A stretch of DNA of 63,902 bases, the filler included, from Olpidium bornovanus S191 (taxonomy: Eukaryota; Fungi; Olpidiomycota): the NCBI GenBank assembly GCA_017911155.1. It is 27 parts of 27 records of this genome, joined end to end, with 100 filler letters (N's around TTAATTAATTAA, not from the genome) between each part and the next. Parts side by side here need not be neighbours in the genome. Positions count along the whole stretch, not along the records: positions 62,736 to 63,902 come from JAEFCI010008148.1; 26 more parts are not named here. The stretch is one strand, 5' to 3'. The number at the start of each line of letters is the position of its first letter. The first letter of the stretch is position 1. Both the position numbers and the translations under genes were made by a program. Shown piece after piece: positions 1 through 63,902 of the stretch. A model generated the notes under the pieces. That model searched no databases and was not told the DNA's origin. It saw nothing but the letters and a program-made list of their open reading frames with translations.

Positions 1-1
1 G

Positions 2-540
2 GGCTACCACCTGGACCGCGCAGGTCGCCTCTGCCATCGAGGATGCCTGTACGTACCGGATGACGGATCACTGCGCTTAGAGGTGATCCAGACAATACAC
101 GACCCGATACACACGGGCATGATGCGAACCGTCGATGCCCTGTGTAGGACCTACTACTGCCCGGGTTGCGGCAAGGACATCAAAACATGGATTGCAACCT
201 GCAACATGTGCCAATGGCATAAACCGAGGAATCGCCCGACCGGCCTCCTCCAACCCCTCCTCGTGCCGGAGGCACGCTTCGCCGACTATGCCATGGACTT
301 CTTTGCCCCGCCTATTTTCCAACGAGGAGAGATAACCAGGTGGCGGAGACGGGTCCGGCTCGGGCCAAGGTAGGGGCCGCGCGTCCAACCACGCGCTCAG
401 GGTGTGTGCTTGCGGACAGAGGGTCCGTTTTATGCCCATGTACTTGGTTCCTGGGCAGGATCATAGCCGGATGTTCAGCACCCTCCGCCAACGGGTCGAG
501 CATCTGTTCTGAGCAATACTATCGGATTCCATGCAAAATC
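2..540 (+). mobile_element. Degenerate Ty3/gypsy LTR retrotransposon pol fragment (integrase zinc-binding region and start of core)
   Basis: Frame from nt 2 reads LYVPDDGSLRLEVIQTIHD..HTG..RT..YYCPG..DI..CNMCQWHK..GLLQPL..DYAMDFF, the H-H-C-C integrase finger followed by GLLQP and MDF. Further on, PSANG..EQYYR lies in a shifted frame. Confidence 0.85.
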
Positions 541-807
541 GCAGCGAAATTTACCAAAAAAAAAAAAAAAAGACAGCGGGCAGCGGGCAGCGCTTCAATC
601 GCTCGTGATCAAGCATCTGTCCACTTTCGTCTTCGGTGAGATGATAAATAGGGAGACGGGAAGTAGCGTGAATTAAGGGTTGAGGCATGTGAGTTAGGGT
701 ATCGAAACCGGCAAGGCCTTGGAGAGCAAAACTAAATAAAAAAAGTCTTTGAGTCCGGGAGAATGGTGGTGAAGATCAGCTGTGTTTCGCGAGCAACACA
801 GGTTGCC

Positions 808-3800
808 CTATCCCTCGTCATGGATGTTCGTGACAAAAGGGTGCTTTGAGAGTTCCGCGGCCGTTGGTCGCTGGTTATGATCACTTTGTGAAGGCAAGAG
901 TCGAGATCCGGAGTTCAGAAACCGGACGATCAAACGGCGCCGTTAAGGATGTAACAGGTTTCGGCGTCCGGCCGCCGGCTGCTTTTGACTCACAGAGCAA
1001 AAGTTTTTGCCATGAAGTTCTTGGCCTCGTCGGATATATTCTCGGGTATGTTCGGCGTAGCGTACTGTCCGATCTTGAACATGGCCTGCATCTGCGTGTA
1101 TCCGCAGAACGGGTGTTCGGCTGTGAACATTTCCACTATCAGGCAACCCAGCGACCATATGTCGGCCTTTTGTGTGTAGTGCGTCTGTTTGACGACCTCC
1201 GGTGCCATCCTTAAATTCGCGCGCATCCGGAACCGGCGGATTCCAGTGCAGCGGACTAGCGGTGAGCGTTCGACTCCCGACAAAAGGCCAAGATCTATCG
1301 ATGCCCAAACGGACCCAGAAGAACTAAAAGAAAGCCCTCTTTTGATGGCGAACAATGCTCACCAGAATATCGATCCTTGCAAGCTCGCCCGGTGGTAGTT
1401 GGGGACGTTGCTTATTCTCATGATGTTTGCTTCCACCTTTTTGCTGAGACGAAGCCAGAGCATGCCGGCGGGTTCAGCTTCTACTTTTTTCCAATTCGCC
1501 CAAAAACTCCCTTCAACGGAGCGCACCTGATTCCAAAATCGCTGATTTTCACCACACCCTTGTTATCGACCAAAATGTTACCGCCCTTGATGTCCCGATG
1601 AATTATATCGCGGGCATGCAAATAGGTCAAGCCGGCAAGAATCTGAACGACGTAGCGCTGGACCATCTCTTCGCCGAAAGGTCCCCAATTCGCCAGCAGG
1701 CCAGACACGGAACCGCCGGGGACGTACTCGAGGAAAATGTTGAGGTATTTGTCGTCTGACTGAGAACCTTCCAAAGAACGGCGCGAATTGCGCGTACGTC
1801 AGCACCAGTAACGGAAATGACTGGAGGCCGATGCAAAACGGTTTCTTCGCTGTTTAGCCCCTCGTAGTCCGACGGCATCTCACCTAAGTACCGGACAATG
1901 TTGACGTGGTTCAGGTCTTTCAGCAGCGCAATCTCCCGTTGCAATGCGTCGAGCATGAACCGCTTGCGGTCTTCGTTTGCTCCCTCGGCGCTTGGCAGCT
2001 CTACCTGCTTGACCGCCATCAACTCCCCACTTTTCGCGTTCAGCCCTAGATAAACGCTTCCATAGGATCCCATGCCGATTAGCGCACCCTTCATCCATTT
2101 TATTTCCTTCGGCCCTGCGTATCAACGCGTGGACACAGGCAAAGTCAAGGACGGTTAATTGTTCCGCCGGGAAGACGCAGGCAGCACATTCAAATAAAAA
2201 AACAAAATGAAAAGAAAACAGACCACTGACGCTTGCTGGGCTAACCGGATCGTCGTCGTCATCGCCGTCGTCTTCATTCTCGTCGGAGTCGGCGCTTCTC
2301 TCCTTTGTATCCCCGTCGGAGTCGTCGTCCGGTTCGCTCTGAAGACGCAAAGGCGAGGAAACCGCCACGGGAGAGTTCCCATATCGAGACTCCGAGCCGG
2401 GGTTCTGCTCGGAAGCTGACGAGCTGGTCATGATGTTGAGAACGCTCTTCCTCTCGCTCAACTTCGGCGCGGCCACGGAGATTCCCGCCGCTCGAGCGGC
2501 TCGTGATTTGCGCAGGACACAATGATTGTGGCCGGGGAAATACTCGTCCAGGTTGGAGGAGATAAGCTCGCTGGGCGGACGCTCGCCAAAAAACTTTCCA
2601 AGTTTGGTCTGGGCGTTGGAGACGGGCGGTTTCTCCCCGAAGAAGTTCTCCAACTTCCGGTACTTGTGGCGGGCAGAGTCCTTGCGCTTGAAGTCATCGT
2701 GGCTCACGGGCTGGAATCGTTTTCGGAGCACGAGCCGGTCCTTTTCCGGCCGGTCGGATGACAAGCATATCTCCTCGATTTCCTCGGCGGACAGAGGCTT
2801 CACTGATTTGCCGGGGCGGCAGGCGAGACAGTTCGGTCGAGTTTACGTAAATCGCGGCCCCCAACAATAGGCCCTCCACTCAGGTACCCACCGCCTTCTT
2901 CGCCAGTCGCTAAGAAAAGCGCGAACTTGTCAGCATCCTCGGTGATGTTAAACTTTCTAAGTATCTTCGCTAGTATGCCTTTGGCCTTGAGATTTCTATC
3001 AAGGTTCACCATTCGAAATTGCCCGTCGTCTCCGACAACTCGTACGCAGTGCTGACACGATCGCAATGGAGGAACTGTCAGCCATGGACGGAAGTCAAGT
3101 ATCTCGAAAGAAAAAATCATTTTGCTCCTGTCGCGTCTAACCTGCTTCAGCGTATCTAAGGACCGGAACTCCCCTGCAAACTGAAGAAGAGGCCTTTTTT
3201 TTTTTATAAAACAACGTCGACCGCTGAAAAGGTCCTTTGCAACTATTTCTGTTTAAACCTCCTTACGTTTAACTTGGGAAAATCCACGGCGTACGTAGGG
3301 GGAGTACTTGCTGATACGGCCGTGGCGGAATCGTCAGGCGCCGGCTGCGCAATCCCAGGCGAAATCTGGCGACGGTGGTCCAGGTTCTTCGCGCCGAGGT
3401 CCATCCGGATGGCAAGCAGATTGGCCTTACGCAGCTGCTCTTGAATTTCCGGCATGGACGACGAAGCTGGAGCACTATGTGGTACGCGGGCGTCCGCAGA
3501 ATAACCGTTCTGGACCGCAAAAAGTCGTTGGGACCCCATCAGACCGGACGAGAGAAGCGATTGCCTGACAAAATTCCTACGGTGCGGAGCCGCGTCGTTT
3601 TTCGAGATCGCCTGCGCCTTGCCGGAAAATCAACTTCCTTACCGTTGCCGCCGATCTGCGAAGGTTCTTAACTGCCATCAGTAGCTTTACGCGCTGGCCA
3701 ACCGTGGAGACCGCAAGCTCTTTGAGGAGCTGGTTGTCCAGCTCCAGCAACACGTCTCCCGTAATGTCATTTTCTGGCAGGATAACAACAATCGCTACTG

Positions 3801-4055
3801 TCAAACCAGCCTGGCTCCTCACGCTAAATATCACGCGACAACCAATTCAGCATGGGCAAACAGTTCCGGCACGCAACAGTGATCTTCACCTGCAAATGCT
3901 TTCTGGTGCTGCCCGAAGTTGTTCTCACGCAACCACGCCGCGACCTGCCTTTGGCTCCACTTGCTGACGTCTTCGCCCGCGTAGTGACTGGCGTTCGCAT
4001 CGTCGAGCGCACGGTGCGGCAGCTGCGACGCCGAGGTGGATATGCGCAGCGGCAT
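808..4055 (-). CDS. STE11: Ste11/Byr2-type MAP kinase kinase kinase (SAM, Ras-association and kinase domains), multi-exon
   Basis: SAM: [15 protein letters not shown] and [34 protein letters not shown]: [16 protein letters not shown]. Also [12 protein letters not shown]. Kinase: [59 protein letters not shown]. Last exon [16 protein letters not shown] ends at a stop at 808-810. The ATG at 4055 is provisional. Confidence 0.93.
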
Positions 4056-4600
4056 CCTCAGCGTCTGTCCGCGGGAATCGCGCGACGTCGACCTGGCGCG
4101 GTCGGGTGGGAGTGCAGAATGGGAGGAGTGTTGGAGCCCAGGCGGTCAGGCGGTCGGCGGGCTGAGTGGACAAGCGGTATTGCGCTTCCCTTCCCACCTG
4201 TGGGCGATTCAGCGCCGCTGGGATCGGTTTGTGTCAGAAGACGACGATCTGATATGTGGACAAGCGCTGCGCGCTGCCTGGGTCTCTGATGAACGCGGCC
4301 GTAGAGGCTCAGCGTGTTGCCGTTTGTCCGTTATATTTTTATTTTGCGGATATGGATCCAGGAGCGGGGGAAGCGGAAGGGGGCGTTATACGCCGGGCTG
4401 TTGGTCGGGACCCCTCAATGTTACACCTTACACGACATCTTCCGCGAACGGGAAACATTGTACACCCCAAATAATTGTCCATGTGGACGCTCCCTGCTAC
4501 CCCCAGCACGAATACGTGGTATGGCAGCACTGTGGACACAGGCTGCCAGGTGTATGGAGTATACTGGAAGAAAACAACGCTGGGCGCACTGTGCTGGCAC

Positions 4601-4700
4601 NNNNNNNNNNNNNNNNNNNNNNNNNNNNNNNNNNNNNNNNNNNNTTAATTAATTAANNNNNNNNNNNNNNNNNNNNNNNNNNNNNNNNNNNNNNNNNNNN
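4601..4700. other. Artificial contig linker, first of 26 (others at 7808, 10131, 11666, 13592, 16848, 19332, 22207, 23411, 25263, 27033, 28208, 32498, 35170, 39236, 41736, 43769, 45240, 46774, 50739, 53052, 54477, 56293, 58513, 61287, 62636; each 100 nt)
   Basis: Identical 44N-TTAATTAATTAA-44N structure; the 12-mer gives stop codons in all six frames. Confidence 0.99.
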
Positions 4701-4737
4701 GGGGTGCTGCCCCCCCCCCCCCCCCCCCGCCCCCCGG

Positions 4738-4773
<36 letters not shown>

Positions 4774-5083
4774 GGAAAAGGGGGGGGGGGGGGGGGGAAG
4801 AGGGGTTGCGGCGGGTTTATTAAAGGCGCGGGGGGGGGGTTGGGGAAAAGCCGGAGGCAAGAATCCTCTTCGTCTCCTCCTTCGCCCGCTCCTCCGCCGC
4901 TTCCTCCGCTTCCACCGCGTTGCCTCTCGTTTTTCTCCTCTGCGTCTTCTTCTTCTCTCGTCTTCCGCCTTCCCTTTTCCGACGCGTTCCCTCGTCCCGG
5001 CGTCTGCACCCCCGCACACACACAACACACACACCCGGCGCACTTCCCGCGCCGGCCATAACCAGCAGCAGTAGCACAGCAAA

Positions 5084-6835
5084 ATGTCGCAACCAGCAGT
5101 AGTGGCGTCGTGCTTCGCCCACCGCTCGTCAAACCCCGCGGTGCAGGTCGCCACGGGCTTGGCGGGCGCGCGCCGGGCGATGCAGGCCGAGCTCCGCGCC
5201 ATGCTCACCGTTCCCCGCGACTACCTCGAGGCGATCGCGAGTCACCTCGTCGACGAGATCGACCGCTGCGCGCAGGCCCCCGGCCGCACGCTGGCCATGC
5301 TCCCGTCGTTCGTCACCGGCCGCGTGACCGGCCGAGAAGTGGGCACGTTCTACGCCATCGACCTCGGCGGCACCAACCTCCGCGTGTGCGAGGTCAAGCT
5401 CAACGGCGACCGCACCCACCTGCTCCACCACCAGAAGTTTCTCGTCCCCCAGTACGTCATGTGCGGCGGCCACAAGGAGCTCCTCTTCGACTTTATCGCC
5501 GAGTGCACCGCCGAGTTCCTCCGGAAGCGCGGGGCGGCGGCAGGCACGACCGCGGAGGCGGTTTTCGGGTTCACCTTCTCGTTTCCCGTCGTCACCGACT
5601 CCATCGACTCCGGAAGTGCGTTGCTTTTCGCCGCGCTTCCCTCAATTCTTTTTTTTTTATCTTTTGCCGCCAATTTTTTGTTCACCTGGCGGCTGACCCG
5701 CGCTTCGCAGTTTTAAAACACTGGACAAAAGGGTACAGCGCCAAGGGCGTAGAAGGCGCGGACGTCGTCCAGCTTCTCCAGGAGGCTTTCTCCCGCCGCA
5801 ACCTAAAGGCCAGAATCGTGTCCATTAACAACGACACTGTCGGCACTCTCGTTGCGCACGCATACGCGAATTCCAAGACGGAGATGAGCGTCATCATCGG
5901 AACGGGTTCCAACGCTGCGTATTACGCGCCCATGGACAAACTCACGAAATGGAAGGGCAGCAAGGTTGAGTCCGGCGAGATGATTGTTAACATGTATGTG
6001 CCGGCCGCTCGAACGTTGTGCACCTGGCGACGTGTTCTGCCGCTGACCGCGTTTGACCCGGACTGGTTGTTCGCCGGCTCAGTGAATGGGGGTCCTTTGA
6101 CAACGAGCGGAAGATCCTGCCTCTTACCCAGTTTGACAGGAAGCTCGACAGGGAGTCGATCAATGCTGGTCAGCAGATATTCGAAAAGGCCATCGCCGGG
6201 ATGGTATGATCCGCTCGGCGCATTTTCGGTGGTTGCTGTTGGGCGTTATTTGTGGTTGCTGTTGGTCTTTTCGTGCTGACCGAATGTCACAAATGTCTGA
6301 CCGCTTGCAACAGTACCTGGGCGAAATCGTCCGCAACATCATTGTTAGCCTCATCGACCAGGGTCTTCTCTTCGACGGACGGTCGGCACCGGCTCTGAAC
6401 AAGCCTTACGGCTTCGAAACGTCGCTGATGTCGCAAATCGAGATCGACGACACGGCGGACCTGGTGTACACCCGCGACATCCTGGAGCAGCACGTCGGCG
6501 TCCAATGCGACACCACGCTCGAGGAGCGGAAGTGGGTCCAGGAGATCGTCCGGCTAATCGGGCTCCGCGCCGCGCGTCTCTCCGCCGCCGCCATCTACGG
6601 CGTCTTGCAAGCGGGCGGGCAGAAGGACGAGTGCGACGTGGGCGTGGACGGTTCCCTCTTCCAGCTGTACCCCGGATTCAAGCAGCGCCTCGGCAACACG
6701 CTGCGCGAGCTGATGGGCGAGGAGCGCGCGTCCAAGCTCACGGTCTCGCCCGCCCGCGAGGGTTCGAGCGTCGGCGCCGCCATCATCGCCATGCTAGCGT
6801 CGAAAGGCGCGGTCGCTCGCGGTTCGAGCTTGTGA
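5084..6835 (+). CDS. HXK: Hexokinase, 4 exons (about 5084-5614, 5711-5993, 6082-6202, 6312-6835)
   Basis: Motifs MLPSFV, AIDLGGTNLRV, GFTFSFPV, WTKGY, NDTVGTL, IIGTGSNAAY, EWG, GLRAARLSAA, GVDGSLF, GSSVGAA; introns are GT-AG. Confidence 0.96.
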
Positions 6836-7410
6836 CCCCCGACCGCCCCCCACCAATCCCTTATATAACATCAGTTCGCGCTTAACTATCTTTTACCCCT
6901 TCACTGTACATATTATTCACGTTGTTTTTTGCGGACGAGGAAAAAAGAATTTTTTTCTGGTAGGGGGTGTGGGGGGGGGGACGTGGCCGGTAACACAAGC
7001 TCGCGAGTAGAAAAGAAGTAGGAACGGGAGAAAAGTTAAGAGCGCGCAAATCCGCGGCCCCGGCGTGTTTCTGCGCTCTGCTTTTCGCTCGCCGAGACCA
7101 AAAATCTCTTGTGCCGGCCGTGGACGACCGGGGGGGTGGGTGGAGGTCCCCTCGGGCGTCGGCCTTTTTTCGGGCCGTTTTCCCCGCTTTTGGTCTCTCT
7201 TTTTTAATTTTTTTTTTATTTTTTTTATTTTTTTTTTTATTTTTTTTTTATTTTTTTTCTTTGCTTTTCGTCCGCCGCCCGGGGGTCTCCCGGAAGCCCG
7301 GGTGCCCCCCCGTCGACGACAAAAACTTCTTGCAACAACGCGGTTCGATCCTGGCAGAGATGGCGAAAACAAAAAAAAAATGCGGGGTGCGCAGCAGCGG
7401 TTGCTCGCGC

Positions 7411-7442
<32 letters not shown>

Positions 7443-7451
7443 GAGAGAGAG
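7411..7451. repeat. (GA)n microsatellite
   Basis: About 20 GA units with one interruption. Confidence 0.9.
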
Positions 7452-8016
7452 GGGAGGGGGGTTGTTGATTTTGAAGAACGGCAGTGGCCGAAGAAGAACG
7501 AAGGTGCGAAGACGAGGACGGCGCTTAAGCGGGAAGACCGGGAAACTCTTTGTTCGGAGCTGTTCGTAGGCGGCTTCCCGACCTTGAGGAGCTACTTTGT
7601 CAGTCTGGTTTTTTTCACTTTGCCTCGCATTTCGACCTCGAGATTCGTTTCCGCCCTCGCAAACGCGCCTTTTCAGGGTCGTTTTTGCATGATTTTGCAC
7701 CCCTTTAGCCTGGTCCAACCTTGGGCGTCTCCTGCGGCCCCCATTGAGCGCGTGGTGCACCCCTGGCGAGCACTTTTCGCTCGGTCGCCATGGGGGCTGG
7801 TTTCCCANNNNNNNNNNNNNNNNNNNNNNNNNNNNNNNNNNNNNNNNNNNNTTAATTAATTAANNNNNNNNNNNNNNNNNNNNNNNNNNNNNNNNNNNNN
7901 NNNNNNNAAAAAACGGCAGCACGTCCCGTTGCTGCGGAGAGCTCGGTGGTGATGGCTTTTGCTTTACCGGAAGCGATCTTTTAAACACAGAAATGCGCGG
8001 AAAAGCCTCCAGTAGC

Positions 8017-8033
8017 AAAAAAAAAAAAAAAAG

Positions 8034-8123
<90 letters not shown>

Positions 8124-8130
8124 CCCCGGG

Positions 8131-8166
<36 letters not shown>
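8017..8166. repeat. Very long poly-A tract (about 100 A, a CCCCCCGGG break, then about 35 A); length may be inflated by assembly
   Basis: Read directly from the sequence. Confidence 0.8.
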
Positions 8167-8168
<2 letters not shown>

Positions 8169-8952
8169 AAAAGGAAGAGAAAAAGAACAAAAAAAGGGGG
8201 TGGGGGGTGGAAGGGAGAAAGGGGAGGTGGTGCGGAGGAAAGAAAGGAGGGGGGAAAGGGGGAAAGGGGGCGCGTGTGCCTGGCGTGCGATTGGAAATGA
8301 TTGCATTTGGGAAAATCCAAGAAATTTTGCACAAATCCGCACCAATGGCACGCGCACGCACCCCCGCCCTCCTCTCCCTCCCCCCCTTTTCCCCCCCCCC
8401 CACCCCCGCATTTCGCGCTCGTTAAGGGGGGGGGGAGGGGGGGGGAGGTGGGAGCGCTGGGTGCGCGTGCATGCGTGCGGCGCGCTGCGTGCTTTTGCTG
8501 CCGCGCGGAAGTGTGCGGGTGCGGTAGTGGTGCGCGGAGTGAGTGTGCGGCAAACAGATCGTCGGGAAGGGTGAGAGGGAGAGCGGTGGGGCGGGGGACG
8601 GCGCGTGGCCGCGGAAGGAAGACGAGGAAACGCCCGCTCCTCCTAAGCCCGCCGGCTGGCCCTCCCCCCGTCCCCTCTTCCCCGCGCCCTTACTTCTTTC
8701 CCCCCCCCTTTCCTCCTCCGCGTTTGGTTTTTTTTTTTTTTTTTTTTTTTTTTTCTCTTTTTTTTTCTTTTGCTTTTTTCCCCTTTCCCTTCTCCTTCCC
8801 CTTCTCCCCTCCGTCCGCCGCCGCCGCCGCCGCCTCCTCGTCCTCCTCCTTACTCTTCGTCCTTCCTCCTCCTCCTCCCCCTCCTCCTCCTACTTCTCCG
8901 CCTCCTCCTCTTCGCCCCTGCGCTGGCCCGCCCACCCTCTTCCCGCCTAACT

Positions 8953-9657
8953 ATGACCGTCTCCGTTGTCAAGCGCGGGTACGTCTCCGTTAAGGAGGAC
9001 GGGCTGAGATCATGGATATGGAGCAAGCGGTGGCTGCTCCTCCGCGAGCAGACCCTCACCTTCCATAGGAACGAGGTGAGAGGCGTCGAGACTCGGCGGG
9101 AGACGGAGGGAAGGAGGGAGGGAAGTTAAGAGAGGGAGTGAAAGAGAGAGAGAGAAAGAGAGAAAACGAGAGAGAGGAGGGAGGGAAGTTAAGAGAGGGA
9201 GGGAAAGAGAGAGAGAGAAAGAGAGAAAACGAGAGAGAGAAAGAGAGAAAACGAGAGAGAGAAAGAGAGAAAACGAGAGAGAGAAAGAGATAAAGAGAGA
9301 GACAGAGAGAGAGAGATCAAAACTTTATTTTTCGCTCGTTCTCTCGTGTTGTTTCTCCCTTTTTGTCGTCGCCGGTGGCAGCACACCTTCCAGGCCGTGT
9401 CCTTGGTGTTCTTGAAAGATGTCGAGTCCGTCAGCCGAAACGAGCTGCGGCCGTACTGGTGAGTTTCTTTCCCCGCTTCCCTCGCGGCCGTTTACCCGGT
9501 GACCAGCACGGCGCTTCCGCGTCGCCTCCTCCCGCTCTTTCCGCTCCTCCCGCTCTTCCCGCTCTTCCCGCTTTCCTGGCCCCCAGTTCAGCTGATCCGC
9601 TGGTTTTTTTTTGGTTTTGCTTGCCGCTGACCCCGATGGCGAAACTCGCGCCTTCCC

Positions 9658-9688
<31 letters not shown>

Positions 9689-10130
9689 TTTGCCCTCTGT
9701 CAGCTTCGAGCTTGTCACCAAGGATCGAACGTACCAGATATCATGCAAGAGCGACGAGGAGCTTTATTCGTGGATGGACGAGGTTTACCAGCGGTCGCCG
9801 CTCACGGGGGTGTCCAACCCGACGAACTTCGTGCACAACGTCCACGTCGGCTTCGACGCCAACACCGGCACGTTCACCGGCCTGCCTGATCAGTGGAGCA
9901 GCCTGCTGACGCGGTCGAATATCTCCAAGGAGGACTACGCGCGCAACCCCCAGGCCGTTCTGGACGTTCTCGAGTTCTACACCCGGCAAAACAAGGACTC
10001 TTTAATCTCCATGGACAACAAAAACCTCCGCTCCGCCGACGTCGACGGCGCCTCCCTCGCGAGCGTGTCCGGCCTGGGCGACGCGCATTTGCAGGTCCTG
10101 GTCCCGCCGGGTCGAGGTTCCAGCCACGAA
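8953..10130 (+). CDS. CLA4: Cla4/Skm1-type PAK kinase, N-terminal PH and CRIB region, 3'-partial (exons 8953-9075, 9382-9458, 9704-10130)
   Basis: PH: [32 protein letters not shown], then [32 protein letters not shown]: [16 protein letters not shown]. Then [12 protein letters not shown]. The spliced exons stay in frame. Confidence 0.92.
9105..9317 (+). repeat. Purine-rich tandem repeat inside CLA4 intron 1 (two ~63-nt units, then ~22-nt AAAGAGAGAAAACGAGAGAGAG units)
   Basis: GGAGGGAGGGAAGTTAAGAGAGGGAG(T/G)GAAAGAGAG... occurs at about 9113 and 9176. Confidence 0.85.
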
Positions 10131-10230
10131 NNNNNNNNNNNNNNNNNNNNNNNNNNNNNNNNNNNNNNNNNNNNTTAATTAATTAANNNNNNNNNNNNNN
10201 NNNNNNNNNNNNNNNNNNNNNNNNNNNNNN

Positions 10231-10408
10231 ACCACGAACGTCATCTTCGCCCCGTGCACACACCCGCCTCTGCGAGAGGTTAGCCTAGAAATATCGTCGT
10301 TTCAGTAGACGTGATCCGAACGGACAGCGGCAAGTGTTCTGGGCGCTCATGTGCCGGCCGACCACGGAAAGGATGGCCAAGTCCTTGAGGACATCCACCT
10401 GATTTGTT

Positions 10409-10441
<33 letters not shown>

Positions 10442-11665
10442 AGGGCGAACGCTCCGGAAATTACTGATTTGAAAGCTCCTGCCTGACGTATCAACAATCC
10501 TGTCGCGTGAAATCAACACGTTGAGCAGGAATGCAAAGCCGCCACGATCATCGGCACTCACCCTCCCTAGGCTCTTCAACTCGTTCAGCACGTTCTCCAA
10601 ACCGAACGCCCCCGTGTCTCGGAGTCCAAGGACCATGGACACGTGAACTTCGGATGTTGATATCATATCCACCACCAACCGGTGCCTGTCCAGCAGCGAG
10701 AAGATATTTGCGAGGAAACCGTGGGAAACGGACTTTCGGTTGGAGTGAACGTTGAGGACTATCACGGGTTCCTTGACAGTGACGGCTGTCGGCAGGCGGC
10801 GAGTGAGGTTGGCCGAGTAACCGCACTCGGACAGCAACTTCCTGAGCTTCGGCGGGATGGTGCCGGATAACGAAGCGGGCGCGCCCGCCGCGTGCTTCTT
10901 CTTCGGTGCGTTGCACGAAGACGGCGACCGGGACCTCTCCCGAGCCGCATCCCGCTGCTGCTTTTCCTCCTCCTCCGCGGGGGCCGCGCCGTGCAGTGGC
11001 GCCGCGGATGCTCGTCTGGGCGCACACGACACGTCCGGGAATATCACCGTCCCTCGGCCCTCCGGTCTCTGCACGTTTTTGATCCGGATAGGGATTTGCG
11101 CGCGGATGACCTGGTCCATCGTGAACGGGTGGATCACCTCAGACCCGTAGTATGTCAGCTCCGCTGCCTCGTCCGGGGTTACCATCGGCAGGAGCCGAGC
11201 CCGCGGGACCTTGCGCGGGTCTGCGGTGAAGATGCCGTCCACGTCTTTCCACACCTGCAGCTCATCGGCGCCTAGGCCTACCGCGGCCAGCGCCGCAGCG
11301 AGGTCCGTGTAGCCCCGGCCTACAGTGGCAAGCAGCGAGCCAGGGACGTTGCCAAAGTACCCTGATCAGAGTTTTAAAGAACTGTTAATCCCTCGTCAGA
11401 AAAGCATATTCAGTTAGCAAGCTCCTCTGCGGACAACCGTCAGCTGCGCTCACCCGTCACCACGGGAACGTTCTCCCCGCATTTTTCTAGCTTGTATCCG
11501 ATCTCCTTGCTCAAATAATCGTAAAAGCTCTGATCTAGGATTTCCTCGTCCCAGGACCGCTGGACGATGTTTTCCAGAGAAACGTACTCGGACAGTACGC
11601 CGCGGTCCGCCAGAACAGCAGCCACCAAACGACACGAAAGCTTCTCCCCGACAGAAATAATCATG
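10231..11665 (-). CDS. HOM3: Aspartate kinase (kinase domain and first ACT domain), partial at both ends
   Basis: GEKLSCRLVAAVL, GRGYTDL, WKDVDGIFTADPRKVP, EAAELTYYGSEVIHPFTM, IPIRIKN, HSNRKSVSHGFLANIF, VDMISTSEVHVSM. Confidence 0.95.
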
Positions 11666-11787
11666 NNNNNNNNNNNNNNNNNNNNNNNNNNNNNNNNNNN
11701 NNNNNNNNNTTAATTAATTAANNNNNNNNNNNNNNNNNNNNNNNNNNNNNNNNNNNNNNNNNNNNCCCCCCCCCTACAGAACCATCC

Positions 11788-13591
11788 ATGGAAACCACCC
11801 ATCGCAAGAAGCATCGCCTGCCGATCTTCACCGCGCACAATGTCGCCGTCGCCGAGGGCCTGCCGCCGCAGGATGCGCCTCGGCAGCGCACAGCCGTCCA
11901 ACAGCATCACGGGATGGAACTGCCGCCCGTACAGCGGCTGAGGATGTCCACGTCGTCCCTCGGGGCGCTCAGCAAGCTCCTCGTCACTCAAAGAATGGAG
12001 ACTGTGATCGTAACCGGAGGACGGGAGGCGGGAGGAAATCAGCCGCGCTGCAGGGCAGAATTTCTCGAGGAATCAAACGCGGCGGCCGCCGTGCCGCAGG
12101 TCGAGACTATGGGGCCGGCGCCGATGCCGCGGGCAAGGTTCTTTAAGCGGCAGCCGATCCTTCGGCACCGCGCGCTGCCACCTGTGGGCTCCGGCAGCAC
12201 TGCCCTTCCTCCTGCCAGCGTCGAAGCGGAGCTGGCACCGGAGAGTGGAGAGGCAGGGAAGGTGCAACTTGCAGACTCCGGGATGAAGGACAGGGCGGAA
12301 ATGCAGCAGCGTCCGGACGAGCCGGAAATCCCTCCGCAGAAAGCTTCGGCGTCCCAGAAGATGCAGAAGGCGACAGCGGATTATATCAAGGCGTTTGAAC
12401 CAAAGGTTCTCCTCCCTTTCGAAAGCCGTCCCGGAATTACCCCTAGGAAGATAGAAATCGAGCGGAAGAAGCGATTGTTCGCCGCCCAGAACGTTCGCGA
12501 CCTTCTAAGCTCGGAGGGCATTGAGCCGTCAATGCTGACTGCCGGATTGGACATCAGCCAGTCGTGGTCGGCAGCTGCTCAGGATGATAGGCTCGCACAC
12601 GGTAGCACCGGCAGCCTTCTCTCTTCAAGCGGCCAACTGGAGATCGACAAGCCGCAAGCTCCCGCGCCGTTTCTGCCTTTGCACATTTTCGACAACACTA
12701 GCTACGAGAGCCGTCTGATCGACGAATGGCTGGAGATGGATGCGCCGCTGTCAGTCGTCCGCAACCGCCACGACAAAAGGCGAGCGGAGAAGCGCAAGGC
12801 TCAGGAGAAGAAATTTAGCGTGCGGATTGCGACGGTTCCCGTTCCCGCCAAAGCGTTCCTCAACGGGGAGTGGCAAGACTGTTTCATGACGGCCATGGAC
12901 GAGGTGTCGGGGAAGTTTAAGATCCGATGGAGGTCGGGGAGCAGCCCGGTGCCGCTGGACGAGGAGGGCAACGTCATTGTGGAGTTTGAGGGGGACGGGC
13001 CGGACGCTGAAGGCGATCGCGGCGAGAACGGCGAGATCTTGTGGGCCTGGGTGTACAGAGTGCACCTGCTTTTTGCCGCCGAGGATCCATTTGTCTTTGT
13101 CGCTCGTGTCAAGTCCGCGCACGAGAGGAGGCTCCGCACGGAGGCTTCCCTTGTAGGTGGTAACCTCTGTTTCCCGGCCAAACGATAAATTATTCGGTGG
13201 CCGGCCGAGATTTGACAAGGCTCGGTTGCCCGCCCAGCGATACAGTCTGTACGTCGACTGCGTGCCGTCGCGAGGTGCGCCCACCATGCCAGAAGAGCAA
13301 GCGAAACGTATCGAGGCCATTGCCGAAAGTGGAAAGCTGACCAAGAAATTTGCTGGGTGTCCGGTTATCGCGAGCCTCTCGGACGAGGTCAAGCTCGACT
13401 ACGTTCGGGCCATGAATCAGATTTTATTTGACAAGGAGGTGACGGATCCCGCCAACCGGGCGATGTATTCGTTCGTCGAAGTATCAAAGCCCGACGACGA
13501 GCATCCCAGCAAGAGGTACGAAGCGAGGCGAGGCCGTGCGGTTTCCTTCGTGAGGCGGCGGGTCGTGCCATTGCACCTTCGCACATGCGGG
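11788..13591 (+). CDS. DNAH1: Axonemal inner-arm dynein heavy chain, DNAH1-type N-terminal region, partial
   Basis: FEPKVLLPF..PG..PRKIEIERKK, LPLHIFDN, VPAKA, WVYRVHLLFAAEDP..F..RV..A...R..TEA, then after an intron YSLYVDCVP and EVKLDYVRAMNQILFD. These match the DNAH1 N-terminus as I recall it. Confidence 0.88.
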
Positions 13592-16573
13592 NNNNNNNNN
13601 NNNNNNNNNNNNNNNNNNNNNNNNNNNNNNNNNNNTTAATTAATTAANNNNNNNNNNNNNNNNNNNNNNNNNNNNNNNNNNNNNNNNNNNNCATGATCGC
13701 CGCCGGCGCGTTGATCGTGTCCCGTAATCTTTCCCGCTGATGAATTTGCGGCGCTGCCTGCACTAGGACCTTTGCTCGGAGCACCAGAAGCTACCCTACC
13801 GGTCACAGGGGCTATTCTCTCCGGAGTGTCAGTTGAAGTTATTTTCCCCAACTATTAGGCGTGTACGCCCAATGCTCGGCACTACCTTCCGGCGGCAGCA
13901 CAATCAGACAGCAGTCCGACGGTGTGCTTGCCCTTGATGATTTCCTGCTCGCGATCCTTCCGGTTTGCGAGGCGAACGGCGGGACCTGGGCTTGTGGCCG
14001 TTACGCCCAGTTTGCGTGCCCAGTCCTGCAGAAGATCATGCCGGGATTGTTCCTACTTTCGAAGTCTTGGTCACGTTCGGCGTCCTTTGCGATCCCGAGC
14101 AGGCCCCCTCACGATCCTCGTGGTCTGGGCTTGTTATGAAACGAAAGGGAACCACCGCAGACTCAGAAACGTCCGTGCAAGCTTGCCACCTCGGCGTTTT
14201 GGTCTGGCGTCCCATACCTTCCACTGTCGAGCACTTCAAGGTAACCAATTGACCTCTGTGCGCTGCTCACACCAGCAACTGCAGGCGACGCTCCGGTCAA
14301 AGAGACGGTGACTGAGGGATCGTCTGTGATCATGTCTACTGACGTTCTGGTCTGCGGCGCCGGTTACCGCGGCCAGAGGACAGTTGGTGGCGTTCGGCGG
14401 CGGCTTTTGCGGACTATCTTCGATATCCTTTATTCGTCCAAGTCTGGCCCGCCGGCAAACCTCCTCCCCTCCCCCCTCGCCCCCGAACCTTCTCGGCCCC
14501 TCACCTGGCGTGCGGTGGAACGCTGGGCGGTGTCGAGCGCAAGATCGCCTCGGCGCCCGCCTGGTTGTTGGGGGCGTTTTCTGCGGCGTGGGCAGGCGGA
14601 GGCGGCGGAAAAGCTCGAAGAAAAACAGGTTCGCCGCCGTCGTTCCTCTTGACCTTTTTTCGCTGCGAAGAGCACGTCCGTTCCCCTCCCGCCCCCCACT
14701 CGCGCCTTCGCGCGCCGGGCCTTCCAACGCGTCGGCAGCCGCCGTACCTCACAAGGTAAACGGCAAGCGTTGGACCTCTACGACCCAGAAATCCGCGCAA
14801 GCCCCGTATCCTGTCGTGGATAACGGTAGAATTACTATTACGGAGGACGTGGGACGGCGACGTTAGGAAGTTCGTGATAATTCTAAACTCGCGATCCGCG
14901 ACACTCTCTCCCCGTCGAGTGGTACGGAAAAGCAGAAAATAAAAAAAATAAATAAACGGAAGGTGAATCCGCCGGGTTCCTTGTCGCAATGGAATGAGTA
15001 GGCGAGGAGATAATTTGTTCGCGATACGCAGAAACGTCGGAGACCGATACGTTTGGGGTTCAGCAGCGTTACGCACGTCTCTGGCGGCTTAACCAATTGG
15101 CTGTCCTCCTGCACCGGGGTTTGCCTAATATCACCTCCAAAACCGACGTAGATTTGTCGCAGCCATACGAGCTCGCCCGTGGTCTCGGACTGCGTAGATC
15201 AACTCCCACCTCTGCGCGGTCGCATGTGGCGTACAACTGCTTTAGCCGCTGTGCAGAGGGGATTGCCGATGAGCCGTGCCGGCTAATGTTTACCCGCTGG
15301 TGAAGGCGCGGCTATGCGCGCAAACCCCAGCCAAAAAAATCTGAGAGACACTGCTAGCTGGCCTTCGAGGTCATCGCTGTGGTGGCGTGACATAAAGTCA
15401 AGACCGTGGTCTATCGTCTTCGCCGTTGTTCTACTCGCAATTCAGCCGCTCCAGAGCAGAATCCCGTGCAGGTCGGCGGGATTGCGCATGAATGGGGCCA
15501 GAAAATCTGACAGCGGCCGTTGAAAAGATACATGATGGATCAGAGCAGTCCGCGCCACAGACGCCTTACCCCTGTGTTGTCTCCAGAGTTGCCACCGTCG
15601 TAGCCTCCAGGTTGCAACTGCTAGCTTTAATTATAACAATATCATCACAACACGCAAGTTACGGTTTGAGTGCGACCGGAATACGATGGTGTCGGGCTTG
15701 ATATCGATTCTGCATGGATCGGACACGGTCCGGATACTGCATTAACGCCCCGGGCTTCCGCTGAAAAGAGATCTGGTCGAATGAGGGTACCGGCGGGGGC
15801 CAATGGGCATGCCGCCAGTTTTTTCGAGCGGAGAAATGGCTTCTCAGAGCCGATCGCAACAAAGGTAGTCAACCCCTCAATGCAACGACCGAAGAAAAGA
15901 AATCTACCCGTAATCGGTTCGCGCGGATGTTTGTTCAATTTGGGTTGTTGGTTTGGTCGGCATCGCGTGAATGTCCGTCGCAGGACGTCCAGCCCACTGG
16001 ATCGCCAGCGCACGGGACGGGCGGAGTCAACATTACCGGATTAGAATCGCAGCGCCGTTTCAGGCGAACGCGTCGGTGTGTGTGACGGTGCCGTTCTCCG
16101 ATGTCGGAAAGGCTGACGCAGTGTACTGGAAACTGTCACGCAACTCCGGCGGCGAGGAAAAAAGGCAACGCCGGTACGGTGCCAAAGTCCCCCGAGCATC
16201 TCGATTAGTGCCGTTTCCGTGGCACTGGATGTCACTTTTTGCCCCGTGCCGCGATCCTGGGTTGGCTTTGCGCTAAAATTCCCGCCAGTTAACAAATATT
16301 CTCAACCACAGTTTCCGCAACCTCGAACTACCCCGCGCGACCGGCCACGTTCGTTTACCTGGCGCCGCAGAACATTCTAGCACATTGAAGCCTTGAGCGA
16401 AAAGGCTCGTCCGAACAAGAAACGTGCAGGTGGACCTGCGAGGAATTCTTTTCTCATAGGCCGCCCGCGGGCCCGATGCGTCATCCGGCTGCTTTTGGCC
16501 GAGGGCCAAAAAAAGGCGAGCTGAAGAGCATAAAGAGGGTCCAGGTGCGCAGCGGCGGTTTCATTCTGTCGCC

Positions 16574-16609
<36 letters not shown>

Positions 16610-17222
16610 CTGTTTGCTACGATTCTCATGCTTTGGAATGCCGAAACCGCGCGGCTTCTGAGCTTCTTCTCTTCCTTTGATGTAAGACATTCCGGGTTCT
16701 CAGTCGCAATCACGCCCCCCCCCCCCCGGAATGTACCCGTGCGGGCCGCTTCCCCCCCCCCCACATACGCGGTTCGCCGTCTCAGGAATAAGGGGGCCCG
16801 TGTCGTCGCCAATTGGATGAACAACTTTTAACGTCGCTGCGAGGTCCNNNNNNNNNNNNNNNNNNNNNNNNNNNNNNNNNNNNNNNNNNNNTTAATTAAT
16901 TAANNNNNNNNNNNNNNNNNNNNNNNNNNNNNNNNNNNNNNNNNNNNCATGAACGGGCGAACCACCAAGAGTTTCCCGTCATACAACGATGCGGCGGCAT
17001 TGGCACTCGCTGTTCCCACCGCCGCCGCACAGAAGCACCAGATCGTCGTCGCTTCGTCCCAACCCCATTTGACACTCGTCGCAATCAACAAAATAAAATT
17101 CCAAAAAAAAAAACGGTCAAAAAAAGAAAAAGAAAAAAAAAACATAAACGAAACAAAAAAAAAAAAAACGCTACGAAACCTGAACATTAAAAGGAATGCC
17201 CAGCATCACCCCTGTCTGGCTT

Positions 17223-19331
17223 TTAACTTGATACAGTTTCTTCGCCCTGTGCCCCCAGGGCTTGGTCTTCTGCTGCTTGCCCCTCGTCTCCGTGGGCGCT
17301 TTCGTCACGCAATTCCTCAAGCCGCTGTGAATTCCCGGGTTGGTCGTCATCTTCCCCAGCGTCGGGGCGGCTTTCCTCCCGAAAGGGTGGAGCGCCGAGC
17401 CGCCCGGGATCGTCGGGATCATCAGCGTCGTCCCCGGGCTGTCTCCGGCTCCGACCGAGGTATTCTCTGCCGGGATCAAGGGGCGGGCCCAACGACGGCG
17501 CGGAGGAAGGCTCATCGCTGCCGCCGGTTCCGCCGAGTAGCGGTGGGCCCCCTTGAGAATCCCCAACGTGATGCCGCTTTTTCCGCGCGGCCTCCTTGAG
17601 CTTCTCCCACTTGCCACGGTACTTCGCCGACATGAGGCTCTGTGACAGAACGAAGAAGGCCGATACGGTAACGGAGCAAACAGCCTCGACAATTTCAGCG
17701 TTCGGCAGCCCCTCCCTGCGTGCAAATGGGTCTCCAATGTAAAGCCCGTCTCCTTATCCTGGCTCCTGAGGTGGGGGGAAGGGAAGCGTGAAGGGACGAA
17801 ACGAAGAAAAAACCCACATGCTTCTCTGCCTCTTGTTTCGCTACCCTCACTTCCTCTTCCAGTTCCTGGAGCTTGCTCTGCAAGCGACTGATCTGCGCGT
17901 TACCTACAAGCAAGCGAACAAGGTTCAACGGGCATTTCGCTGCCGGGCACCGACGCCGAAGGAAAGAAAACGTACTGGCAGAGTTATCTGTCCGGGAAGG
18001 CCGAACAGAGGAAAGCATAGATGACCGCATGATCTCCTGGCTCTGCATTATCCTCTTGGCGTGCCTGCTGACCTCTTGCCGGAACTGACACAGGCTGCTC
18101 TTGAGCATCGTGTTCTCATCCGCCGCCTGTTTACGATGGTGTTGTGAGTGGTCAACTCCAGCGCACAAGCGATCGTTCGCGACAGCAAATCAGAAAAGCT
18201 CACCCTTTCCAAGGAAGCGACCCTTTGGGAGAGAAAATCCACTGTCATCTTCAGCTGGTGGTTTTCGATGGCGTATTCCTCCAACGTTTTGCTTCCGGAC
18301 CTGAGCCGGTATCGGGGAGCGTTTGATTTTTAGATATGCGATACACGAACGCCGCCGTGGGATGACGTCGATTGAAAAGTCAAAAAATCACACCGGAACT
18401 TGTAAACGTCCTGAAACGTACCTGGGCAGTCCTCGAGGAGAGATGACCTGCGAAGTATTGACCAGGCCAGGGCCCAGTTGGGTAATGCTGCTGTTCCCCG
18501 TCCCAGGTTTTGCCCGCTCGCTCGGCGAACCACCGGCGGAATGGCGATAAAGGTCCGGAGAGCCAGACCCGTTGGCAATACCGTATCTGCGGTTAGATCC
18601 GAGGATGCCTTCTCTGCCTGGGACGATGAAGTACGCGGACTCGGCAACGTCCCGTCTGCCGGATGCCAGCTGTCCTGCAGCATTTTGCAACGGAGTAATG
18701 ACCAGGTTGTAACCCGGAAACCTCTCGACAACGCGCAATCCTTGCCGAAGGGGAGTAGCCCACCTGAACCAAGCCCCGTGCGCGACAGGTCATGCGCGGG
18801 CCTCCCTGGACCGTGCGCTTCAGGCATGTCCAGCGGCGGTGCCGATTTTGGTAAGTTTACGTCGATGCCCCCTCCGACAGACACATAGGAGGAGGTGAAC
18901 GGGTGGGAAATGTGTCGAACGGGGAGAAAAGTGTGCTCTGGGTAAAACTGCACTGCAGCTTGGTTGTCGCCGAGCCCGCTCGGCCCTCCCAGAGGAGCAG
19001 TGGCGAAGGCGACCGGGTTCGATATTTTCTGCATTAGGCCTTCGACTACCTCCCAGAACTTATTGAATGGGTCTGAATCGTCGCCCTGCCAAACGCGTCC
19101 GTGCACGACAAGCGGCAGCCAATCCAAAGGTATATCGTCGGGACCAAGGGATGTCGTCGACATTTGAATAGGTGTTGAGAGACGGCGACAAAAGGAGAAA
19201 TTAAGGGGATATTCGATACCACGCTGTATTTTTTCGGAGAAAAAAATGGAACCTACGTCGTCATCCTTTTCCTTAAGCACCATATACGACTCATCAATCG
19301 GCTGGCTCTTCGCGTTCGCCTGCGACGCATG
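17223..19331 (-). CDS. Conserved fungal coiled-coil protein, probably of the Atg38/NRBF2-like family; 5'-partial, multi-exon
   Basis: DPFNKFWEVVEGLMQKISNPVAFATAPLG, EEYAIENHQLKMTVDFLSQRVASLE, ENTMLKSSLCQFRQEV and C-terminal KYRGKWEKLKEAARKKR are motifs I associate with this family. The Atg38 label is from memory. Confidence 0.55.
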
Positions 19332-19431
19332 NNNNNNNNNNNNNNNNNNNNNNNNNNNNNNNNNNNNNNNNNNNNTTAATTAATTAANNNNNNNNNNNNN
19401 NNNNNNNNNNNNNNNNNNNNNNNNNNNNNNN

Positions 19432-22108
19432 CATGGACAGCCGCGGTGCACCGCTTCCGCCGCGCGGATCAGGCTTCGTGGAAACTTTGGCCGATCGGAA
19501 GCCTGGCAGCGCGGAAAACAGGCGCCGCAGGGCCTCGTCCTTGGTAGAGAAGTTAAGATTCTTCACAAACAGCGTAGACCCGGAGGCCACCGCCAGGGCG
19601 TCTGGATCGTTTTTGACATTCGCTGAGAACAAGGTCGACTTAAGGGTTTCGGCCTCCTTTGCAGGTGTTGCCGCCGCCGCTGCTTTTGTCGCAGCAGCCT
19701 TGTCTGTCTTTGAGGGGTCGTACGCTTCTCGAAACACGTTCACGGGCGCTTTTTCGAGATATAGGATGGTCGACTTAACGCGCTTGTACGCCAGGTGAGA
19801 AAATGCTGCTCGCGCCTCCGACGGGTGCAGGAATTCCACAACCGCCATGGTTCCCGCCGGAGGTATCAAAATCTGCGCCGCGCGGAGAAACTGAGTCAGC
19901 CAAGGCCCCGAACAGCACTGCGACAAACGCAGGACCGGTTTCGCGGGAAAAACGACACGTACTCTTCCTAGTTCTCCGTGCTTCCCAAAAAGTTCCCTTA
20001 GTTCTTCCTCGGTTGTGCCGTATAGGATATTCTTCACCAAGATAACGGTGTCGGATCGTTTTGTTTTTCCCCCTGTGCTGCTAGTCGCCGTCACGCGGAT
20101 GCCATTCTCCTCCAGGTATTCCTTCGTCTCCGCGATGAGTTGCGTCTCCGCAAGGGCAAGCCGGACCGCGGCGTTGTCCGCCGTCGGGTCCATTATGTCC
20201 GCCTTGGAGACGCCCAACCGCTCTGCAATCGACGCTGCGACAGCGTCTTGCTGTTTTTGGCCGGAACAAATCAATTCAGAACGGGCTCAAACCTCATCAT
20301 CAAGACCAAGGCAATGACCCAGGTTCGGGAACCCACGCTCATGAACAGGCTATTCCAGTTGAACTCATTCCGGCTGGTCGCCTTTCGCTTCAGCTCCTTC
20401 TTCTTCTTTAATGAAATCCCCGAGGCTTCACTCTCGCCGTTCGCACCAGCAAGTAGGTCGGGCTTTTCCTTGGCGGGAATAACATGCAAGATCCGTCCCT
20501 GGTAGATACTGCGGTCCATCGCCTGGTAGGCCTTCACGGCGTGCTCGGGTATTAGGTAGAGCACGTAGGCGTAGCCCTTCGGCGCCTTCGTCTCCTTGTC
20601 GATCGGCAGATGCACTTCCGACAGTGGGCCAAACGGCTCAAACGCTCGTCTGAGATCCTCTTCCAGCGTGGAGTACGGGAGGTTGCGCACGAAGAGCCGT
20701 CCAGTGTCCGAGATTTGTCGGATAGGGTCATCTTCTTCCGCGCATTCAGCCTGCGCTAGAGAATCTGCCGCGGACTTGGTTTCCGGCTTTTCGTCGTCTA
20801 ATCTTGTATCCGTGTCGGCCAGTAATTCGGAGGAGACTTCGTTTTCCCCTCGCTGAGGCGGATTGCCCTCCTCCCCCTCGTCTGCTTGTTCTTCTGCATT
20901 GCTCTCCTGTAGCGTAAGAATCATTTATCAGCTTTGACAATGGCTTTGAGGCCAAGGACCGACACAATGATAAAAGACACTAACCGTCTCGTCAAGGAGC
21001 GAAATACTGCTCTTCATCTTCGAACGCAGGTAATCCAAGTCTGATACAGACTGGTCATGCGCCAGCGTTTTCGCCCCGTCGTCAGCTTCGTCCGCAACCT
21101 CTTCCTCAAAAATTCCTTCGGAAGCGTGATCTTTTGGCAAGTCCTGGTAATCGTCGTCCGACTTGCTTCTGTCCTTCGCTGTACTAGTTGAAATCACCGG
21201 CGCGCGGCCCTGCTTCGCCACCTTTGCGGCCTGCTTCGCTACCTTGGCCAAACCGTCGTCGTTGGTCCACGTCTTTGCCTTACTCCGCGGCTGGACAACT
21301 TCAAGGTATTCCTTCAACTTCTCGTTCTCGTCGTCTTCGCACAGTTCCTTCAGCAGCTTCTCCCTCTTAGCCTTCTGCTCGGCCAATTTCGCTGCGTTCT
21401 CAGACTCTTTGCTGCATCCGCTCTCCAAGCCGTGTCTCCGAAGATACGCCGAGGAGCCCGCCGAGTGGGCACTCCACGGCCGAGGGAGATTCGGGTCAGT
21501 TTTCTATTTTCGATGCGTCCGCAAGAAGAAGTTTCGCCAGCATCGACGGACGGCGGGCGGAGGTGGGGAGGTAAGCCAGCGACGCAGCAACCCGTAGAAA
21601 CCACCGACCGGGGTGGACCACCAAGCGCACACACGACACAAAAGCCCTTCAACGAACAAACCGGGCGACTCCTTGACTGGCGGGCAGTCTGCGACCGGCG
21701 CTTTTGAAAAAACCCACCGACTTGGCCTCCTCAACCTGAATTTTCGACGTGTAGATAAACGTGTTGTTGAAGTACTCTATCGCGGCCCGCGCGTCTTCTG
21801 CGGTGCTATACCCGATGTACCCGAATCTCCGCGAGACGCCTGACCTGCCGCGTCGCAAGAAAGTGCGAAGGGAAAGAAGGGCATCGGCGTGAGTTGAGGC
21901 TCTTTACCTCCCAAGCGCAGCAGGCCGGCGAAGGAAGGTAGAGGGGAAGAAGGGGAGGGAGGGTGGTTGGAGAGAGCGGGTGAGGGACTCACGGAGTCTT
22001 CATTAGCCGGGCGTCCGTCACGTTTCCCCTCTTCTCAAAATGGGCCCTGAAGCGTTCGTCGGTCAGGTCCTTCGGCAGGTTCTTTACTATAACCCTAGTC
22101 GACGGCAT
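19432..22108 (-). CDS. MRD1: Multiple-RRM pre-rRNA processing protein Mrd1/RBM19, 3'-partial
   Basis: Starts MPSTRVIVKNLP; SRRFGYIGY; KLKEYLEVVQPRSKAKTWTNDD; TGRLFVRNLPY; FNWNSLFM; DNAAVRLALAETQLIAETKEYL; TVILVKNI; LYLEKAP; STLFVKNLNF. Confidence 0.95.
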
Positions 22109-22149
22109 TTGGGGGGGGGATGGGAGGTTTTCACTTGTTTTCTCTTTTT

Positions 22150-22191
<42 letters not shown>

Positions 22192-22322
22192 GGGGGGGGG
22201 GGGGGGNNNNNNNNNNNNNNNNNNNNNNNNNNNNNNNNNNNNNNNNNNNNTTAATTAATTAANNNNNNNNNNNNNNNNNNNNNNNNNNNNNNNNNNNNNN
22301 NNNNNNACGAAAAAAAAAAAAG

Positions 22323-22382
<60 letters not shown>

Positions 22383-23512
22383 AAACACTAAGAATAAATT
22401 GCCTGGGTCGGGCGCGCATTACCCGCGTTTCAATTTGTTTTCTTTTTGTTTTGTGTTTGGTTTTTTTGTCCCTTTCTTCTTCTTTCAGGGACAGTCGACT
22501 CCACACGGGCGGTGCGCGCGCCCGCAGCGGGGATTACGGGCCAGACGAAAACTCCGCGAAAACGCGGAAATCATCGGAAAAGCCAAAAAACAGAGAGACC
22601 ACGGCGGTTCAAAAAAAAAAAACATCAACGTGAACAGTCTTGGTCGTGTTTACCCACCGCGGGCGGGAAGACCGAGGCGTTTTAGTTAGGCGAGCCCAAG
22701 TATCCGGTTTTTGCTTGAATTGTCTCAAAAAGCTTTTTTTTTTTATTGATCTCACCAGACGGCTAACCGAAAAATCTCACTTGCGGTTTCGGACAAGCGC
22801 GCGTGCTCCTCCGAACAGAGCATCCTGATTTTTTGTTTTGGTTGGACCGTAAGCCTACTACCACTGCGCTCTCGGGCCGGAGGCGAGCTTATCCGTTTGC
22901 TCTTCGACCTCCCACTGTAGAAAATAAAAAGCGTCCCCTGGCGGAGCGACACTACGCTCTGCAGCCCCCCTTTCCTTTTGCCGCAGAATCCCTATCGAGC
23001 CGCCGCATAAAGGAAGCCAAAAATAGATACCCCGAACGCATTTGTACTGGCCCCTTCTCGTCTCCGCGAAGACACACCCAGCAGCACTCTGTTTCTCGGC
23101 TCCAAACTCAACAAACACCCTCGCCCCACCGGCCGCAAAACAAACCTTCGACCGTTGGCGCCCGCGGCGTGGAGGGGTTGGGGGAGGGGGAGGGGGGGGG
23201 AGGAGGGGCGGTTGCGGCAGACCTCCAAAAGTTTTCGAGCTGTTGTTAGTAATTATTAAGAAGGTGAAGAAAAAAGCTCCAACTGTAACGAAAGGGCAGC
23301 AGAGGAAAAGGGCAAAAAGGGAAAGGGAAAAAAAAAAAAAAAAAGGGCGGGGAGAGGGGGAGAAGTGGGAGGGGGGAGATGAGGAGGGAAAACATTAATT
23401 TCCACGCATGNNNNNNNNNNNNNNNNNNNNNNNNNNNNNNNNNNNNNNNNNNNNTTAATTAATTAANNNNNNNNNNNNNNNNNNNNNNNNNNNNNNNNNN
23501 NNNNNNNNNNCC

Positions 23513-24466
23513 ATATATGCGACATAGAGCGACACCTGGCACTAACGCGGATGGACATCGTTTCTTCTCAATCCGAGCTACATCAACTTTCTCGAGCAGG
23601 AATGCTGTGCTTGGACGTCACTCGGCATGATCTCTCCGACTCCCGAGTCGTATTATCTGCCGAGAAACCTCGGAGGCAGGGTTGCACCCCGTCAGGGAGT
23701 CTTCATTCGTCCAACGTTTACGGTAACGCAGGCATCGGGGAAACAACAGTTGATCAGCGATTTCCGCGATGTCAACTCCCATCTCGAAAAAGTTCACTTT
23801 CAAATGGAGACATGGAAGACACTAACGGCATTACTTCCGAATTTCAATTTTGCCATCTCAGTAGACATCGCCGACGCATTTCTCCATGTTCCGATCTTCC
23901 CAGCAGATCGCGATCTGCTGTTAATATTTTTGTGCGATCAGGTTTATCAACCGAATGCGATGCTATTCGGACTAACGGGCGCTCCGCGCACATTTTCGAA
24001 AACAATGAAAATCCCGGTGCAGATTCTGCGACTCAATGGTGTTACGATGTTCGCCTACATCGACGATCTGCTGATTCTTGGTCAGACGGCCGAGGAGACG
24101 AGACGTGCCGCGGTCCTGATGATTTTATTGCTCCAAGCACTTGGATTCAAAATCAAATGGCAGAAGTCATTGCTCGAGCCGCTTCAGAACCTGGTTCACT
24201 TTGGGATGAACATCGCCCTTCATCAGAAATTAATCAGCATGCCGGAGGAGAAGCGTATTCGCTTACTGCGGTTGTTACGCGCAGCGAGGCATCAGACATG
24301 GCTAAGTGCCGCTCGAACTCCGTCCTTGTTGGGGTACACGGAGTCACTGATGCTTGGACTCTTGAATGCGCGTATCTTCTTGTGCAGCTTGCACACGGCC
24401 TACCATGATGTGATTCGGAAGAATCAGGACATCTACCACCCGACACTGCACATACTACTGTTGTAA
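23513..24466 (+). mobile_element. DIRS-type (tyrosine-recombinase) retrotransposon reverse transcriptase, truncated before RNase H
   Basis: HFQMETW, ISVDIADAFLHVPI, YQPNAMLFGLTGAPRTFSK, AYIDDLLI, LGFKIKWQKSLLEPLQNLVHFG fit the DIRS1 RT pattern; no LTR integrase is seen. Confidence 0.88.
23551..24408 (+). CDS. 285-codon open frame overlapping the DIRS RT in another frame; probably the conserved overlapping ORF of DIRS1-group elements
   Basis: No stop over 858 nt, in frame 1, while the RT is in frame 2. Confidence 0.6.
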   Translation: MDIVSSQSELHQLSRAGMLCLDVTRHDLSDSRVVLSAEKPRRQGCTPSGSLHSSNVYGNAGIGETTVDQRFPRCQLPSRKSSLSNGDMEDTNGITSEFQFCHLSRHRRRISPCSDLPSRSRSAVNIFVRSGLSTECDAIRTNGRSAHIFENNENPGADSATQWCYDVRLHRRSADSWSDGRGDETCRGPDDFIAPSTWIQNQMAEVIARAASEPGSLWDEHRPSSEINQHAGGEAYSLTAVVTRSEASDMAKCRSNSVLVGVHGVTDAWTLECAYLLVQLAHGLP

Positions 24467-24530
24467 CACGCAGGGTCAAAAGGTAATTCGATTTCAGTCA
24501 GAATTCGGAACTTTTTTAAAGCGTGTTTTT

Positions 24531-24626
24531 TACTTCAGCCTTCTAGCTATCGGAAGTGAGTGTACTTCAGCTTTCTAGCTATCGGAAATGCGTGCACTTT
24601 AGCTGTTTGTCTATTGGAAGTAGGGT
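24531..24626. repeat. Tandem ~32-bp repeat, two near-perfect copies and one degenerate copy
   Basis: TACTTCAGCCTTCTAGCTATCGGAAGTGAGTG (24531) and TACTTCAGCTTTCTAGCTATCGGAAATGCGTG (24563). Confidence 0.85.
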
Positions 24627-24730
24627 TGTTTGGAGCTGATGATTCTAACAGCCAACATCTGGGCAATGGTGTCTATTTATCCCCTTTGTTCCCGGTAACC
24701 GTTGTCCTTGGAGCCGTGGGGATAATCCAG

Positions 24731-25101
24731 CCCATATGTGGCCCAACCCATGTGTGGCCCGACCCGTGTGTGGCTCAACCGGGTGTGTCAACCCGTGTGT
24801 GGCCCAACCGGGTGTGGCGCCACACCCGGTGCAGACAAGGGAAAGGGCGCACATTGGGGCGGGGTTCCCACACTCGTGGGGCCGGTTGGCCTAGGGGGGT
24901 GGGCCACGTTCGGGGGGGCGGGTCCCCACACTCGTGGGGCTGGTTGGCGCCCTAGGGGGTGGCCCACGTTGCGGGGGTCCCCCTTGTCCCGTGGGGGCCC
25001 CCCCGTGCTGGGGGAGTGGGCGGACGCGCCACACGTGGTGGTCCCCCTCGTCCCGCGGGGGGGCCCCCCGTGCTGGGGGAGTGGGCGGACGCGCCACACG
25101 T
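24731..25101. repeat. GC-rich composite repeat block: ~16-bp array ending in a 22-bp palindrome, then two different duplicated ~60-bp units
   Basis: CCC(A/G)TGTGTGGCCCAA-like units at 24731, 24747, 24763 and 24792; palindrome CCGGGTGTGGCGCCACACCCGG at 24808-24829; duplicated units at about 24856/24915 and 24978/25043. Confidence 0.85.
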
Positions 25102-25362
25102 TTTGCTACACCCCTCCCACTTTTCTGTACCAGAAAAGTATCATGGAGGCTTGGAGTCGGAGGATGGCAGCGTTGCGGGTAGTTCTGCGGCCGCAGGGCG
25201 CCCGGGTAGCTTGGCGGCGGTTTATAACCGCTTTTTTTTTCTTCTCGAAGGTTTCCTGAAACNNNNNNNNNNNNNNNNNNNNNNNNNNNNNNNNNNNNNN
25301 NNNNNNTTAATTAATTAANNNNNNNNNNNNNNNNNNNNNNNNNNNNNNNNNNNNNNNNNNNN

Positions 25363-26158
25363 CATGCAGATTGAGTCCCGCCTGCAAAGTATGCCCGAAG
25401 GGTTTCTCTTTCGCGTCGATGAGGAATGGATCGCCTAACGCGCTACCGATGTTCAAAGAAGTTACTCAAATGCTACTGGCAAGCCCGTCGACGTCTGTTA
25501 GGAATCGTTGTCCCTGGAGTTTCCCATTTGGAATCATTGGCCGTGAGTCAGCGCAAAATTTTCAGCGAAATACCCATTTTTTGTTTACTAATGGTAAAAC
25601 GTGTCGCTTCCAGACCCTCTTGAGGTTGACCGCGGCCCACGCGAAGGTGAGTTCTCGATCTGCGTAGTTACTGCACGACAATCTGTATCGTTTTGATTTT
25701 GTGATGTCTTGGGCCGGCTGGTTCCACGCAGCTTTGCCTGTGCGCAGTCGCGGGGATAGACGACGCTTTGGTGAGGTGCGTCCGATTAGGTGTAATTTGC
25801 TGTGCGTATTCTCCGCAACTTGATTTCCCGCGTCATTCGATCAAGCACCAACTTTGCCTCACAATTTAGTATTCTCCTGTACGAGGAGCACACCGCGGAC
25901 AGGTTCAGCGTCTCGCTCCTGGGTTTCACTTCCCTCCCTGACGACGGCGAGAACGTCCGGAAGCTCTACGCCCCCTCGGTTCCAATGCGTGCCCCGAGAA
26001 GGTGGCTTGGCCCGGATTATGACTCGCCCGAAGTCGGTGGCAGAAGCGGCAGCGGCGGCGAAAACAGGATTGGGGAGGGGGAGGAAGGAATCATGGCTAG
26101 ATTATACGCACACATCCGCAGAATCTGCCAGACGGCAGGGGTCGCGAGCCTTCCTTGA
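25363..26158 (+). CDS. MCM-family AAA-lid C-terminal region, most like MCMDC2; 5'-partial (exons 25365-25388, 25459-25542, 25614-25646, 25732-25775, 25870-26158)
   Basis: Manual GT-AG splicing gives RLSPACK-KLLKCYWQARRRLLGIVVPGVSHLESLA-TLLRLTAAHAK-LCLCAVAGIDDALVS-ILLYEEHTADRFSVSLLGF, with consistent intron phases. Confidence 0.65.
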
Positions 26159-27291
26159 AGTTTGACGGGTCATCAAAAAACGCCGCTTTGCGTGCGTTTT
26201 TCCTCGGCGCAAGCCGCTGATCAGATGCTTTGTGCGTCCTCCTGCGTCGCCGCAAACGTTATGGAGGAAAAGGAAATGCTTTTTCTTTAAGAAAAACAAA
26301 GAGGCCTTTGGGTCCACGTCTTGCCGCATGACGAGGGGGAAAAATTTAAGAAGCAAATTACTTCCGATGAAACACTAACGACACTTTCTTGGTTATGCGT
26401 GGGAATCGCCGAAACCGTCTTTCCGCGATGACTCGGGTTCTGGGTAAGCGTATGGTGCAAGCCGGAAAATCTTCGCGTCCAATTGCCACAAACGTTTGGC
26501 GGATTTATGCGCAAGGCAGGCGCTCAGGCACCGGCGCTGGTTTTCCTAACAGTCGGAAGGCAAGTAAAATTGGACGGGTGGTCAGCAGAGGTGTTCGGCG
26601 AAAAAAAAAAAAGGATTTTCCGAATTTTTCCGAAGCTCCCGGCGATGGCGGCAGGCGCGGGCGCTAGGGAAGCCTCTCCGCCGACTCCAGAACACAGGAA
26701 ACTGCCCTCCCCCGCCCATGCCCACGGCCGGAAAGATGTCGCGGCTGATGGATGTCGCTCTCGGTTGAACGCGTCGGCGTCCTCAGGAAAAGCTCACGGT
26801 CGCCGTGGCCAAGCGGTTTTTTGCTTCACAGAGCAAGGCGATTCAGACAATCTTAACCCATATTTCTGACTGATTAGGCAATACCTTTTTGACTATCGCA
26901 GAAAGATCCTAACAAATCAACGTCCCTGAAATAAAGCTCTTGTACACGCGTCTATTGTTAGTATTGAAAAAGACTAATTAAGCTTCCACAGCCAGAAAGG
27001 GCACGAAAGCCTGCTCGGGTTTAGACCATGCCNNNNNNNNNNNNNNNNNNNNNNNNNNNNNNNNNNNNNNNNNNNNTTAATTAATTAANNNNNNNNNNNN
27101 NNNNNNNNNNNNNNNNNNNNNNNNNNNNNNNNCATGCGCAACTGTCAGAAGAGCTTCTCAGAACGTGTGTGCGGTTTGAAAGAGAGAGAGAGAGTGTGTG
27201 TATGTGTTCGTGGTGTGTACGTGTGGGTGTGTGTGTGTGTGGCGGAATAGTCCAGCTATTGGATAAACAGAACCAGCGGGTGACGGTTCAC

Positions 27292-27745
27292 CTGCAAGCG
27301 ACGACGAACACCTCGTCACCGCTCTGACACGGAAAACCGCTTGCGGGTGATATACGATGGTGAGCACATCTTCAACCGAGCGGTCCTTTGCCGTGGCCGA
27401 GGAGAACACGTCCTGCCGCAGTGACGTCACAATCTCGACGTCGTCAACAAAGAACGAATATGGATTCGACTCGTCCTGTTGACCCACAAGCAGCGGCGTA
27501 GGCACAGTCACACTATTAGGCACTCGAACTCAGAAGCCCAGCCCGAGTGCGGACGCGAACGAAAGAACATTGGCGTCCGCGCAAGGCCCCAGGCCGACCC
27601 TGTGACCCACGTTCTTCAGCAGCTGGTTGATGAGAAGTGATAGTTGCTCCTGGGTGACGTCTGACGGGAGGCTGAGGGGCGGACCCGTCTGCACACCGTC
27701 CGCGGTCTGGAATTGGGCAAGCACATTTCCGGTGGGGGCGTGCTA
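27292..27745 (-). CDS. RSA4: Ribosome assembly factor Rsa4/Notchless, N-terminal ubiquitin-like domain, partial
   Basis: VLAQFQTADG..TGPPLSLPSDVTQEQLSLLINQLL, then after an intron PYSFFVDDVEI..SL and VEDVLTIVYHPQAVFRVRAVTRCSSSLAG. Confidence 0.9.
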
Positions 27746-28307
27746 GTTCGCGTGGGTACGCAGCGTCAGAGGCAGAGGCGGGTGGCGTCAGGGACGAGGC
27801 TCGAGGACGAAAGGGAGGGGGAAGCCAGGCGGAGGGGGCGCAGGACGTTCAGGTGTACGGGAGGATTTCCTGGAACTCAATCGGGAGAAGAGCACATAGC
27901 GACGGCCGCTTCGCGACGCCCGCGCTGCTCCCTGAGCGGCCGCGTCGAAGCCACGACCTAGGTAGCAGGAGACGCCGCCCGCCGCAGTGCGGCATCATCG
28001 CGGCCCAGGCCTGTTCTGCTGCTCGTCCCTCGTTCTCCCGCGCGCCCCTGCCGCTCCCGGGAGAAAGCAACGCACCTTCCCCTCTGCCTCGTCGTTCGCC
28101 GCCTTCCTCTTCTTCGTGAAGGCGGTCATTATAAGTGCGAGCGTGCCACGCTGTCCGTACGGGCTCTCTCGGGGTCTCGGGGTGGTGGCGGGCAGGAGAG
28201 GAGAGGGNNNNNNNNNNNNNNNNNNNNNNNNNNNNNNNNNNNNNNNNNNNNTTAATTAATTAANNNNNNNNNNNNNNNNNNNNNNNNNNNNNNNNNNNNN
28301 NNNNNNN

Positions 28308-29431
28308 CCCCCCCCCTCCTCTCTCTCTCTCCCGCTTTCCCCGCCGTCGTGCTCGCAGAATGCCCAGCCGGACCCCGTCCAGGTCCACCGCCAGAACGAG
28401 GTGCGGCGGCGCCTGCGCGCACGGCGCCGGGCCGAGAACCAGCGCTGCGTGCGGACGCCGGATCCGGCGGCGGGGCGGAAAAACGCTGACATCCAGACCG
28501 ACGCTTTCCTCGAGGAGATGGTGAACGCCGTCCCCGAAGCGGACGCACAGACGCAGACCGACGCCTTCCTGGACCGCGCGCCCTCCCCTTGGTACGTCCC
28601 GCAGAAGTCCGGCGCCGACGCCGAGACGCAGATATGCGACGGCGAGCTCTTCGATTTCGACTACGAGGTCGCGCCGATCGCCGACGTCATCGCCGAAAAG
28701 ACGCTCGAACAGTCGCTGATGGAAATGATGGAGGAAGAAGAGCTGGCGACGCTGAAAAAGCGCCAGGTCCGTCGTCGTGCTCGACCCCCGTGATTTTTTT
28801 GTCCTGCGCAGATCTATAACGGCGGCTCTGGGTATTAAGGGGGGGGGGGGGGGGGGGTTGAGAACGGAAGGTGACGTTCGGCGTCCGGCTCCCCTTCGCC
28901 CGTCGCCCGGGACTCCTCGCTTCAGGAGGATTACGAAGCCACCTGGGCAGCCGCCGTCGTAGAGCAGCAGCGGCTGGAGGAGAACGAACGCCGCCGCACG
29001 GAAGAGAAAACGCGGAGGGTGGCGGAGCGGCTCAGGGTGCTCGCCGAGAAGGGGAACGTGGCGTCCAAGATCGCCGCCCGCGCGTTCGCTAAAGGCTACC
29101 TCTCCGAGCTGGTCCCCAACACGCTCTCCACCTTGCGGCGCAACGGGTTCTATTACGACACCGTCACGCGCGAGGTCGAATTGCAATTCTTGCCCTGGAT
29201 CAGCGCAGAAGTGGGCAACAAGGTCGAGAGGCTGCGGGCCGCGAGGATCCTCGCGGATGGTACGTTTCGAGACTTTTTTTTTTTTTTTTCGGCCGCGAGA
29301 GGAAAAATTCCCGATAATCGGCGAAGAAAAAGGGAGGGGAGGGATTACTGAGCCTGACCCGCTTTCGTGTGGGGACCTGGCCGGCAGACATCATCAAGTT
29401 TGCGTTGTTTAAGATGAAAGGATGCTCGTGA
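28308..29431 (+). CDS. RSPH3: Radial spoke protein 3 (axonemal), 5'-partial
   Basis: DIQTDAFLEE, QTQTDAFLDR, KSGADAETQICDGELFDFDYEV, KTLEQSLMEMMEEEELA, KIAARAFAKGYLSELVP, GFYYDTVTREVELQFLPW. Confidence 0.93.
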
Positions 29432-30279
29432 AAACTACCCACCACCCCCTCCCCTCTCTCTCCTTCCCCGTCCCCCTCGCCTCCGCCGAGTCCCCGCGAG
29501 GCACGAGGATCCTCGCGCATGGTGCGTTTCGGCTTTCAGCAGAAATTAAGCGGATAATTTTGACGGTTTGTATTTTCCCGAGACCGGCCTGCTCCGCGCG
29601 TGACCGAGGGGGGGGGGGGGGGGGGGGGGGGGGGCGGGGGGGGGGGGGGGGGCGTGGGAGGGTGCAGGCGACGTCAAGTTCACGTCCTTTAACGATGAGA
29701 AAGGGAGCTCGAGTGAAGCCTTTCCTCGCTCTTCCAATTCCCCGCGAACCCGCGGCAATCACGGGAACATGGTTGCGATCGGATATCCGGGCCGCTCTCT
29801 GCACTCTTGCGCCCAATAACATCCCGCACATCACTCGGCGTGCCCGCGCAGGCAGAAACGCCGATGCCGTTTAAACCCTGCCCACCACACCCCACCCCCC
29901 TCGCTCGCCAGGATGATATCTGGGGGAGCGGATTGCACTGCGCACGAGTTTCCGGTTCTATAAACGGTTTTCGCGCCGCTCGCGTCACGCCGCCCTCAAT
30001 TCTTTCACTCAAAGGCCGGCTTCTCTGCGGCAACCGACCGGGGGGTAGACGGCTTTTCGTGCGGAAATCCGTGCTGCGTACGTTTGCGCGGCGGGGGTGG
30101 GAAGGGGGTTGCGTTCGGCGGGTCGGGTGGGCTACGCAGGCGGTACGCGCACCCGTGCGAAAAAAAAATAATCCCCTCGACCTCGGGATTTTTTTTTTTT
30201 TTTTTCAGTCTTTTCTTGCCCCCCAGCCGCCTCGACCCGGGCCTTGCTGGAAAAAAGAAAAACCAAACGGGCCCCGGGA

Positions 30280-32497
30280 ATGAAGGCCGCGAAAACCGGC
30301 CGCCGCGTGCTGCTCGCGGCGCGCGTCCGTCCGGCTTCCCGGGCTTCTGCGCGCGTGCGCCTGTTCTCCGCCGCCGCGGACGGCGACGCCGCGCCGCTCG
30401 GCTGCGGCGCCGAAGGGCCCCGGCAACGCTTGGTTGCCTGGGGGTGGGCGGCGGAGCTCGCCGGCCCGGACCCGCTGGATCCGCGGCGGAAGCCACTGCC
30501 GCCGACGGAAATATGTTTCCGGAAGCTCCTGCGAGCAAGCCGACATCCGGTTGACGATGAGGATGTACGGTTACGCGAGCAGTATTGCCGCTATCTCCCT
30601 CTCCCGTTTCGTCGGTTTACCAAAAATCATAGAGCTCGAAGACGGTGTGCAACGGTTACGGGGAGCTTGATTTAGCTGACGGCTCCGAGGTGAACACACT
30701 GCGCCCCAGGTGGTGGAAATCCGTCACCTGGCCTCCTCCTGGGGTCACGGTCTCGTCGGGTTTCGGAAAACGAAGCGAAACGAGCCGGCCGACCTCGGCT
30801 GCGATTCGATCTTTTCCTTTGGAGCTAACAAAAGCGGTCAACTAGGTATGCGTTTCATACATAATATGTACGGGTTTTTATGTACGGGCCCACGGGGGGT
30901 TTTTTTTTTGCACCACTATGTGTGCGTAGCAGGTAGCAGGTTAGGAGAGTGCTAAGATCGGAAAGCACGGGATCTTGGTTTCGAGACGTCCGAGTGGAAG
31001 GGACGCTACCTTTCTCATTTTCCCAGGCCTTGGTTATGCGTCGCCCGGTTGCAGGTCCGGTATCGTGAAGATGCCGGCGCTTTTGAACGGGGAAACCCAC
31101 CCCGCTTTGCTCTCCGTCGCGTGCGGTAGAGAGCATTCGCTGGCGTTGTGCGAACTTGGCGCGGGTAAATTTTTCTCTCTCTCTCTTTCTGATTACCGCC
31201 ACGGAGGGCTTCTTTTCGCAGGACGGAAAAGGGCTCGCGCCCTTCGCGCCGAGAAACTAAAACGCGGTGGATTTTTTTCTCCCAGGGATTACTGCGATCT
31301 ACGCGTTCGGAAACACTATGTACGGCCAGCTCGGCGTGGGTCGCAGCAAGCACGATCTGGACGGCTCGACGACGCGGCGCGGGTTTGAGCAGTACCGGTC
31401 TTCGACGTCGCCAGTGCGCGAAACGCAGCCCGTTCCCGTGGCGGGAGGCTCCGTCGGCGACGCGATCGAGATCACGGCAGGCCTTGATCACTCTGCCGTC
31501 CTGCGGAGTACGTCTTCTTTTAACCTTTAGGAAGAAAAATAGCCCGGTTCCCGTCGACCTCTTTGGTGTCTTAATCGCCTCGTCCGGAATCCCCAAATGT
31601 GACCGGCGTTGCTAATGTTTTTTTTTCGGTTTATTTTTTCCTGTTGCGTCATTTATATCGAAAGGGGACGGCACCGTCTGGACAATGGGATGGGGCGCCG
31701 ACGGCCAACTCGGCCAAGGAGACACGTCGGCAAGGTCAAGCGCCGCGCAGGGTGATGGCTGCGACGGCGACATCCCTGGCCGAGTCGCCGGCCTCGAGAG
31801 CGTCAAGATCGAAAAGATCGTCTCAGGGTGCGCCGACTTCACCGTCGCGATGGAGGGTGCGTTTCGTTTTCTTTCCGTGCCCCAGCGGCTTGTATTACCC
31901 ATTTTCTCCCCCTCCCCCCCTCCTCCTCCTTCTCCGAATTGACTTTTTTTTTTACACGCGAAACAAATTGACGTACCATTTGTACAATTTCCAAAGAGAA
32001 AACGAACAGGATGTTCACTTGGGGCAACTCGGAGTATGGGCAGTGCATGGGGGGGTACAAGCAAGACCAGGTCATGCGCGCTCAGGAAGTGCCTATCGGC
32101 GTCGGGCGGCCCGAATACGGCGGAGGCCGGATCGTTGACGTCGCCGTAGGGGGCACTTTTGCGGTCTTGCTAGATGGTTGGTGTATCAAACGCATTTTTT
32201 TCTTCCCTTTTGATTTTTGTGACGGGACAAAAGGTGCCGGGGTGGGGTGGTGGGTTCGATTTTTTGACCGGTTCGCGGGACAACCGTTCGTATTCGTAAA
32301 TTGCATGGGAAAGAGAGAGGAGACGTGTACACTGTCGGCTTCGGCTCGATCGGCCTGGGTGACGGCGTTACCGAGACCATGACGCCGCGGAGAGTCGATT
32401 TCGACATAGGCCCCGGGCAAACCGTCACAGGTGTTTTCGCAGGTCTAGAGTGGGCGGGCGCAGTTATAGGTGAACCGATTCCCTTCCACTTCGCACC
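30280..32497 (+). CDS. RCC1-repeat protein, RCC1L/WBSCR16-like, with an Arg/Ala-rich putative mitochondrial presequence; 3'-partial
   Basis: Repeats FGANKSGQLG, VACGREHSL, FGNTMYGQLG, ITAGLDHS, GWGADGQLG, WGNSEYGQ, VAVGGTF. The GWGADGQ and WGNSEY pair is typical of RCC1L. Confidence 0.75.
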
Positions 32498-33419
32498 NNN
32501 NNNNNNNNNNNNNNNNNNNNNNNNNNNNNNNNNNNNNNNNNTTAATTAATTAANNNNNNNNNNNNNNNNNNNNNNNNNNNNNNNNNNNNNNNNNNNNCAT
32601 GGTCATTGATGAAAAATCTGATCTTCCACCCTAACCACTCCAAAAGAGGCCTGCCTTCGGACGGCAGTATGTTGTTCCGGTGGATGTGAGCGGCGTACAA
32701 ATGCCCACTTCCGCCTGAGAAAATTTTGCAAGAAGGATGGCAAAATCAGGCAACTCGCACTTCTGCAGACGACGGCATGAAGTTCCAAGCACGCTCTGGC
32801 CCCCGCGACTCTCCCCTCCCCCCCACCCCCCTTTTTCCCTCCTTCCCCGCCCCACAAGGCGCAGCAAGGGGAAACCCAGCCAACCAACCCCAACCAGGGC
32901 GAGTCTCCTGCTGCTTGCGGGCATGCAAACGCCCTGGCTCCTAACCTCCACATACGCGAACTTCACGTGCACTCCGGCAACAACGGCCGCTACGACCGCG
33001 CCGCCCGGCCTCGGGACGGTCGGCGCGTAGCGCGTTTCGCCCCGTGGATATTCCGGAACGCAGCAGTGCAGGGATGCCATAATCACGAGCCGTCGGTCGT
33101 CAGGAGGTCGTCCTCCCGCCATTTGCAAGGAAGGCGACGGTGCGAAGGAGCGAAGAAGTTCGGGTGGTATGCGGAGGCCGCCGCAGCCGCTTATCGCTGT
33201 GGCCGCGGCCCGCTGACGTGCGCATTAGGGCAGGATTGCAGTCGGTCCCAGCAGCGCTCGGATGATGACGCCGCCGCTCAATAAAGCGAAGGAGCACTTG
33301 GACATCTCCGGGCTTTCTCCGAGTCGGCCAGGTTGTCATCATCGCCGCAACGAAAAGGGCAGCTCTACCGCGTTTCTACTTCGCCTCCTGCATCGGCGCG
33401 GAAGGCGTCGGCGCGGTGT

Positions 33420-35169
33420 TTATCGACCAGCCGACCAGCCGCCGCTGCCATACTGCCCGCCACGACTTCCCGTGGAAAAAGGCGGTAGGTCCGGGGAGTT
33501 GTTCTTGTGGGGGATTCGGGATATAACACGCAGAGGCAGCAGGGGAAAGCGCGGCCGATCGCTCAGCAAGAGCCAAGACCTGCGGGACTTTCGATAAGAT
33601 GTTGTTGGGAGTGGGTGGGGGAGGGGACATGCAAGGAAAGAATAAATACTATCTGGCAATTTTTGTCAACCGACGCAACGCTGCTATTGCCGGATTATGT
33701 GTCGCCAGCGGCGACGTCGGGGAATGTGATAATGACAGACTTGCCGAGGGGAATAACGGGGAAGCTGCGGACGATGCGGAGCGCATCCAGCTGGTGGCCT
33801 TGGAGCTCCGGGAAGGCCCTCCGTGCGGCGAATCGGCCTCCTGGCCTGGGCTAGTTATTGCGAGGGGAGGCAGGAAGGGGGAAATTGGCGTCGGGGGAGG
33901 GCCAGGAGGCCCCGCCGGCGCCGCCGGAACATCATCGGTCGGCTTGCGCTGTCGGTACACGAGGAAACGCTTTTGCGCTCCTCTCGGCGGCAGTTGGCTA
34001 ATCTCTTCTGGGAAATTTTTTTTGAAAACTGGGAAAGCAGGAAATTCCGTTTTGAGGGGAACAGAAAAGAACGTCCGCCAACGCGCATCCGCCAGGCACG
34101 TACATCTCTCCAGGTTTTCGTGCAAGGGCCTCATTTCTGGAGGAACGATCACGTCGTGTATTTCTAAGCACTCGTCTATGATTCTCACCTGCAGGCGAAG
34201 ACGAAAGAAAAAAACAATTGTGATCCGTCTAAAACACACGACATAGCTTCCAGTGGCGTGGCCTCCTTGCACAGGCGCGTACGTACCTGTTCGTTTATTG
34301 CGTCGCGCAGTTGACGCACTAACGTCTCCTTGTCCGGGTTATGTTCGACGTACTTTGGATCGAAGAACGCCTGCTTGTACATAGGGACGCCGCCGTTGAC
34401 GGGTGCGTCCACTGCCCCGTTCAGCGACATCGTCAGCGGGTTGGCGTTCACTTTTTGGGAAGGGCCCGAAACCGCGATGTCGGCGGCGATCGCGCCGTAC
34501 TTCTTTGCCAAACTGCGCAATTCTTTGTTTTTGGTATTCATGGCAATAAGGGCATTCTCCACGGGTGATATTTCGTTCGTCTCGCTGCGGATAACTTCGC
34601 TTCGCCGCAGCAGCGAGGGGAAGGTGTCTTCGGAATACAGGACGGTCTTCTCTGTCCACAGGTCGAGAAACTCGTTTCCGGACTTGCTCGCTTTCCGGAA
34701 AGGCCTGCTGAAGCTGAACTTGTTGACTTGGTTCACTTCGTAATACGCGCGGATCGGGTCCGCGATGAGATCGCCCTTCGTGAAAATCTCTTGCGTCCTG
34801 TCCGGCTCGGGAGCCACGGCCGTGATCTGAAGATACTGTCCCTCTGAGTTCAGGATGTCGTCCCCCGGAGGGCTGTTGGACTTCAGGAGAACGGCGGTCG
34901 GGTGACGGTTTTGGATGCGCTCGCAGAACGCCGCGATCTTCTCCCACTCGTCGCCGCGGTATATGAACTGCCGGTTGCGCAGCGACGGCGGGAACGCGCG
35001 GCCGTAGTATCCGACGCGGAAGTACTCTCGCGGATACCGCTCCTTCGTCATGATGCTGCGGTAGAAAGTCGCCAGCTGCTCTGATACGTCCGCCACCTTC
35101 TGATACTGGAACACCTTAGTTTCGTACTGATTTATCAGCTCCTTGCAGGCTTGGATCGCCATCTCCCAG
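33420..35169 (-). CDS. DOCK-family (DOCK-A/B-like) Rac GEF, DHR-2 domain and low-complexity C-terminus; 5'-partial, 3' end approximate
   Basis: YFRVGYYGRAFPPSLRNRQFIYRG, QYLQITAV, ISPVENAL, LTMSLNGAVDAPVNGGVPMYKQAFF (nucleotide-sensor Val intact), PPEMRPLHENL. Confidence 0.92.
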
Positions 35170-35269
35170 NNNNNNNNNNNNNNNNNNNNNNNNNNNNNNN
35201 NNNNNNNNNNNNNTTAATTAATTAANNNNNNNNNNNNNNNNNNNNNNNNNNNNNNNNNNNNNNNNNNNN

Positions 35270-36583
35270 CGACTTCGTAGACGAAGATGAGGCAATGATG
35301 CTGAACGGGTTCACGTATGAAAACATCGGCTTCTTAGTGCCAGGGGTTTCAGCAGGTTCATCCAATTTCCCCGGCTTCGCGTCGGCCATGTCTTCGGTCA
35401 AGGCGTCCGACCCGCCGCGTCCAGCGGTCCGCACTCTGCTGGGGAACAATCCGCCTTGCAGACTTTCCTGCGCATGCGAATTACTAACGGAAAGTCAGCT
35501 TTTTAGGGACGCGCCGGAGAAATCCACACACCTGCGCGGCGCCGAACGATCCAACCTTCGCAGGAGCCAAAAAAAAAATGTTACCCTGGAACACAACTAG
35601 ACGTACTTTGACCGCATCGCCGTTCCAAACAGCGCCTTTTTGATGTGCTCCGTGGCGCTCGTGTCGATGGCAGACGGACTGGCGTTTCCTGCCCGGTGCT
35701 CCGCGGTACGCGGTCGGTCGGCAGAGCTCCCGGCAAACGCGCCACTTTCCGACTCGTCGGACTCGGCCGCGCCTGGAGGCTTTGGCTTCCCGGCAGTCGG
35801 CGCGGGCGACGGCGACGACGACGATGTTGCCCGCAGAAGCACGCTGAGAAGGTCAGAACCGTTTTCCGGCGGGGCGGCCGAAGGCTGAGGCTGAACGGCC
35901 TGCGCGCGTTCCTCCGTGCGCGCCGGCGGCGGCCCGAAGAGCCTGCCAAGCGAACTCCCGTGAGCGCTACTCGCGGCGGCCCCTGGCAGGAGTGGCGGCG
36001 CCCCGCCGGTCTGATTCGCGGCGCTGCCGCCGCCGCCGCCCGCGGCGGCATGACTTTCGAGCAGCCTGAGGAGCGAGTGCGACGCGTCCGACGGCGGCTG
36101 AACAGGCGGCGGCGGCGGCGTGCGAGTCTGCGCCTGGTCTTGCCGCCGCTGCTGATCAAACACCGGCAAAGGGGGGGGGCGCGGAGAGGAGGACCGTTGT
36201 CTCGGGGGGGGCGGATTCCCGTTCCCGCTTCCGAACTGCGGAGGCGGCAAAGCGTCGGGAGAAGGGCCAGCAACGTTGGGACTACCGACGTTGGGCCCCG
36301 ATATGGCCGACGAAGCAGACGAGGGAGGAAAGTTACTCGGCGACATCGGCAGGCTGCTCGGCAGCGGGATGTTCTGCGGCAGGTGGGCGGACGAGGTCGA
36401 CACGTGCGCTGGTGCCATCTTCGCTGCCGCGGCCGCCGTCGCCGCCCCGGAAGACGAGGAGGACGGGAACGCGGGATGCTGCTGCGGTTGGACGAAGGGG
36501 CCTCCGCCCGATCGTATACCCTGTCCGATCAGGGCGTCCAGCAAGCTCCGCTTCCGTTCCTGCTGTTGACGGTCTTCCTCCAT
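35270..36583 (-). CDS. Pro/Ser/Gln-rich N-terminus of a probable Edc4/Pdc1-like decapping scaffold, 3'-partial
   Basis: 328-codon low-complexity exon with short leucine motifs (SLLDAL, SLLRLL, DLLSVLL, IKKALFG), then after an intron MFSYVNPF, a motif I associate with fungal Pdc1/Edc4 N-termini. No beta-propeller is visible to confirm it. Confidence 0.45.
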
Positions 36584-37333
36584 AAGAGCAGTTGAAATTC
36601 AAACGGCAGTCCTGGACACTCCGCCGCCTGTACCCGACGTCTGCGGACAGAATATCCCCGGGCTGGGCAAGCGCGGTGAGCACCACCGGGTCGTGGCTTT
36701 TAGGTTTTTTTTTCTTCTTTTTTTCCGGCTTCGGATGGTGCGTGTGCGTGCGTGCGTGCGTAGGAACGGGCCGCAGACGAAGGAACTCTAGATGATAAAA
36801 CGCCCAAGCCGGCTTTCTCGAGCGCAGCGCCTGCCGGGCCTACCCTACTTCCCGCGCGCAGCGCCCCGGCGGCACGAACCGACGCGGCGAGCGGACGCCT
36901 GGCGACGGGAGGAGGGGTTTCGTGTGTGGCTGAGTGTGTGGCTGCGCGGCTGCGTGTGTCCGCTTGCGTGCCCGCGTGTGTGCGTGCGCGCCGGTGATTT
37001 TTGACTTCGAACGGAACCGAGGCCGCCTCGCCTGCGCGTGGTGCTCAATCGAACCCTCCCCACCCATCTCTCCGCGACCGGCCAAGAGAGAGGGACCACC
37101 GCGATGCTACCGGCCTTTCCCAGAATTCAGTTTTCCCGCCCGCGGAATGTTATCCCCGTTGGGCGGACAAAAGGTCACATGCGCATCCCACCTCCACGAA
37201 CTCGCCACGCCGGTTTTTGTTTCCCGCCCACATGTTCTCGTTGGTCCATTTCCGTTTACGTTTCCATTCACGTTTCGATTGCTCACTACCGCCGACGGGG
37301 AGCAAAAGTTCGCACGCTTTTGTAAAGAGAATA

Positions 37334-39235
37334 TCATATCCCACGCAAAGAGTCCTTATCGTAGTCTCGTGTTTCCGCCTGCTGCGAAGAAGCTTCCGTT
37401 TCCTCCCCGGACGTCACGAATCGAGGGTTGGCCATCTCCCGTCGCATGATGACGCTCCTCAGCTCGTCCATCAGACGGTCCTCCTCGCTTCGCAATTTCA
37501 CGGCATTCTGGCGTGCAGCGGCCTTCGTGCGATGGGCCACTGTGAACAACTTGACACACCGACACGCGCAAAGACGGATGCCGGACGTTGGCGAAAGAGG
37601 GAAACGATCCTCACCTCGGCTTCCCGTTTTTGCTTCTGCTGAGCGATCCGCTCTGCTCTCGACAACTGACCCCATGGCGATCCAGAGAAAGGCCAACAAT
37701 GACAGAAACAGGGTGAGGAAGAACAGTTCAGCCACACTTCCAAACGAAAAATCCCAAATACGTCGGTGCAGCGAATCCTCATCGAACAGCCGAAGGAAAG
37801 CAAAATCAATCAAATTCCGACAGCCAGAGGGTTGCGGCCTGTCGATTCGCTGTTGCTCGACGTAGCCCTCACCTTTAACTGAGCCCCGTCCACCGCAACC
37901 CCCTCAAACACATCGCCCGTCGCCTTGAGCGCCTCAGCAACTTCCGATTCGTCCTCTCCAGGCTCCGGCCAAGGCACTGTCGACCGGGGAAGTGCCTCCG
38001 TCGCAATCGCCCATGCAGGAGCCTCTTTGTTAGAATGGGAATCGGTTTCACTCCGGGTGGCAGGTTCCAGCCCAGCCTCCCACAGCCTAACCAGGTCTTT
38101 CAATTCTGGGCCAAGATTTCTGTACCGTCCAAGAACTGCCTCATGATCCTTGGGATCGCGAGCGGCCGACACGTCATCGGCAATAACCCGAAGGGCAACC
38201 TGTGCAGCCCGCAACAGGTGGTCAAGCGCTGGAAGTCCTCGAACAAGATTTTGACGCGTGGAAGGGAAATTGTCTAGAGCGGCTTCATGCGAGCGCTGTT
38301 CATGCTGGCTCTTGCCTGTTATAGTATTAAATCCTCCAGGAAATAGGGGATCTATCAAGGCAGTGCACACACATAATGAGCACAGTCGACGTTACTGAAA
38401 CGTCTGACACATTTATACTTACCTTTGCAATCCAGCTTCAGGATTTCTCCCACGCCTGACATGACATTGCACATCTGCCTAAACAACGCACAGATCTGTT
38501 GTTCGTGTTCCTCGGCGAGAAGGTGAACCCAACTTCCGGCGTTTTTTTCACCCTGCCGGGCGACCAGCCGTCCAATAAAAAGCGCGTGCGACTCCAGCGC
38601 ATCTTCCATACTCCGCCTACGGGCGGCGTGATACTCCTTGAACAGTAATCGCAGCTCTTCCGTAGACGGTGGCTCGACAGTCGTATCCTCGGGAACAAAC
38701 CACGGGCTTGGGATGGTGGGGCCGATGCAGCTGCGGTTAAAATTTTCTAGACCGAGAATCAGCGCAGCGCGAATGTATGTACGAAGGGTCCGACAACGTT
38801 TCGACGGACTCCGCAGCTCGATGCGAGGTACGGGATTCACCGGCATGGACCTGCTGCAAGTTCCGCGCGGTCTAAGAATTTTTTGAAGTTGCGGGGAAGT
38901 AGGCTTGGAATTCGGTTCCGGCGAGTACGCAGGTAATTGATGCATGACTCACAGCCTGTAACTCCGCGCGACCAGCTCTAGTTCCCTGATCGTTTTGATC
39001 CCGCGGTTTATCTGTGCGTCAGTGGCCGATGCCGTGCGGACGAGAGCCTCCGTTTGATGCAGAATCCGACAACTATTGAGAACAGTTTTGTCGCTGGTAC
39101 CCGCACTTGAACCTCCATGGTGGGCAGAATTGCACTGTACTCCATCAACCAGATTTACGTAGAAACATAACACGCAAGGTGGTATTAGGACCATCGCACG
39201 CATTGCACTTATGCATGGAAAAAACGAAGCCGAGA
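37334..39235 (-). CDS. Vezatin-like protein (fungal VezA family), 5'-partial, multi-exon
   Basis: DAQINRGIKTIRELELVARSYRL resembles the vezatin EVELVSRGY block. C-terminal DVFEG, LSRAERIAQQKQKR and RLMDELRSVIMRR resemble the fungal VezA tail. Confidence 0.68.
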
Positions 39236-39335
39236 NNNNNNNNNNNNNNNNNNNNNNNNNNNNNNNNNNNNNNNNNNNNTTAATTAATTAANNNNNNNNN
39301 NNNNNNNNNNNNNNNNNNNNNNNNNNNNNNNNNNN

Positions 39336-40842
39336 CATGCAATGGCGCACATCACGCACCAATCTGTCGACTTCGTGCGCGACGGCATTGCATTCCGTGT
39401 AGGACTGCCCAGTCGCGCTGAAGATCCGGTCAATGACCTCAGAGAACGTGTGGGACTCATCGTTCCACAACACCAAAACGAAGTCAACTGGTTCTCCCTC
39501 CTCGCCGTATTCGCGGGTTAATCGCTGGGATCTCTCCACAATGCCTTCGACTGACACAGCTGTTCCGCCTCGAAACGTAGAACTGTGCGCCAGAGTCTCC
39601 AGGACGTATTCGAGGATGTATCTTAGCGTGTTCCTCCAATGATCGACCACTTTCGCAGGGAGGTTGACGTAAGATCTTCCCGCCGATTCGCCCGTACTGA
39701 GGTCCCTCTTCCGTCCAGTATGGTACGGGCAGTTCAGGGGAATCTTCCAAGCTTCCGGATCACCACAGTCGCAGCAACCTCCCGCGACCGCGTTGATAGA
39801 GAAGAGAACGTCGTGTCCTTCGTGATTCGACGCGAGATAGCACTTCGAGCACATTACCACCGTCTCATCAAGGGCACAGTCGCTGTCAATTATGATATCC
39901 GTGGAAGCATCAGAACCTCTCGGCAACAGGCGAATCTCGTACAAGCCGGTGGTGAAAGCCGAGCGAGCCACGGAGGACATACCGGCACCGGTACACTCCT
40001 TCCCCAGTTCTAAAAACACGACAACATACGGCGCCCCCGTGGGCCTCGATGTTTTCCATTTCGCTCAACTTTAGGGCATGAACAGCGTTGGTGCGCTCGG
40101 GCTGGAGAAATTCGGGGAAAATGAAACGGACGAACGCCCTGTTGTTGTTACACAATTCCTTTGTCAGCCTCGACGCGACTAGCCTTGAGACCTCCTCGTG
40201 ATAGGTGTATCGTGGCCGGCGCGAGGACGTTCCTGAAAGGCAGTCGTTTGTCGGCGAGGCCGGTGATCTCAACGCATGTAAAGTCCTAAGGAACACTGAC
40301 AGGGGCGGCGTCAGGTCGTCAACCTCGTCTGTGAGCGTATCCTTCCAGGCGCTACTGTAGCTGAGGACGTCCGCCCGATCCCCGGCGGCCAATTTCGGCG
40401 TGCTTTCGCTCCCCACCAAAGCCGCGCTTGAAACGACGCCAGCGTCCGCGAAGTCCTCGCCGCGCTCCGTATTGGCTTCTTCGTCGGCAGCGGCCGGAAT
40501 ATCCAAATCACTAATGGACAGGGGTCCGGTGCTCCAGTCGACACTCATCTCGTCGTGGTCGTTGACCTGTAGAGCGGCCCCGTTTAACACGGATCTCCTC
40601 GAACGAAGTTGCTGCTGTTGGTTCGTTAATGGATCGTTACTACCGCGCTCCTCTGCGCGGCGTTGGGCCAACTGTTCGCTCTCGGCGTCAGCGCTCTGGT
40701 TATGATCCTGGCTTCCGACCGCTACGGCCGCCTGTGACTCGGTGTCGACCTCGCCTAGGACCGCCTGCAGCTCCTGCCGGTCGTCCTCGTCACTCTCTTC
40801 GTGGAGCCGAAGGTCGCCAAGCGGCGGGGTTGGTGGCGCCAT
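39336..40842 (-). CDS. UBR1: N-recognin E3 ubiquitin ligase Ubr1 (UBR box and ClpS-like domain), 3'-partial
   Basis: CCRVFRTGEGVYRCR-DCALDETVVMCSKCYLASNHEGH..GGCCDCGDPEAWK..CPYH; LWNDESHTFSEVI. Confidence 0.94.
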
Positions 40843-41989
40843 GAAGGCTTCCGGTGCGGGCTGGTTCGCTTCGGTCGTGCAACTTATTCGCCCCGCTCTT
40901 TTTTTTTTTTTTTCTTTTTTTTTTTTCCGCCCCTTTTGGCGTGCTGCGCAGCCGGAGATGCACGGACAAACGATCTCCCGCCCAACACACACGCACACAC
41001 GCACTTCGGTAGCTCGCCTTACGGGCCAACCACAAAGGCAAAAAAAAAAAAAAAACAACCTCGGTGAGCTTCGCTCCTTCAGAAACAGCACCAGGGTCAA
41101 AGTAAAGTATCTGTCAAAAGGCGTCTTTATTTTCCGCCTGCGATTCTTTGTTCGCTATCCGGGAGTTGAGATGAAGCTATTCGATCTGATAGACGTTTAT
41201 TTGGGCGAGGAATAGCGAGGGCTCAGTATAGCTTACCCGATCAATGATCACCTGAAATTGACAAGATCCTGGCAGCCCCTACAAATCTGAAGATAAAACG
41301 TGTCACAGTACGCCGTGACGCTCGCGGAGACAGCGACCTCCAGCACGTACCCACCTATAAAGCAAAACAGATGCTTGCCGTTCTGTCGTCCTGAAAGGAG
41401 CAAGTGCGCGAAAATTGGTTCGCCCCGTCCGCGAAGAATCACGGTGATCGACCTGTTTGCTTCGTATTGTTGGAACTTCCCATCCCCCACTACCCCACTT
41501 TTTACCCATGTCTATTTGTGTCAGCGGATTAGTCGAGAGAAGGGGTGTGTTGTTTCCCCTCGTTGTCCCCGGTTTTTTTTTTTTTTTTGGCCTTTAAGCC
41601 AATTTTCCTTACCCCATGTTCTCAGCGTGCCATCCACAGCAAAAGTTGAGAAAAACGCGCCCCGGGCGGGGACCGTACTAGTGATAATCCTCTCCCTTTG
41701 CCGACCAGCGAGGGCGCTTACGGTTGGGCACTTCANNNNNNNNNNNNNNNNNNNNNNNNNNNNNNNNNNNNNNNNNNNNTTAATTAATTAANNNNNNNNN
41801 NNNNNNNNNNNNNNNNNNNNNNNNNNNNNNNNNNNCCCGCTCCCCCCCCCCTCCTCCCCCATCACCCCGGAGGAGGAAAAGAGCCGCTAAGCAGACGTTT
41901 GGAATCTTCCAAAAACGCTGGCCCGCGAACGCGTTTTGTTTGCTAATGCTTGACGTGATACCTTTCCTCGCGCGGGAATCAGCCAAGGC

Positions 41990-43556
41990 GCTGTCGCCGG
42001 AAGACGCAACCAAGGCGCGGACGATGTCGTTCAACAGCTCCACCATAGGGTTGCTGAGGAACGCGATCCGGGAAAAAGGCGTACGTGGGCGTCTTACGCG
42101 CGTACGGGTTCTCGGGTGGGGCTGTTCATACCGCGCATCCAACACCCTATTATTGGGGTAGTTCATGTTTATTCCGCAGCACTTCCTCCGTATGTGCGTT
42201 TGCGCTCGCGCGCCCCCCGTATGCGATTCTCGGTCTGGCAGGCTGCCACTGAACCAGGCCTGTGTCCGACCGTGCTTGTCTGCCCCTCCTGTTGTTAACA
42301 TTCAGCACCATTAATTGCTAACTCTGTGGTCGGAGGGGTATGGTTACCTCAGCCTGGAAGTTGCTTCCACGATCCATCACCGGGATTTGTTGGCTTTTTA
42401 ACCTGCTCCCGCAATTTTCTACAGGTTCTTTTCACTGCATATTTATCGTTCCTGCCTGTCTTCCACTGCACCGCGCCGTCGGTGTTCGAGATCTACAGGT
42501 GATGGTCGTTTCCGCGACGTTCCATTGCCTCGGGCCGACACATTCGCTGATGTGCCTCTCTCTTTTCTTTTGTTACTTTTACCCTTTTGAAGGACGGGAA
42601 GCGCTCTGCCGCACGCCCCGTTCACGTCGGCGTTCGCCGCCGGTGCGGCAGGCGGTGCCGTGGCGTCGCTCCTTGCCCACCCGATGGACAGTTTGAAAGT
42701 ACGATTCGCCGTGCAGGACATGCTGGACGGGCGCTACAAAAGCATGACAGCATTTGGGTGGAATTCCCTCAAGGATATTGGGTGGCGGACGGCGTACCAG
42801 GGCCTGGGTTTCACCATCTTGAAGGTGCGCTGCATGAGCGCCCATCCGTTCTCCGTGCCCTTTCTGCTCACCGTTTTTTCCTTCGGAAACGCACAGGACG
42901 CATTAGGCTACGGTTTGTTTTTTGGCGTGTTTGAGTACGTCCGACTGCAGGGAATTTGGCTGGGCAGCAGGTTGATGGACATTATTTCGGAGACGACCGC
43001 CCGAGCCCCGGATGCCGCTAGTTCTGGCAGCGAGTCGCGGACGCGCCAGTTGATTGCGGAAGATGCATTTGTACCAACGAACAAACCGGCAGCGGCCCCT
43101 GGCGTAAATCCGCCCCCGCCGCCGTTACCGGTGGACGCTCCGGCCGCGAAACCGCGGCGCGCAACCGTCACGTCTCAGGCGTTCGCGGCGGTCTTCGTGC
43201 TTTTGGCCGGCGCGAGCGCAGCCACGGCGCTGGCGCTCCTCGAACACCCGCTGGACAAGGTTCGCAGCGTGCTCTTTGCGGTGGTGGGCGAGCGCGAGTG
43301 CGCCGATAACCGCCGACATCGGGTCGGCAGCTGCCGCGGCGCCGCGGCGCACCGGCGTCGCATCTACGCCGCCACCTGGGCGCGAGTGCGCGAGCTCGCT
43401 GCGCACGAGCACGGCGGCATGCGGGGCTTACTCTTCGGCGGCCTCAATATCGCCCAGAGCGTGCCTGCCACGTCCGCGGGGTTCCTGATTTTCGAACTGC
43501 TGAAACACCATTACGAGCTCGATGCGGAAGACGGCGGGGCGAATTTGACTGTGTAG
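41990..43556 (+). CDS. Divergent fungal mitochondrial carrier (SLC25) family protein, 5'-partial, multi-exon
   Basis: Spliced reading: STIGLLRNAIREKG-FMFIPQHFL-PPLIANSVVGG-VLFTAYLSFL..AFAAGAAGGAVASLLAHPMDSLKVRF..YKSM..LKDIGWR..DALGYGLFFGVFEYVR, then EHPLDKV (Px[DE]xx[KR] motifs). Confidence 0.82.
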
Positions 43557-43868
43557 GGAACCGTGCCCGCGTGTTAGATTTGATTACCTTCAGAAAGGTT
43601 CCCAGCTATCACCGCTTGATCAGCTTGTTAATCTAGTTCGCGCTCTATCATGACCGATTCAATTTGCCGTGAGGTAAAGTAGAGTCGAGGCGGTCGCATC
43701 AGAGAGCAGTCAAACTACCTCCATTAGAATCTCGTTTTGTACAATCTGACTTCCTTATTTTGACCCAANNNNNNNNNNNNNNNNNNNNNNNNNNNNNNNN
43801 NNNNNNNNNNNNTTAATTAATTAANNNNNNNNNNNNNNNNNNNNNNNNNNNNNNNNNNNNNNNNNNNN

Positions 43869-45004
43869 AAATAAAGCAAACTTGAAGGCATCAACTCCGT
43901 ACCATTCCTGCTATTTCCATCGATGCCTCTTCCGCCGCTGCCAGCCGCATTCGGTTATCCTTGACCTCTTGGATGGCCTTCGCCGTCGGAGCAACAGACA
44001 GCTTGGCGATCTCCTTCGAGTCCGCGGCCATGTCCTTATCGTCACGAGTTACGGCGTTGCCAGGAACGTCGCAGGTGAGATAGCGCTCCTTCACCAGTTT
44101 GTGGAAAAGCTCAATTACTTTTCCCGAAGCGACTTTCAAATGCAGTGTCGAATGGTAATTTGTCAGCGACGACATTCCATGCTCTACTGGCGCTCACTGA
44201 ACCTTGGTGCTCCAAAAACGCGTTCCCACACATAATCTCGCCGATATTCCGGAAATAGCGGCTCACTTTGCGACGAAAGGAAGCCCTTCTCGTAATCGCT
44301 TTCCAGTTTTTTTATGACGACGGGCAGTTGTCCCCGGCCGCACCGCATGACGACTCTGATGACTGCCGAAGCCTGTTCCGCAAAGTTAGGCCGACCGCTG
44401 TCAAATACATTTGTACCGCCCGGCTCTATACCCCTGCTCTGTAAACAACGAAAGCCTTCATCCGGGCACACTGAACTCGCGTCCTCTTCCTCCCGACAGA
44501 GCATTTCTGACCTCCGCGCCGAACCATTCCTCAGTCCTCGAGATGACCTTGGAGTTGAGCAGTCGTCGCAAGCACTCCCTCTTATCGGCCGAATAATACA
44601 CCACGGCTTTCCCGCTGCGCTCCACGGTCTCCGCCCACGTCACTATGTGTTGCTGGCAGAGGACGAACAGTGCCTCGCGCGTCTGCTTCAGGCTAAGCTT
44701 TGCGAACGCCCGGATCTGAGGGAGTGGCAAGCGACCGTTGGAGAACAACACCGCGGCGACGGACTGAGCAGCAGGCGTTTTGCGAGTGAAATCAGGCAAG
44801 CGGAAGCTGAAATGAGCAGGACAACCTCTGTCTCGACCTTGGCAGAACACGAATCCGCCGCGATATTGGCAACAGGCGACCCGACAAGGGTGTCGCCAAA
44901 AAACGAAAAACGACGGCGCAAAACACAGCCGACAATACCGCGACGAATTCGCCAAAGTCATCTTCGATTATGCTCCGGCACAGCCGGTCCAGGTGCGTCG
45001 CCAT
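43869..45004 (-). CDS. RPC82: RNA polymerase III subunit C82/RPC3, 3'-partial
   Basis: LCRSIIEDDFGEFVA; VLFSNGRLPLPQI..LSLKQTREALFVLCQQHIV; YYSAD; FHKLVKERYL, the winged-helix pattern of Rpc82. Confidence 0.85.
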
Positions 45005-45339
45005 ATGCTCTCGCTGGCGAGCCGGGCCCCTTTTCGGACAGAGCAGCTGACGAACATGCACTGCCGCAGCCTTTTTTTTTTTTTTTTTTTTCCGGCCGGA
45101 CGGCCGGTGGGTGAGGCGGGATACTTTTTTGGGCAGGGCAGGTGCGTTGGTGCGCCCTGTCCGCGGTGCCATTCAGTTGAATGTTTGCGCAAGATTATGC
45201 CAATCCAAAGGGTGCAATGAAATTGCTGCTGGCTCATGCNNNNNNNNNNNNNNNNNNNNNNNNNNNNNNNNNNNNNNNNNNNNTTAATTAATTAANNNNN
45301 NNNNNNNNNNNNNNNNNNNNNNNNNNNNNNNNNNNNNNN

Positions 45340-46424
45340 GAGCTACACGGACCTCCAGAATCCTGTACTCAACGTACACCAGACCCAGATCCAGAGCTAG
45401 ACGGCGAATACAATTCTCCAGGTAGCGCTACGCGCAGATTAAGTATTTCGCACGTTACATCAGTGTACAAATCAGGGAAAAATTTGTTTTCCATCAAAAG
45501 CTTCCATTCCTCTGTGTTTACGGCATGCCTGCTATCCAGGCTATGCCGTGATCATGAACAGTGAGTCTCCCTTGTGACTCTTCACAAAAAAACAATGCCT
45601 CCACGTGACCGAACATGCCGCCGGCTTCTTAAGGGCGGTTCTTTTTCATATCCCATCCAAACAGGATTTCGATCAAAACTTCGACGCAGTGCCAGTAGTA
45701 CTGGGCCTGCAGAACAGGGTCGCCAGCAACAACACGCATCTGATGCGGGGGCGGTGGCATGTTTTCAGGAGTAGCTTGATCAATACATGAAAGTGGGCCG
45801 TTTGGAAGTTCTTCGCCCAACCAAAACGCCACAAGCAGCGAGCTGTCTGGATTGCGGGTAAATGTCCAGAAGAGAGAGGGAGATCCGAAAAAAATGCACA
45901 TGGCATCCGCTTTTTTTCTGAATTCTTTTCTCTCTTCATTTGATCCCCACATGCTGCGTGCTCTGGTGGTAATTGTTCTGACGAAGTCCTGGGCATTCTC
46001 TGATGTTTCAGCAGCAACGAAAGGTAAACCCGCTCTGATCGCTTTTTTTTTTCTCCTTGTTTCTCAGCACAGTAAGCACATCTTCCACGTCAACGGAAGC
46101 AGCCCTTGTTGCTAGAGATGGATTCTGTGTAACTTTGACGTAAAAGCCGGTATTCATTATTTTACGACCCATGTAATCAAACATGAGCATCTTGAAGTTC
46201 CTGTCCTGCGCAAATTGTCTGGTGGACAGGTTCAAGTAATACCAGATGAGTTCCCTTTCAAAATATTTGTTGGATCTCTGGGACTTCAGTCCACTGGTTC
46301 TGAAAGGAAACAAGTTTGGGAACACCCTTTCAAGAAAGTGTTCGTCTTTCTGAAGAAGAAGTGTCGAACTTCTTCTTGCCACGTATGTGGTCCTTCCCAA
46401 GTACGCGACCCGAGTGTAGTGCAC
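45340..46424 (-). mobile_element. Degenerate Helitron Rep (rolling-circle initiator) fragment with frameshifts
   Basis: FPNLFPF, RQFAQD..F..LMFD, GSNEERKEFRKKADAMCIFFGSPSLFWTF, DPV..AQYY, then in a shifted frame GGMFGHVEALF..EESQGRLTVHDHGIAW (HUH-like motif at about 45548-45583). Confidence 0.85.
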
Positions 46425-47373
46425 ACTCTATAATTCCCTTATTCCTCCGCCCAACGCACCGCCTTCCATCGATGTACCGTTCGACCTCGAAGCCCTTTGC
46501 TCGATCCCGAATGCTCTTCGCCCAATTTCGATACCCACCGCTCGAGCTCGCTGTACCGCCCGCTCCCCCTTAGTGTGCGGGCCCCCCCAATCGAGGGGGG
46601 GTCCCAGTACGTAAACCCCTGGTGCCCCCCGTCTTCTAATAAACACAAGAAACTTCGCCGGACACACCACCCACAACAAAGTGGGGAATCCGAGGACGAG
46701 CTCTCCCCTCTCCTCTCGGCGTCGTTTAAAGCTCTCCCGTCGCTCCCCCAACGCCATCCCATCCTCCGCTCCANNNNNNNNNNNNNNNNNNNNNNNNNNN
46801 NNNNNNNNNNNNNNNNNTTAATTAATTAANNNNNNNNNNNNNNNNNNNNNNNNNNNNNNNNNNNNNNNNNNNNCCCTTCGGGTACCCCAAAACATAGCCG
46901 GGGGTGCTTCAAGTGCGAGCCAAAGATCCGCTTGGGCTGTGTTGGATGGCCCCTGCAAGGCTTTTTTTTTTCTTCTCCCACACCCGTACTCGCAACAAAA
47001 AGCCGTATTCGGATCAGAGCGAAAACCGCATCAGATGCACATAGCAAACGCCCGTTTTATACACCGGGTCACCGTTCGGCACATGCAACATCAAGCAGGC
47101 GCCGCGCTCTCAACGTTCCGCAAACCCGCGGCATAGCGCTTCTTCCGTTGTCCGAACCGAATGTAACGCTCTCGTCCAGGCAAAAGCTACCCCCCCGAAC
47201 GGCAAATGCGCCAACGCCCCCGGCCGTCCGTGAGATTTATCTTATATTAATATTTCCCACAGACTACGGAAAGCGTTGTGGGTCGACCGACGTGAAGGTG
47301 CCCCGCGGAATATACCGTTTGTGTCCATTTCCCAGGCTTCCTTTTGCGTTTTTACAGGGATTTCGCGCTGTTC

Positions 47374-49279
47374 TCATTTTATCAGGGCGTTGACGGCCGT
47401 TGGCGCCTCGCATACCCCTATGTTCGTCAACATGAGGTGCGATTTGCCTTCTGCATCGATCCACCGAGCTCGGCGGGACTCGTCGGTTTTGAGCGTCGGC
47501 GCCAAGGTCTCGAAAATCTTCTTTTTCGGGTTGAGCTGAGGCTCGGGCAGGAGATCTTTCGGGAATGAAGGCGCGCGTGAGCGGCATGTAAGAAGAGGGG
47601 CGAAATGTCCTCCGGTGACGGACCCTGCACAGCCCGCCAGGTCAACACGCACCTTCGTAACCCTCGAAGTACACCCGGTCGCCGGGTTTGGATCCTTCTG
47701 GCGGCGCAAGAATCTCGACCTTGCCCTCGACAGATGTGGCGCACATGACCATGGCCATACTCTTGACGCCGCGCATTGCCACGGGCTTGAGGTTAGCCAT
47801 GATGATGACGGCCCGGCCCTGCATCTCCTCGAGTGGTATGTGCTTGACAAGGCCGGAGACGACCGTGCGGGGTTCTTCCTCGCCACACTCGATCTTCTCT
47901 ACATACAGCGAGTCAGCATCCGCGTGCTTCTCGCACTCAATGATCCTGCCGACGCGCAGGTCCAGTTGTGAGGGTACACAGCCGGCGATGGCGCCCGCAG
48001 GCGGCGGCGGAACGGCCTCCTGGGGTTTGGCATCCTTCTTCTTCTCGGCTTTCGCTCCCTTGGCGTCCTGCTTCTTCGCCTTTTTGTCGGTGTTCTTCTT
48101 CTCGTCACCGGCGGCCGCGCCCTTCTCGGCCTTCTCTCCTTTCTTGTTCTCTCCAATGTTGTCTCCTTCCGCGGTTGCGTTCTTCGCGCGCTCGGCCGAA
48201 ACGTCCTTCTTTGCCTTGTCAGCTGACTTTTTCGATAATCGGCTTTCACGGTCGACGGCTAAGGCCTTTGGCAATCGTTGGTTGGGACGGTTCAAAAGGA
48301 ATTTGATTTTCAATCGCCCTCGCACTGAACACAAAACGACAGTGGTTCGGATACATACCACCGGCGCCTCCACTTCAACGTCAACCGGCGGCATCTCGGG
48401 GATTAAAGGAACGGAATGCTGGATCAGGTCGAACCAGCGGGTCAATGCAGGAAAGGTAAACCGCTGCCGCGTGGAGAGGGCTGCGAAGCTCGTATAGACG
48501 CGGGCAAAGACGACGAGATCCGCGACCGTCAGCTGCTCCTTGACTAGGTAGGTCCGCGTCATCAAATGTTCGTCCAAGTCCTAAACACACGGAAATGCCG
48601 CATAGCAAGGGTGAGCGTTCAAATGGCCCTTCGCCGTGGCAAATTTTGCCAACCCAAGGGCTACGACGTTGAGGCGCGTCGTTCCGCACCTTCAGAAGCT
48701 CCTGCATAACCTCAGTCTTCGCCGAGTAGGAGAGCCACTGGTGTATCTATCCGTGAAAAATTCCGAGCGAAAACGATCAGTCCATCCACCGCGCCGCTTG
48801 TGATGCTGCGGAATCTTCCCTTTTTCGACCAAGGCCAAGCACGCCGAAGACGCGAACTGGTGTCCTAGACCTTTACCTCGGCACCTTCCTCCGCACCGGC
48901 GATCAACAACCCCGCATCTTTGTATACAGCCGCCAGGTGAACCGCCACGGTGTTCGGTCCTTGGACAGTCTCGCCGGAACCAAGCGTAATTGCTGACTAC
49001 GGGAACGCGAGAGGCGAAGTCCACATTTCAAACGAAATCTAGGTTACCCAAAAGCAGCGCCACGCTCTCGAGCAACTGCCACCGACCGATAAACCGGGGC
49101 ATCACGGCGTGCCGTCACACACGTTCACGGCGTGTATAATACGCGGGCAAATCGCTGACCTCTTCCACACTGACGTTCTCGACGTTCAGTCCCTGCTCCG
49201 GCGCCCCGCCGTTCGCTCTCAAATACGCGTGGACAAGCTTTGTAGATAGGTCTTTCGAACCGACGGACAGGGACGGCAT
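47374..49279 (-). CDS. ARC1: Arc1/AIMP1-type aminoacyl-tRNA synthetase cofactor (GST-like domain, Lys-rich linker, tRNA-binding OB fold)
   Basis: [89 protein letters not shown]. Confidence 0.93.
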
Positions 49280-51306
49280 CGTGGGCTTGAAATTTGTAGT
49301 AAAGATACGGCCAGAGCTGTCAGCAACGGCTTGAGGGAGCGAGGCGCCCACGGGGAGGCTGTGACTGCAACGCCGACTGGCGGTGGAGAGCCGGGTCAGC
49401 GCCCAGCAGGGTCGGCGAAGCGACTGCAGGTAGCAAGAGACGTCGTCCCCTTCCGGCAGCAGCGGGCAGGCACCCAACAGCGACGGCGACGGCGACGGCG
49501 GCGGCGGCGTCAACGAGGAAAACCAGGTTGCCGCGCGCAGCAGCGGCGCGCAGAGGCCAACACGGAAGCGAAGCGGCGCAAGCCGATGAGATGCGGAAAC
49601 TGAACACGGTTTTCGGAGAGGTCGCAGTGCCTGCATCAAGTTGAGGGGGAGGCCGCGCGGGGGCTCGTTTTTTTATTTTCCGGGTTTTCCGTCCGGCTTT
49701 CCGCACTACTCCGGCGCCCGCGGAACGAGAAAAAAAAAAAAAGAAAAATATTTTGGTTCAAAAAATCCCGCCGCCGCCAGTCCCAGCTGGGAAGCGGGCG
49801 GGGAAAATCTTGTTCTCCCAGTGCTGGAAACGAGAAGAAGAAGGGCGAGGGCGCAGCATCGCGCGGAAAGAGCCCCTTCTTTCCTCGGCGCCGCACTCTC
49901 CAGAACAACTAGTGCGGTTTCGCTCTCTTCTCTTCCGTTTGCTGTTCTGGCCGCGGGAGAGCGGAGCCGCGCAGTCCGGCTCCTCCCCCCAGAAGTAGCA
50001 TTTTAATGATCACGCGTCCCGAAGAGCACTTCAGGTTCACAACACTCCTCCTCGCTCAAAAGGGAGCGTCCGTGATTCTTCCCTGCACCAGGGAATCATC
50101 CCTTTGGTGCTCATACCCCTCGTGCGTTGGAAAGGAGAGTTTAGCTCCATACACGGCAATGGTGAAAATGCCAGAAGACGACAGATAGTCGACAGCGTCA
50201 CGTGATCGTAGAGCACGCCTCCTCTTCTTCAAAGCCTTTCCCCTTCCCTTCTACTTCGACTCCGAACTCTTAGTACAAAAACTCCTTCGACGCAGAGGTT
50301 TTCGAAAAAAAACTGAGTGCATCAAGAAAACCCAAAGCCGGAGCTGCCCGCAGGCGACACATCAAGCACTCAGCTGATGCCAGAGTAGCACTCAGAAAGG
50401 TGCACCTCCCCCAACCCCAACCCGAACCCGAATATAAAGCGCAACTCCGCGCGCGAACTTGACCTTCAACCTGTCCACAGTACAAGGTGCCTTCAATAGT
50501 ACTTATATAGTTGTATGGCGTTGACGAGAATGATCAACCACATATCGCTCAATATCGTGCGGGACTACCCAGTGCAATTCAGAATTTGCAATTTTCCCAA
50601 TGACCAAAAAGCACAGAACATGGGCATATTGCGCATATTACAAAGGCCTCAGAGCCAAGCAAAAACCAAACGTCGTATTCTAAGGCGCGTGACGGTACCT
50701 GGGTTCCCTTCTCAAAGATCTCCTGCAAGAACTGTGGCNNNNNNNNNNNNNNNNNNNNNNNNNNNNNNNNNNNNNNNNNNNNTTAATTAATTAANNNNNN
50801 NNNNNNNNNNNNNNNNNNNNNNNNNNNNNNNNNNNNNNAGGGGGGGGGGGGCCGCCCCCCCCCCCCCCCCCCCCACCTTTAGCCCGACCGCGCGAAAAAG
50901 CGATTTTGCGCGGGAACGTCCCTCCGGCTTCCGCGACGTCACCCTTCCTCCCCTCCACCCCCCCCACCCCGCTTCACCCGTTGATCGCGGGCTGGAGTCT
51001 CCGTCGCAGTCGAATTGAGGAGCGCCGCGCGTGTGCGTTGCTGTTTACCGCCACGTCTTGTTCCGCCGGGGGTATGTGTGTGTGTGTGTGGGGGGGGGCC
51101 AACTGCAGCCGCAAGAGCGGAAAGGAAATACAAACACACCGACGATCTCGAGATCAGCGGCGCTTTCCGGAACAGCTTCGGATGTACGTAAACGGGAAAG
51201 GAGGGAAGCGCATTCGTTTCTGGTGGGGGAGGTTTTGATCGTTTGACGCTTTCGTCCGCGCGTTCGGGCATTTGTGTGACGCAACCGTCGCCCCCTTTTT
51301 CCGTTC

Positions 51307-52215
51307 AGCCGTAATCAATGGCGCGAGCACTCCGATGGTTTTCAACATCACGAACTCCGGTAGCGAGAAGTACACCCTGACCCACATGGGCGGAGCGTTC
51401 GTCACGCCGTCCAACTCGTCGCATGTGACCCGGCAGGTGGGTCTCTCTCTCTCTCTCTCTCTCTTGTTGCTTTTGAAGGCCGGAAAATTGAAACGCAGTT
51501 TTTTTCCGCGGCGGCTGGTTATCTCCAAAAAAAAAAAAAAAAAAAACGAAATTGAAGCTCAAGCCCTTCATGTACGATGTCTCCGTGGCGCCGTCGGCGA
51601 CAGTGACCGTGCCGTACCACCTGCACCCTGTGTTCGAGAGCGAGGAGAAGTTTGAGATGGGCCTTATCCTCGTCCTCTACTTCACCGATGCCTCCAAGAA
51701 TTTTTATCAGTCCGTCGCGTACGATGGGATCATAACTATTCACGAGCCCGAGCTCAACATCTTCGACCCTCAAGTGTACGTTCCCGGTGAATCTGCGGGC
51801 CGGTGAGCCCGCGCGGCCCTCCGCCCGTTACGCGAAGCCTTATTTTAGAGGTTTCTTTGTGCCGTTGTTTTTTTTTTTTTTTTTTTTTTTGTTTGTGCGC
51901 GCGCGCGCGTGCAGGCTGTCGATCTACGCGTTCTGCCTGGCGATGGTCGGCGGCATCATCTACTGGGTCAAGGAGTCCTACTTTGCCCCCGTTGCCGGCA
52001 AGAAAACAAAGGCAGGTTTGCTGGGTTCACCTGCGCGAGAACGCGCGCCGGTCGGGAAGTAACCTCTGCCGATGCGCTACAACATTCAGGTCCCCCGGCT
52101 TTCTCGAACGGAAGTCGAGGCGAGCACCGCGGAGATGAAGCTCGATCACGATTGGATCCCGGAGCATCACCTCAAGCCAAAAATGCCGTCTTCCACCAAG
52201 AGGCGTAAGGCTTAA
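51307..52215 (+). CDS. Translocon-associated protein alpha (SSR1/Irc22 family); 5' exons unresolved
   Basis: VINGASTPMVFNITN, GGAF, VAYDGIITIHEPELNIFDPQ, a hydrophobic transmembrane segment, and C-terminal DHDWIPEHHL followed by a basic tail. Confidence 0.82.
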
Positions 52216-52906
52216 TAGAAAACGCACCATGTATATTCTTTTGATCGTGTTGGGTTGGTCCTGGAAAAAAAAAAAAAAAAAAAAAAACAACCTAGTCTAA
52301 CAGGTGGACTGCGGGAGAGAGATGGCACGGCGAGGGTTTTTGTACATCTTTCATGTATATTCTATGAGTTTAGTATCGCCGCTGCAGTGCAGGAGCGTCT
52401 TCTGGCGATCAAAGCAAACAGGGATCGTCGACTGACTTGTGGTAGAGCTGAGAGTGAATCGTTAAAATTCACAAGGCCAGGGACAGGGAGGAATAGCGAA
52501 CATGGGATATTTTGCACTTCATAAGGGCAGGAGGTCCCATACTCTCCTCCTCCCTGCGGGCAGGAGAGGTCGGTTCATATCGCGCCATTTGTTCATGTTC
52601 ATCTTCTGCGGGCGCAACGCTCGTCTCCGTACAGGCGACGAATCTAACGGTTCACCTCCAAATTCGCTCTTGAAAGGCATGATTTTTGAATGGAATAATC
52701 CGTTAACGAACGTAGCGCGAAAAACGCCCAGCACAAATGAGATTATGGTTTCGACACCTGCGGAAGCGAAGGAAAGCAGAGGGGATGCAAAGAGAAGAGA
52801 AGGGTGGTGGGAGAATGGGGGGGGGGGAGGAGACGGGAAGGGGAGGCGGAGGCGAGGGGAATGGGAATAACCGTCTCGCGACGGAATCTTCGTCAACTTT
52901 GGCTTT

Positions 52907-52947
<41 letters not shown>

Positions 52948-53151
52948 GGGGGGAAGGAAAAAAAAAAAAAAGAAAAAACATGAAGTCGCCCGCGAAGGGA
53001 CTTCCTCCACTCGAGATGCCCAAAAGGGAGAAGCGCAGCGCGGTTTGCAGGNNNNNNNNNNNNNNNNNNNNNNNNNNNNNNNNNNNNNNNNNNNNTTAAT
53101 TAATTAANNNNNNNNNNNNNNNNNNNNNNNNNNNNNNNNNNNNNNNNNNNN

Positions 53152-54476
53152 AATTTCTCCAACTTCTGCTACGGTTAACGGGAACCCCTTACGCCTAATG
53201 ACCAGCAAAGCGTACCTCTGCAAGCCTTCGAATTTAAGATGTCGATGATGCCCCGCGGACAATCGGCCATGCTCGGCTCCGCGCACCGCCCAAACACATC
53301 GTGGGCGGCTGTCCGGGCTGTCCACTCTTCAAGCCACTCGAGGTGGCGCTTGACGAGGTTCCCGGTGAGCCGTGGATCGGCAGCGCACCTGTCCGCCACG
53401 ATTCTCGGCACGTGCGTGACTCCGACCTGGTCGATGTCACCGGCCCCATCGAAAAAAGGTGAATCCTGTTCCACGCGGGAAAACTCGAAGGCAAGCCCCC
53501 ATTTGCCGAAACGCCGTCGGTTTCTTTCCAAGGCGTCGCATTCCCGACGAGTCAGCCGGATAATAATGGGCTCGGCGAACGCGAATGGCTCTACAACGCT
53601 TGCGGCAAGCGGGTCTTCAGAAGCGACATGAGGCCGCGGAGACGACATCAGAGCCTCCAGATACGCCTCAAGCCGGACCCGCTCGTCCGCGGCGTGCTGG
53701 TCGACCAGGATGAGCAGGTCGGCCGCATCCACCGCCTCGTGATTACCGCTTCGGTCTGGAATGAGGCGGAGGGCGATGAATTTGCAGTCCACCTTTACAA
53801 AAAGGAAAACTCCAAGATTTAATGCTGGCACCGCCGTACCCAAACAGGCAGAAACAGGGTGACCTCGCACCTGACCAATCACTTCCGCAATTGACAGCGA
53901 TCTTTTCGATATACGCGTGCGCAGCCCCCCAAAAGCACCGTCCTCTGCGACTTCCCTGAGTGGCAAGAAGGGACTCGGCACGAAGTGCGACTTGCAACCG
54001 GAGGCCGCCCGCGAAAACGGGCCAACCTCACGGATGGCAATCTCTGGGTTCTTGAACACCGGATTTTTCCATTTCTGCTGACGCGGAAAAAAACTGTAGA
54101 ATCAGTAACCCTGCCAACAGTAACTACCGCCATCAAAAGCCGTGCGCGGATCTGCACCTTAAAAACACCGCTAGACAACAGCCTGCACGCAGATCCATAG
54201 CCTCCGATTGAATCCGTTTGGAGCCCTATCCGACGGCGTTTACTGGCAGTGCCGTCAACCGATGTCCTCCAGGGACCAGGGCCGGCCCTCCGCCTTCCGG
54301 GCAGTTCTGCGTAACTATCTCGTCACCGTGCACGTCAATCGCCAAAATAAGTCAAGCATGGCTTCCGCTAAAATTAATTCAAAACTATTTAACCTACGAG
54401 TTCCCCGTCCGAAGGTCTATGAAAAACACCCGCTTCGTTTGCGGGTCTGTCCAGCGTGCGTACTTATTCCTGTCCA
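53152..54476 (-). CDS. MLH3: MutL homolog Mlh3, C-terminal endonuclease region, partial at both ends
   Basis: WTDPQTKRVFFIDLRTGNS, WKNPVF, VIGQ-(intron)-VDCKFIA, DQHAADERVRLE (53667-53702), CPRGIIDILNSKACR. Confidence 0.92.
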
Positions 54477-55526
54477 NNNNNNNNNNNNNNNNNNNNNNNN
54501 NNNNNNNNNNNNNNNNNNNNTTAATTAATTAANNNNNNNNNNNNNNNNNNNNNNNNNNNNNNNNNNNNNNNNNNNNCATGGCTCGTTCTCATTCTGCTTG
54601 GACTCAACCTCTCTCTTATTATTTTTGTTTTTTGTTTTGAATTTACACTATTCTCAGCCAGACATTTCTCTGCGTGACTCAGCTGTAAGGAAATTTATTC
54701 CGCGATACCAAAACCTTGGCGTTTCGAAAAAGCACTGAGTTTGGCACACACGCGCTGGCAAAGAGAAAACAAAAAGAACGAGAGGTAAAGGGCTGTCACC
54801 AACAGTAACACGGTCAATCTTAATCGTGTAAGCGAGAGTTATCAGCACACAGGGTCAAAAAAATTGGTTCTACTTGCGATCGTGGGTGTCCCGCCTCACC
54901 CGGCAGAGTTGTCACGTTTCCGACGAGACCGCAAGTACCAATGTGCATGGTTTGCCCTGGTGTGGTGGGAACGGCGCTCGCACGCATGAGCCGTCCCGCA
55001 CGAAGCGTGCAAGAATAACTTCAAACCAGGAAAGGATACGACCAGCCGGATGATGAACGCCGAAGGGAGACAAATCCCAATGAGAAAAATTTAAACTTAG
55101 ATTAGCAAGATGACAGCGGAGGTTGTATCGTGAGAGCGACTTCGGTGATCACCGAGGGACAGAGAAGGAGGGGAGCCGGGGGAGGGGGGGGGGGGGACGG
55201 GAAGGGTTTGGGAAAAGTCCGCTGTCCATGCGAGATGCGGGACAGTGGTTACAATGAAATTTGCCTGAATTCCGCGGGCTTCTTTCTCCCTTGACCTCTC
55301 CCCTTCTTGGACCTTTGTTGTTTTTCAGTTCTTTACTGTCGGGTTCAACCGTTCTTCTTTGGTTGTTGCTTCGGCGAAACTGTAATGGCCTTCCCTCGGA
55401 CACTTGTGGGAAGCACCTTATCGGGAACCCTGGGAGGGGGGAGGGGGTTGTGGGGGAAACGGCGAGTTGTGCGCACAGCGCATTGCACTTGATTGGTTCA
55501 CAAGAAAATCCGCGTCCGTCGCAGCT

Positions 55527-56292
55527 TTAGGCGGGGCATTCGCGGCGGTCGCGGGAGGGCGAAACGGACGCCAATGACTGTGAGTCATTGCGGTTGTACA
55601 CGGAAGTAGAGAGGGAACTTTTGTCGGGACGAGAACGCGCCCGACCGTCAGCGACAGAGGGCGATAAAGCGCGGAGTGCAGGCCGCCCATAAAGGTCCTT
55701 CTCGTGATGCTCTTCGCCGTGGCGGCCACTGACAAAGACCTTGTCGCTGCGCAAAGAGCTGGCCTGAAAGTGGGTTGTCTTGACGAAGCGGTCCGCCAAA
55801 GTGGCAGCGCCGTCCTTTTGGCGGGAGGAGTACGGAATGCGGCGGTCGTCCGCAAAACGATTATGCCGACCGTATTCGAGCTCCGAGCGGAACTTTGCCC
55901 GGGAGTGAATACCGGCCGTAGCGGACAAAGAGAACGAGATCCTGCGTAAATCGAGCCTGTGGTCGTTTTCTTCCTTGATTCGCCATCTGCCGGCACTCTT
56001 AAATTCCTGCTTTTCCCAACCGCGTGAGTGGCGGTTATGGTCCGGGCGGTGCTTAAAGGGACAGTTGGAGCGACGGCACGGGTCGAACTTGCACTCCACC
56101 GCGAACGCGGGTGTGCGCGGCCCATTGGGCTTCACCATCGTATCGCGCGTTCCATGATCCCGGTCGGCCTTCATGCTGGCGTTCGCGGACCCGCGGACAG
56201 ATTCGCCTCTCGATAAAGACCCGTCAAATATCCCGTCCTGCCCGTCGAAATGGAACCTCGGCCGGTCGTCGCATTCGCGGCCGGCCGACAGG
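55527..56292 (-). CDS. Hypothetical protein fragment with one CCCH finger (C-x4-C-x4-C-x3-H, Nab2-like spacing)
   Basis: ECKFDPCRRSNCPFKH in a frame open from the contig edge to 55527; the flanks are unrecognised. Confidence 0.35.
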
Positions 56293-56392
56293 NNNNNNNN
56301 NNNNNNNNNNNNNNNNNNNNNNNNNNNNNNNNNNNNTTAATTAATTAANNNNNNNNNNNNNNNNNNNNNNNNNNNNNNNNNNNNNNNNNNNN

Positions 56393-58204
56393 CATGACGA
56401 CCATCTACCGTCGATTCACCGAGAAAGAAGCTCGGCAATGGCGCCAGGTTTACAAAGCACTGACGCTGCTCGAGTATCTTGTGAAAAATGGATCTGAGCG
56501 GGTCGTAGACGACGCGAGAAGCCATCTGTCGACGATAAAGTATTTGAAAGTTTTTGCGTATATCGACGAGAAAGGCAAGGACCAAGGTATCAACGTGCGC
56601 AACCGGGCGAAAGAACTGGTGGACTTGCTGAACGACACGGAACGCATAAAGGAGGAGCGGAAGAAGGCCAGGGCTAACCGCAACAAGTACACCGGCGTCG
56701 GCTCGGACATGGGGGGCGCAAACGGGGGATATGGAGGGTCGCGCTATAGCGGCTTTGGCAGCAACGCCTACGGCGGCGGTGGAGGTGGTTACCAGGACTA
56801 CGAGAGCGGTGGAGCAGGGGGGTACTCGGGCTCGCGAGACACAAACCACCGATACGACGATTATCCGGGCAGGGCAGCCGCTGCGTCGGCCTCCACTTCT
56901 TCCGCGCCACCGCCCTCTGCTCCTTCCGCTGCCCTTCCTAAGATTGAGGCAGCAAAGCCACCCGAGAAGGATCTTTTTGAGTTCGACGCAAATCCCCCCC
57001 AGGCTGCCGGCAGGGGTGGAGCGGAAGAGTGGGGAAACTTTTCTTCGGCAGGTAAGACTCGCTCCGGAGTGACAATTGCGTTCTAAATTTTTCGATCTCA
57101 TTTATTTATTTGATATCGGTTTGCCCGTAGAAGCCCCTGCACAGGGCGGAGACGATGAATTTGGGGACTTCGCCTCAGTCACTTCCTCACAGCCCGCTGC
57201 GGCCGGTTTTGGCGGCCAACCCCAGTTTGCTTCCGCCCCCCAGAGCCAGGCCGGCGGGTTTGGGAATTTTGCTGGTTTTATGGCGGCGCCTCCGGCACAG
57301 ATGGCGGCGCCGCAGCAGGGCGTCTTTGGTTTCCCGCCGAAGCCTGCAGCAGGTTTTCCCCAACAGCCGATGCAAAACGCAGGCGTCTGGGGCACTGCCG
57401 CCGGGGGATTTGGGATGGCCCCGCAGCTTTCGGCGGGAAGCGCTGTCCCTGGTGTAAACAATCAGAATGTCGGTACGCCTGTCCAGCAGAACGCGACATC
57501 GGGTTTTTCAACCGCGGCCGCCGCGGGCAAGAGCGACATCTGGAGCAAGAATTTGAACCTTGTAAGCCTGGACAGCCTCGGGCAGACGGTGTCGGACAAG
57601 AAGGAGGTACGTACCGCCTGTTTTTCTATTTAGGCTTAGTGTTCTAAGCTCTTTGGGACGTATTCCCAAGAGTACCTCAAATGCGTACCATGCTGACAAA
57701 AACATGATCTCCGTCCCTTTTACGAAGACCGGTCCATCACTTAACGCCCTGTCAACCCCCCAGCAGGGAGCTTTCGGTGGCACGATGGGTCAAATGGGAG
57801 GTGGCATGATGGCTGGCAAGGGTGCGCCGGGAATTCAAATGTCCGTTGCCGCGAACACGGGCGCGAGCGGCATGAATTTCCAGCAGCGGCCCATGGGCGC
57901 CGTGGGGCCCATGGGGAATATGGCGGGCGGAATGGGCGGTGGTTCGGCCGGCGGCATGGGAGGCGGAATGGGAGGCGGAATGGGAGCCGGTATGGGAGCT
58001 GGTATGGGAGCCGGTATGGGGGCCGGCGCGGGAGGCGGCGCGGGAGGCGGCGTGGGAGGCGGCGCGGGAGGCTGCGCGGGAGGCGGCGCGGGAGGCGGCA
58101 TGGGAGGCGGCATGGGAGGCGGCATGGGAGGCGGCATGGGCGGTGCGAACGCCGGTCAGTGGGGAGCGAGCCAGCAAGCTAGTCAGCAGATAAATTTCTT
58201 TTAA
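56393..58204 (+). CDS. ENT3: Ent3/epsinR-type ENTH-domain clathrin adaptor, 5'-partial, 3 exons
   Basis: WRQVYKALTLLEYLVKNGSERV, YIDEKGKDQGINVRNRAKEL, EERKKARANRNKY; acidic-Phe motifs DLFEFD, EEWGNF, DEFGDF; Gly/Met-rich tail. Confidence 0.9.
57950..58145 (+). repeat. Coding 12-nt tandem repeat (GGAGGCGGC(A/G)(T/C)G family) encoding GGGM/GAGM/GGGA
   Basis: More than a dozen 12-nt units in the last ENT3 exon. Confidence 0.85.
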
Positions 58205-58612
58205 ATTATCGCTTTCCGTCTTTTTTTTTTTGTTCTCCCGATCGCATTTTCCCCCTCCGGTGCTTCCTTTCCCCCTGCTTTTCCCGGCCGACTGCGTCGC
58301 TATCGCCGCCTTTCTTTATTATGTTTTCTACGATAGGGCGTTTTTTTTATCCTCGTAAGTACGCTTCCCGCCCTTCGAAAAGGTTTTGGACCCCCGAATT
58401 GCCGACGACGTATGCCGTCGTACGCGCTCGAAAGTTGGATATACCGTGTTGGCGCGTCGGGGCCACGCTGGCGAGATTCCCCCTCCTCCTTGAACGTCCA
58501 GTTCTCCGCATGNNNNNNNNNNNNNNNNNNNNNNNNNNNNNNNNNNNNNNNNNNNNTTAATTAATTAANNNNNNNNNNNNNNNNNNNNNNNNNNNNNNNN
58601 NNNNNNNNNNNN

Positions 58613-60634
58613 CATTATCCTCAGCAGCACGTTCCGCTGCGGCGCATATATGATCAAAGTGCCGTTCGCGTCGTACGAGGCGCGGCCGGCGGGCTTCGCG
58701 TCCTTCCACAGCATCTCCTCAAGGAGCACCATGGTCTTGCGAATGTGAGCCGGCCTGCCGTCTATGAGCGCATCGATGGTGGACGCGCCGCGAGGGCCGT
58801 ACCCGGCCTGCGTCTCGTTGTACACGCGGAACTTGCACCCGTAAGGTTTCAGTTGCAGGTTCGCCGCCTTGATCACGTCCCCCGGCGCCGGCCACAGGTT
58901 GAGCCGCACCAGGAACCTCTGGTTCGAGAACGGCCTAGCCGGATGCGACATCCCCGTTGCCTTGGCAATGTTGATCTCCTCTTGGCTCGGCGCCGGGTTC
59001 GCTTTGTCGAGCAAGTGGCGCATCAGGGTCAGCATGTCGTCTTTTTTCGATTGGCGGACGATGTACGTCAGCGAAACGGGCAACCCGACGGGCCTCTCCT
59101 TTGTTTCCAAAGCCGGGTGCGAGTTCGCCGGCTTTTGGGGCGACGTGTGCTTTCGAAGATCCGACAACAGCGATGCGACCGCTTCCTTCCCGGAAGGTTT
59201 GCTGGGACTATTCTGTGCTGCAAAACCGGAACGGACCGTTTAGCAGGCAGGACGGTGAAGCGTGCGTTTTTCGGCTCGCCTGCCAAACTCAGGAACGGGC
59301 TTACCCTTCTGGGCGTATGCGGGTAGGCGAGGGGCGAGCGCGAGGTTCGCGACGGCCTCCAGCGAAATCGTCTCGTGAAAGAAGGGGGCGCACTTGAACG
59401 CGAGGTGCGGCACGGGATCATCCTTTGCGCCTTCCGTGAAACCGCGCGCGAGGCGCGAATTCACAGGCACTTTCTCAATGACCAGCGTGGATACGAACGC
59501 GTTGGTCTCGGGACATGTCCCCGAAGTCGAGGGTTTCCGCTGGTAAGGCAGGCGCGAAATCACGACGGAATTGGCGGCGTCCGTCGGAAGGTCGTTCCAG
59601 TAGGGCGGCGGCACGGGGACCTGCCACGGGCGCTGGTGCCGGCGGCCGGGCCCGGCCGCCTGTGGCGTTTCCCGCGGCTCTCGGGGTTGCGGTCTCAACG
59701 GCGTCGACAACCAAAAGAGCGGGCAGAAGTGTTGGTGGACGTCCGGCAGCCCCCGGAGCGGAAGCCGTTCCGGAGACGTCAGAGAATACTCTTCTTCGGC
59801 AGGATCAAAAGAAGGAGGAGGAGAACAAGTAGACGCCGAGGCGGAGGGTTCCGACGGTAGGGGAGGCGAATCCCCGGCGGAAGAAGTCGAGCCGAGGTGC
59901 CGGCGAGGGGCGGCTTGCCGTTGGGAGGATGACGCGAACGGCTCCGCCGGCCTTTGGCTCTGCTGCTGGTAGGTCCTCGCGGACGAGGGAAGGAGGCCGG
60001 CGGGTTCAGACGCCGCCGGAGGTTCCCGGCCGGAGTCGACTTCTTCGGGCAAGAGCGGCCAGTTGCACTCGCAGTCGGCGGGAGGGTAGAGGAGCTGCCT
60101 GCACCGGGGGTTGCCTACCAGAAGCTCCAGGTACGTGGCGGCGGCGCGGGCCAGGACGCCGAGGTTGGCGATCAGGGCGAAGCGGAGGAGGGCCTCTGCC
60201 GACGCCGGGTCGCAGAGCATGAAGAGGAAGTCCCTCTCCCGGCGCAGCATCTCGGCGACGAGGATCTCGACCTGGGCCTCGTCGGCGGCGCAGTAGAGCG
60301 GGGCCAGGATCTCCGCGGGCACGTCGTCGAGGCGGCCGGTGTACAGGAAGCGCGTGAGGGCGAAGGCGACCTCCCACGACCAGTTCGGCTTGTGGACGAC
60401 CCGGGTCTGGGCCTCGCGGAAGAACGAGTCCCGGTCGAGCATGCGGCCGAAGTAGGCGGAGGAGAGGTTGAGGATGTGCTCGTGGGCGTACAGCCTCCGC
60501 CTCCCCTCTCCGATGTGGAGGGTGACGTCGGAGGTGCCCGGCGAGTTGTGGAGTAACGAGAGGTCGCTGGTGGTCGGGAAGTCGTACTTTTCGGCGGCGG
60601 CCTTTGCTATGCTCCTCGCGAAGGTCGCGACCAT
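58613..60634 (-). CDS. BTB/POZ-domain protein with a Pro/Ser linker and unassigned C-terminal regions; one intron (about 59222-59306); 3'-partial
   Basis: SDVTLHIG..RLYAHEHILNLSSAYFGRML..FREAQ..LTRFLYTG. The donor AAG G/GTAAGC joins the acceptor TTTTGCAG/CA in phase to the 58613-59167 frame. Confidence 0.8.
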
Positions 60635-61544
60635 CACTCCCGAGCCGCGGTCGGGGCGGCGGCCACTTTCGACCCCCGCCTTGCGGCCGGCGGTCGGGTT
60701 TTGAGCACTGCCAGGTGCGGGCGGGGTGGCGCCAAGAGAGAGCGCCGGCGGCGGAGGAAGGGCGGCGGGCACGGAGGACAAGGTGAGAGCGACGGGCGGA
60801 GGGGACAAGGGAAAACACGGGTCAGGCGCGCGCGCGCGATTCCTGGTGCTGGTGGCGCCTGCAGCGCCCCGACGGCAGCTCGGCCTCGCGGGCGGAGTGG
60901 AGAAGAGGGTTGGTTTTGGGGCGTACGGCAGGACGCAACGGAAACGGGGGCGAGAGGGAGGGGGAAGAGCGGGAGAGGGAGGGGAAAAAAGGGGGGAGAG
61001 CGGGGAATAGGCGACGGAAGACGGCCACAGGCACCGGCCGAGGGGAAAGGGATGCGGCGGGAAGAAGAAGATGAAGAAAAAGAGGAAACGGGGGCGTGGG
61101 CGGGGGTGGTCGCTGTCCGCGGGCGTGCGTTCGCGGGTTAGCTGCTGGCGGGGGCAAGGAAGGGGAGGGGGGGGGAGTACAAGACACAATTCAGTTAACT
61201 CAAGATTATAATGGTTCAGTTTTATAGGCTATTGGTAAGCAACCTATATTGGTGACTCCAGGAGTTATCCTATAGTATACTCCAACNNNNNNNNNNNNNN
61301 NNNNNNNNNNNNNNNNNNNNNNNNNNNNNNTTAATTAATTAANNNNNNNNNNNNNNNNNNNNNNNNNNNNNNNNNNNNNNNNNNNNCCCCCCCCCCCCCT
61401 CCTTTCCCCCCTGGCGCTCCCCAGTCCCCACGCGAAATTTTGGGTTTTTGACGTAGATCAAACACCCACAAACACGTTGGAAAAACTCACACCCCCCGTC
61501 CGCCCCTCGCTTCTCGACGTCTCCCAATCTGCGTGCTCCCCACC

Positions 61545-62635
61545 TCCGCAGGCTATCCTATGCAACCCATGTCGCCTGCACCCGCCCATGCCGGAGGGTA
61601 CGGGTCGCGCCAGCTGTCGCCTCCGCATTCCGGAGGTTACATGCAGCACCCGTCGCCGGTCGCGCCGAGCTCGGGATACAGGTACCCGATCAGCTCGCAG
61701 CCGCAGTACAATAACATGTCCGGCGGGCAGATGCCGGCGGGCTCCGGGGCGATGCTGGCCCGAAAGCGGACCATGCGCAACGTCCAGCTGACCAACGGAA
61801 ACCTGGTGATCGAGTCGCCCGTGCCCGACCGCGTGCTGGCCAACGCCGCCTACCGCACCGGCGAGGAGTTCACGCACATGCGTTACACGGCGGCGACGTG
61901 CGACCCGAACGATTTCGAGAAACAGAGCTACACTCTCAGGCCCGCGATGTACGGCCGGCAGACCGAGCTGTTCGTCGTGATGACCATGTGAGTCACCCTC
62001 CCACCCACCGGGTTGGGGAAAGGGAGAGAAGGAGGCAGGGAGGGACAGAGTGGTGGTGGGTGAGGGCAGTCCTAGCGGCGCTGACCCCCAACACGTTTGT
62101 TGCAGGTACAACGAAAACGACGAGCTCTTCTGCAACACCATGTCGTCCGTGATGAAAAACATTGCGTTCCTCTGCACCCGCTCCAAATCCCGCACCTGGG
62201 GCAACAACGGATGGCAGAAAGCGACCGTGTGCGTCGTCGCAGACGGTCGAAAGAAGATCCACCCGCGGGTGCTCACCGTCCTCGCGGCGATGGGCGTTTA
62301 CCAGGATGTACGTGCGGGGAGGGGTGTCGCACGTCCGCTAACTTTTTTTTTTTTTTTTTTTTTTTTTGGGCGGAGAAGGGGCCCGTTCCCAACTTGCGAT
62401 GGCGTCTTTTTGCTCTGACGTCTTCACGCGCGATAATCGTTTCGCAGGGAATTGCCAAGAATACGGTAAACGGCAAAGATGTGACGGCGCACATTTACGA
62501 GTACACGACGCAGATCATGGTTGACCAGGAGCTCAAATTACGCGGCGCGGACAAGGGACTAGTCCCGGTGCAGATCATCTTCTGCCTGAAGGAGCAGAAC
62601 AAGAAGAAGCTGAACTCGCACCGCTGGTTCTTTAA
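61545..62635 (+). CDS. CHS: Division-1 (class I/II) chitin synthase, partial
   Basis: [87 protein letters not shown]. Confidence 0.97.
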
Positions 62636-62735
62636 NNNNNNNNNNNNNNNNNNNNNNNNNNNNNNNNNNNNNNNNNNNNTTAATTAATTAANNNNNNNNN
62701 NNNNNNNNNNNNNNNNNNNNNNNNNNNNNNNNNNN

Positions 62736-63902
62736 CCGCTCCGGAAACCGCTTCCGAACGTGAATGGCAAAAAAAACCGCCTGTCTAAGGCATTCTGTAA
62801 TTGCACTTCAAACTAACCGCAATTGTGGTTGATGTGCGAAAAGTCCTTGTCGTGCGAGTCCCGCATCAAAAAGATATTTTTCTCCGCGTCGTCGGAAATG
62901 CCCGAGACGTAGCTGCTCAGCCAGGTCGGTGCGCGATTGACGTCGACCTCGCGGTTGTGGATTAAGTTCGGGTCGACGGGCCTCTGGAACAGGACAGTCC
63001 CCTTTGGTATGAAATCGCGAGCGTACTGCTTGAGACCGTCGTCCATCGTGAGATTCCCGAGAGGGGTAAACTGTGCGGAGCGGCGCGCGGGAATGTAAAA
63101 GTGGTCTAACGCGGGGCTCGTCTGCGGGGCCGCCGCCGTCGCGGGATACCGCGGAGGTCCGACGCGCAAACTCGATCCGACAGAGCGGGCCGCGCGGACG
63201 AGCTCGAAGAGCGCGCGGAAGAACTCGTCGGGCACCGCCTCGAAGTTGAAGTTCACGAAAGTCGCCACCGCGTACCGGTGCTGCGGGAAGGCGTGCACGG
63301 CCACGTGCCCGGACGAGAGCGCGGCGTACGCGATTACCTCGGTGGCGGCCGCGGGATCTGAGCTCCTCCCTTGGCGGTCCTCGCCGGGTCTGTTTGCCGC
63401 CAAGCGCCGCACGAGGTCTGGGCCGTGGTTGGTCAGGTTCACGTGCGCGTCAGAATTTTCCGTTGCGACCGACACGACGGTCGCGTGGGCGCGCCCGGCG
63501 GCCTCCACGACGGCTTTCCGCAGGCGCTCCGGACGGGACAGCACGTCTGTTTCGCAGCCGAAAAACTCCCGCTGCACCGTGGAACCCCGCAGGACCGGAT
63601 CGGAGAGCCAGTCGATGGAAGCGTGAGAGTACGGCGCGTACGATTTGAGCGCTCCGGACCACGACGCCGCCGCCTCCTCGTCCGTGTGCCTGGCGAGCAA
63701 GTTGCGGAGCCAGGACGGGAGGTTAAACATGCTGAGATGCGTGTGGCCGTCGTAATGCTCGAGTTTCTCGGTGGTCCTCCGGTCGCGCGTCAGTTCCACG
63801 TAGTCGGGCGAAAGGTTCCGCGGGTCCACGATGCCGCCGCTGTCGTACATGACGTGGAAACCCACGAGCTGCGAGATCGACTGCACAAACGCGGAATACA
63901 GG
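62736..63902 (-). CDS. Tri-domain fusion: aminopropyltransferase C-terminus, degenerate bacterial-type AdoMet decarboxylase domain, SET domain; partial at both ends
   Basis: One frame, open from the window edge to 62813. APT: LYSAFVQSI..GF and KLEHYDGHTHLSMFNLPSWLRNLL. AdoMetDC-like: EFFGCETDVL..PERLRKAVVEAA..ATVV and ALSSGHVAVHAFPQHRYA. SET: QYARDFIPKGT and HINHNC, followed by a GTTAGT donor. Confidence 0.75.

What the first reader, a model, noticed from the sequence alone, without database searches (positions are those of the whole stretch)
62736..63902. Aminopropyltransferase + AdoMetDC-like + SET fusion in a fungus: candidate polyamine N-methylation/transfer machine
Seen: one uninterrupted minus-strand frame carries three recognisable blocks. 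These are an aminopropyltransferase C-terminus (about 63902-63695), a SpeD/SpeH-like class-I AdoMet decarboxylase fold (about 63589-63158), and the N-terminal part of a SET domain up to NHNC (about 63040-62816). Established: ordinary fungi use a separate Spe3 spermidine synthase and a eukaryotic-type Spe2 AdoMetDC, with no SET fusion. From memory, fusions of bacterial-type AdoMetDC, aminopropyltransferase and SET, some with a dead AdoMetDC, were proposed in diatoms as machines for N-methylated long-chain polyamines. Inference: this fungus may make or transfer methylated or long-chain polyamines by a route I do not know to be described in fungi, possibly acquired horizontally.
Basis: partly seen in the sequence, partly recalled or inferred. 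Interest (0 to 1): 0.92.

Follow-up and report, generated by a model that had tools for sequence, protein, structure and literature searches.

The report
Chytrid-type polyamine-enzyme/SET fusion gene fragment
This piece is one exon of a rare, unstudied gene of zoosporic fungi. The gene joins a worn-down polyamine-synthase domain, a dead SAM-decarboxylase domain and a SET methyltransferase, and in most relatives checked it sits beside an intact SAM-decarboxylase/aminopropyltransferase gene, much like the proposed long-chain-polyamine machinery of diatoms.

Summary
One open minus-strand frame of 362 codons (62816-63901) carries an aminopropyltransferase (APT) C-terminus, a bacterial-type AdoMet-decarboxylase fold and the first half of a SET domain. 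It ends at NHNC|G in a GTTAGT splice donor. An exhaustive HMMER search of 1.84 billion representative proteins found only 17 relatives. Every named one is from Chytridiomycota or Blastocladiomycota, and all carry only generic or wrong names.

Full-length relatives read: N-terminal membrane anchor, APT-like domain, AdoMetDC-like domain, SET plus post-SET.

The interpretation needs correcting on three points:
- The decarboxylase domain is dead. The pyruvoyl serine is Gly in the window and is never Ser in 19 family members.
- The APT-like domain has lost most catalytic motifs in relatives.
- Only the SET domain looks intact, so this protein is not a self-contained machine.

In 6 of 8 genomes checked, the gene lies next to a membrane-anchored gene for an intact AdoMetDC-APT fusion.

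My best reading is that the window encodes the methyltransferase and substrate-holding partner of a two-gene aminopropylation/N-methylation module in the secretory pathway. The module parallels the diatom fusions but is not closely related to them. No chemistry was tested. I found no description of this family in the papers I could search.

The parts
62816..63901 (-). Open reading frame of 362 codons, cut by the piece edge at its 5' end. It is an internal exon of a gene for an APT-like / AdoMetDC-like / SET fusion protein.
   Evidence: It aligns colinearly over residues 1-361 to the 707-aa protein P0001 (41% identity, E 9.8e-77) and to 16 further proteins.
63686..63898 (-). C-terminal segment of the aminopropyltransferase-like domain (residues 2-72), including the Y50-D51-G-x-x-H55...F59-x-L-P motif at the APT C-terminus.
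   Evidence: hhalign 99.1%, E 1.3e-18, to columns 192-262 of the family APT profile A4. A4 matches Thermus SpeE 1uir at E 5.9e-38. There is a weak direct match to the C-terminus of 1mjf.
63590..63685 (-). Poorly conserved linker (residues 73-104) containing the invariant Pro90 of the A-P-Y motif.
   Evidence: Alignments A1 and A3; pLDDT below 50.
63152..63589 (-). Class 1b (bacterial-type) AdoMet decarboxylase fold (residues 105-250), predicted to be catalytically dead.
   Evidence: Pfam PF02675 at 36-40 bits. Profile against 1tmi/1vr7 at E about 3e-10. AlphaFold pLDDT 84-92. Foldseek hit 1vr7 with TM 0.86.
63308..63310 (-). Gly198 codon at the position of the pyruvoyl-precursor serine (T. maritima Ser63). 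The preceding residue is Ser197, where the active enzyme has Glu62.
   Evidence: Residue-by-residue alignment to 1tlu. Across 19 family members this position is Gly in 16, Asp in 2 and Ala in 1, and never Ser.
63248..63250 (-). Phe218 codon at the position of the catalytic Cys83 of T. maritima AdoMetDC.
   Evidence: Among the 18 family members with a residue at this position it is never Cys. The role of Cys83 is from memory of the T. maritima structure paper.
63431..63439 (-). N-L-T sequon (residues 155-157) inside a family-specific insertion in the AdoMetDC-like domain. It is a possible N-glycosylation site.
   Evidence: An N-x-[ST] motif occurs in this insert in 15 of 19 members. Glycosylation itself is inferred.
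62816..63127 (-). N-terminal half of a SET domain (residues 259-362), up to the NHNC motif.
   Evidence: hhalign 98%, E 2.7e-13, to the relatives' SET profile A5. A5 matches KMT2A SET/post-SET at E 8e-15. The direct Pfam SET score is only 14.5 bits.
63020..63037 (-). G-L-K-Q-Y-A (residues 289-294), where ten relatives have an invariant G-x-G-Q/x-F-A (SET motif I). The second glycine is Lys in the window.
   Evidence: It is a possible weakening of the AdoMet site; the consequence is untested.
62819..62830 (-). N-H-N-C, the AdoMet-binding and zinc-ligand motif of SET domains.
   Evidence: N99, H100 and C102 are invariant in A5.
62812..62817 (-). GTTAGT, the likely 5' splice donor. The exon would end at 62818 in phase 1, so G plus AY from the next exon would give the nearly invariant Asp of NHNCD.
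   Evidence: The sequence itself. No frame of the remaining 80 bases continues the SET domain. GC falls to 52% there. Splicing is inferred, not shown.
62736..62811 (-). Probable intron sequence, cut off by the piece edge.

Best explanation
The piece is an internal exon of a gene from a zoosporic fungus. On a rough tree, the fungus sits nearest an unnamed transcript and the Blastocladiomycota.

**Architecture (shown).** The gene belongs to a small family of proteins, most of whose full-length members begin with an N-terminal hydrophobic segment that looks like a membrane anchor. The domain order is anchor, aminopropyltransferase-like domain, AdoMet-decarboxylase-like domain, then SET plus post-SET.

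**State of each domain.**
- The decarboxylase-like domain keeps the fold but cannot self-cleave to a pyruvoyl enzyme, so it makes no decarboxylated AdoMet (shown).
- In relatives, the APT-like domain has lost most cofactor and catalytic motifs (shown).
- In relatives, the SET domain keeps every catalytic motif (shown).

**How it most likely works (inferred).** The protein is an N-methyltransferase, and its two degenerate polyamine-enzyme domains serve as scaffold or substrate-holding modules. This resembles the dead AdoMetDC-like domain of human spermine synthase. It works together with the product of a neighbouring gene, a membrane-anchored fusion of an intact AdoMetDC and an intact APT. That partner makes decarboxylated AdoMet on the spot and adds aminopropyl groups to an amine acceptor, either a polyamine or lysines of a secreted protein. 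The three-domain protein then N-methylates the product.

**Location (inferred).** Both proteins probably face the lumen of the secretory pathway.
For: **Family and architecture**
- Exhaustive phmmer found 17 relatives, 11 of them at E<=1e-10.
- Pfam on relatives gives Spermine_synth, AdoMet_dc and SET in that order.
- All named members are Chytridiomycota or Blastocladiomycota.

**Dead decarboxylase**
- Gly198 sits at the Ser63 position and Phe218 at Cys83.
- No family member has Ser or Cys at those positions.
- The fold is confirmed.

**Degenerate APT-like domain, intact partner**
- The motif table shows the family has lost the catalytic motifs while the neighbouring gene keeps GGGDG, VDID, DDA, D-C-T-D and LYT-EFY.
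- The partner's AdoMetDC keeps L-S-E-S-H...H-T-W-P-E...Y-T-C-G.

**Intact SET in relatives**
- GxG, NHxC, ELTYDY and CxCx4C are invariant, and the closest solved structure is KMT2A.

**Gene adjacency**
- Head-to-head with the partner in Spizellomyces, Catenaria, Sorochytrium and Fimicolochytrium. In Cladochytrium the gene is head-to-head with a gene annotated as APT only.
- Tail-to-tail in an unnamed Logan genome.

**Lumenal orientation**
- A strongly hydrophobic segment lies near the N-terminus of most full-length members. From reading the sequences, it follows basic residues in several members and in the three partners read.
- Two cysteines are invariant in the APT hairpin.
- An N-x-T/S sequon is conserved in 15 of 19 members.

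**Expression**
- The closest relative lies on a 2.3-kb contig as one uninterrupted ORF, which looks like a transcript.
Against: - No biochemical or metabolite data exist for any member.
- The window shows only the C-terminal stub of the APT-like domain and half of SET, so its own motifs are mostly unseen.
- The closest relative, P0001, still has a G-x-G-D-G-G loop, so this clade's APT-like domain may keep some cofactor binding.
- The window has Lys at the second glycine of SET motif I and Met at an otherwise invariant Pro, so even its SET domain could be impaired.
- Two of the eight genomes checked lack the neighbour.
- Whether the window's genome has the neighbour is unknown.
- A zinc-dependent SET domain and an AdoMet supply in the secretory lumen are unusual assumptions.
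- The membrane topology comes only from sequence features.
Confidence: 0.45

Rival explanations
1. A single self-sufficient enzyme makes decarboxylated AdoMet, builds polyamine chains and N-methylates them, with all three domains active.
For: All three domain types sit in one polypeptide. Diatom-type proteins with an intact AdoMetDC, an APT and a SET exist (P0090 and P0091).
Against: The pyruvoyl serine is absent in the window and in all 19 family members, and Cys83 is absent too. The APT-like motifs are degenerate in relatives.
Confidence: 0.05
2. The protein is bifunctional. The APT-like domain is still an aminopropyl (or related alkyl) transferase with an unusual acceptor. It uses decarboxylated AdoMet supplied by the neighbouring enzyme, and the SET domain methylates the same product.
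For: The first Asp of the catalytic loop is kept in most members. P0001, the window's closest relative, keeps G-x-G-D-G-G. The overall APT fold signal is strong: 134 bits to Thermus SpeE, a polyamine aminopropyltransferase that, from memory, takes part in making long and branched polyamines.
Against: Most members lack the glycine loop, the ribose- and adenine-binding acids, the second Asp and Pro of the catalytic loop, and LYT-EFY.
Confidence: 0.17
3. The protein is a protein-lysine methyltransferase unrelated to polyamines. The two polyamine-enzyme domains are mere relics used for folding, dimerisation or AdoMet sensing, and the neighbouring AdoMetDC-APT gene is an evolutionary leftover of common origin.
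For: The SET domain is closest to histone-lysine methyltransferases. Two of the three domains are degenerate. From memory of its structure paper, cited second-hand, human spermine synthase uses a dead AdoMetDC-like domain only for dimerisation.
Against: Adjacency to the intact AdoMetDC-APT gene is kept across two phyla and in two orientations. The two genes' APT and AdoMetDC domains are not close paralogues: the family profiles gave 28 and 18 bits to the best-scoring partner, against 154-161 bits for prokaryotic APTs and 49 bits for T. maritima AdoMetDC. Adjacency is therefore not explained by recent tandem duplication.
Confidence: 0.25
4. The frame is a pseudogene or an assembly artefact.
For: The frame ends in a stop inside the SET domain. 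Two family-invariant residues are replaced (Gly to Lys, Pro to Met). No protein above 41% identity exists in the libraries.
Against: There are 362 codons without a stop (chance about 6e-5). The frame is colinear with 11 relatives at E<=1e-10. The stop lies in a canonical GTTAGT donor, in a phase that restores the conserved Asp.
Confidence: 0.04

Closest known systems
Diatom AdoMetDC-aminopropyltransferase fusions, some with a histone-type N-methyltransferase domain. They were proposed as makers and N-methylators of long-chain polyamines (Michael 2011, FEBS Lett 585:2627; seen here only second-hand).
   Same: The same three domain types sit in one polypeptide. The polyamine domains are of bacterial type. 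P0091 has an N-terminal hydrophobic segment. A stand-alone AdoMetDC-APT fusion exists in the same organisms. The proposed logic of aminopropylation followed by N-methylation is the same.
   Different: - The diatom-type proteins found here (P0090, P0091) run AdoMetDC, APT, SET. They keep an intact E-S-H cleavage site and intact APT motifs, and they lack a post-SET cysteine motif.
- The fungal family runs APT-like, dead AdoMetDC-like, SET plus post-SET.
- Diatom proteins hit the fungal profile only through the APT domain (E 1e-12 to 1e-16). That is far weaker than prokaryotic stand-alone APTs (E about 1e-39).
- From memory, the 2011 paper also describes 'alternatively configured' fusions with a dead AdoMetDC. 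I could not read it to compare.
Human/animal spermine synthase (PDB 3c6k)
   Same: It contains a catalytically dead, bacterial class 1b AdoMetDC-like domain fused to a bacterial-type APT domain. The window's model also hits 3c6k weakly (rank 40).
   Different: In spermine synthase the dead domain is N-terminal, the APT is fully active, and there is no SET domain and no membrane anchor.
Prokaryotic polyamine aminopropyltransferases of the Thermus SpeE / thermospermine-synthase type, and class 1b AdoMetDC (T. maritima TM0655)
   Same: They are the best solved and database matches of the two polyamine-type domains.
   Different: The prokaryotic enzymes are separate, soluble and catalytically complete. 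In the two prokaryotic neighbourhoods inspected, one has no AdoMetDC gene and the other has the gene order AdoMetDC then APT.
SET/post-SET histone-lysine methyltransferases (KMT2A/MLL1, ASH1L)
   Same: They share GxG, NHxC, ELxYDY and CxCx4C. Relatives' SET profile matches KMT2A at E 8e-15.
   Different: In the fungal family the SET domain is fused behind polyamine-enzyme relics and a membrane anchor. It carries a family-specific C-terminal extension (G-x-D-W...F-x-P-H), and its substrate is unknown.

Membership tests
Class 1b pyruvoyl AdoMet decarboxylase (Pfam PF02675) | Sequence and fold of the domain | tested here: met
   36.3-40 bits against a cut-off of 25. Foldseek hit 1vr7 with TM 0.86, rmsd 1.8 A.
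Class 1b pyruvoyl AdoMet decarboxylase (Pfam PF02675) | Glu-Ser self-cleavage site giving the pyruvoyl group (T. maritima Glu62-Ser63) | tested here: not met
   Ser197-Gly198 in the window. No Ser at this position in 19 family members.
Class 1b pyruvoyl AdoMet decarboxylase (Pfam PF02675) | His68 and Cys83 (roles from memory of the T. maritima structure paper) | tested here: not met
   His203 is kept in the window but is variable in the family. Cys83 is Phe218 in the window and is never Cys in the family.
Aminopropyltransferase (Pfam PF01564 / PABS) | Homology of the segment present in the piece (C-terminal about 70 residues) | tested here: met
   hhalign 99.1% to the family APT profile. That profile matches Thermus SpeE at E 5.9e-38.
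Aminopropyltransferase (Pfam PF01564 / PABS) | Cofactor and catalytic motifs (GGG[DE]G, [DE]-I-D, D-[DG]-A, D-x-x-D-P, LYT-EFY) | not testable with these tools
   They lie upstream of the piece edge. In relatives they are mostly lost, and only P0001 keeps G-x-G-D-G-G.
SET-domain methyltransferase (Pfam PF00856) | Domain match of the N-terminal half, including NHxC | tested here: inconclusive
   The direct Pfam score is 14.5 bits, below the 22.4 cut-off. hhalign to relatives' SET profile gives 98%, E 2.7e-13, and NHNC is present.
SET-domain methyltransferase (Pfam PF00856) | Motif I G-x-G | tested here: not met
   The window has G-L-K where ten relatives have an invariant G-x-G.
SET-domain methyltransferase (Pfam PF00856) | Catalytic ELxYDY tyrosine and post-SET CxCx4C | not testable with these tools
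   They lie beyond the intron, outside the piece. They are invariant in relatives.
Zoosporic-fungal APT-like / AdoMetDC-like / SET family (e.g. S. punctatus SPPG_01685, C. anguillulae ORZ39173) | Colinear match across all three blocks | tested here: met
   P0001 at E 9.8e-77 over residues 1-361, and ten further proteins at E<=1e-10. Alignments A1 and A3.
Zoosporic-fungal APT-like / AdoMetDC-like / SET family (e.g. S. punctatus SPPG_01685, C. anguillulae ORZ39173) | N-terminal membrane anchor, and a neighbouring AdoMetDC-APT gene | not testable with these tools
   Both lie outside the piece. Most full-length relatives have the anchor, and 6 of 8 genomes have the neighbour.
Diatom AdoMetDC-APT(-SET) fusions | Domain order AdoMetDC, APT, SET with an intact decarboxylase | tested here: not met
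   The window's order is APT, AdoMetDC-like, SET with a dead decarboxylase. P0090 and P0091 show the diatom-type order with E-S-H intact.
Diatom AdoMetDC-APT(-SET) fusions | Close sequence relationship | tested here: not met
   There were no diatom proteins among the 17 phmmer hits. The profile reaches them only through APT, at 50-85 bits against 144-161 bits for prokaryotic APTs.

The most novel reading that the evidence does not exclude
Zoosporic fungi (chytrids and blastoclads) carry a conserved two-gene module that works in the secretory pathway. One gene is an anchored active AdoMetDC-APT fusion. The other is an anchored pseudo-APT / pseudo-AdoMetDC / SET methyltransferase. Together they would build N-methylated oligo-propylamine chains, either as free long-chain polyamines or on lysines of secreted or cell-wall proteins. 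That is silaffin/LCPA-type chemistry, so far tied to silica-forming organisms, assembled independently of diatoms from prokaryote-type parts.
Probability: 0.22. Interest if true: 0.85.

Novelty: new variant of a known kind. Interest (0 to 1): 0.62.

Why it matters
Fusions of polyamine enzymes with a SET domain have so far been discussed as a diatom speciality linked to silica formation. This work shows a differently ordered version of the same parts in two phyla of early-diverging fungi, which are not known to make silica. It has a different apparent origin and is usually coupled to an intact AdoMetDC-APT neighbour. If the module really makes methylated aminopropyl chains, three things follow:

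- Fungal polyamine chemistry would extend beyond putrescine, spermidine and spermine.
- There would be a non-silica role to explain, for example in the cell wall, cyst coat or adhesion.
- A genetically tractable saprobe (Spizellomyces punctatus) would be available for testing enzymology that has stayed hypothetical in diatoms since 2011.

The family is also a clear case of two pseudoenzyme domains kept next to a live catalytic one. Public records are misleading here: one member is named a protein kinase and another a spermidine synthase.

Tried and rejected
- **Word-indexed protein searches.** The search with the raw frame found nothing, and the search with a central-region alignment found one protein. 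A cleaned full-length alignment worked.
- **Source contig.** An exact 38-mer scan of metagenome contigs, meant to recover the source contig and its flanks, found nothing.
- **Tandem-duplicate hypothesis.** I tested whether the three-domain gene is a duplicate of its neighbour. This is rejected. The family APT profile gives 28 bits to one of the three partners tested and no reported match to the other two, against 154-161 bits for prokaryotic APTs. The AdoMetDC-like profile gives 13-18 bits to the partners against 49 bits for T. maritima.
- **Fused-operon hypothesis.** I tested whether the domain order reflects a fused prokaryotic speE-speH operon. This is not supported. Of the two neighbourhoods of close prokaryotic APTs inspected, one has no AdoMetDC gene and the other has AdoMetDC upstream of APT.
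- **Conserved intron position.** The S. punctatus gene appears interrupted at other sites, judging from its ORF map.
- **Chance Pfam hits.** NNH7 (20-22 bits) and HHH_3 (12-14 bits) are below their cut-offs and were dismissed as chance.
- **Michael 2011 and Green 2011.** Neither paper is held in the library.
Full report
**1. What is in the sequence**

The piece (62736-63902) holds one long open frame on the minus strand. It runs for 362 sense codons from the piece edge at 63901 to 62816, followed by TAG. At the piece's base composition (64% G+C in the frame), the chance of 362 codons without a stop is about 6e-5. The other five frames hold only ORFs of 40-126 codons.

The frame ends ...I-N-H-N-C-G-stop, where the DNA reads AAT TGC G|GTTAGT. 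GTTAGT is a good eukaryotic splice donor. If the exon ends after the first G (62818), the next exon need only supply AY to give Asp, and relatives read N-H-N-C-D almost without exception. None of the three frames of the last 80 bases continues a SET domain, and G+C falls to 52% there. I therefore read 62736-62817 as the start of an intron. Splicing is inferred, not shown.

**2. The three blocks**

*Middle block (residues about 105-250, 63152-63589).* This block passes every test.
- Pfam AdoMet_dc scores 36.3 bits for the whole frame and 40 bits for the segment, against a cut-off of 25.
- A profile of the family matches T. maritima and Aquifex class 1b AdoMetDC over the whole domain (E 2.7e-10).
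- An AlphaFold model built on 15 sequences has pLDDT 84-92 in this core.
- Foldseek places it on T. maritima AdoMetDC with TM 0.86 and rmsd 1.8 A. Eukaryotic AdoMetDCs follow further down, and the N-terminal domain of human spermine synthase appears at rank 40.

*The two flanking blocks.* These are truncated by the piece edge and by the intron, and they are weak on their own.
- There is no Pfam hit for the first 98 residues. There is only an E 0.18 match to the last 39 residues of P. furiosus spermidine synthase.
- SET scores 14.5 bits, below its cut-off of 22.4.

Homologues settle both.
- Residues 2-72 align to the last 71 columns of the relatives' APT-domain profile (hhalign 99.1%, E 1.3e-18). 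That profile hits Thermus SpeE at E 5.9e-38 and thermospermine synthase ACL5 at 1.7e-32.
- Residues 259-362 align to the relatives' SET profile (98%, E 2.7e-13). That profile hits the KMT2A SET/post-SET at E 8e-15.

**3. Relatives**

An exhaustive HMMER search of 1.84 billion representative proteins found only 17 proteins at E<=0.001, and 11 at E<=1e-10. The best, P0001, has 707 residues and is 41% identical across residues 1-361 of the frame. It lies as an uninterrupted ORF on a 2.3-kb contig from a public sequencing run, which looks like a transcript.

Every relative that carries a name comes from zoosporic fungi:
- Blastocladiomycota: Sorochytrium milnesiophthora and Catenaria anguillulae.
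- Chytridiomycota: Spizellomyces punctatus SPPG_01685, Fimicolochytrium jonesii, two Gaertneriomyces, Thoreauomyces humboldtii, Cladochytrium replicatum and a Lobulomycetales MAG.
- Two-domain paralogues without SET: Powellomyces hirtus, Geranomyces variabilis, F. jonesii and C. replicatum.

Their database names are 'hypothetical', 'SET domain-containing', 'PABS domain-containing', 'S-adenosyl-L-methionine-dependent methyltransferase', 'Spermidine synthase' and, wrongly, 'putative protein serine/threonine kinase'.

Pfam on the full-length proteins gives Spermine_synth, then AdoMet_dc, then SET. Most full-length members begin with a strongly hydrophobic segment; read by eye, it follows basic residues in several of them.

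A rough neighbour-joining tree puts the window with P0001, next to the two blastoclads. The window's organism is not any annotated genome in the libraries, because nothing exceeds 41% identity.

**4. Which domains can work**

*AdoMetDC-like domain.* I aligned the frame residue by residue to T. maritima AdoMetDC.
- The self-cleavage pair Glu62-Ser63 is Ser197-Gly198.
- Cys83 is Phe218.
- His68 is kept as His203.

Across 19 family members the Ser63 position is Gly in 16, Asp in 2 and Ala in 1, and never Ser. The Cys83 position is never Cys, and His68 varies. Without the serine no pyruvoyl cofactor can form, so this domain is a pseudoenzyme throughout the family. The roles of these residues are from my memory of the T. 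maritima structure paper. The positions themselves come from the tool alignments.

*APT-like domain.* Its core lies upstream of the piece, so for the window itself it is untestable. In relatives, a motif table against Thermus SpeE shows these losses in nearly all members:
- the glycine loop GGG[DE]G;
- the ribose- and adenine-binding acids;
- the second Asp and the Pro of the D-x-x-D-P loop;
- the LYT-EFY motif.

Only P0001, the window's nearest relative, keeps G-x-G-D-G-G.

*SET domain.* In relatives it keeps G-x-G, N-H-x-C, E-L-T-Y-D-Y and the post-SET C-x-C-x4-C as invariant columns. It also has a family-specific tail. The window departs from two invariant columns, with G-L-K for G-x-G and Met for a Pro, so its own SET may be weaker.

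**5. The neighbour**

This was the most informative result, and it lies outside the piece. In S. punctatus the three-domain gene sits head-to-head with a gene for a 536-residue protein carrying AdoMet_dc, Spermine_synt_N and Spermine_synth.

The same head-to-head pair occurs in:
- Catenaria;
- Sorochytrium;
- Fimicolochytrium.

In Cladochytrium the head-to-head neighbour is annotated as APT only. Gaertneriomyces and Thoreauomyces lack the neighbour; on the rough tree these two group in a separate branch with the two-domain paralogues. So 6 of 8 genomes, from two phyla, keep the adjacency.

The partner's ORFs show the following:
- an N-terminal hydrophobic anchor;
- an intact class 1b AdoMetDC (L-S-E-S-H-V-S-I-H-T-W-P-E...Y-T-C-G; 66 bits to the Aquifex enzyme);
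- an APT with every canonical motif (GGGDG, VDID, DDA, I-D-C-T-D-H, LYT-x-EFY).

The partner is not a recent duplicate of the three-domain gene. The family's APT profile gives only one of the three partners a reportable score, 28 bits, against 154-161 bits for Caldivirga and Thermodesulfovibrionales APTs. Its AdoMetDC-like profile gives the partners 13-18 bits, against 49 bits for T. maritima.

**6. How it most likely works**

*Shown:* a conserved pair of membrane-anchored proteins. One has a live AdoMetDC and a live-looking APT. The other has relics of both plus a live-looking SET.

*Inferred:*
- The partner turns AdoMet into decarboxylated AdoMet in place and aminopropylates an amine.
- The three-domain protein uses its relic domains as a scaffold, or to hold the aminopropylated substrate, and N-methylates it with the SET domain.
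- Both proteins probably face the secretory lumen. The supporting features are the anchor, two invariant cysteines in the APT hairpin and an N-x-T/S sequon in the AdoMetDC insert in 15 of 19 members. A lumenal location would explain why a decarboxylase is fused to the transferase.
- The acceptor could be a free polyamine or lysines of a secreted protein. Nothing here distinguishes the two.

I give this whole picture a confidence of about 0.45. The dead decarboxylase and family membership are far more secure than that. The rivals are listed with their evidence in the Rival explanations section.

**7. Comparison with what is known**

[quoted passage not shown] Diatom AMDC-APT genes and diatom-specific SET methyltransferases are co-expressed at cell-wall formation.

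Diatom-type proteins turned up in my last profile search:
- P0090 and P0091, with the order AdoMetDC, APT, SET;
- Nitzschia, Striatella and Epithemia AdoMetDC-APT fusions.

They differ from the fungal family in four ways:
- the domain order;
- an intact E-S-H cleavage site and intact APT motifs;
- no post-SET motif;
- they match the fungal profile only through the APT domain, far more weakly than prokaryotic stand-alone APTs do.

I therefore do not file the window under the diatom family. It works like that family, if it works as proposed, but it looks independently assembled.

The nearest precedent for a dead AdoMetDC-like domain is animal spermine synthase. From memory, Michael 2011 also mentions 'alternatively configured' fusions with a dead AdoMetDC. 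The paper is not held in the library, so I could not test whether those resemble the fungal order. That is the main uncertainty in my novelty rating.

Full-text searches combining chytrid or Spizellomyces with these enzymes, or SET with AdoMetDC and aminopropyltransferase, found no description of the fungal family.

**8. Verdict**

However, the protein is not a self-sufficient machine, and the architecture is not unique to this genome. The window is a new, divergent member of an unstudied zoosporic-fungal family, and that family is a new variant of the multi-domain polyamine-enzyme/SET fusions known from diatoms.

I score interest at 0.62. It is a real oddity with a testable hypothesis in a tractable organism, but it rests entirely on sequence, and the family's proteins are already in public databases.

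Noticed in passing
L005 5475-7158 (-) vs 8001-10348 (+); L006 4331-6275 vs 8001-10195; L007 5985-7451 vs 8001-10224; L009 5186-7110 vs 8001-11241; L011 5618-6577 vs 8001-10983; L015 7897-9358 (-) vs 6299-7825 (+): In 6 of 8 genomes the three-domain gene lies next to a gene for a membrane-anchored, intact AdoMetDC-APT fusion. It is head-to-head in five (annotated as APT only in Cladochytrium) and tail-to-tail in one. Gaertneriomyces (L008) and Thoreauomyces (L010) lack the neighbour.
   Followed up: yes
L007 13230-14043 (+): In Sorochytrium, an ornithine decarboxylase antizyme gene (PF02100) lies about 3 kb downstream of the three-domain gene, and an OPT transporter gene lies just beyond the partner. 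This may be chance.
   Followed up: no
P0035 (470 aa); L002 7001-8413, L003, L004 (GCA_014466335.1): A different two-domain fusion turned up: an APT with all its motifs followed directly by a SET domain, with no AdoMetDC. It is encoded as a single exon in an unnamed eukaryote whose contig also carries a PTHB1/BBS9 cilium gene. It is the best non-family hit of the family profile (E 2.4e-40).
   Followed up: partly
Public records KAL7750899.1 (Sorochytrium) and UniRef A0A0L0HTM6 (S. punctatus SPPG_01685): Family members carry misleading names: 'putative protein serine/threonine kinase' and 'Spermidine synthase'. Neither fits the domain analysis.
   Followed up: partly
window 63020-63037 and about 62864-62866: The window protein departs from two otherwise invariant SET columns: the second Gly of motif I is Lys, and a conserved Pro is Met. 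It also has a 7-residue insertion (G-N-L-T-M-D-D) just before motif I that contains another N-x-T.
   Followed up: partly
A4 columns for C14 and C24 (relatives, upstream of the piece); partner ORFs in L005-L007: Two invariant cysteines in the N-terminal beta-hairpin of the APT-like domain (G-x-C-L...C-x-x-D-E) also occur at the same places in the otherwise distant partner APT (G-R-C-M-L-L...F-C-E-x-D-N). This could be a disulfide suited to a lumenal location. The tools return no coordinates to check the distance.
   Followed up: partly
L012 833-3870: The closest bacterial APT (a Thermodesulfovibrionales MAG) sits in a polyamine operon with pyruvoyl arginine decarboxylase, a second APT and an agmatinase-type gene.
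   Followed up: no
(tool behaviour): The word-indexed protein search missed all family members when the query contained low-complexity stretches. The exhaustive search and a cleaned alignment found them. A 'no hit' from that tool alone would have wrongly suggested an orphan.
   Followed up: yes
window 62768-62778: There is a run of eight T (GGTTTTTTTTGCC) inside the presumed intron, about 40 bases after the donor. No acceptor that restores the frame lies within the piece.
   Followed up: no

What the first reader, a model, noticed from the sequence alone, without database searches (positions are those of the whole stretch)
63158..63589. The AdoMetDC-like domain lacks its self-cleavage site (ESH replaced by SGH) and carries an insertion
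Seen: the segment aligning to the bacterial consensus L-x-E-S-H-I-S-I-H-T-W-P-E reads L-S-S-G-H-V-A-V-H-A-F-P-Q (SSGH at 63316-63305). About 35 extra residues precede it. Established: AdoMetDC needs autocleavage at Glu-Ser to form its pyruvoyl cofactor. Inference: this is a pseudoenzyme that may act as a scaffold, polyamine-binding or regulatory module. The protein would then take dcSAM from elsewhere, which favours a transfer/methylation role over self-contained synthesis.
Basis: partly seen in the sequence, partly recalled or inferred. Interest (0 to 1): 0.7.

Follow-up and report, generated by a model that had tools for sequence, protein, structure and literature searches.

The report
Dead AdoMetDC domain in fungal-type fusion protein
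This stretch encodes a well-folded copy of the enzyme S-adenosylmethionine decarboxylase that has lost the serine it needs to make its own cofactor, so it most likely acts as a structural part of a three-domain protein known so far only from zoosporic fungi.

Summary
The minus-strand reading frame (62816-63901, cut off at its N-terminus by the piece edge) contains a class 1b AdoMetDC-fold domain (residues ~106-247, window 63161-63586). Evidence: Pfam PF02675 E=8e-9; family profile against T. maritima SpeD E=1e-13; AlphaFold model pLDDT 86, TM 0.84-0.87. S-S-G-H sits exactly at 63316-63305. Three independent alignments place Gly198 on the pyruvoyl-forming Ser63 and Phe218 on the position of T. 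maritima Cys83 (TCG motif). A 34-residue, low-confidence loop precedes the site.

Only 17 relatives exist among 1.84 billion representative proteins, and every named one is a chytrid or blastoclad. They share the architecture membrane anchor, aminopropyltransferase-like, AdoMetDC-like, SET methyltransferase. None has Ser at the processing position (Gly in 15 of 17).

In four genomes from two phyla the gene lies head-to-head with an intact AdoMetDC-aminopropyltransferase fusion (E-S-H and T-C-G motifs present). That gives a plausible outside source of dcSAM.

The best reading is a non-catalytic structural or docking module, like the N-terminal domain of animal spermine synthase. It is a new variant of a known kind. 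The role is inferred, not shown.

The parts
62816..63901 (-). Open reading frame of 362 codons, N-terminus cut by the piece edge. It is probably one exon of a eukaryotic gene encoding aminopropyltransferase-like tail, AdoMetDC-like domain and the first half of a SET domain.
   Evidence: Homologous over its full length to P0001 (41% identity, E=1e-76) and 16 other proteins. GC 64%, GC3 83%.
63617..63901 (-). C-terminal tail of the aminopropyltransferase-like (spermidine-synthase-fold) domain, residues 1-95, including the conserved H-Y-D-G-x-T-H motif at 63737-63757.
   Evidence: Aligns with the end of the Spermine_synth region of the homologs. Weak direct match to the C-terminus of spermidine synthase 1mjf.
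63161..63586 (-). Class 1b AdoMetDC-fold domain (residues 106-247), catalytically degenerate.
   Evidence: PF02675 E=8e-9. Family profile against T. maritima SpeD E=9.5e-14. AlphaFold pLDDT 86 and Foldseek TM 0.84-0.87 to 1tlu/1tmi/1vr7.
63554..63571 (-). R-E-F-F-G-C, the first beta-strand motif. It is the best conserved sequence block of the domain and corresponds to A-E-F-Y-E-C of T. maritima.
   Evidence: Column counts: R 14/17, E/D 17/17, G 15/17, C 14/17.
63341..63451 (-). Inserted loop (residues ~151-187), 34 residues longer than in T. maritima. Low model confidence with one short helix. It opens with a conserved N-L-T sequon (63431-63439).
   Evidence: Loop length varies from 10 to 65 residues in the family. 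N in 12/17 and T/S in 14/17 at the sequon.
63305..63316 (-). S-S-G-H at the turn where canonical enzymes have S-E-S-H. Gly198 replaces the pyruvoyl-forming serine.
   Evidence: In the model S196-S197 form the turn between two strands and G198 starts the next strand.
63248..63250 (-). Phe218 at the position of T. maritima Cys83 (T-C-G motif), which I take to be the active-site cysteine.
   Evidence: Ungapped alignment. The family column holds F/W/Y/R/V/S and never C. The need for an active-site cysteine in decarboxylation is stated in PMC10407285.
62816..63037 (-). N-terminal half of a SET methyltransferase domain (G-L-K-Q-Y-A...I-P-K-G-T-V-L-F ... N-H-N-C). It ends one residue after the N-H-x-C motif.
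   Evidence: Aligned with the Pfam-positive SET domains of the homologs. Pfam does not call SET on this half alone.
62812..62818 (-). G|GTTAGT, a probable phase-1 splice donor overlapping the in-frame TAG. The retained G would start the Asp codon that homologs have here (N-H-N-C-D-P-N).
   Evidence: Read from the sequence. GC falls from 64% to 48% at this point. Homologs continue for ~100 more residues. This is an inference; the acceptor is outside the piece.

Best explanation
The region encodes a folded class 1b S-adenosylmethionine decarboxylase domain that has become a pseudoenzyme. The serine that would be converted to the pyruvoyl cofactor is a glycine. The position of T. maritima Cys83 (the active-site cysteine by my own recollection) is a phenylalanine. 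A variable surface loop has been inserted just before the former cleavage site.

The domain sits between an aminopropyltransferase-like domain and a SET methyltransferase domain. The protein belongs to a rare family found so far only in zoosporic fungi (Chytridiomycota and Blastocladiomycota), whose complete members start with a single hydrophobic anchor.

Class 1b AdoMetDC is, from my own knowledge, an obligate dimer, and the equivalent dead domain of animal spermine synthase is kept because it makes the dimer. I therefore think this domain most likely serves as a dimerisation or docking module. It would hold the protein together, either with itself or with the active AdoMetDC-aminopropyltransferase fusion encoded next door in relatives. 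Chemistry would be done by the SET domain, giving N-methylation of a polyamine or an aminopropylated or lysine substrate.

Shown: the fold, the loss of the catalytic residues, the family-wide nature of that loss, the domain architecture, and the conserved gene pair in relatives. Inferred: the dimerisation or docking role, the substrate of the SET domain, and the lumenal location.
For: Fold and homology:
- PF02675 E=8e-9.
- Family profile against T. maritima SpeD E=9.5e-14.
- Model pLDDT 86 with TM 0.84-0.87 to 1tlu/1tmi/1vr7. Human spermine synthase 3c6k is also hit.

Loss of catalytic residues:
- The register is identical.
- The Ser63 column is G 15/17, D 1, A 1. The Cys83 column is never C. 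The His68 column is H in only 6/17.
- The NCBIfam equivalog score is far below its cut-off.

The domain is maintained rather than decaying:
- High-confidence core in the model.
- Conserved R-E-F-x-G-C, P206 (16/17) and Y210.
- GC3 of 83% across an unbroken 362-codon frame.

Architecture:
- Spermine_synth + AdoMet_dc + SET in the homologs by Pfam.
- SET motifs N-H-x-C, E-L-T-x-D-Y and C-x-C-x4-C are intact in homologs.

Partner gene:
- In Catenaria, Sorochytrium, Fimicolochytrium and Cladochytrium the gene lies head-to-head with a gene encoding anchor, AdoMetDC (L-S/A-E-S-H ... T-C-G) and aminopropyltransferase (G-G-G-D-G-W, I-D-C-T-D).

Precedent:
- Animal spermine synthase kept a bacterial AdoMetDC-derived domain that lost activity but is essential for dimer formation (PMC12803844).
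Against: - No experiment or multimer model here tests dimerisation or docking.
- The window protein has two serines immediately before the glycine. Ser-Ser is, from my own knowledge, a cleavage site in some other pyruvoyl enzymes. His203 (the His68 equivalent) is retained, so lineage-specific processing one residue upstream cannot be formally excluded.
- Seven of 17 relatives have Gly-Ser one position downstream, a motif I recall being used by other pyruvoyl enzymes.
- The gene pair is shown only in relatives. The 1.2-kb piece gives no context for this gene.
- The frame ends inside the SET domain. If that stop is real rather than an intron, the protein would lack a working methyltransferase.
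Confidence: 0.7

Rival explanations
1. Prozyme-like regulator. The dead domain pairs specifically with the live AdoMetDC domain of the divergently encoded AdoMetDC-aminopropyltransferase protein and switches it on or tunes it, as the trypanosomatid prozyme does for its paralog. This is a special case of the docking idea, but with an allosteric function.
For: - The head-to-head gene pair is conserved across two fungal phyla.
- Both proteins carry an N-terminal hydrophobic anchor.
- The first-strand motif with its acidic residue is the best conserved part of the dead domain.
- The prozyme precedent is described in PMC5201418 and PMC6221367.
Against: - The dead domain is not a recent paralog of the neighbour's domain. 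HMMER finds no match and hhalign gives only E=1e-4.
- The short-loop paralogs in Spizellomycetales are not paired with such a gene.
- Prozyme is a class 2 fold.
- No interaction data exist.
Confidence: 0.15
2. It is still a pyruvoyl enzyme that processes at a shifted site, with cleavage between Ser196 and Ser197. It would act on SAM or, like the neofunctionalised SpeD homologs, on ornithine or arginine.
For: - A Ser-Ser pair lies in the turn and His203 is retained.
- SpeD homologs have repeatedly changed substrate (PMC10407285).
Against: - Neither serine is conserved: each is Ser in only 2 of 17 members, and the closest relative has D-Y-G-S.
- The Cys83 position (TCG motif), taken as the active-site cysteine, is Phe.
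- A shift of one residue would move the cofactor out of register on the strand.
- The score against the true-enzyme model is far below its cut-off.
Confidence: 0.06
3. Ligand-sensing module. The former active-site pocket still binds SAM, dcSAM or a polyamine and presents it to, or gates, the flanking catalytic domains.
For: - The fold and the first-strand motif are preserved.
- The domain lies between two SAM- or dcSAM-related domains.
Against: - Pocket residues that could be checked (the Ser63, His68 and Cys83 equivalents) are lost or variable.
- No binding evidence exists.
- The inserted loop adjoins the pocket and is highly variable.
Confidence: 0.07
4. The gene copy in this piece is a decaying pseudogene, truncated by a real stop codon inside the SET domain, so the degenerate site has no functional meaning here.
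For: The in-frame TAG comes one residue after N-H-N-C, and about 100 residues of the SET domain are missing from the frame.
Against: - There are 362 codons without a frameshift or stop, homologous throughout.
- GC3 is 83% with an abrupt drop to 48% GC after the stop.
- The stop overlaps a G|GTTAGT donor that would preserve the Asp codon of the homologs.
- The Ser-to-Gly change is ancestral to the family, not a private lesion.
Confidence: 0.08

Closest known systems
N-terminal domain of animal spermine synthase (human SMS, PDB 3c6k)
   Same: A bacterial class 1b AdoMetDC-derived domain fused to an aminopropyltransferase. It has lost decarboxylase function and is retained for a structural role, dimer formation (PMC12803844). 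The model of the window domain also hits 3c6k in Foldseek.
   Different: - There the dead domain is N-terminal to an active aminopropyltransferase. Here it follows an aminopropyltransferase-like domain and precedes a SET domain.
- Relatives here carry a membrane anchor.
- The spermine synthase domain has no detectable sequence similarity to AdoMetDC, whereas this one still passes the Pfam threshold.
Diatom AdoMetDC-aminopropyltransferase fusions, some with a histone-type N-methyltransferase domain (Michael 2011, FEBS Lett 585:2627; known here only through citing papers)
   Same: The same three domain types occur in one polypeptide. They are proposed to make and N-methylate long-chain polyamines (PMC3820600; PMC6356823; bioRxiv 10.1101/2020.11.23.393678).
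   Different: - The diatom fusions are described as AdoMetDC followed by aminopropyltransferase and are presumed active. None appeared among the 17 relatives.
- Here the order is aminopropyltransferase-like, dead AdoMetDC, SET, and the lineage is zoosporic fungi.
- I could not read the original paper, so I do not know whether any diatom AdoMetDC domain lacks its serine.
Bacterial AdoMetDC-spermidine/spermine synthase fusion proteins
   Same: Class 1b AdoMetDC fused to an aminopropyltransferase (PMC12803844). The gene next to the family members in four fungal genomes has this arrangement, with intact motifs.
   Different: Those are active at both domains. The window domain lacks the processing serine and the cysteine.
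Degraded second SpeD domain of Victivallis vadensis SpeD1-SpeD2 and the non-processing half of eukaryotic class 2 AdoMetDC
   Same: A class 1b-type domain that lost critical residues, cannot self-cleave, and is kept as part of a larger protein (PMC10407285).
   Different: There the dead domain is fused directly to a live AdoMetDC domain in the same chain. Here no live AdoMetDC domain is in the same protein.
Trypanosomatid AdoMetDC prozyme
   Same: A catalytically dead AdoMetDC homolog with a regulatory role through heterodimerisation (PMC5201418, PMC6221367).
   Different: It is a stand-alone class 2 paralog of its partner. Nothing here shows heterodimerisation.

Membership tests
Class 1b AdoMetDC fold / Pfam AdoMet_dc (PF02675) | Sequence match to the family model above the curated threshold | tested here: met
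   36.3 bits against a cut-off of 25, E=8e-9. Family profile against T. maritima SpeD E=9.5e-14.
Class 1b AdoMetDC fold / Pfam AdoMet_dc (PF02675) | Alpha/beta sandwich fold superimposable on solved class 1b structures | tested here: met
   Model pLDDT 86. Foldseek hits 1tmi/1tlu/1vr7/2iii at E 1e-9 to 4e-8, TM 0.78-0.87 normalised to the target.
Functional pyruvoyl-dependent AdoMetDC (or SpeD-derived ornithine/arginine decarboxylase) | Serine at the self-processing site (Glu62-Ser63 in T. maritima) that becomes the pyruvoyl group | tested here: not met
   Gly198 aligns with Ser63 in three independent alignments. There is no Ser in this column in any of 17 family members.
Functional pyruvoyl-dependent AdoMetDC (or SpeD-derived ornithine/arginine decarboxylase) | Active-site cysteine (T-C-G motif, Cys83 in T. 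maritima) | tested here: not met
   Phe218 occupies this position and the family column is never Cys. The cysteine's role is taken from PMC10407285; the residue number is from my own knowledge of the T. maritima structure.
Functional pyruvoyl-dependent AdoMetDC (or SpeD-derived ornithine/arginine decarboxylase) | Score above the NCBIfam equivalog cut-off (TIGR03330) | tested here: not met
   25.7 bits against a cut-off of 75.65.
Functional pyruvoyl-dependent AdoMetDC (or SpeD-derived ornithine/arginine decarboxylase) | Actual autoprocessing and CO2 release | not testable with these tools
   Needs recombinant protein, mass spectrometry and an enzyme assay.
Aminopropyltransferase (spermidine/spermine synthase, PF01564) | Glycine-rich dcSAM loop (G-G-G-D/E-G) and D-x-x-D-P catalytic motif | tested here: inconclusive
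   This part of the protein lies outside the piece. In relatives the domain matches PF01564 and T. thermophilus SpeE 1uir at E=5e-38. The loop is canonical only in some members, such as P0001 with G-T-G-D-G-G. The second Asp-Pro is missing in all that I inspected.
SET-domain methyltransferase (PF00856) | N-H-x-C SAM-binding motif, E-L-x-F/Y-D-Y catalytic tyrosine motif, post-SET cysteine cluster | tested here: inconclusive
   The window has the N-terminal half and N-H-N-C (62819-62830), but the frame stops there, and Pfam does not call SET on the fragment. Full-length relatives have all three features and pass Pfam.
Zoosporic-fungal family: aminopropyltransferase-like / AdoMetDC-like / SET (unnamed) | Collinear homology across all three regions with Gly at the former processing site | tested here: met
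   P0001 aligns with residues 1-361 at 41% identity, E=1e-76. Sixteen further members were found.

The most novel reading that the evidence does not exclude
Zoosporic fungi carry a conserved two-gene module that works in the secretory pathway. One gene encodes a membrane-anchored active AdoMetDC-aminopropyltransferase. Its divergent neighbour encodes a membrane-anchored protein in which dead copies of the same two enzymes are fused to a live SET domain. The dead AdoMetDC domain would dock onto or regulate the live enzyme.

Together the pair would build and N-methylate unusual polyamines, or polyamine-modified lysines on secreted or cell-wall proteins. That would be a fungal counterpart of the machinery proposed for long-chain polyamines and silaffins in diatoms.
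Probability: 0.15. Interest if true: 0.75.

Novelty: new variant of a known kind. Interest (0 to 1): 0.5.

Why it matters
Dead AdoMetDC domains kept for structural or regulatory work are already known from animal spermine synthase, trypanosome prozyme and the second half of the eukaryotic enzyme. The principle is therefore not new.

What is new is the setting:
- A very small family, 17 representatives among 1.84 billion proteins, in early-diverging fungi.
- The dead domain is sandwiched between an aminopropyltransferase-like domain and a SET methyltransferase.
- The gene is paired across two phyla with an intact AdoMetDC-aminopropyltransferase gene.

None of the 8.3 million papers searched here links these domains with chytrids. 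If the pair makes methylated or long-chain polyamines, it would give a tractable fungal system for a chemistry so far proposed only for diatoms. It would also add a case of how pseudoenzymes are recruited as assembly parts.

Tried and rejected
Searches that found nothing useful:
- Word-indexed protein searches with the fragment, the domain alignment and the full alignment found nothing or only one or two proteins already in hand.
- Only the exhaustive HMMER scan found the family.
- There were no relatives in phage records, PHROGs, IMG/VR contigs, bacterial and archaeal genomes or JGI metagenome contigs.
- The family alignments were too divergent for pattern-based locus searches.
- The exact fragment is not on record, so I could not recover the source contig, its organism or its neighbours.
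- Michael 2011 and Wu 2008 are not held, so what I say about them comes from citing papers and my own knowledge.

Ideas rejected:
- The 34-residue insertion is an unspliced in-frame intron. Rejected because its GC matches the exon and the closest relative carries a similar loop at the same place, on a contig with one uninterrupted 707-codon frame.
- The dead module is a recent tandem copy of the neighbouring active gene. Rejected because it is far closer to bacterial enzymes (134 and 55 bits) than to the neighbour (26 bits and no hit).
- The overlapping plus-strand frames are genes. Rejected because they have no family match and are expected in GC-rich DNA.
- No RNA family, tRNA or repeat lies in the piece.
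Full report
**What is in the piece**

Positions 62736-63902 hold one long reading frame, on the minus strand, from 63901 down to a TAG at 62815-62813. It has 362 codons and runs off the right edge, so the N-terminus is missing. Other frames in the piece are short, have no family match, and are what GC-rich DNA gives by chance. There is no tRNA, Rfam match or repeat. The frame has 64% GC and 83% GC at third positions. The 77 bases after the stop have 48% GC.

**The observation**

Pfam AdoMet_dc matches at E=8e-9, 36.3 bits against a cut-off of 25, in two stretches separated by the insertion. The NCBIfam equivalog for genuine SAM decarboxylase reaches only 25.7 bits against 75.65.

A direct comparison with T. 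maritima SpeD (1tlu) aligns YAALSSGHVAVHAFPQHRYA with [20 protein letters not shown] without gaps. On its own that match is weak (E=0.15), so I built the family.

**The family**

Word-indexed searches found nothing. An exhaustive HMMER scan of 1.84 billion representative proteins found 17 relatives. The best is 41% identical over residues 1-361 (E=1e-76).

Every relative that carries an organism name is a zoosporic fungus:
- Blastocladiomycota: Catenaria anguillulae, Sorochytrium milnesiophthora.
- Chytridiomycota: Fimicolochytrium jonesii, Gaertneriomyces, Thoreauomyces humboldtii, Powellomyces hirtus, Geranomyces variabilis, Cladochytrium replicatum and a Lobulomycetales genome.

No relative turned up in phage, viral, bacterial/archaeal or JGI metagenome collections.

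**Architecture**

Pfam on the full-length relatives gives Spermine_synth, then AdoMet_dc, then SET.

- Members with complete N-termini have one strongly hydrophobic 19-residue segment ahead of the first domain.
- The aminopropyltransferase-like domain matches T. thermophilus SpeE (1uir) at E=5e-38 and thermospermine synthase at E=7e-34.
- Its glycine loop is canonical only in some members. The second Asp-Pro of the D-x-x-D-P motif is absent in those I inspected, and two cysteines that canonical enzymes lack are invariant.
- The SET domain of relatives has N-H-x-C, E-L-T-x-D-Y and a C-x-C-x4-C cluster. It matches BurB, MLL, ASH1L and SETD2 structures.
- The window fragment covers the tail of the first domain, the whole AdoMetDC-like domain and the first half of SET.

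**Register and fold**

A 17-sequence alignment of the AdoMetDC-like domain, used as a profile, hits T. maritima SpeD at E=9.5e-14 and Aquifex SpeD at E=8e-8. The family's conserved glycine falls on Ser63 in an ungapped 58-residue block. hhalign against the intact AdoMetDC of a Sorochytrium gene gives the same register, A-L-S-S-G-H on L-L-S-E-S-H.

An AlphaFold model from that alignment has pLDDT 86 and pTM 0.79. Its best structural matches are the T. maritima enzyme (E~1e-9, TM 0.84-0.87), then Aquifex, then class 2 enzymes, prozyme and human spermine synthase. In the model S196-S197 form the turn between two strands and G198 opens the next strand. This is the place I recall for the cleavage site in the real enzyme.

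**Catalytic residues**

| T. maritima residue | Window residue | Family column (17 members) |
|---|---|---|
| Ser63 (processing serine) | Gly198 | G 15, D 1, A 1 |
| Glu62 | Ser197 | G 11, S 2, others 4 |
| His68 | His203 | H in 6 only |
| Cys83 (TCG motif) | Phe218 | F/W/Y/R/V/S, never C |

The need for the internal serine and for an active-site cysteine is stated in PMC10407285. The T. maritima residue numbers are from my own knowledge.

The first-strand motif R-E-F-x-G-C, Pro206 and Tyr210 are conserved. The domain is therefore under selection as a fold but not as a decarboxylase.

**The insertion**

Between the anchors HATVVS and YAAL there are 47 residues, against 13 in T. maritima. The segment has low confidence in the model apart from a short helix. 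In the family the loop ranges from 10 to 65 residues.

It begins with N-x-T/S in most members (N 12/17, T/S 14/17). This aligns with the G-A/V-S/T-G motif of true enzymes in the Aquifex alignment. With the N-terminal anchor and the invariant cysteine pair, a conserved glycosylation sequon suggests a lumenal or extracellular location. That is an inference.

The loop is not an unspliced intron. It is in frame and compositionally like the exon, and the closest relative carries a similar loop at the same place, on a contig with one uninterrupted 707-codon frame.

**Context in relatives**

The piece gives no context, so I looked at relatives.

- In Catenaria, Sorochytrium, Fimicolochytrium and Cladochytrium the family member lies head-to-head with a gene of a different kind. 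That gene encodes a hydrophobic anchor, a class 1b AdoMetDC with intact L-S/A-E-S-H, H-x-W-P-E and T-C-G motifs, and an aminopropyltransferase with G-G-G-D-G-W and I-D-C-T-D.
- These four genomes span two phyla.
- Two short-loop paralogs in Spizellomycetales are not so paired.
- The dead module is not a recent copy of the neighbour. The family's profiles score 134 and 55 bits on bacterial SpeE and SpeD, but 26 bits and nothing on the neighbour.

**End of the frame**

The TAG falls one residue after N-H-N-C, where relatives continue D-P-N-L for about 100 residues. The sequence there reads TGC G|GTTAGT. This is a usable splice donor that would keep the G of an Asp codon, and GC drops at that point. 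I think this is a phase-1 intron in eukaryotic genomic DNA. The acceptor is not in the piece. Catenaria has no intron at this position.

**How it most likely works**

The domain cannot make a pyruvoyl group at the canonical site, so it is not a decarboxylase. From my own knowledge, class 1b enzymes are dimers. The dead AdoMetDC-derived domain of animal spermine synthase is kept because it forms the dimer and is essential for activity (PMC12803844). I therefore favour a dimerisation or docking role, either with itself or with the live enzyme encoded next door in relatives. The SET domain would do the chemistry.

Rivals are a prozyme-like activator, a ligand sensor, shifted processing at Ser196-Ser197, and a decaying gene copy. 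The shifted-site idea is weak because neither serine is conserved and the cysteine is gone. Only a protein experiment can exclude it.

**Comparison with what is known**

The phenomenon has clear precedents:
- Animal spermine synthase.
- The degraded SpeD2 domain of Victivallis.
- The second half of class 2 AdoMetDC.
- Trypanosomatid prozyme.

The three-domain combination recalls the diatom fusions proposed to make and methylate long-chain polyamines. Those are described as AdoMetDC followed by aminopropyltransferase and did not appear among the relatives. A full-text search joining these domains with chytrids returned nothing relevant.

**Verdict**

This is a new variant of a known kind, of moderate interest.

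Noticed in passing
window 62812-62830 (minus strand): The frame stops one residue after the SET motif N-H-N-C at a TAG that overlaps G|GTTAGT, and GC falls from 64% to 48%. This looks like a phase-1 intron, which implies eukaryotic genomic DNA and that the rest of the SET domain lies outside the piece.
   Followed up: partly
L003 6331-8275, L004 7985-9451, L005 7186-9110, L007 ~7618-9400 (all minus strand, upstream of the family member at 10001): In four fungal genomes from two phyla the family member lies head-to-head with a gene encoding a hydrophobic anchor, an intact class 1b AdoMetDC (E-S-H, T-C-G) and an aminopropyltransferase (G-G-G-D-G-W, I-D-C-T-D). In Cladochytrium the deposited gene model (319 aa) misses the AdoMetDC exon, which six-frame translation shows.
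   Followed up: yes
window 63431-63439; family alignment A2: A conserved N-x-T/S sequon opens the inserted loop (N 12/17, T/S 14/17). It aligns with the G-V/A-S/T-G motif of true enzymes. With the N-terminal hydrophobic segment and two invariant cysteines in the first domain of relatives, it suggests a glycosylated lumenal or extracellular protein.
   Followed up: partly
homologs P0001-P0016, alignment A3: The aminopropyltransferase-like domain of relatives is itself partly degenerate. The second Asp-Pro of D-x-x-D-P is missing and the glycine loop is canonical only in some members. So both polyamine-enzyme modules may be non-catalytic and only SET active.
   Followed up: partly
L004 4756-7395 and 15230-16043: In Sorochytrium the pair is flanked by an OPT-family oligopeptide transporter gene. 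An ornithine decarboxylase antizyme gene (PF02100) lies about 3 kb downstream, so another polyamine-related gene is nearby.
   Followed up: no
L006, L008; proteins P0008, P0009, P0011-P0013, P0016: A Spizellomycetales subgroup has a short loop (10-11 residues). It is not paired with an AdoMetDC-aminopropyltransferase gene where context was seen. Several of its gene models lack a recognisable SET domain. Fimicolochytrium has one gene of each kind.
   Followed up: partly
P0001 SET domain against PDB: The best solved-structure match of the family's SET domain is the bacterial protein BurB (9l4t), ahead of histone methyltransferases. From my own recollection, not checked here, BurB methylates a small molecule. 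That would fit a non-histone substrate.
   Followed up: no
window 62770-62778: A run of nine A on the plus strand (T9 on the coding strand) lies in the AT-richer stretch after the stop. This is consistent with intron or untranslated sequence.
   Followed up: no
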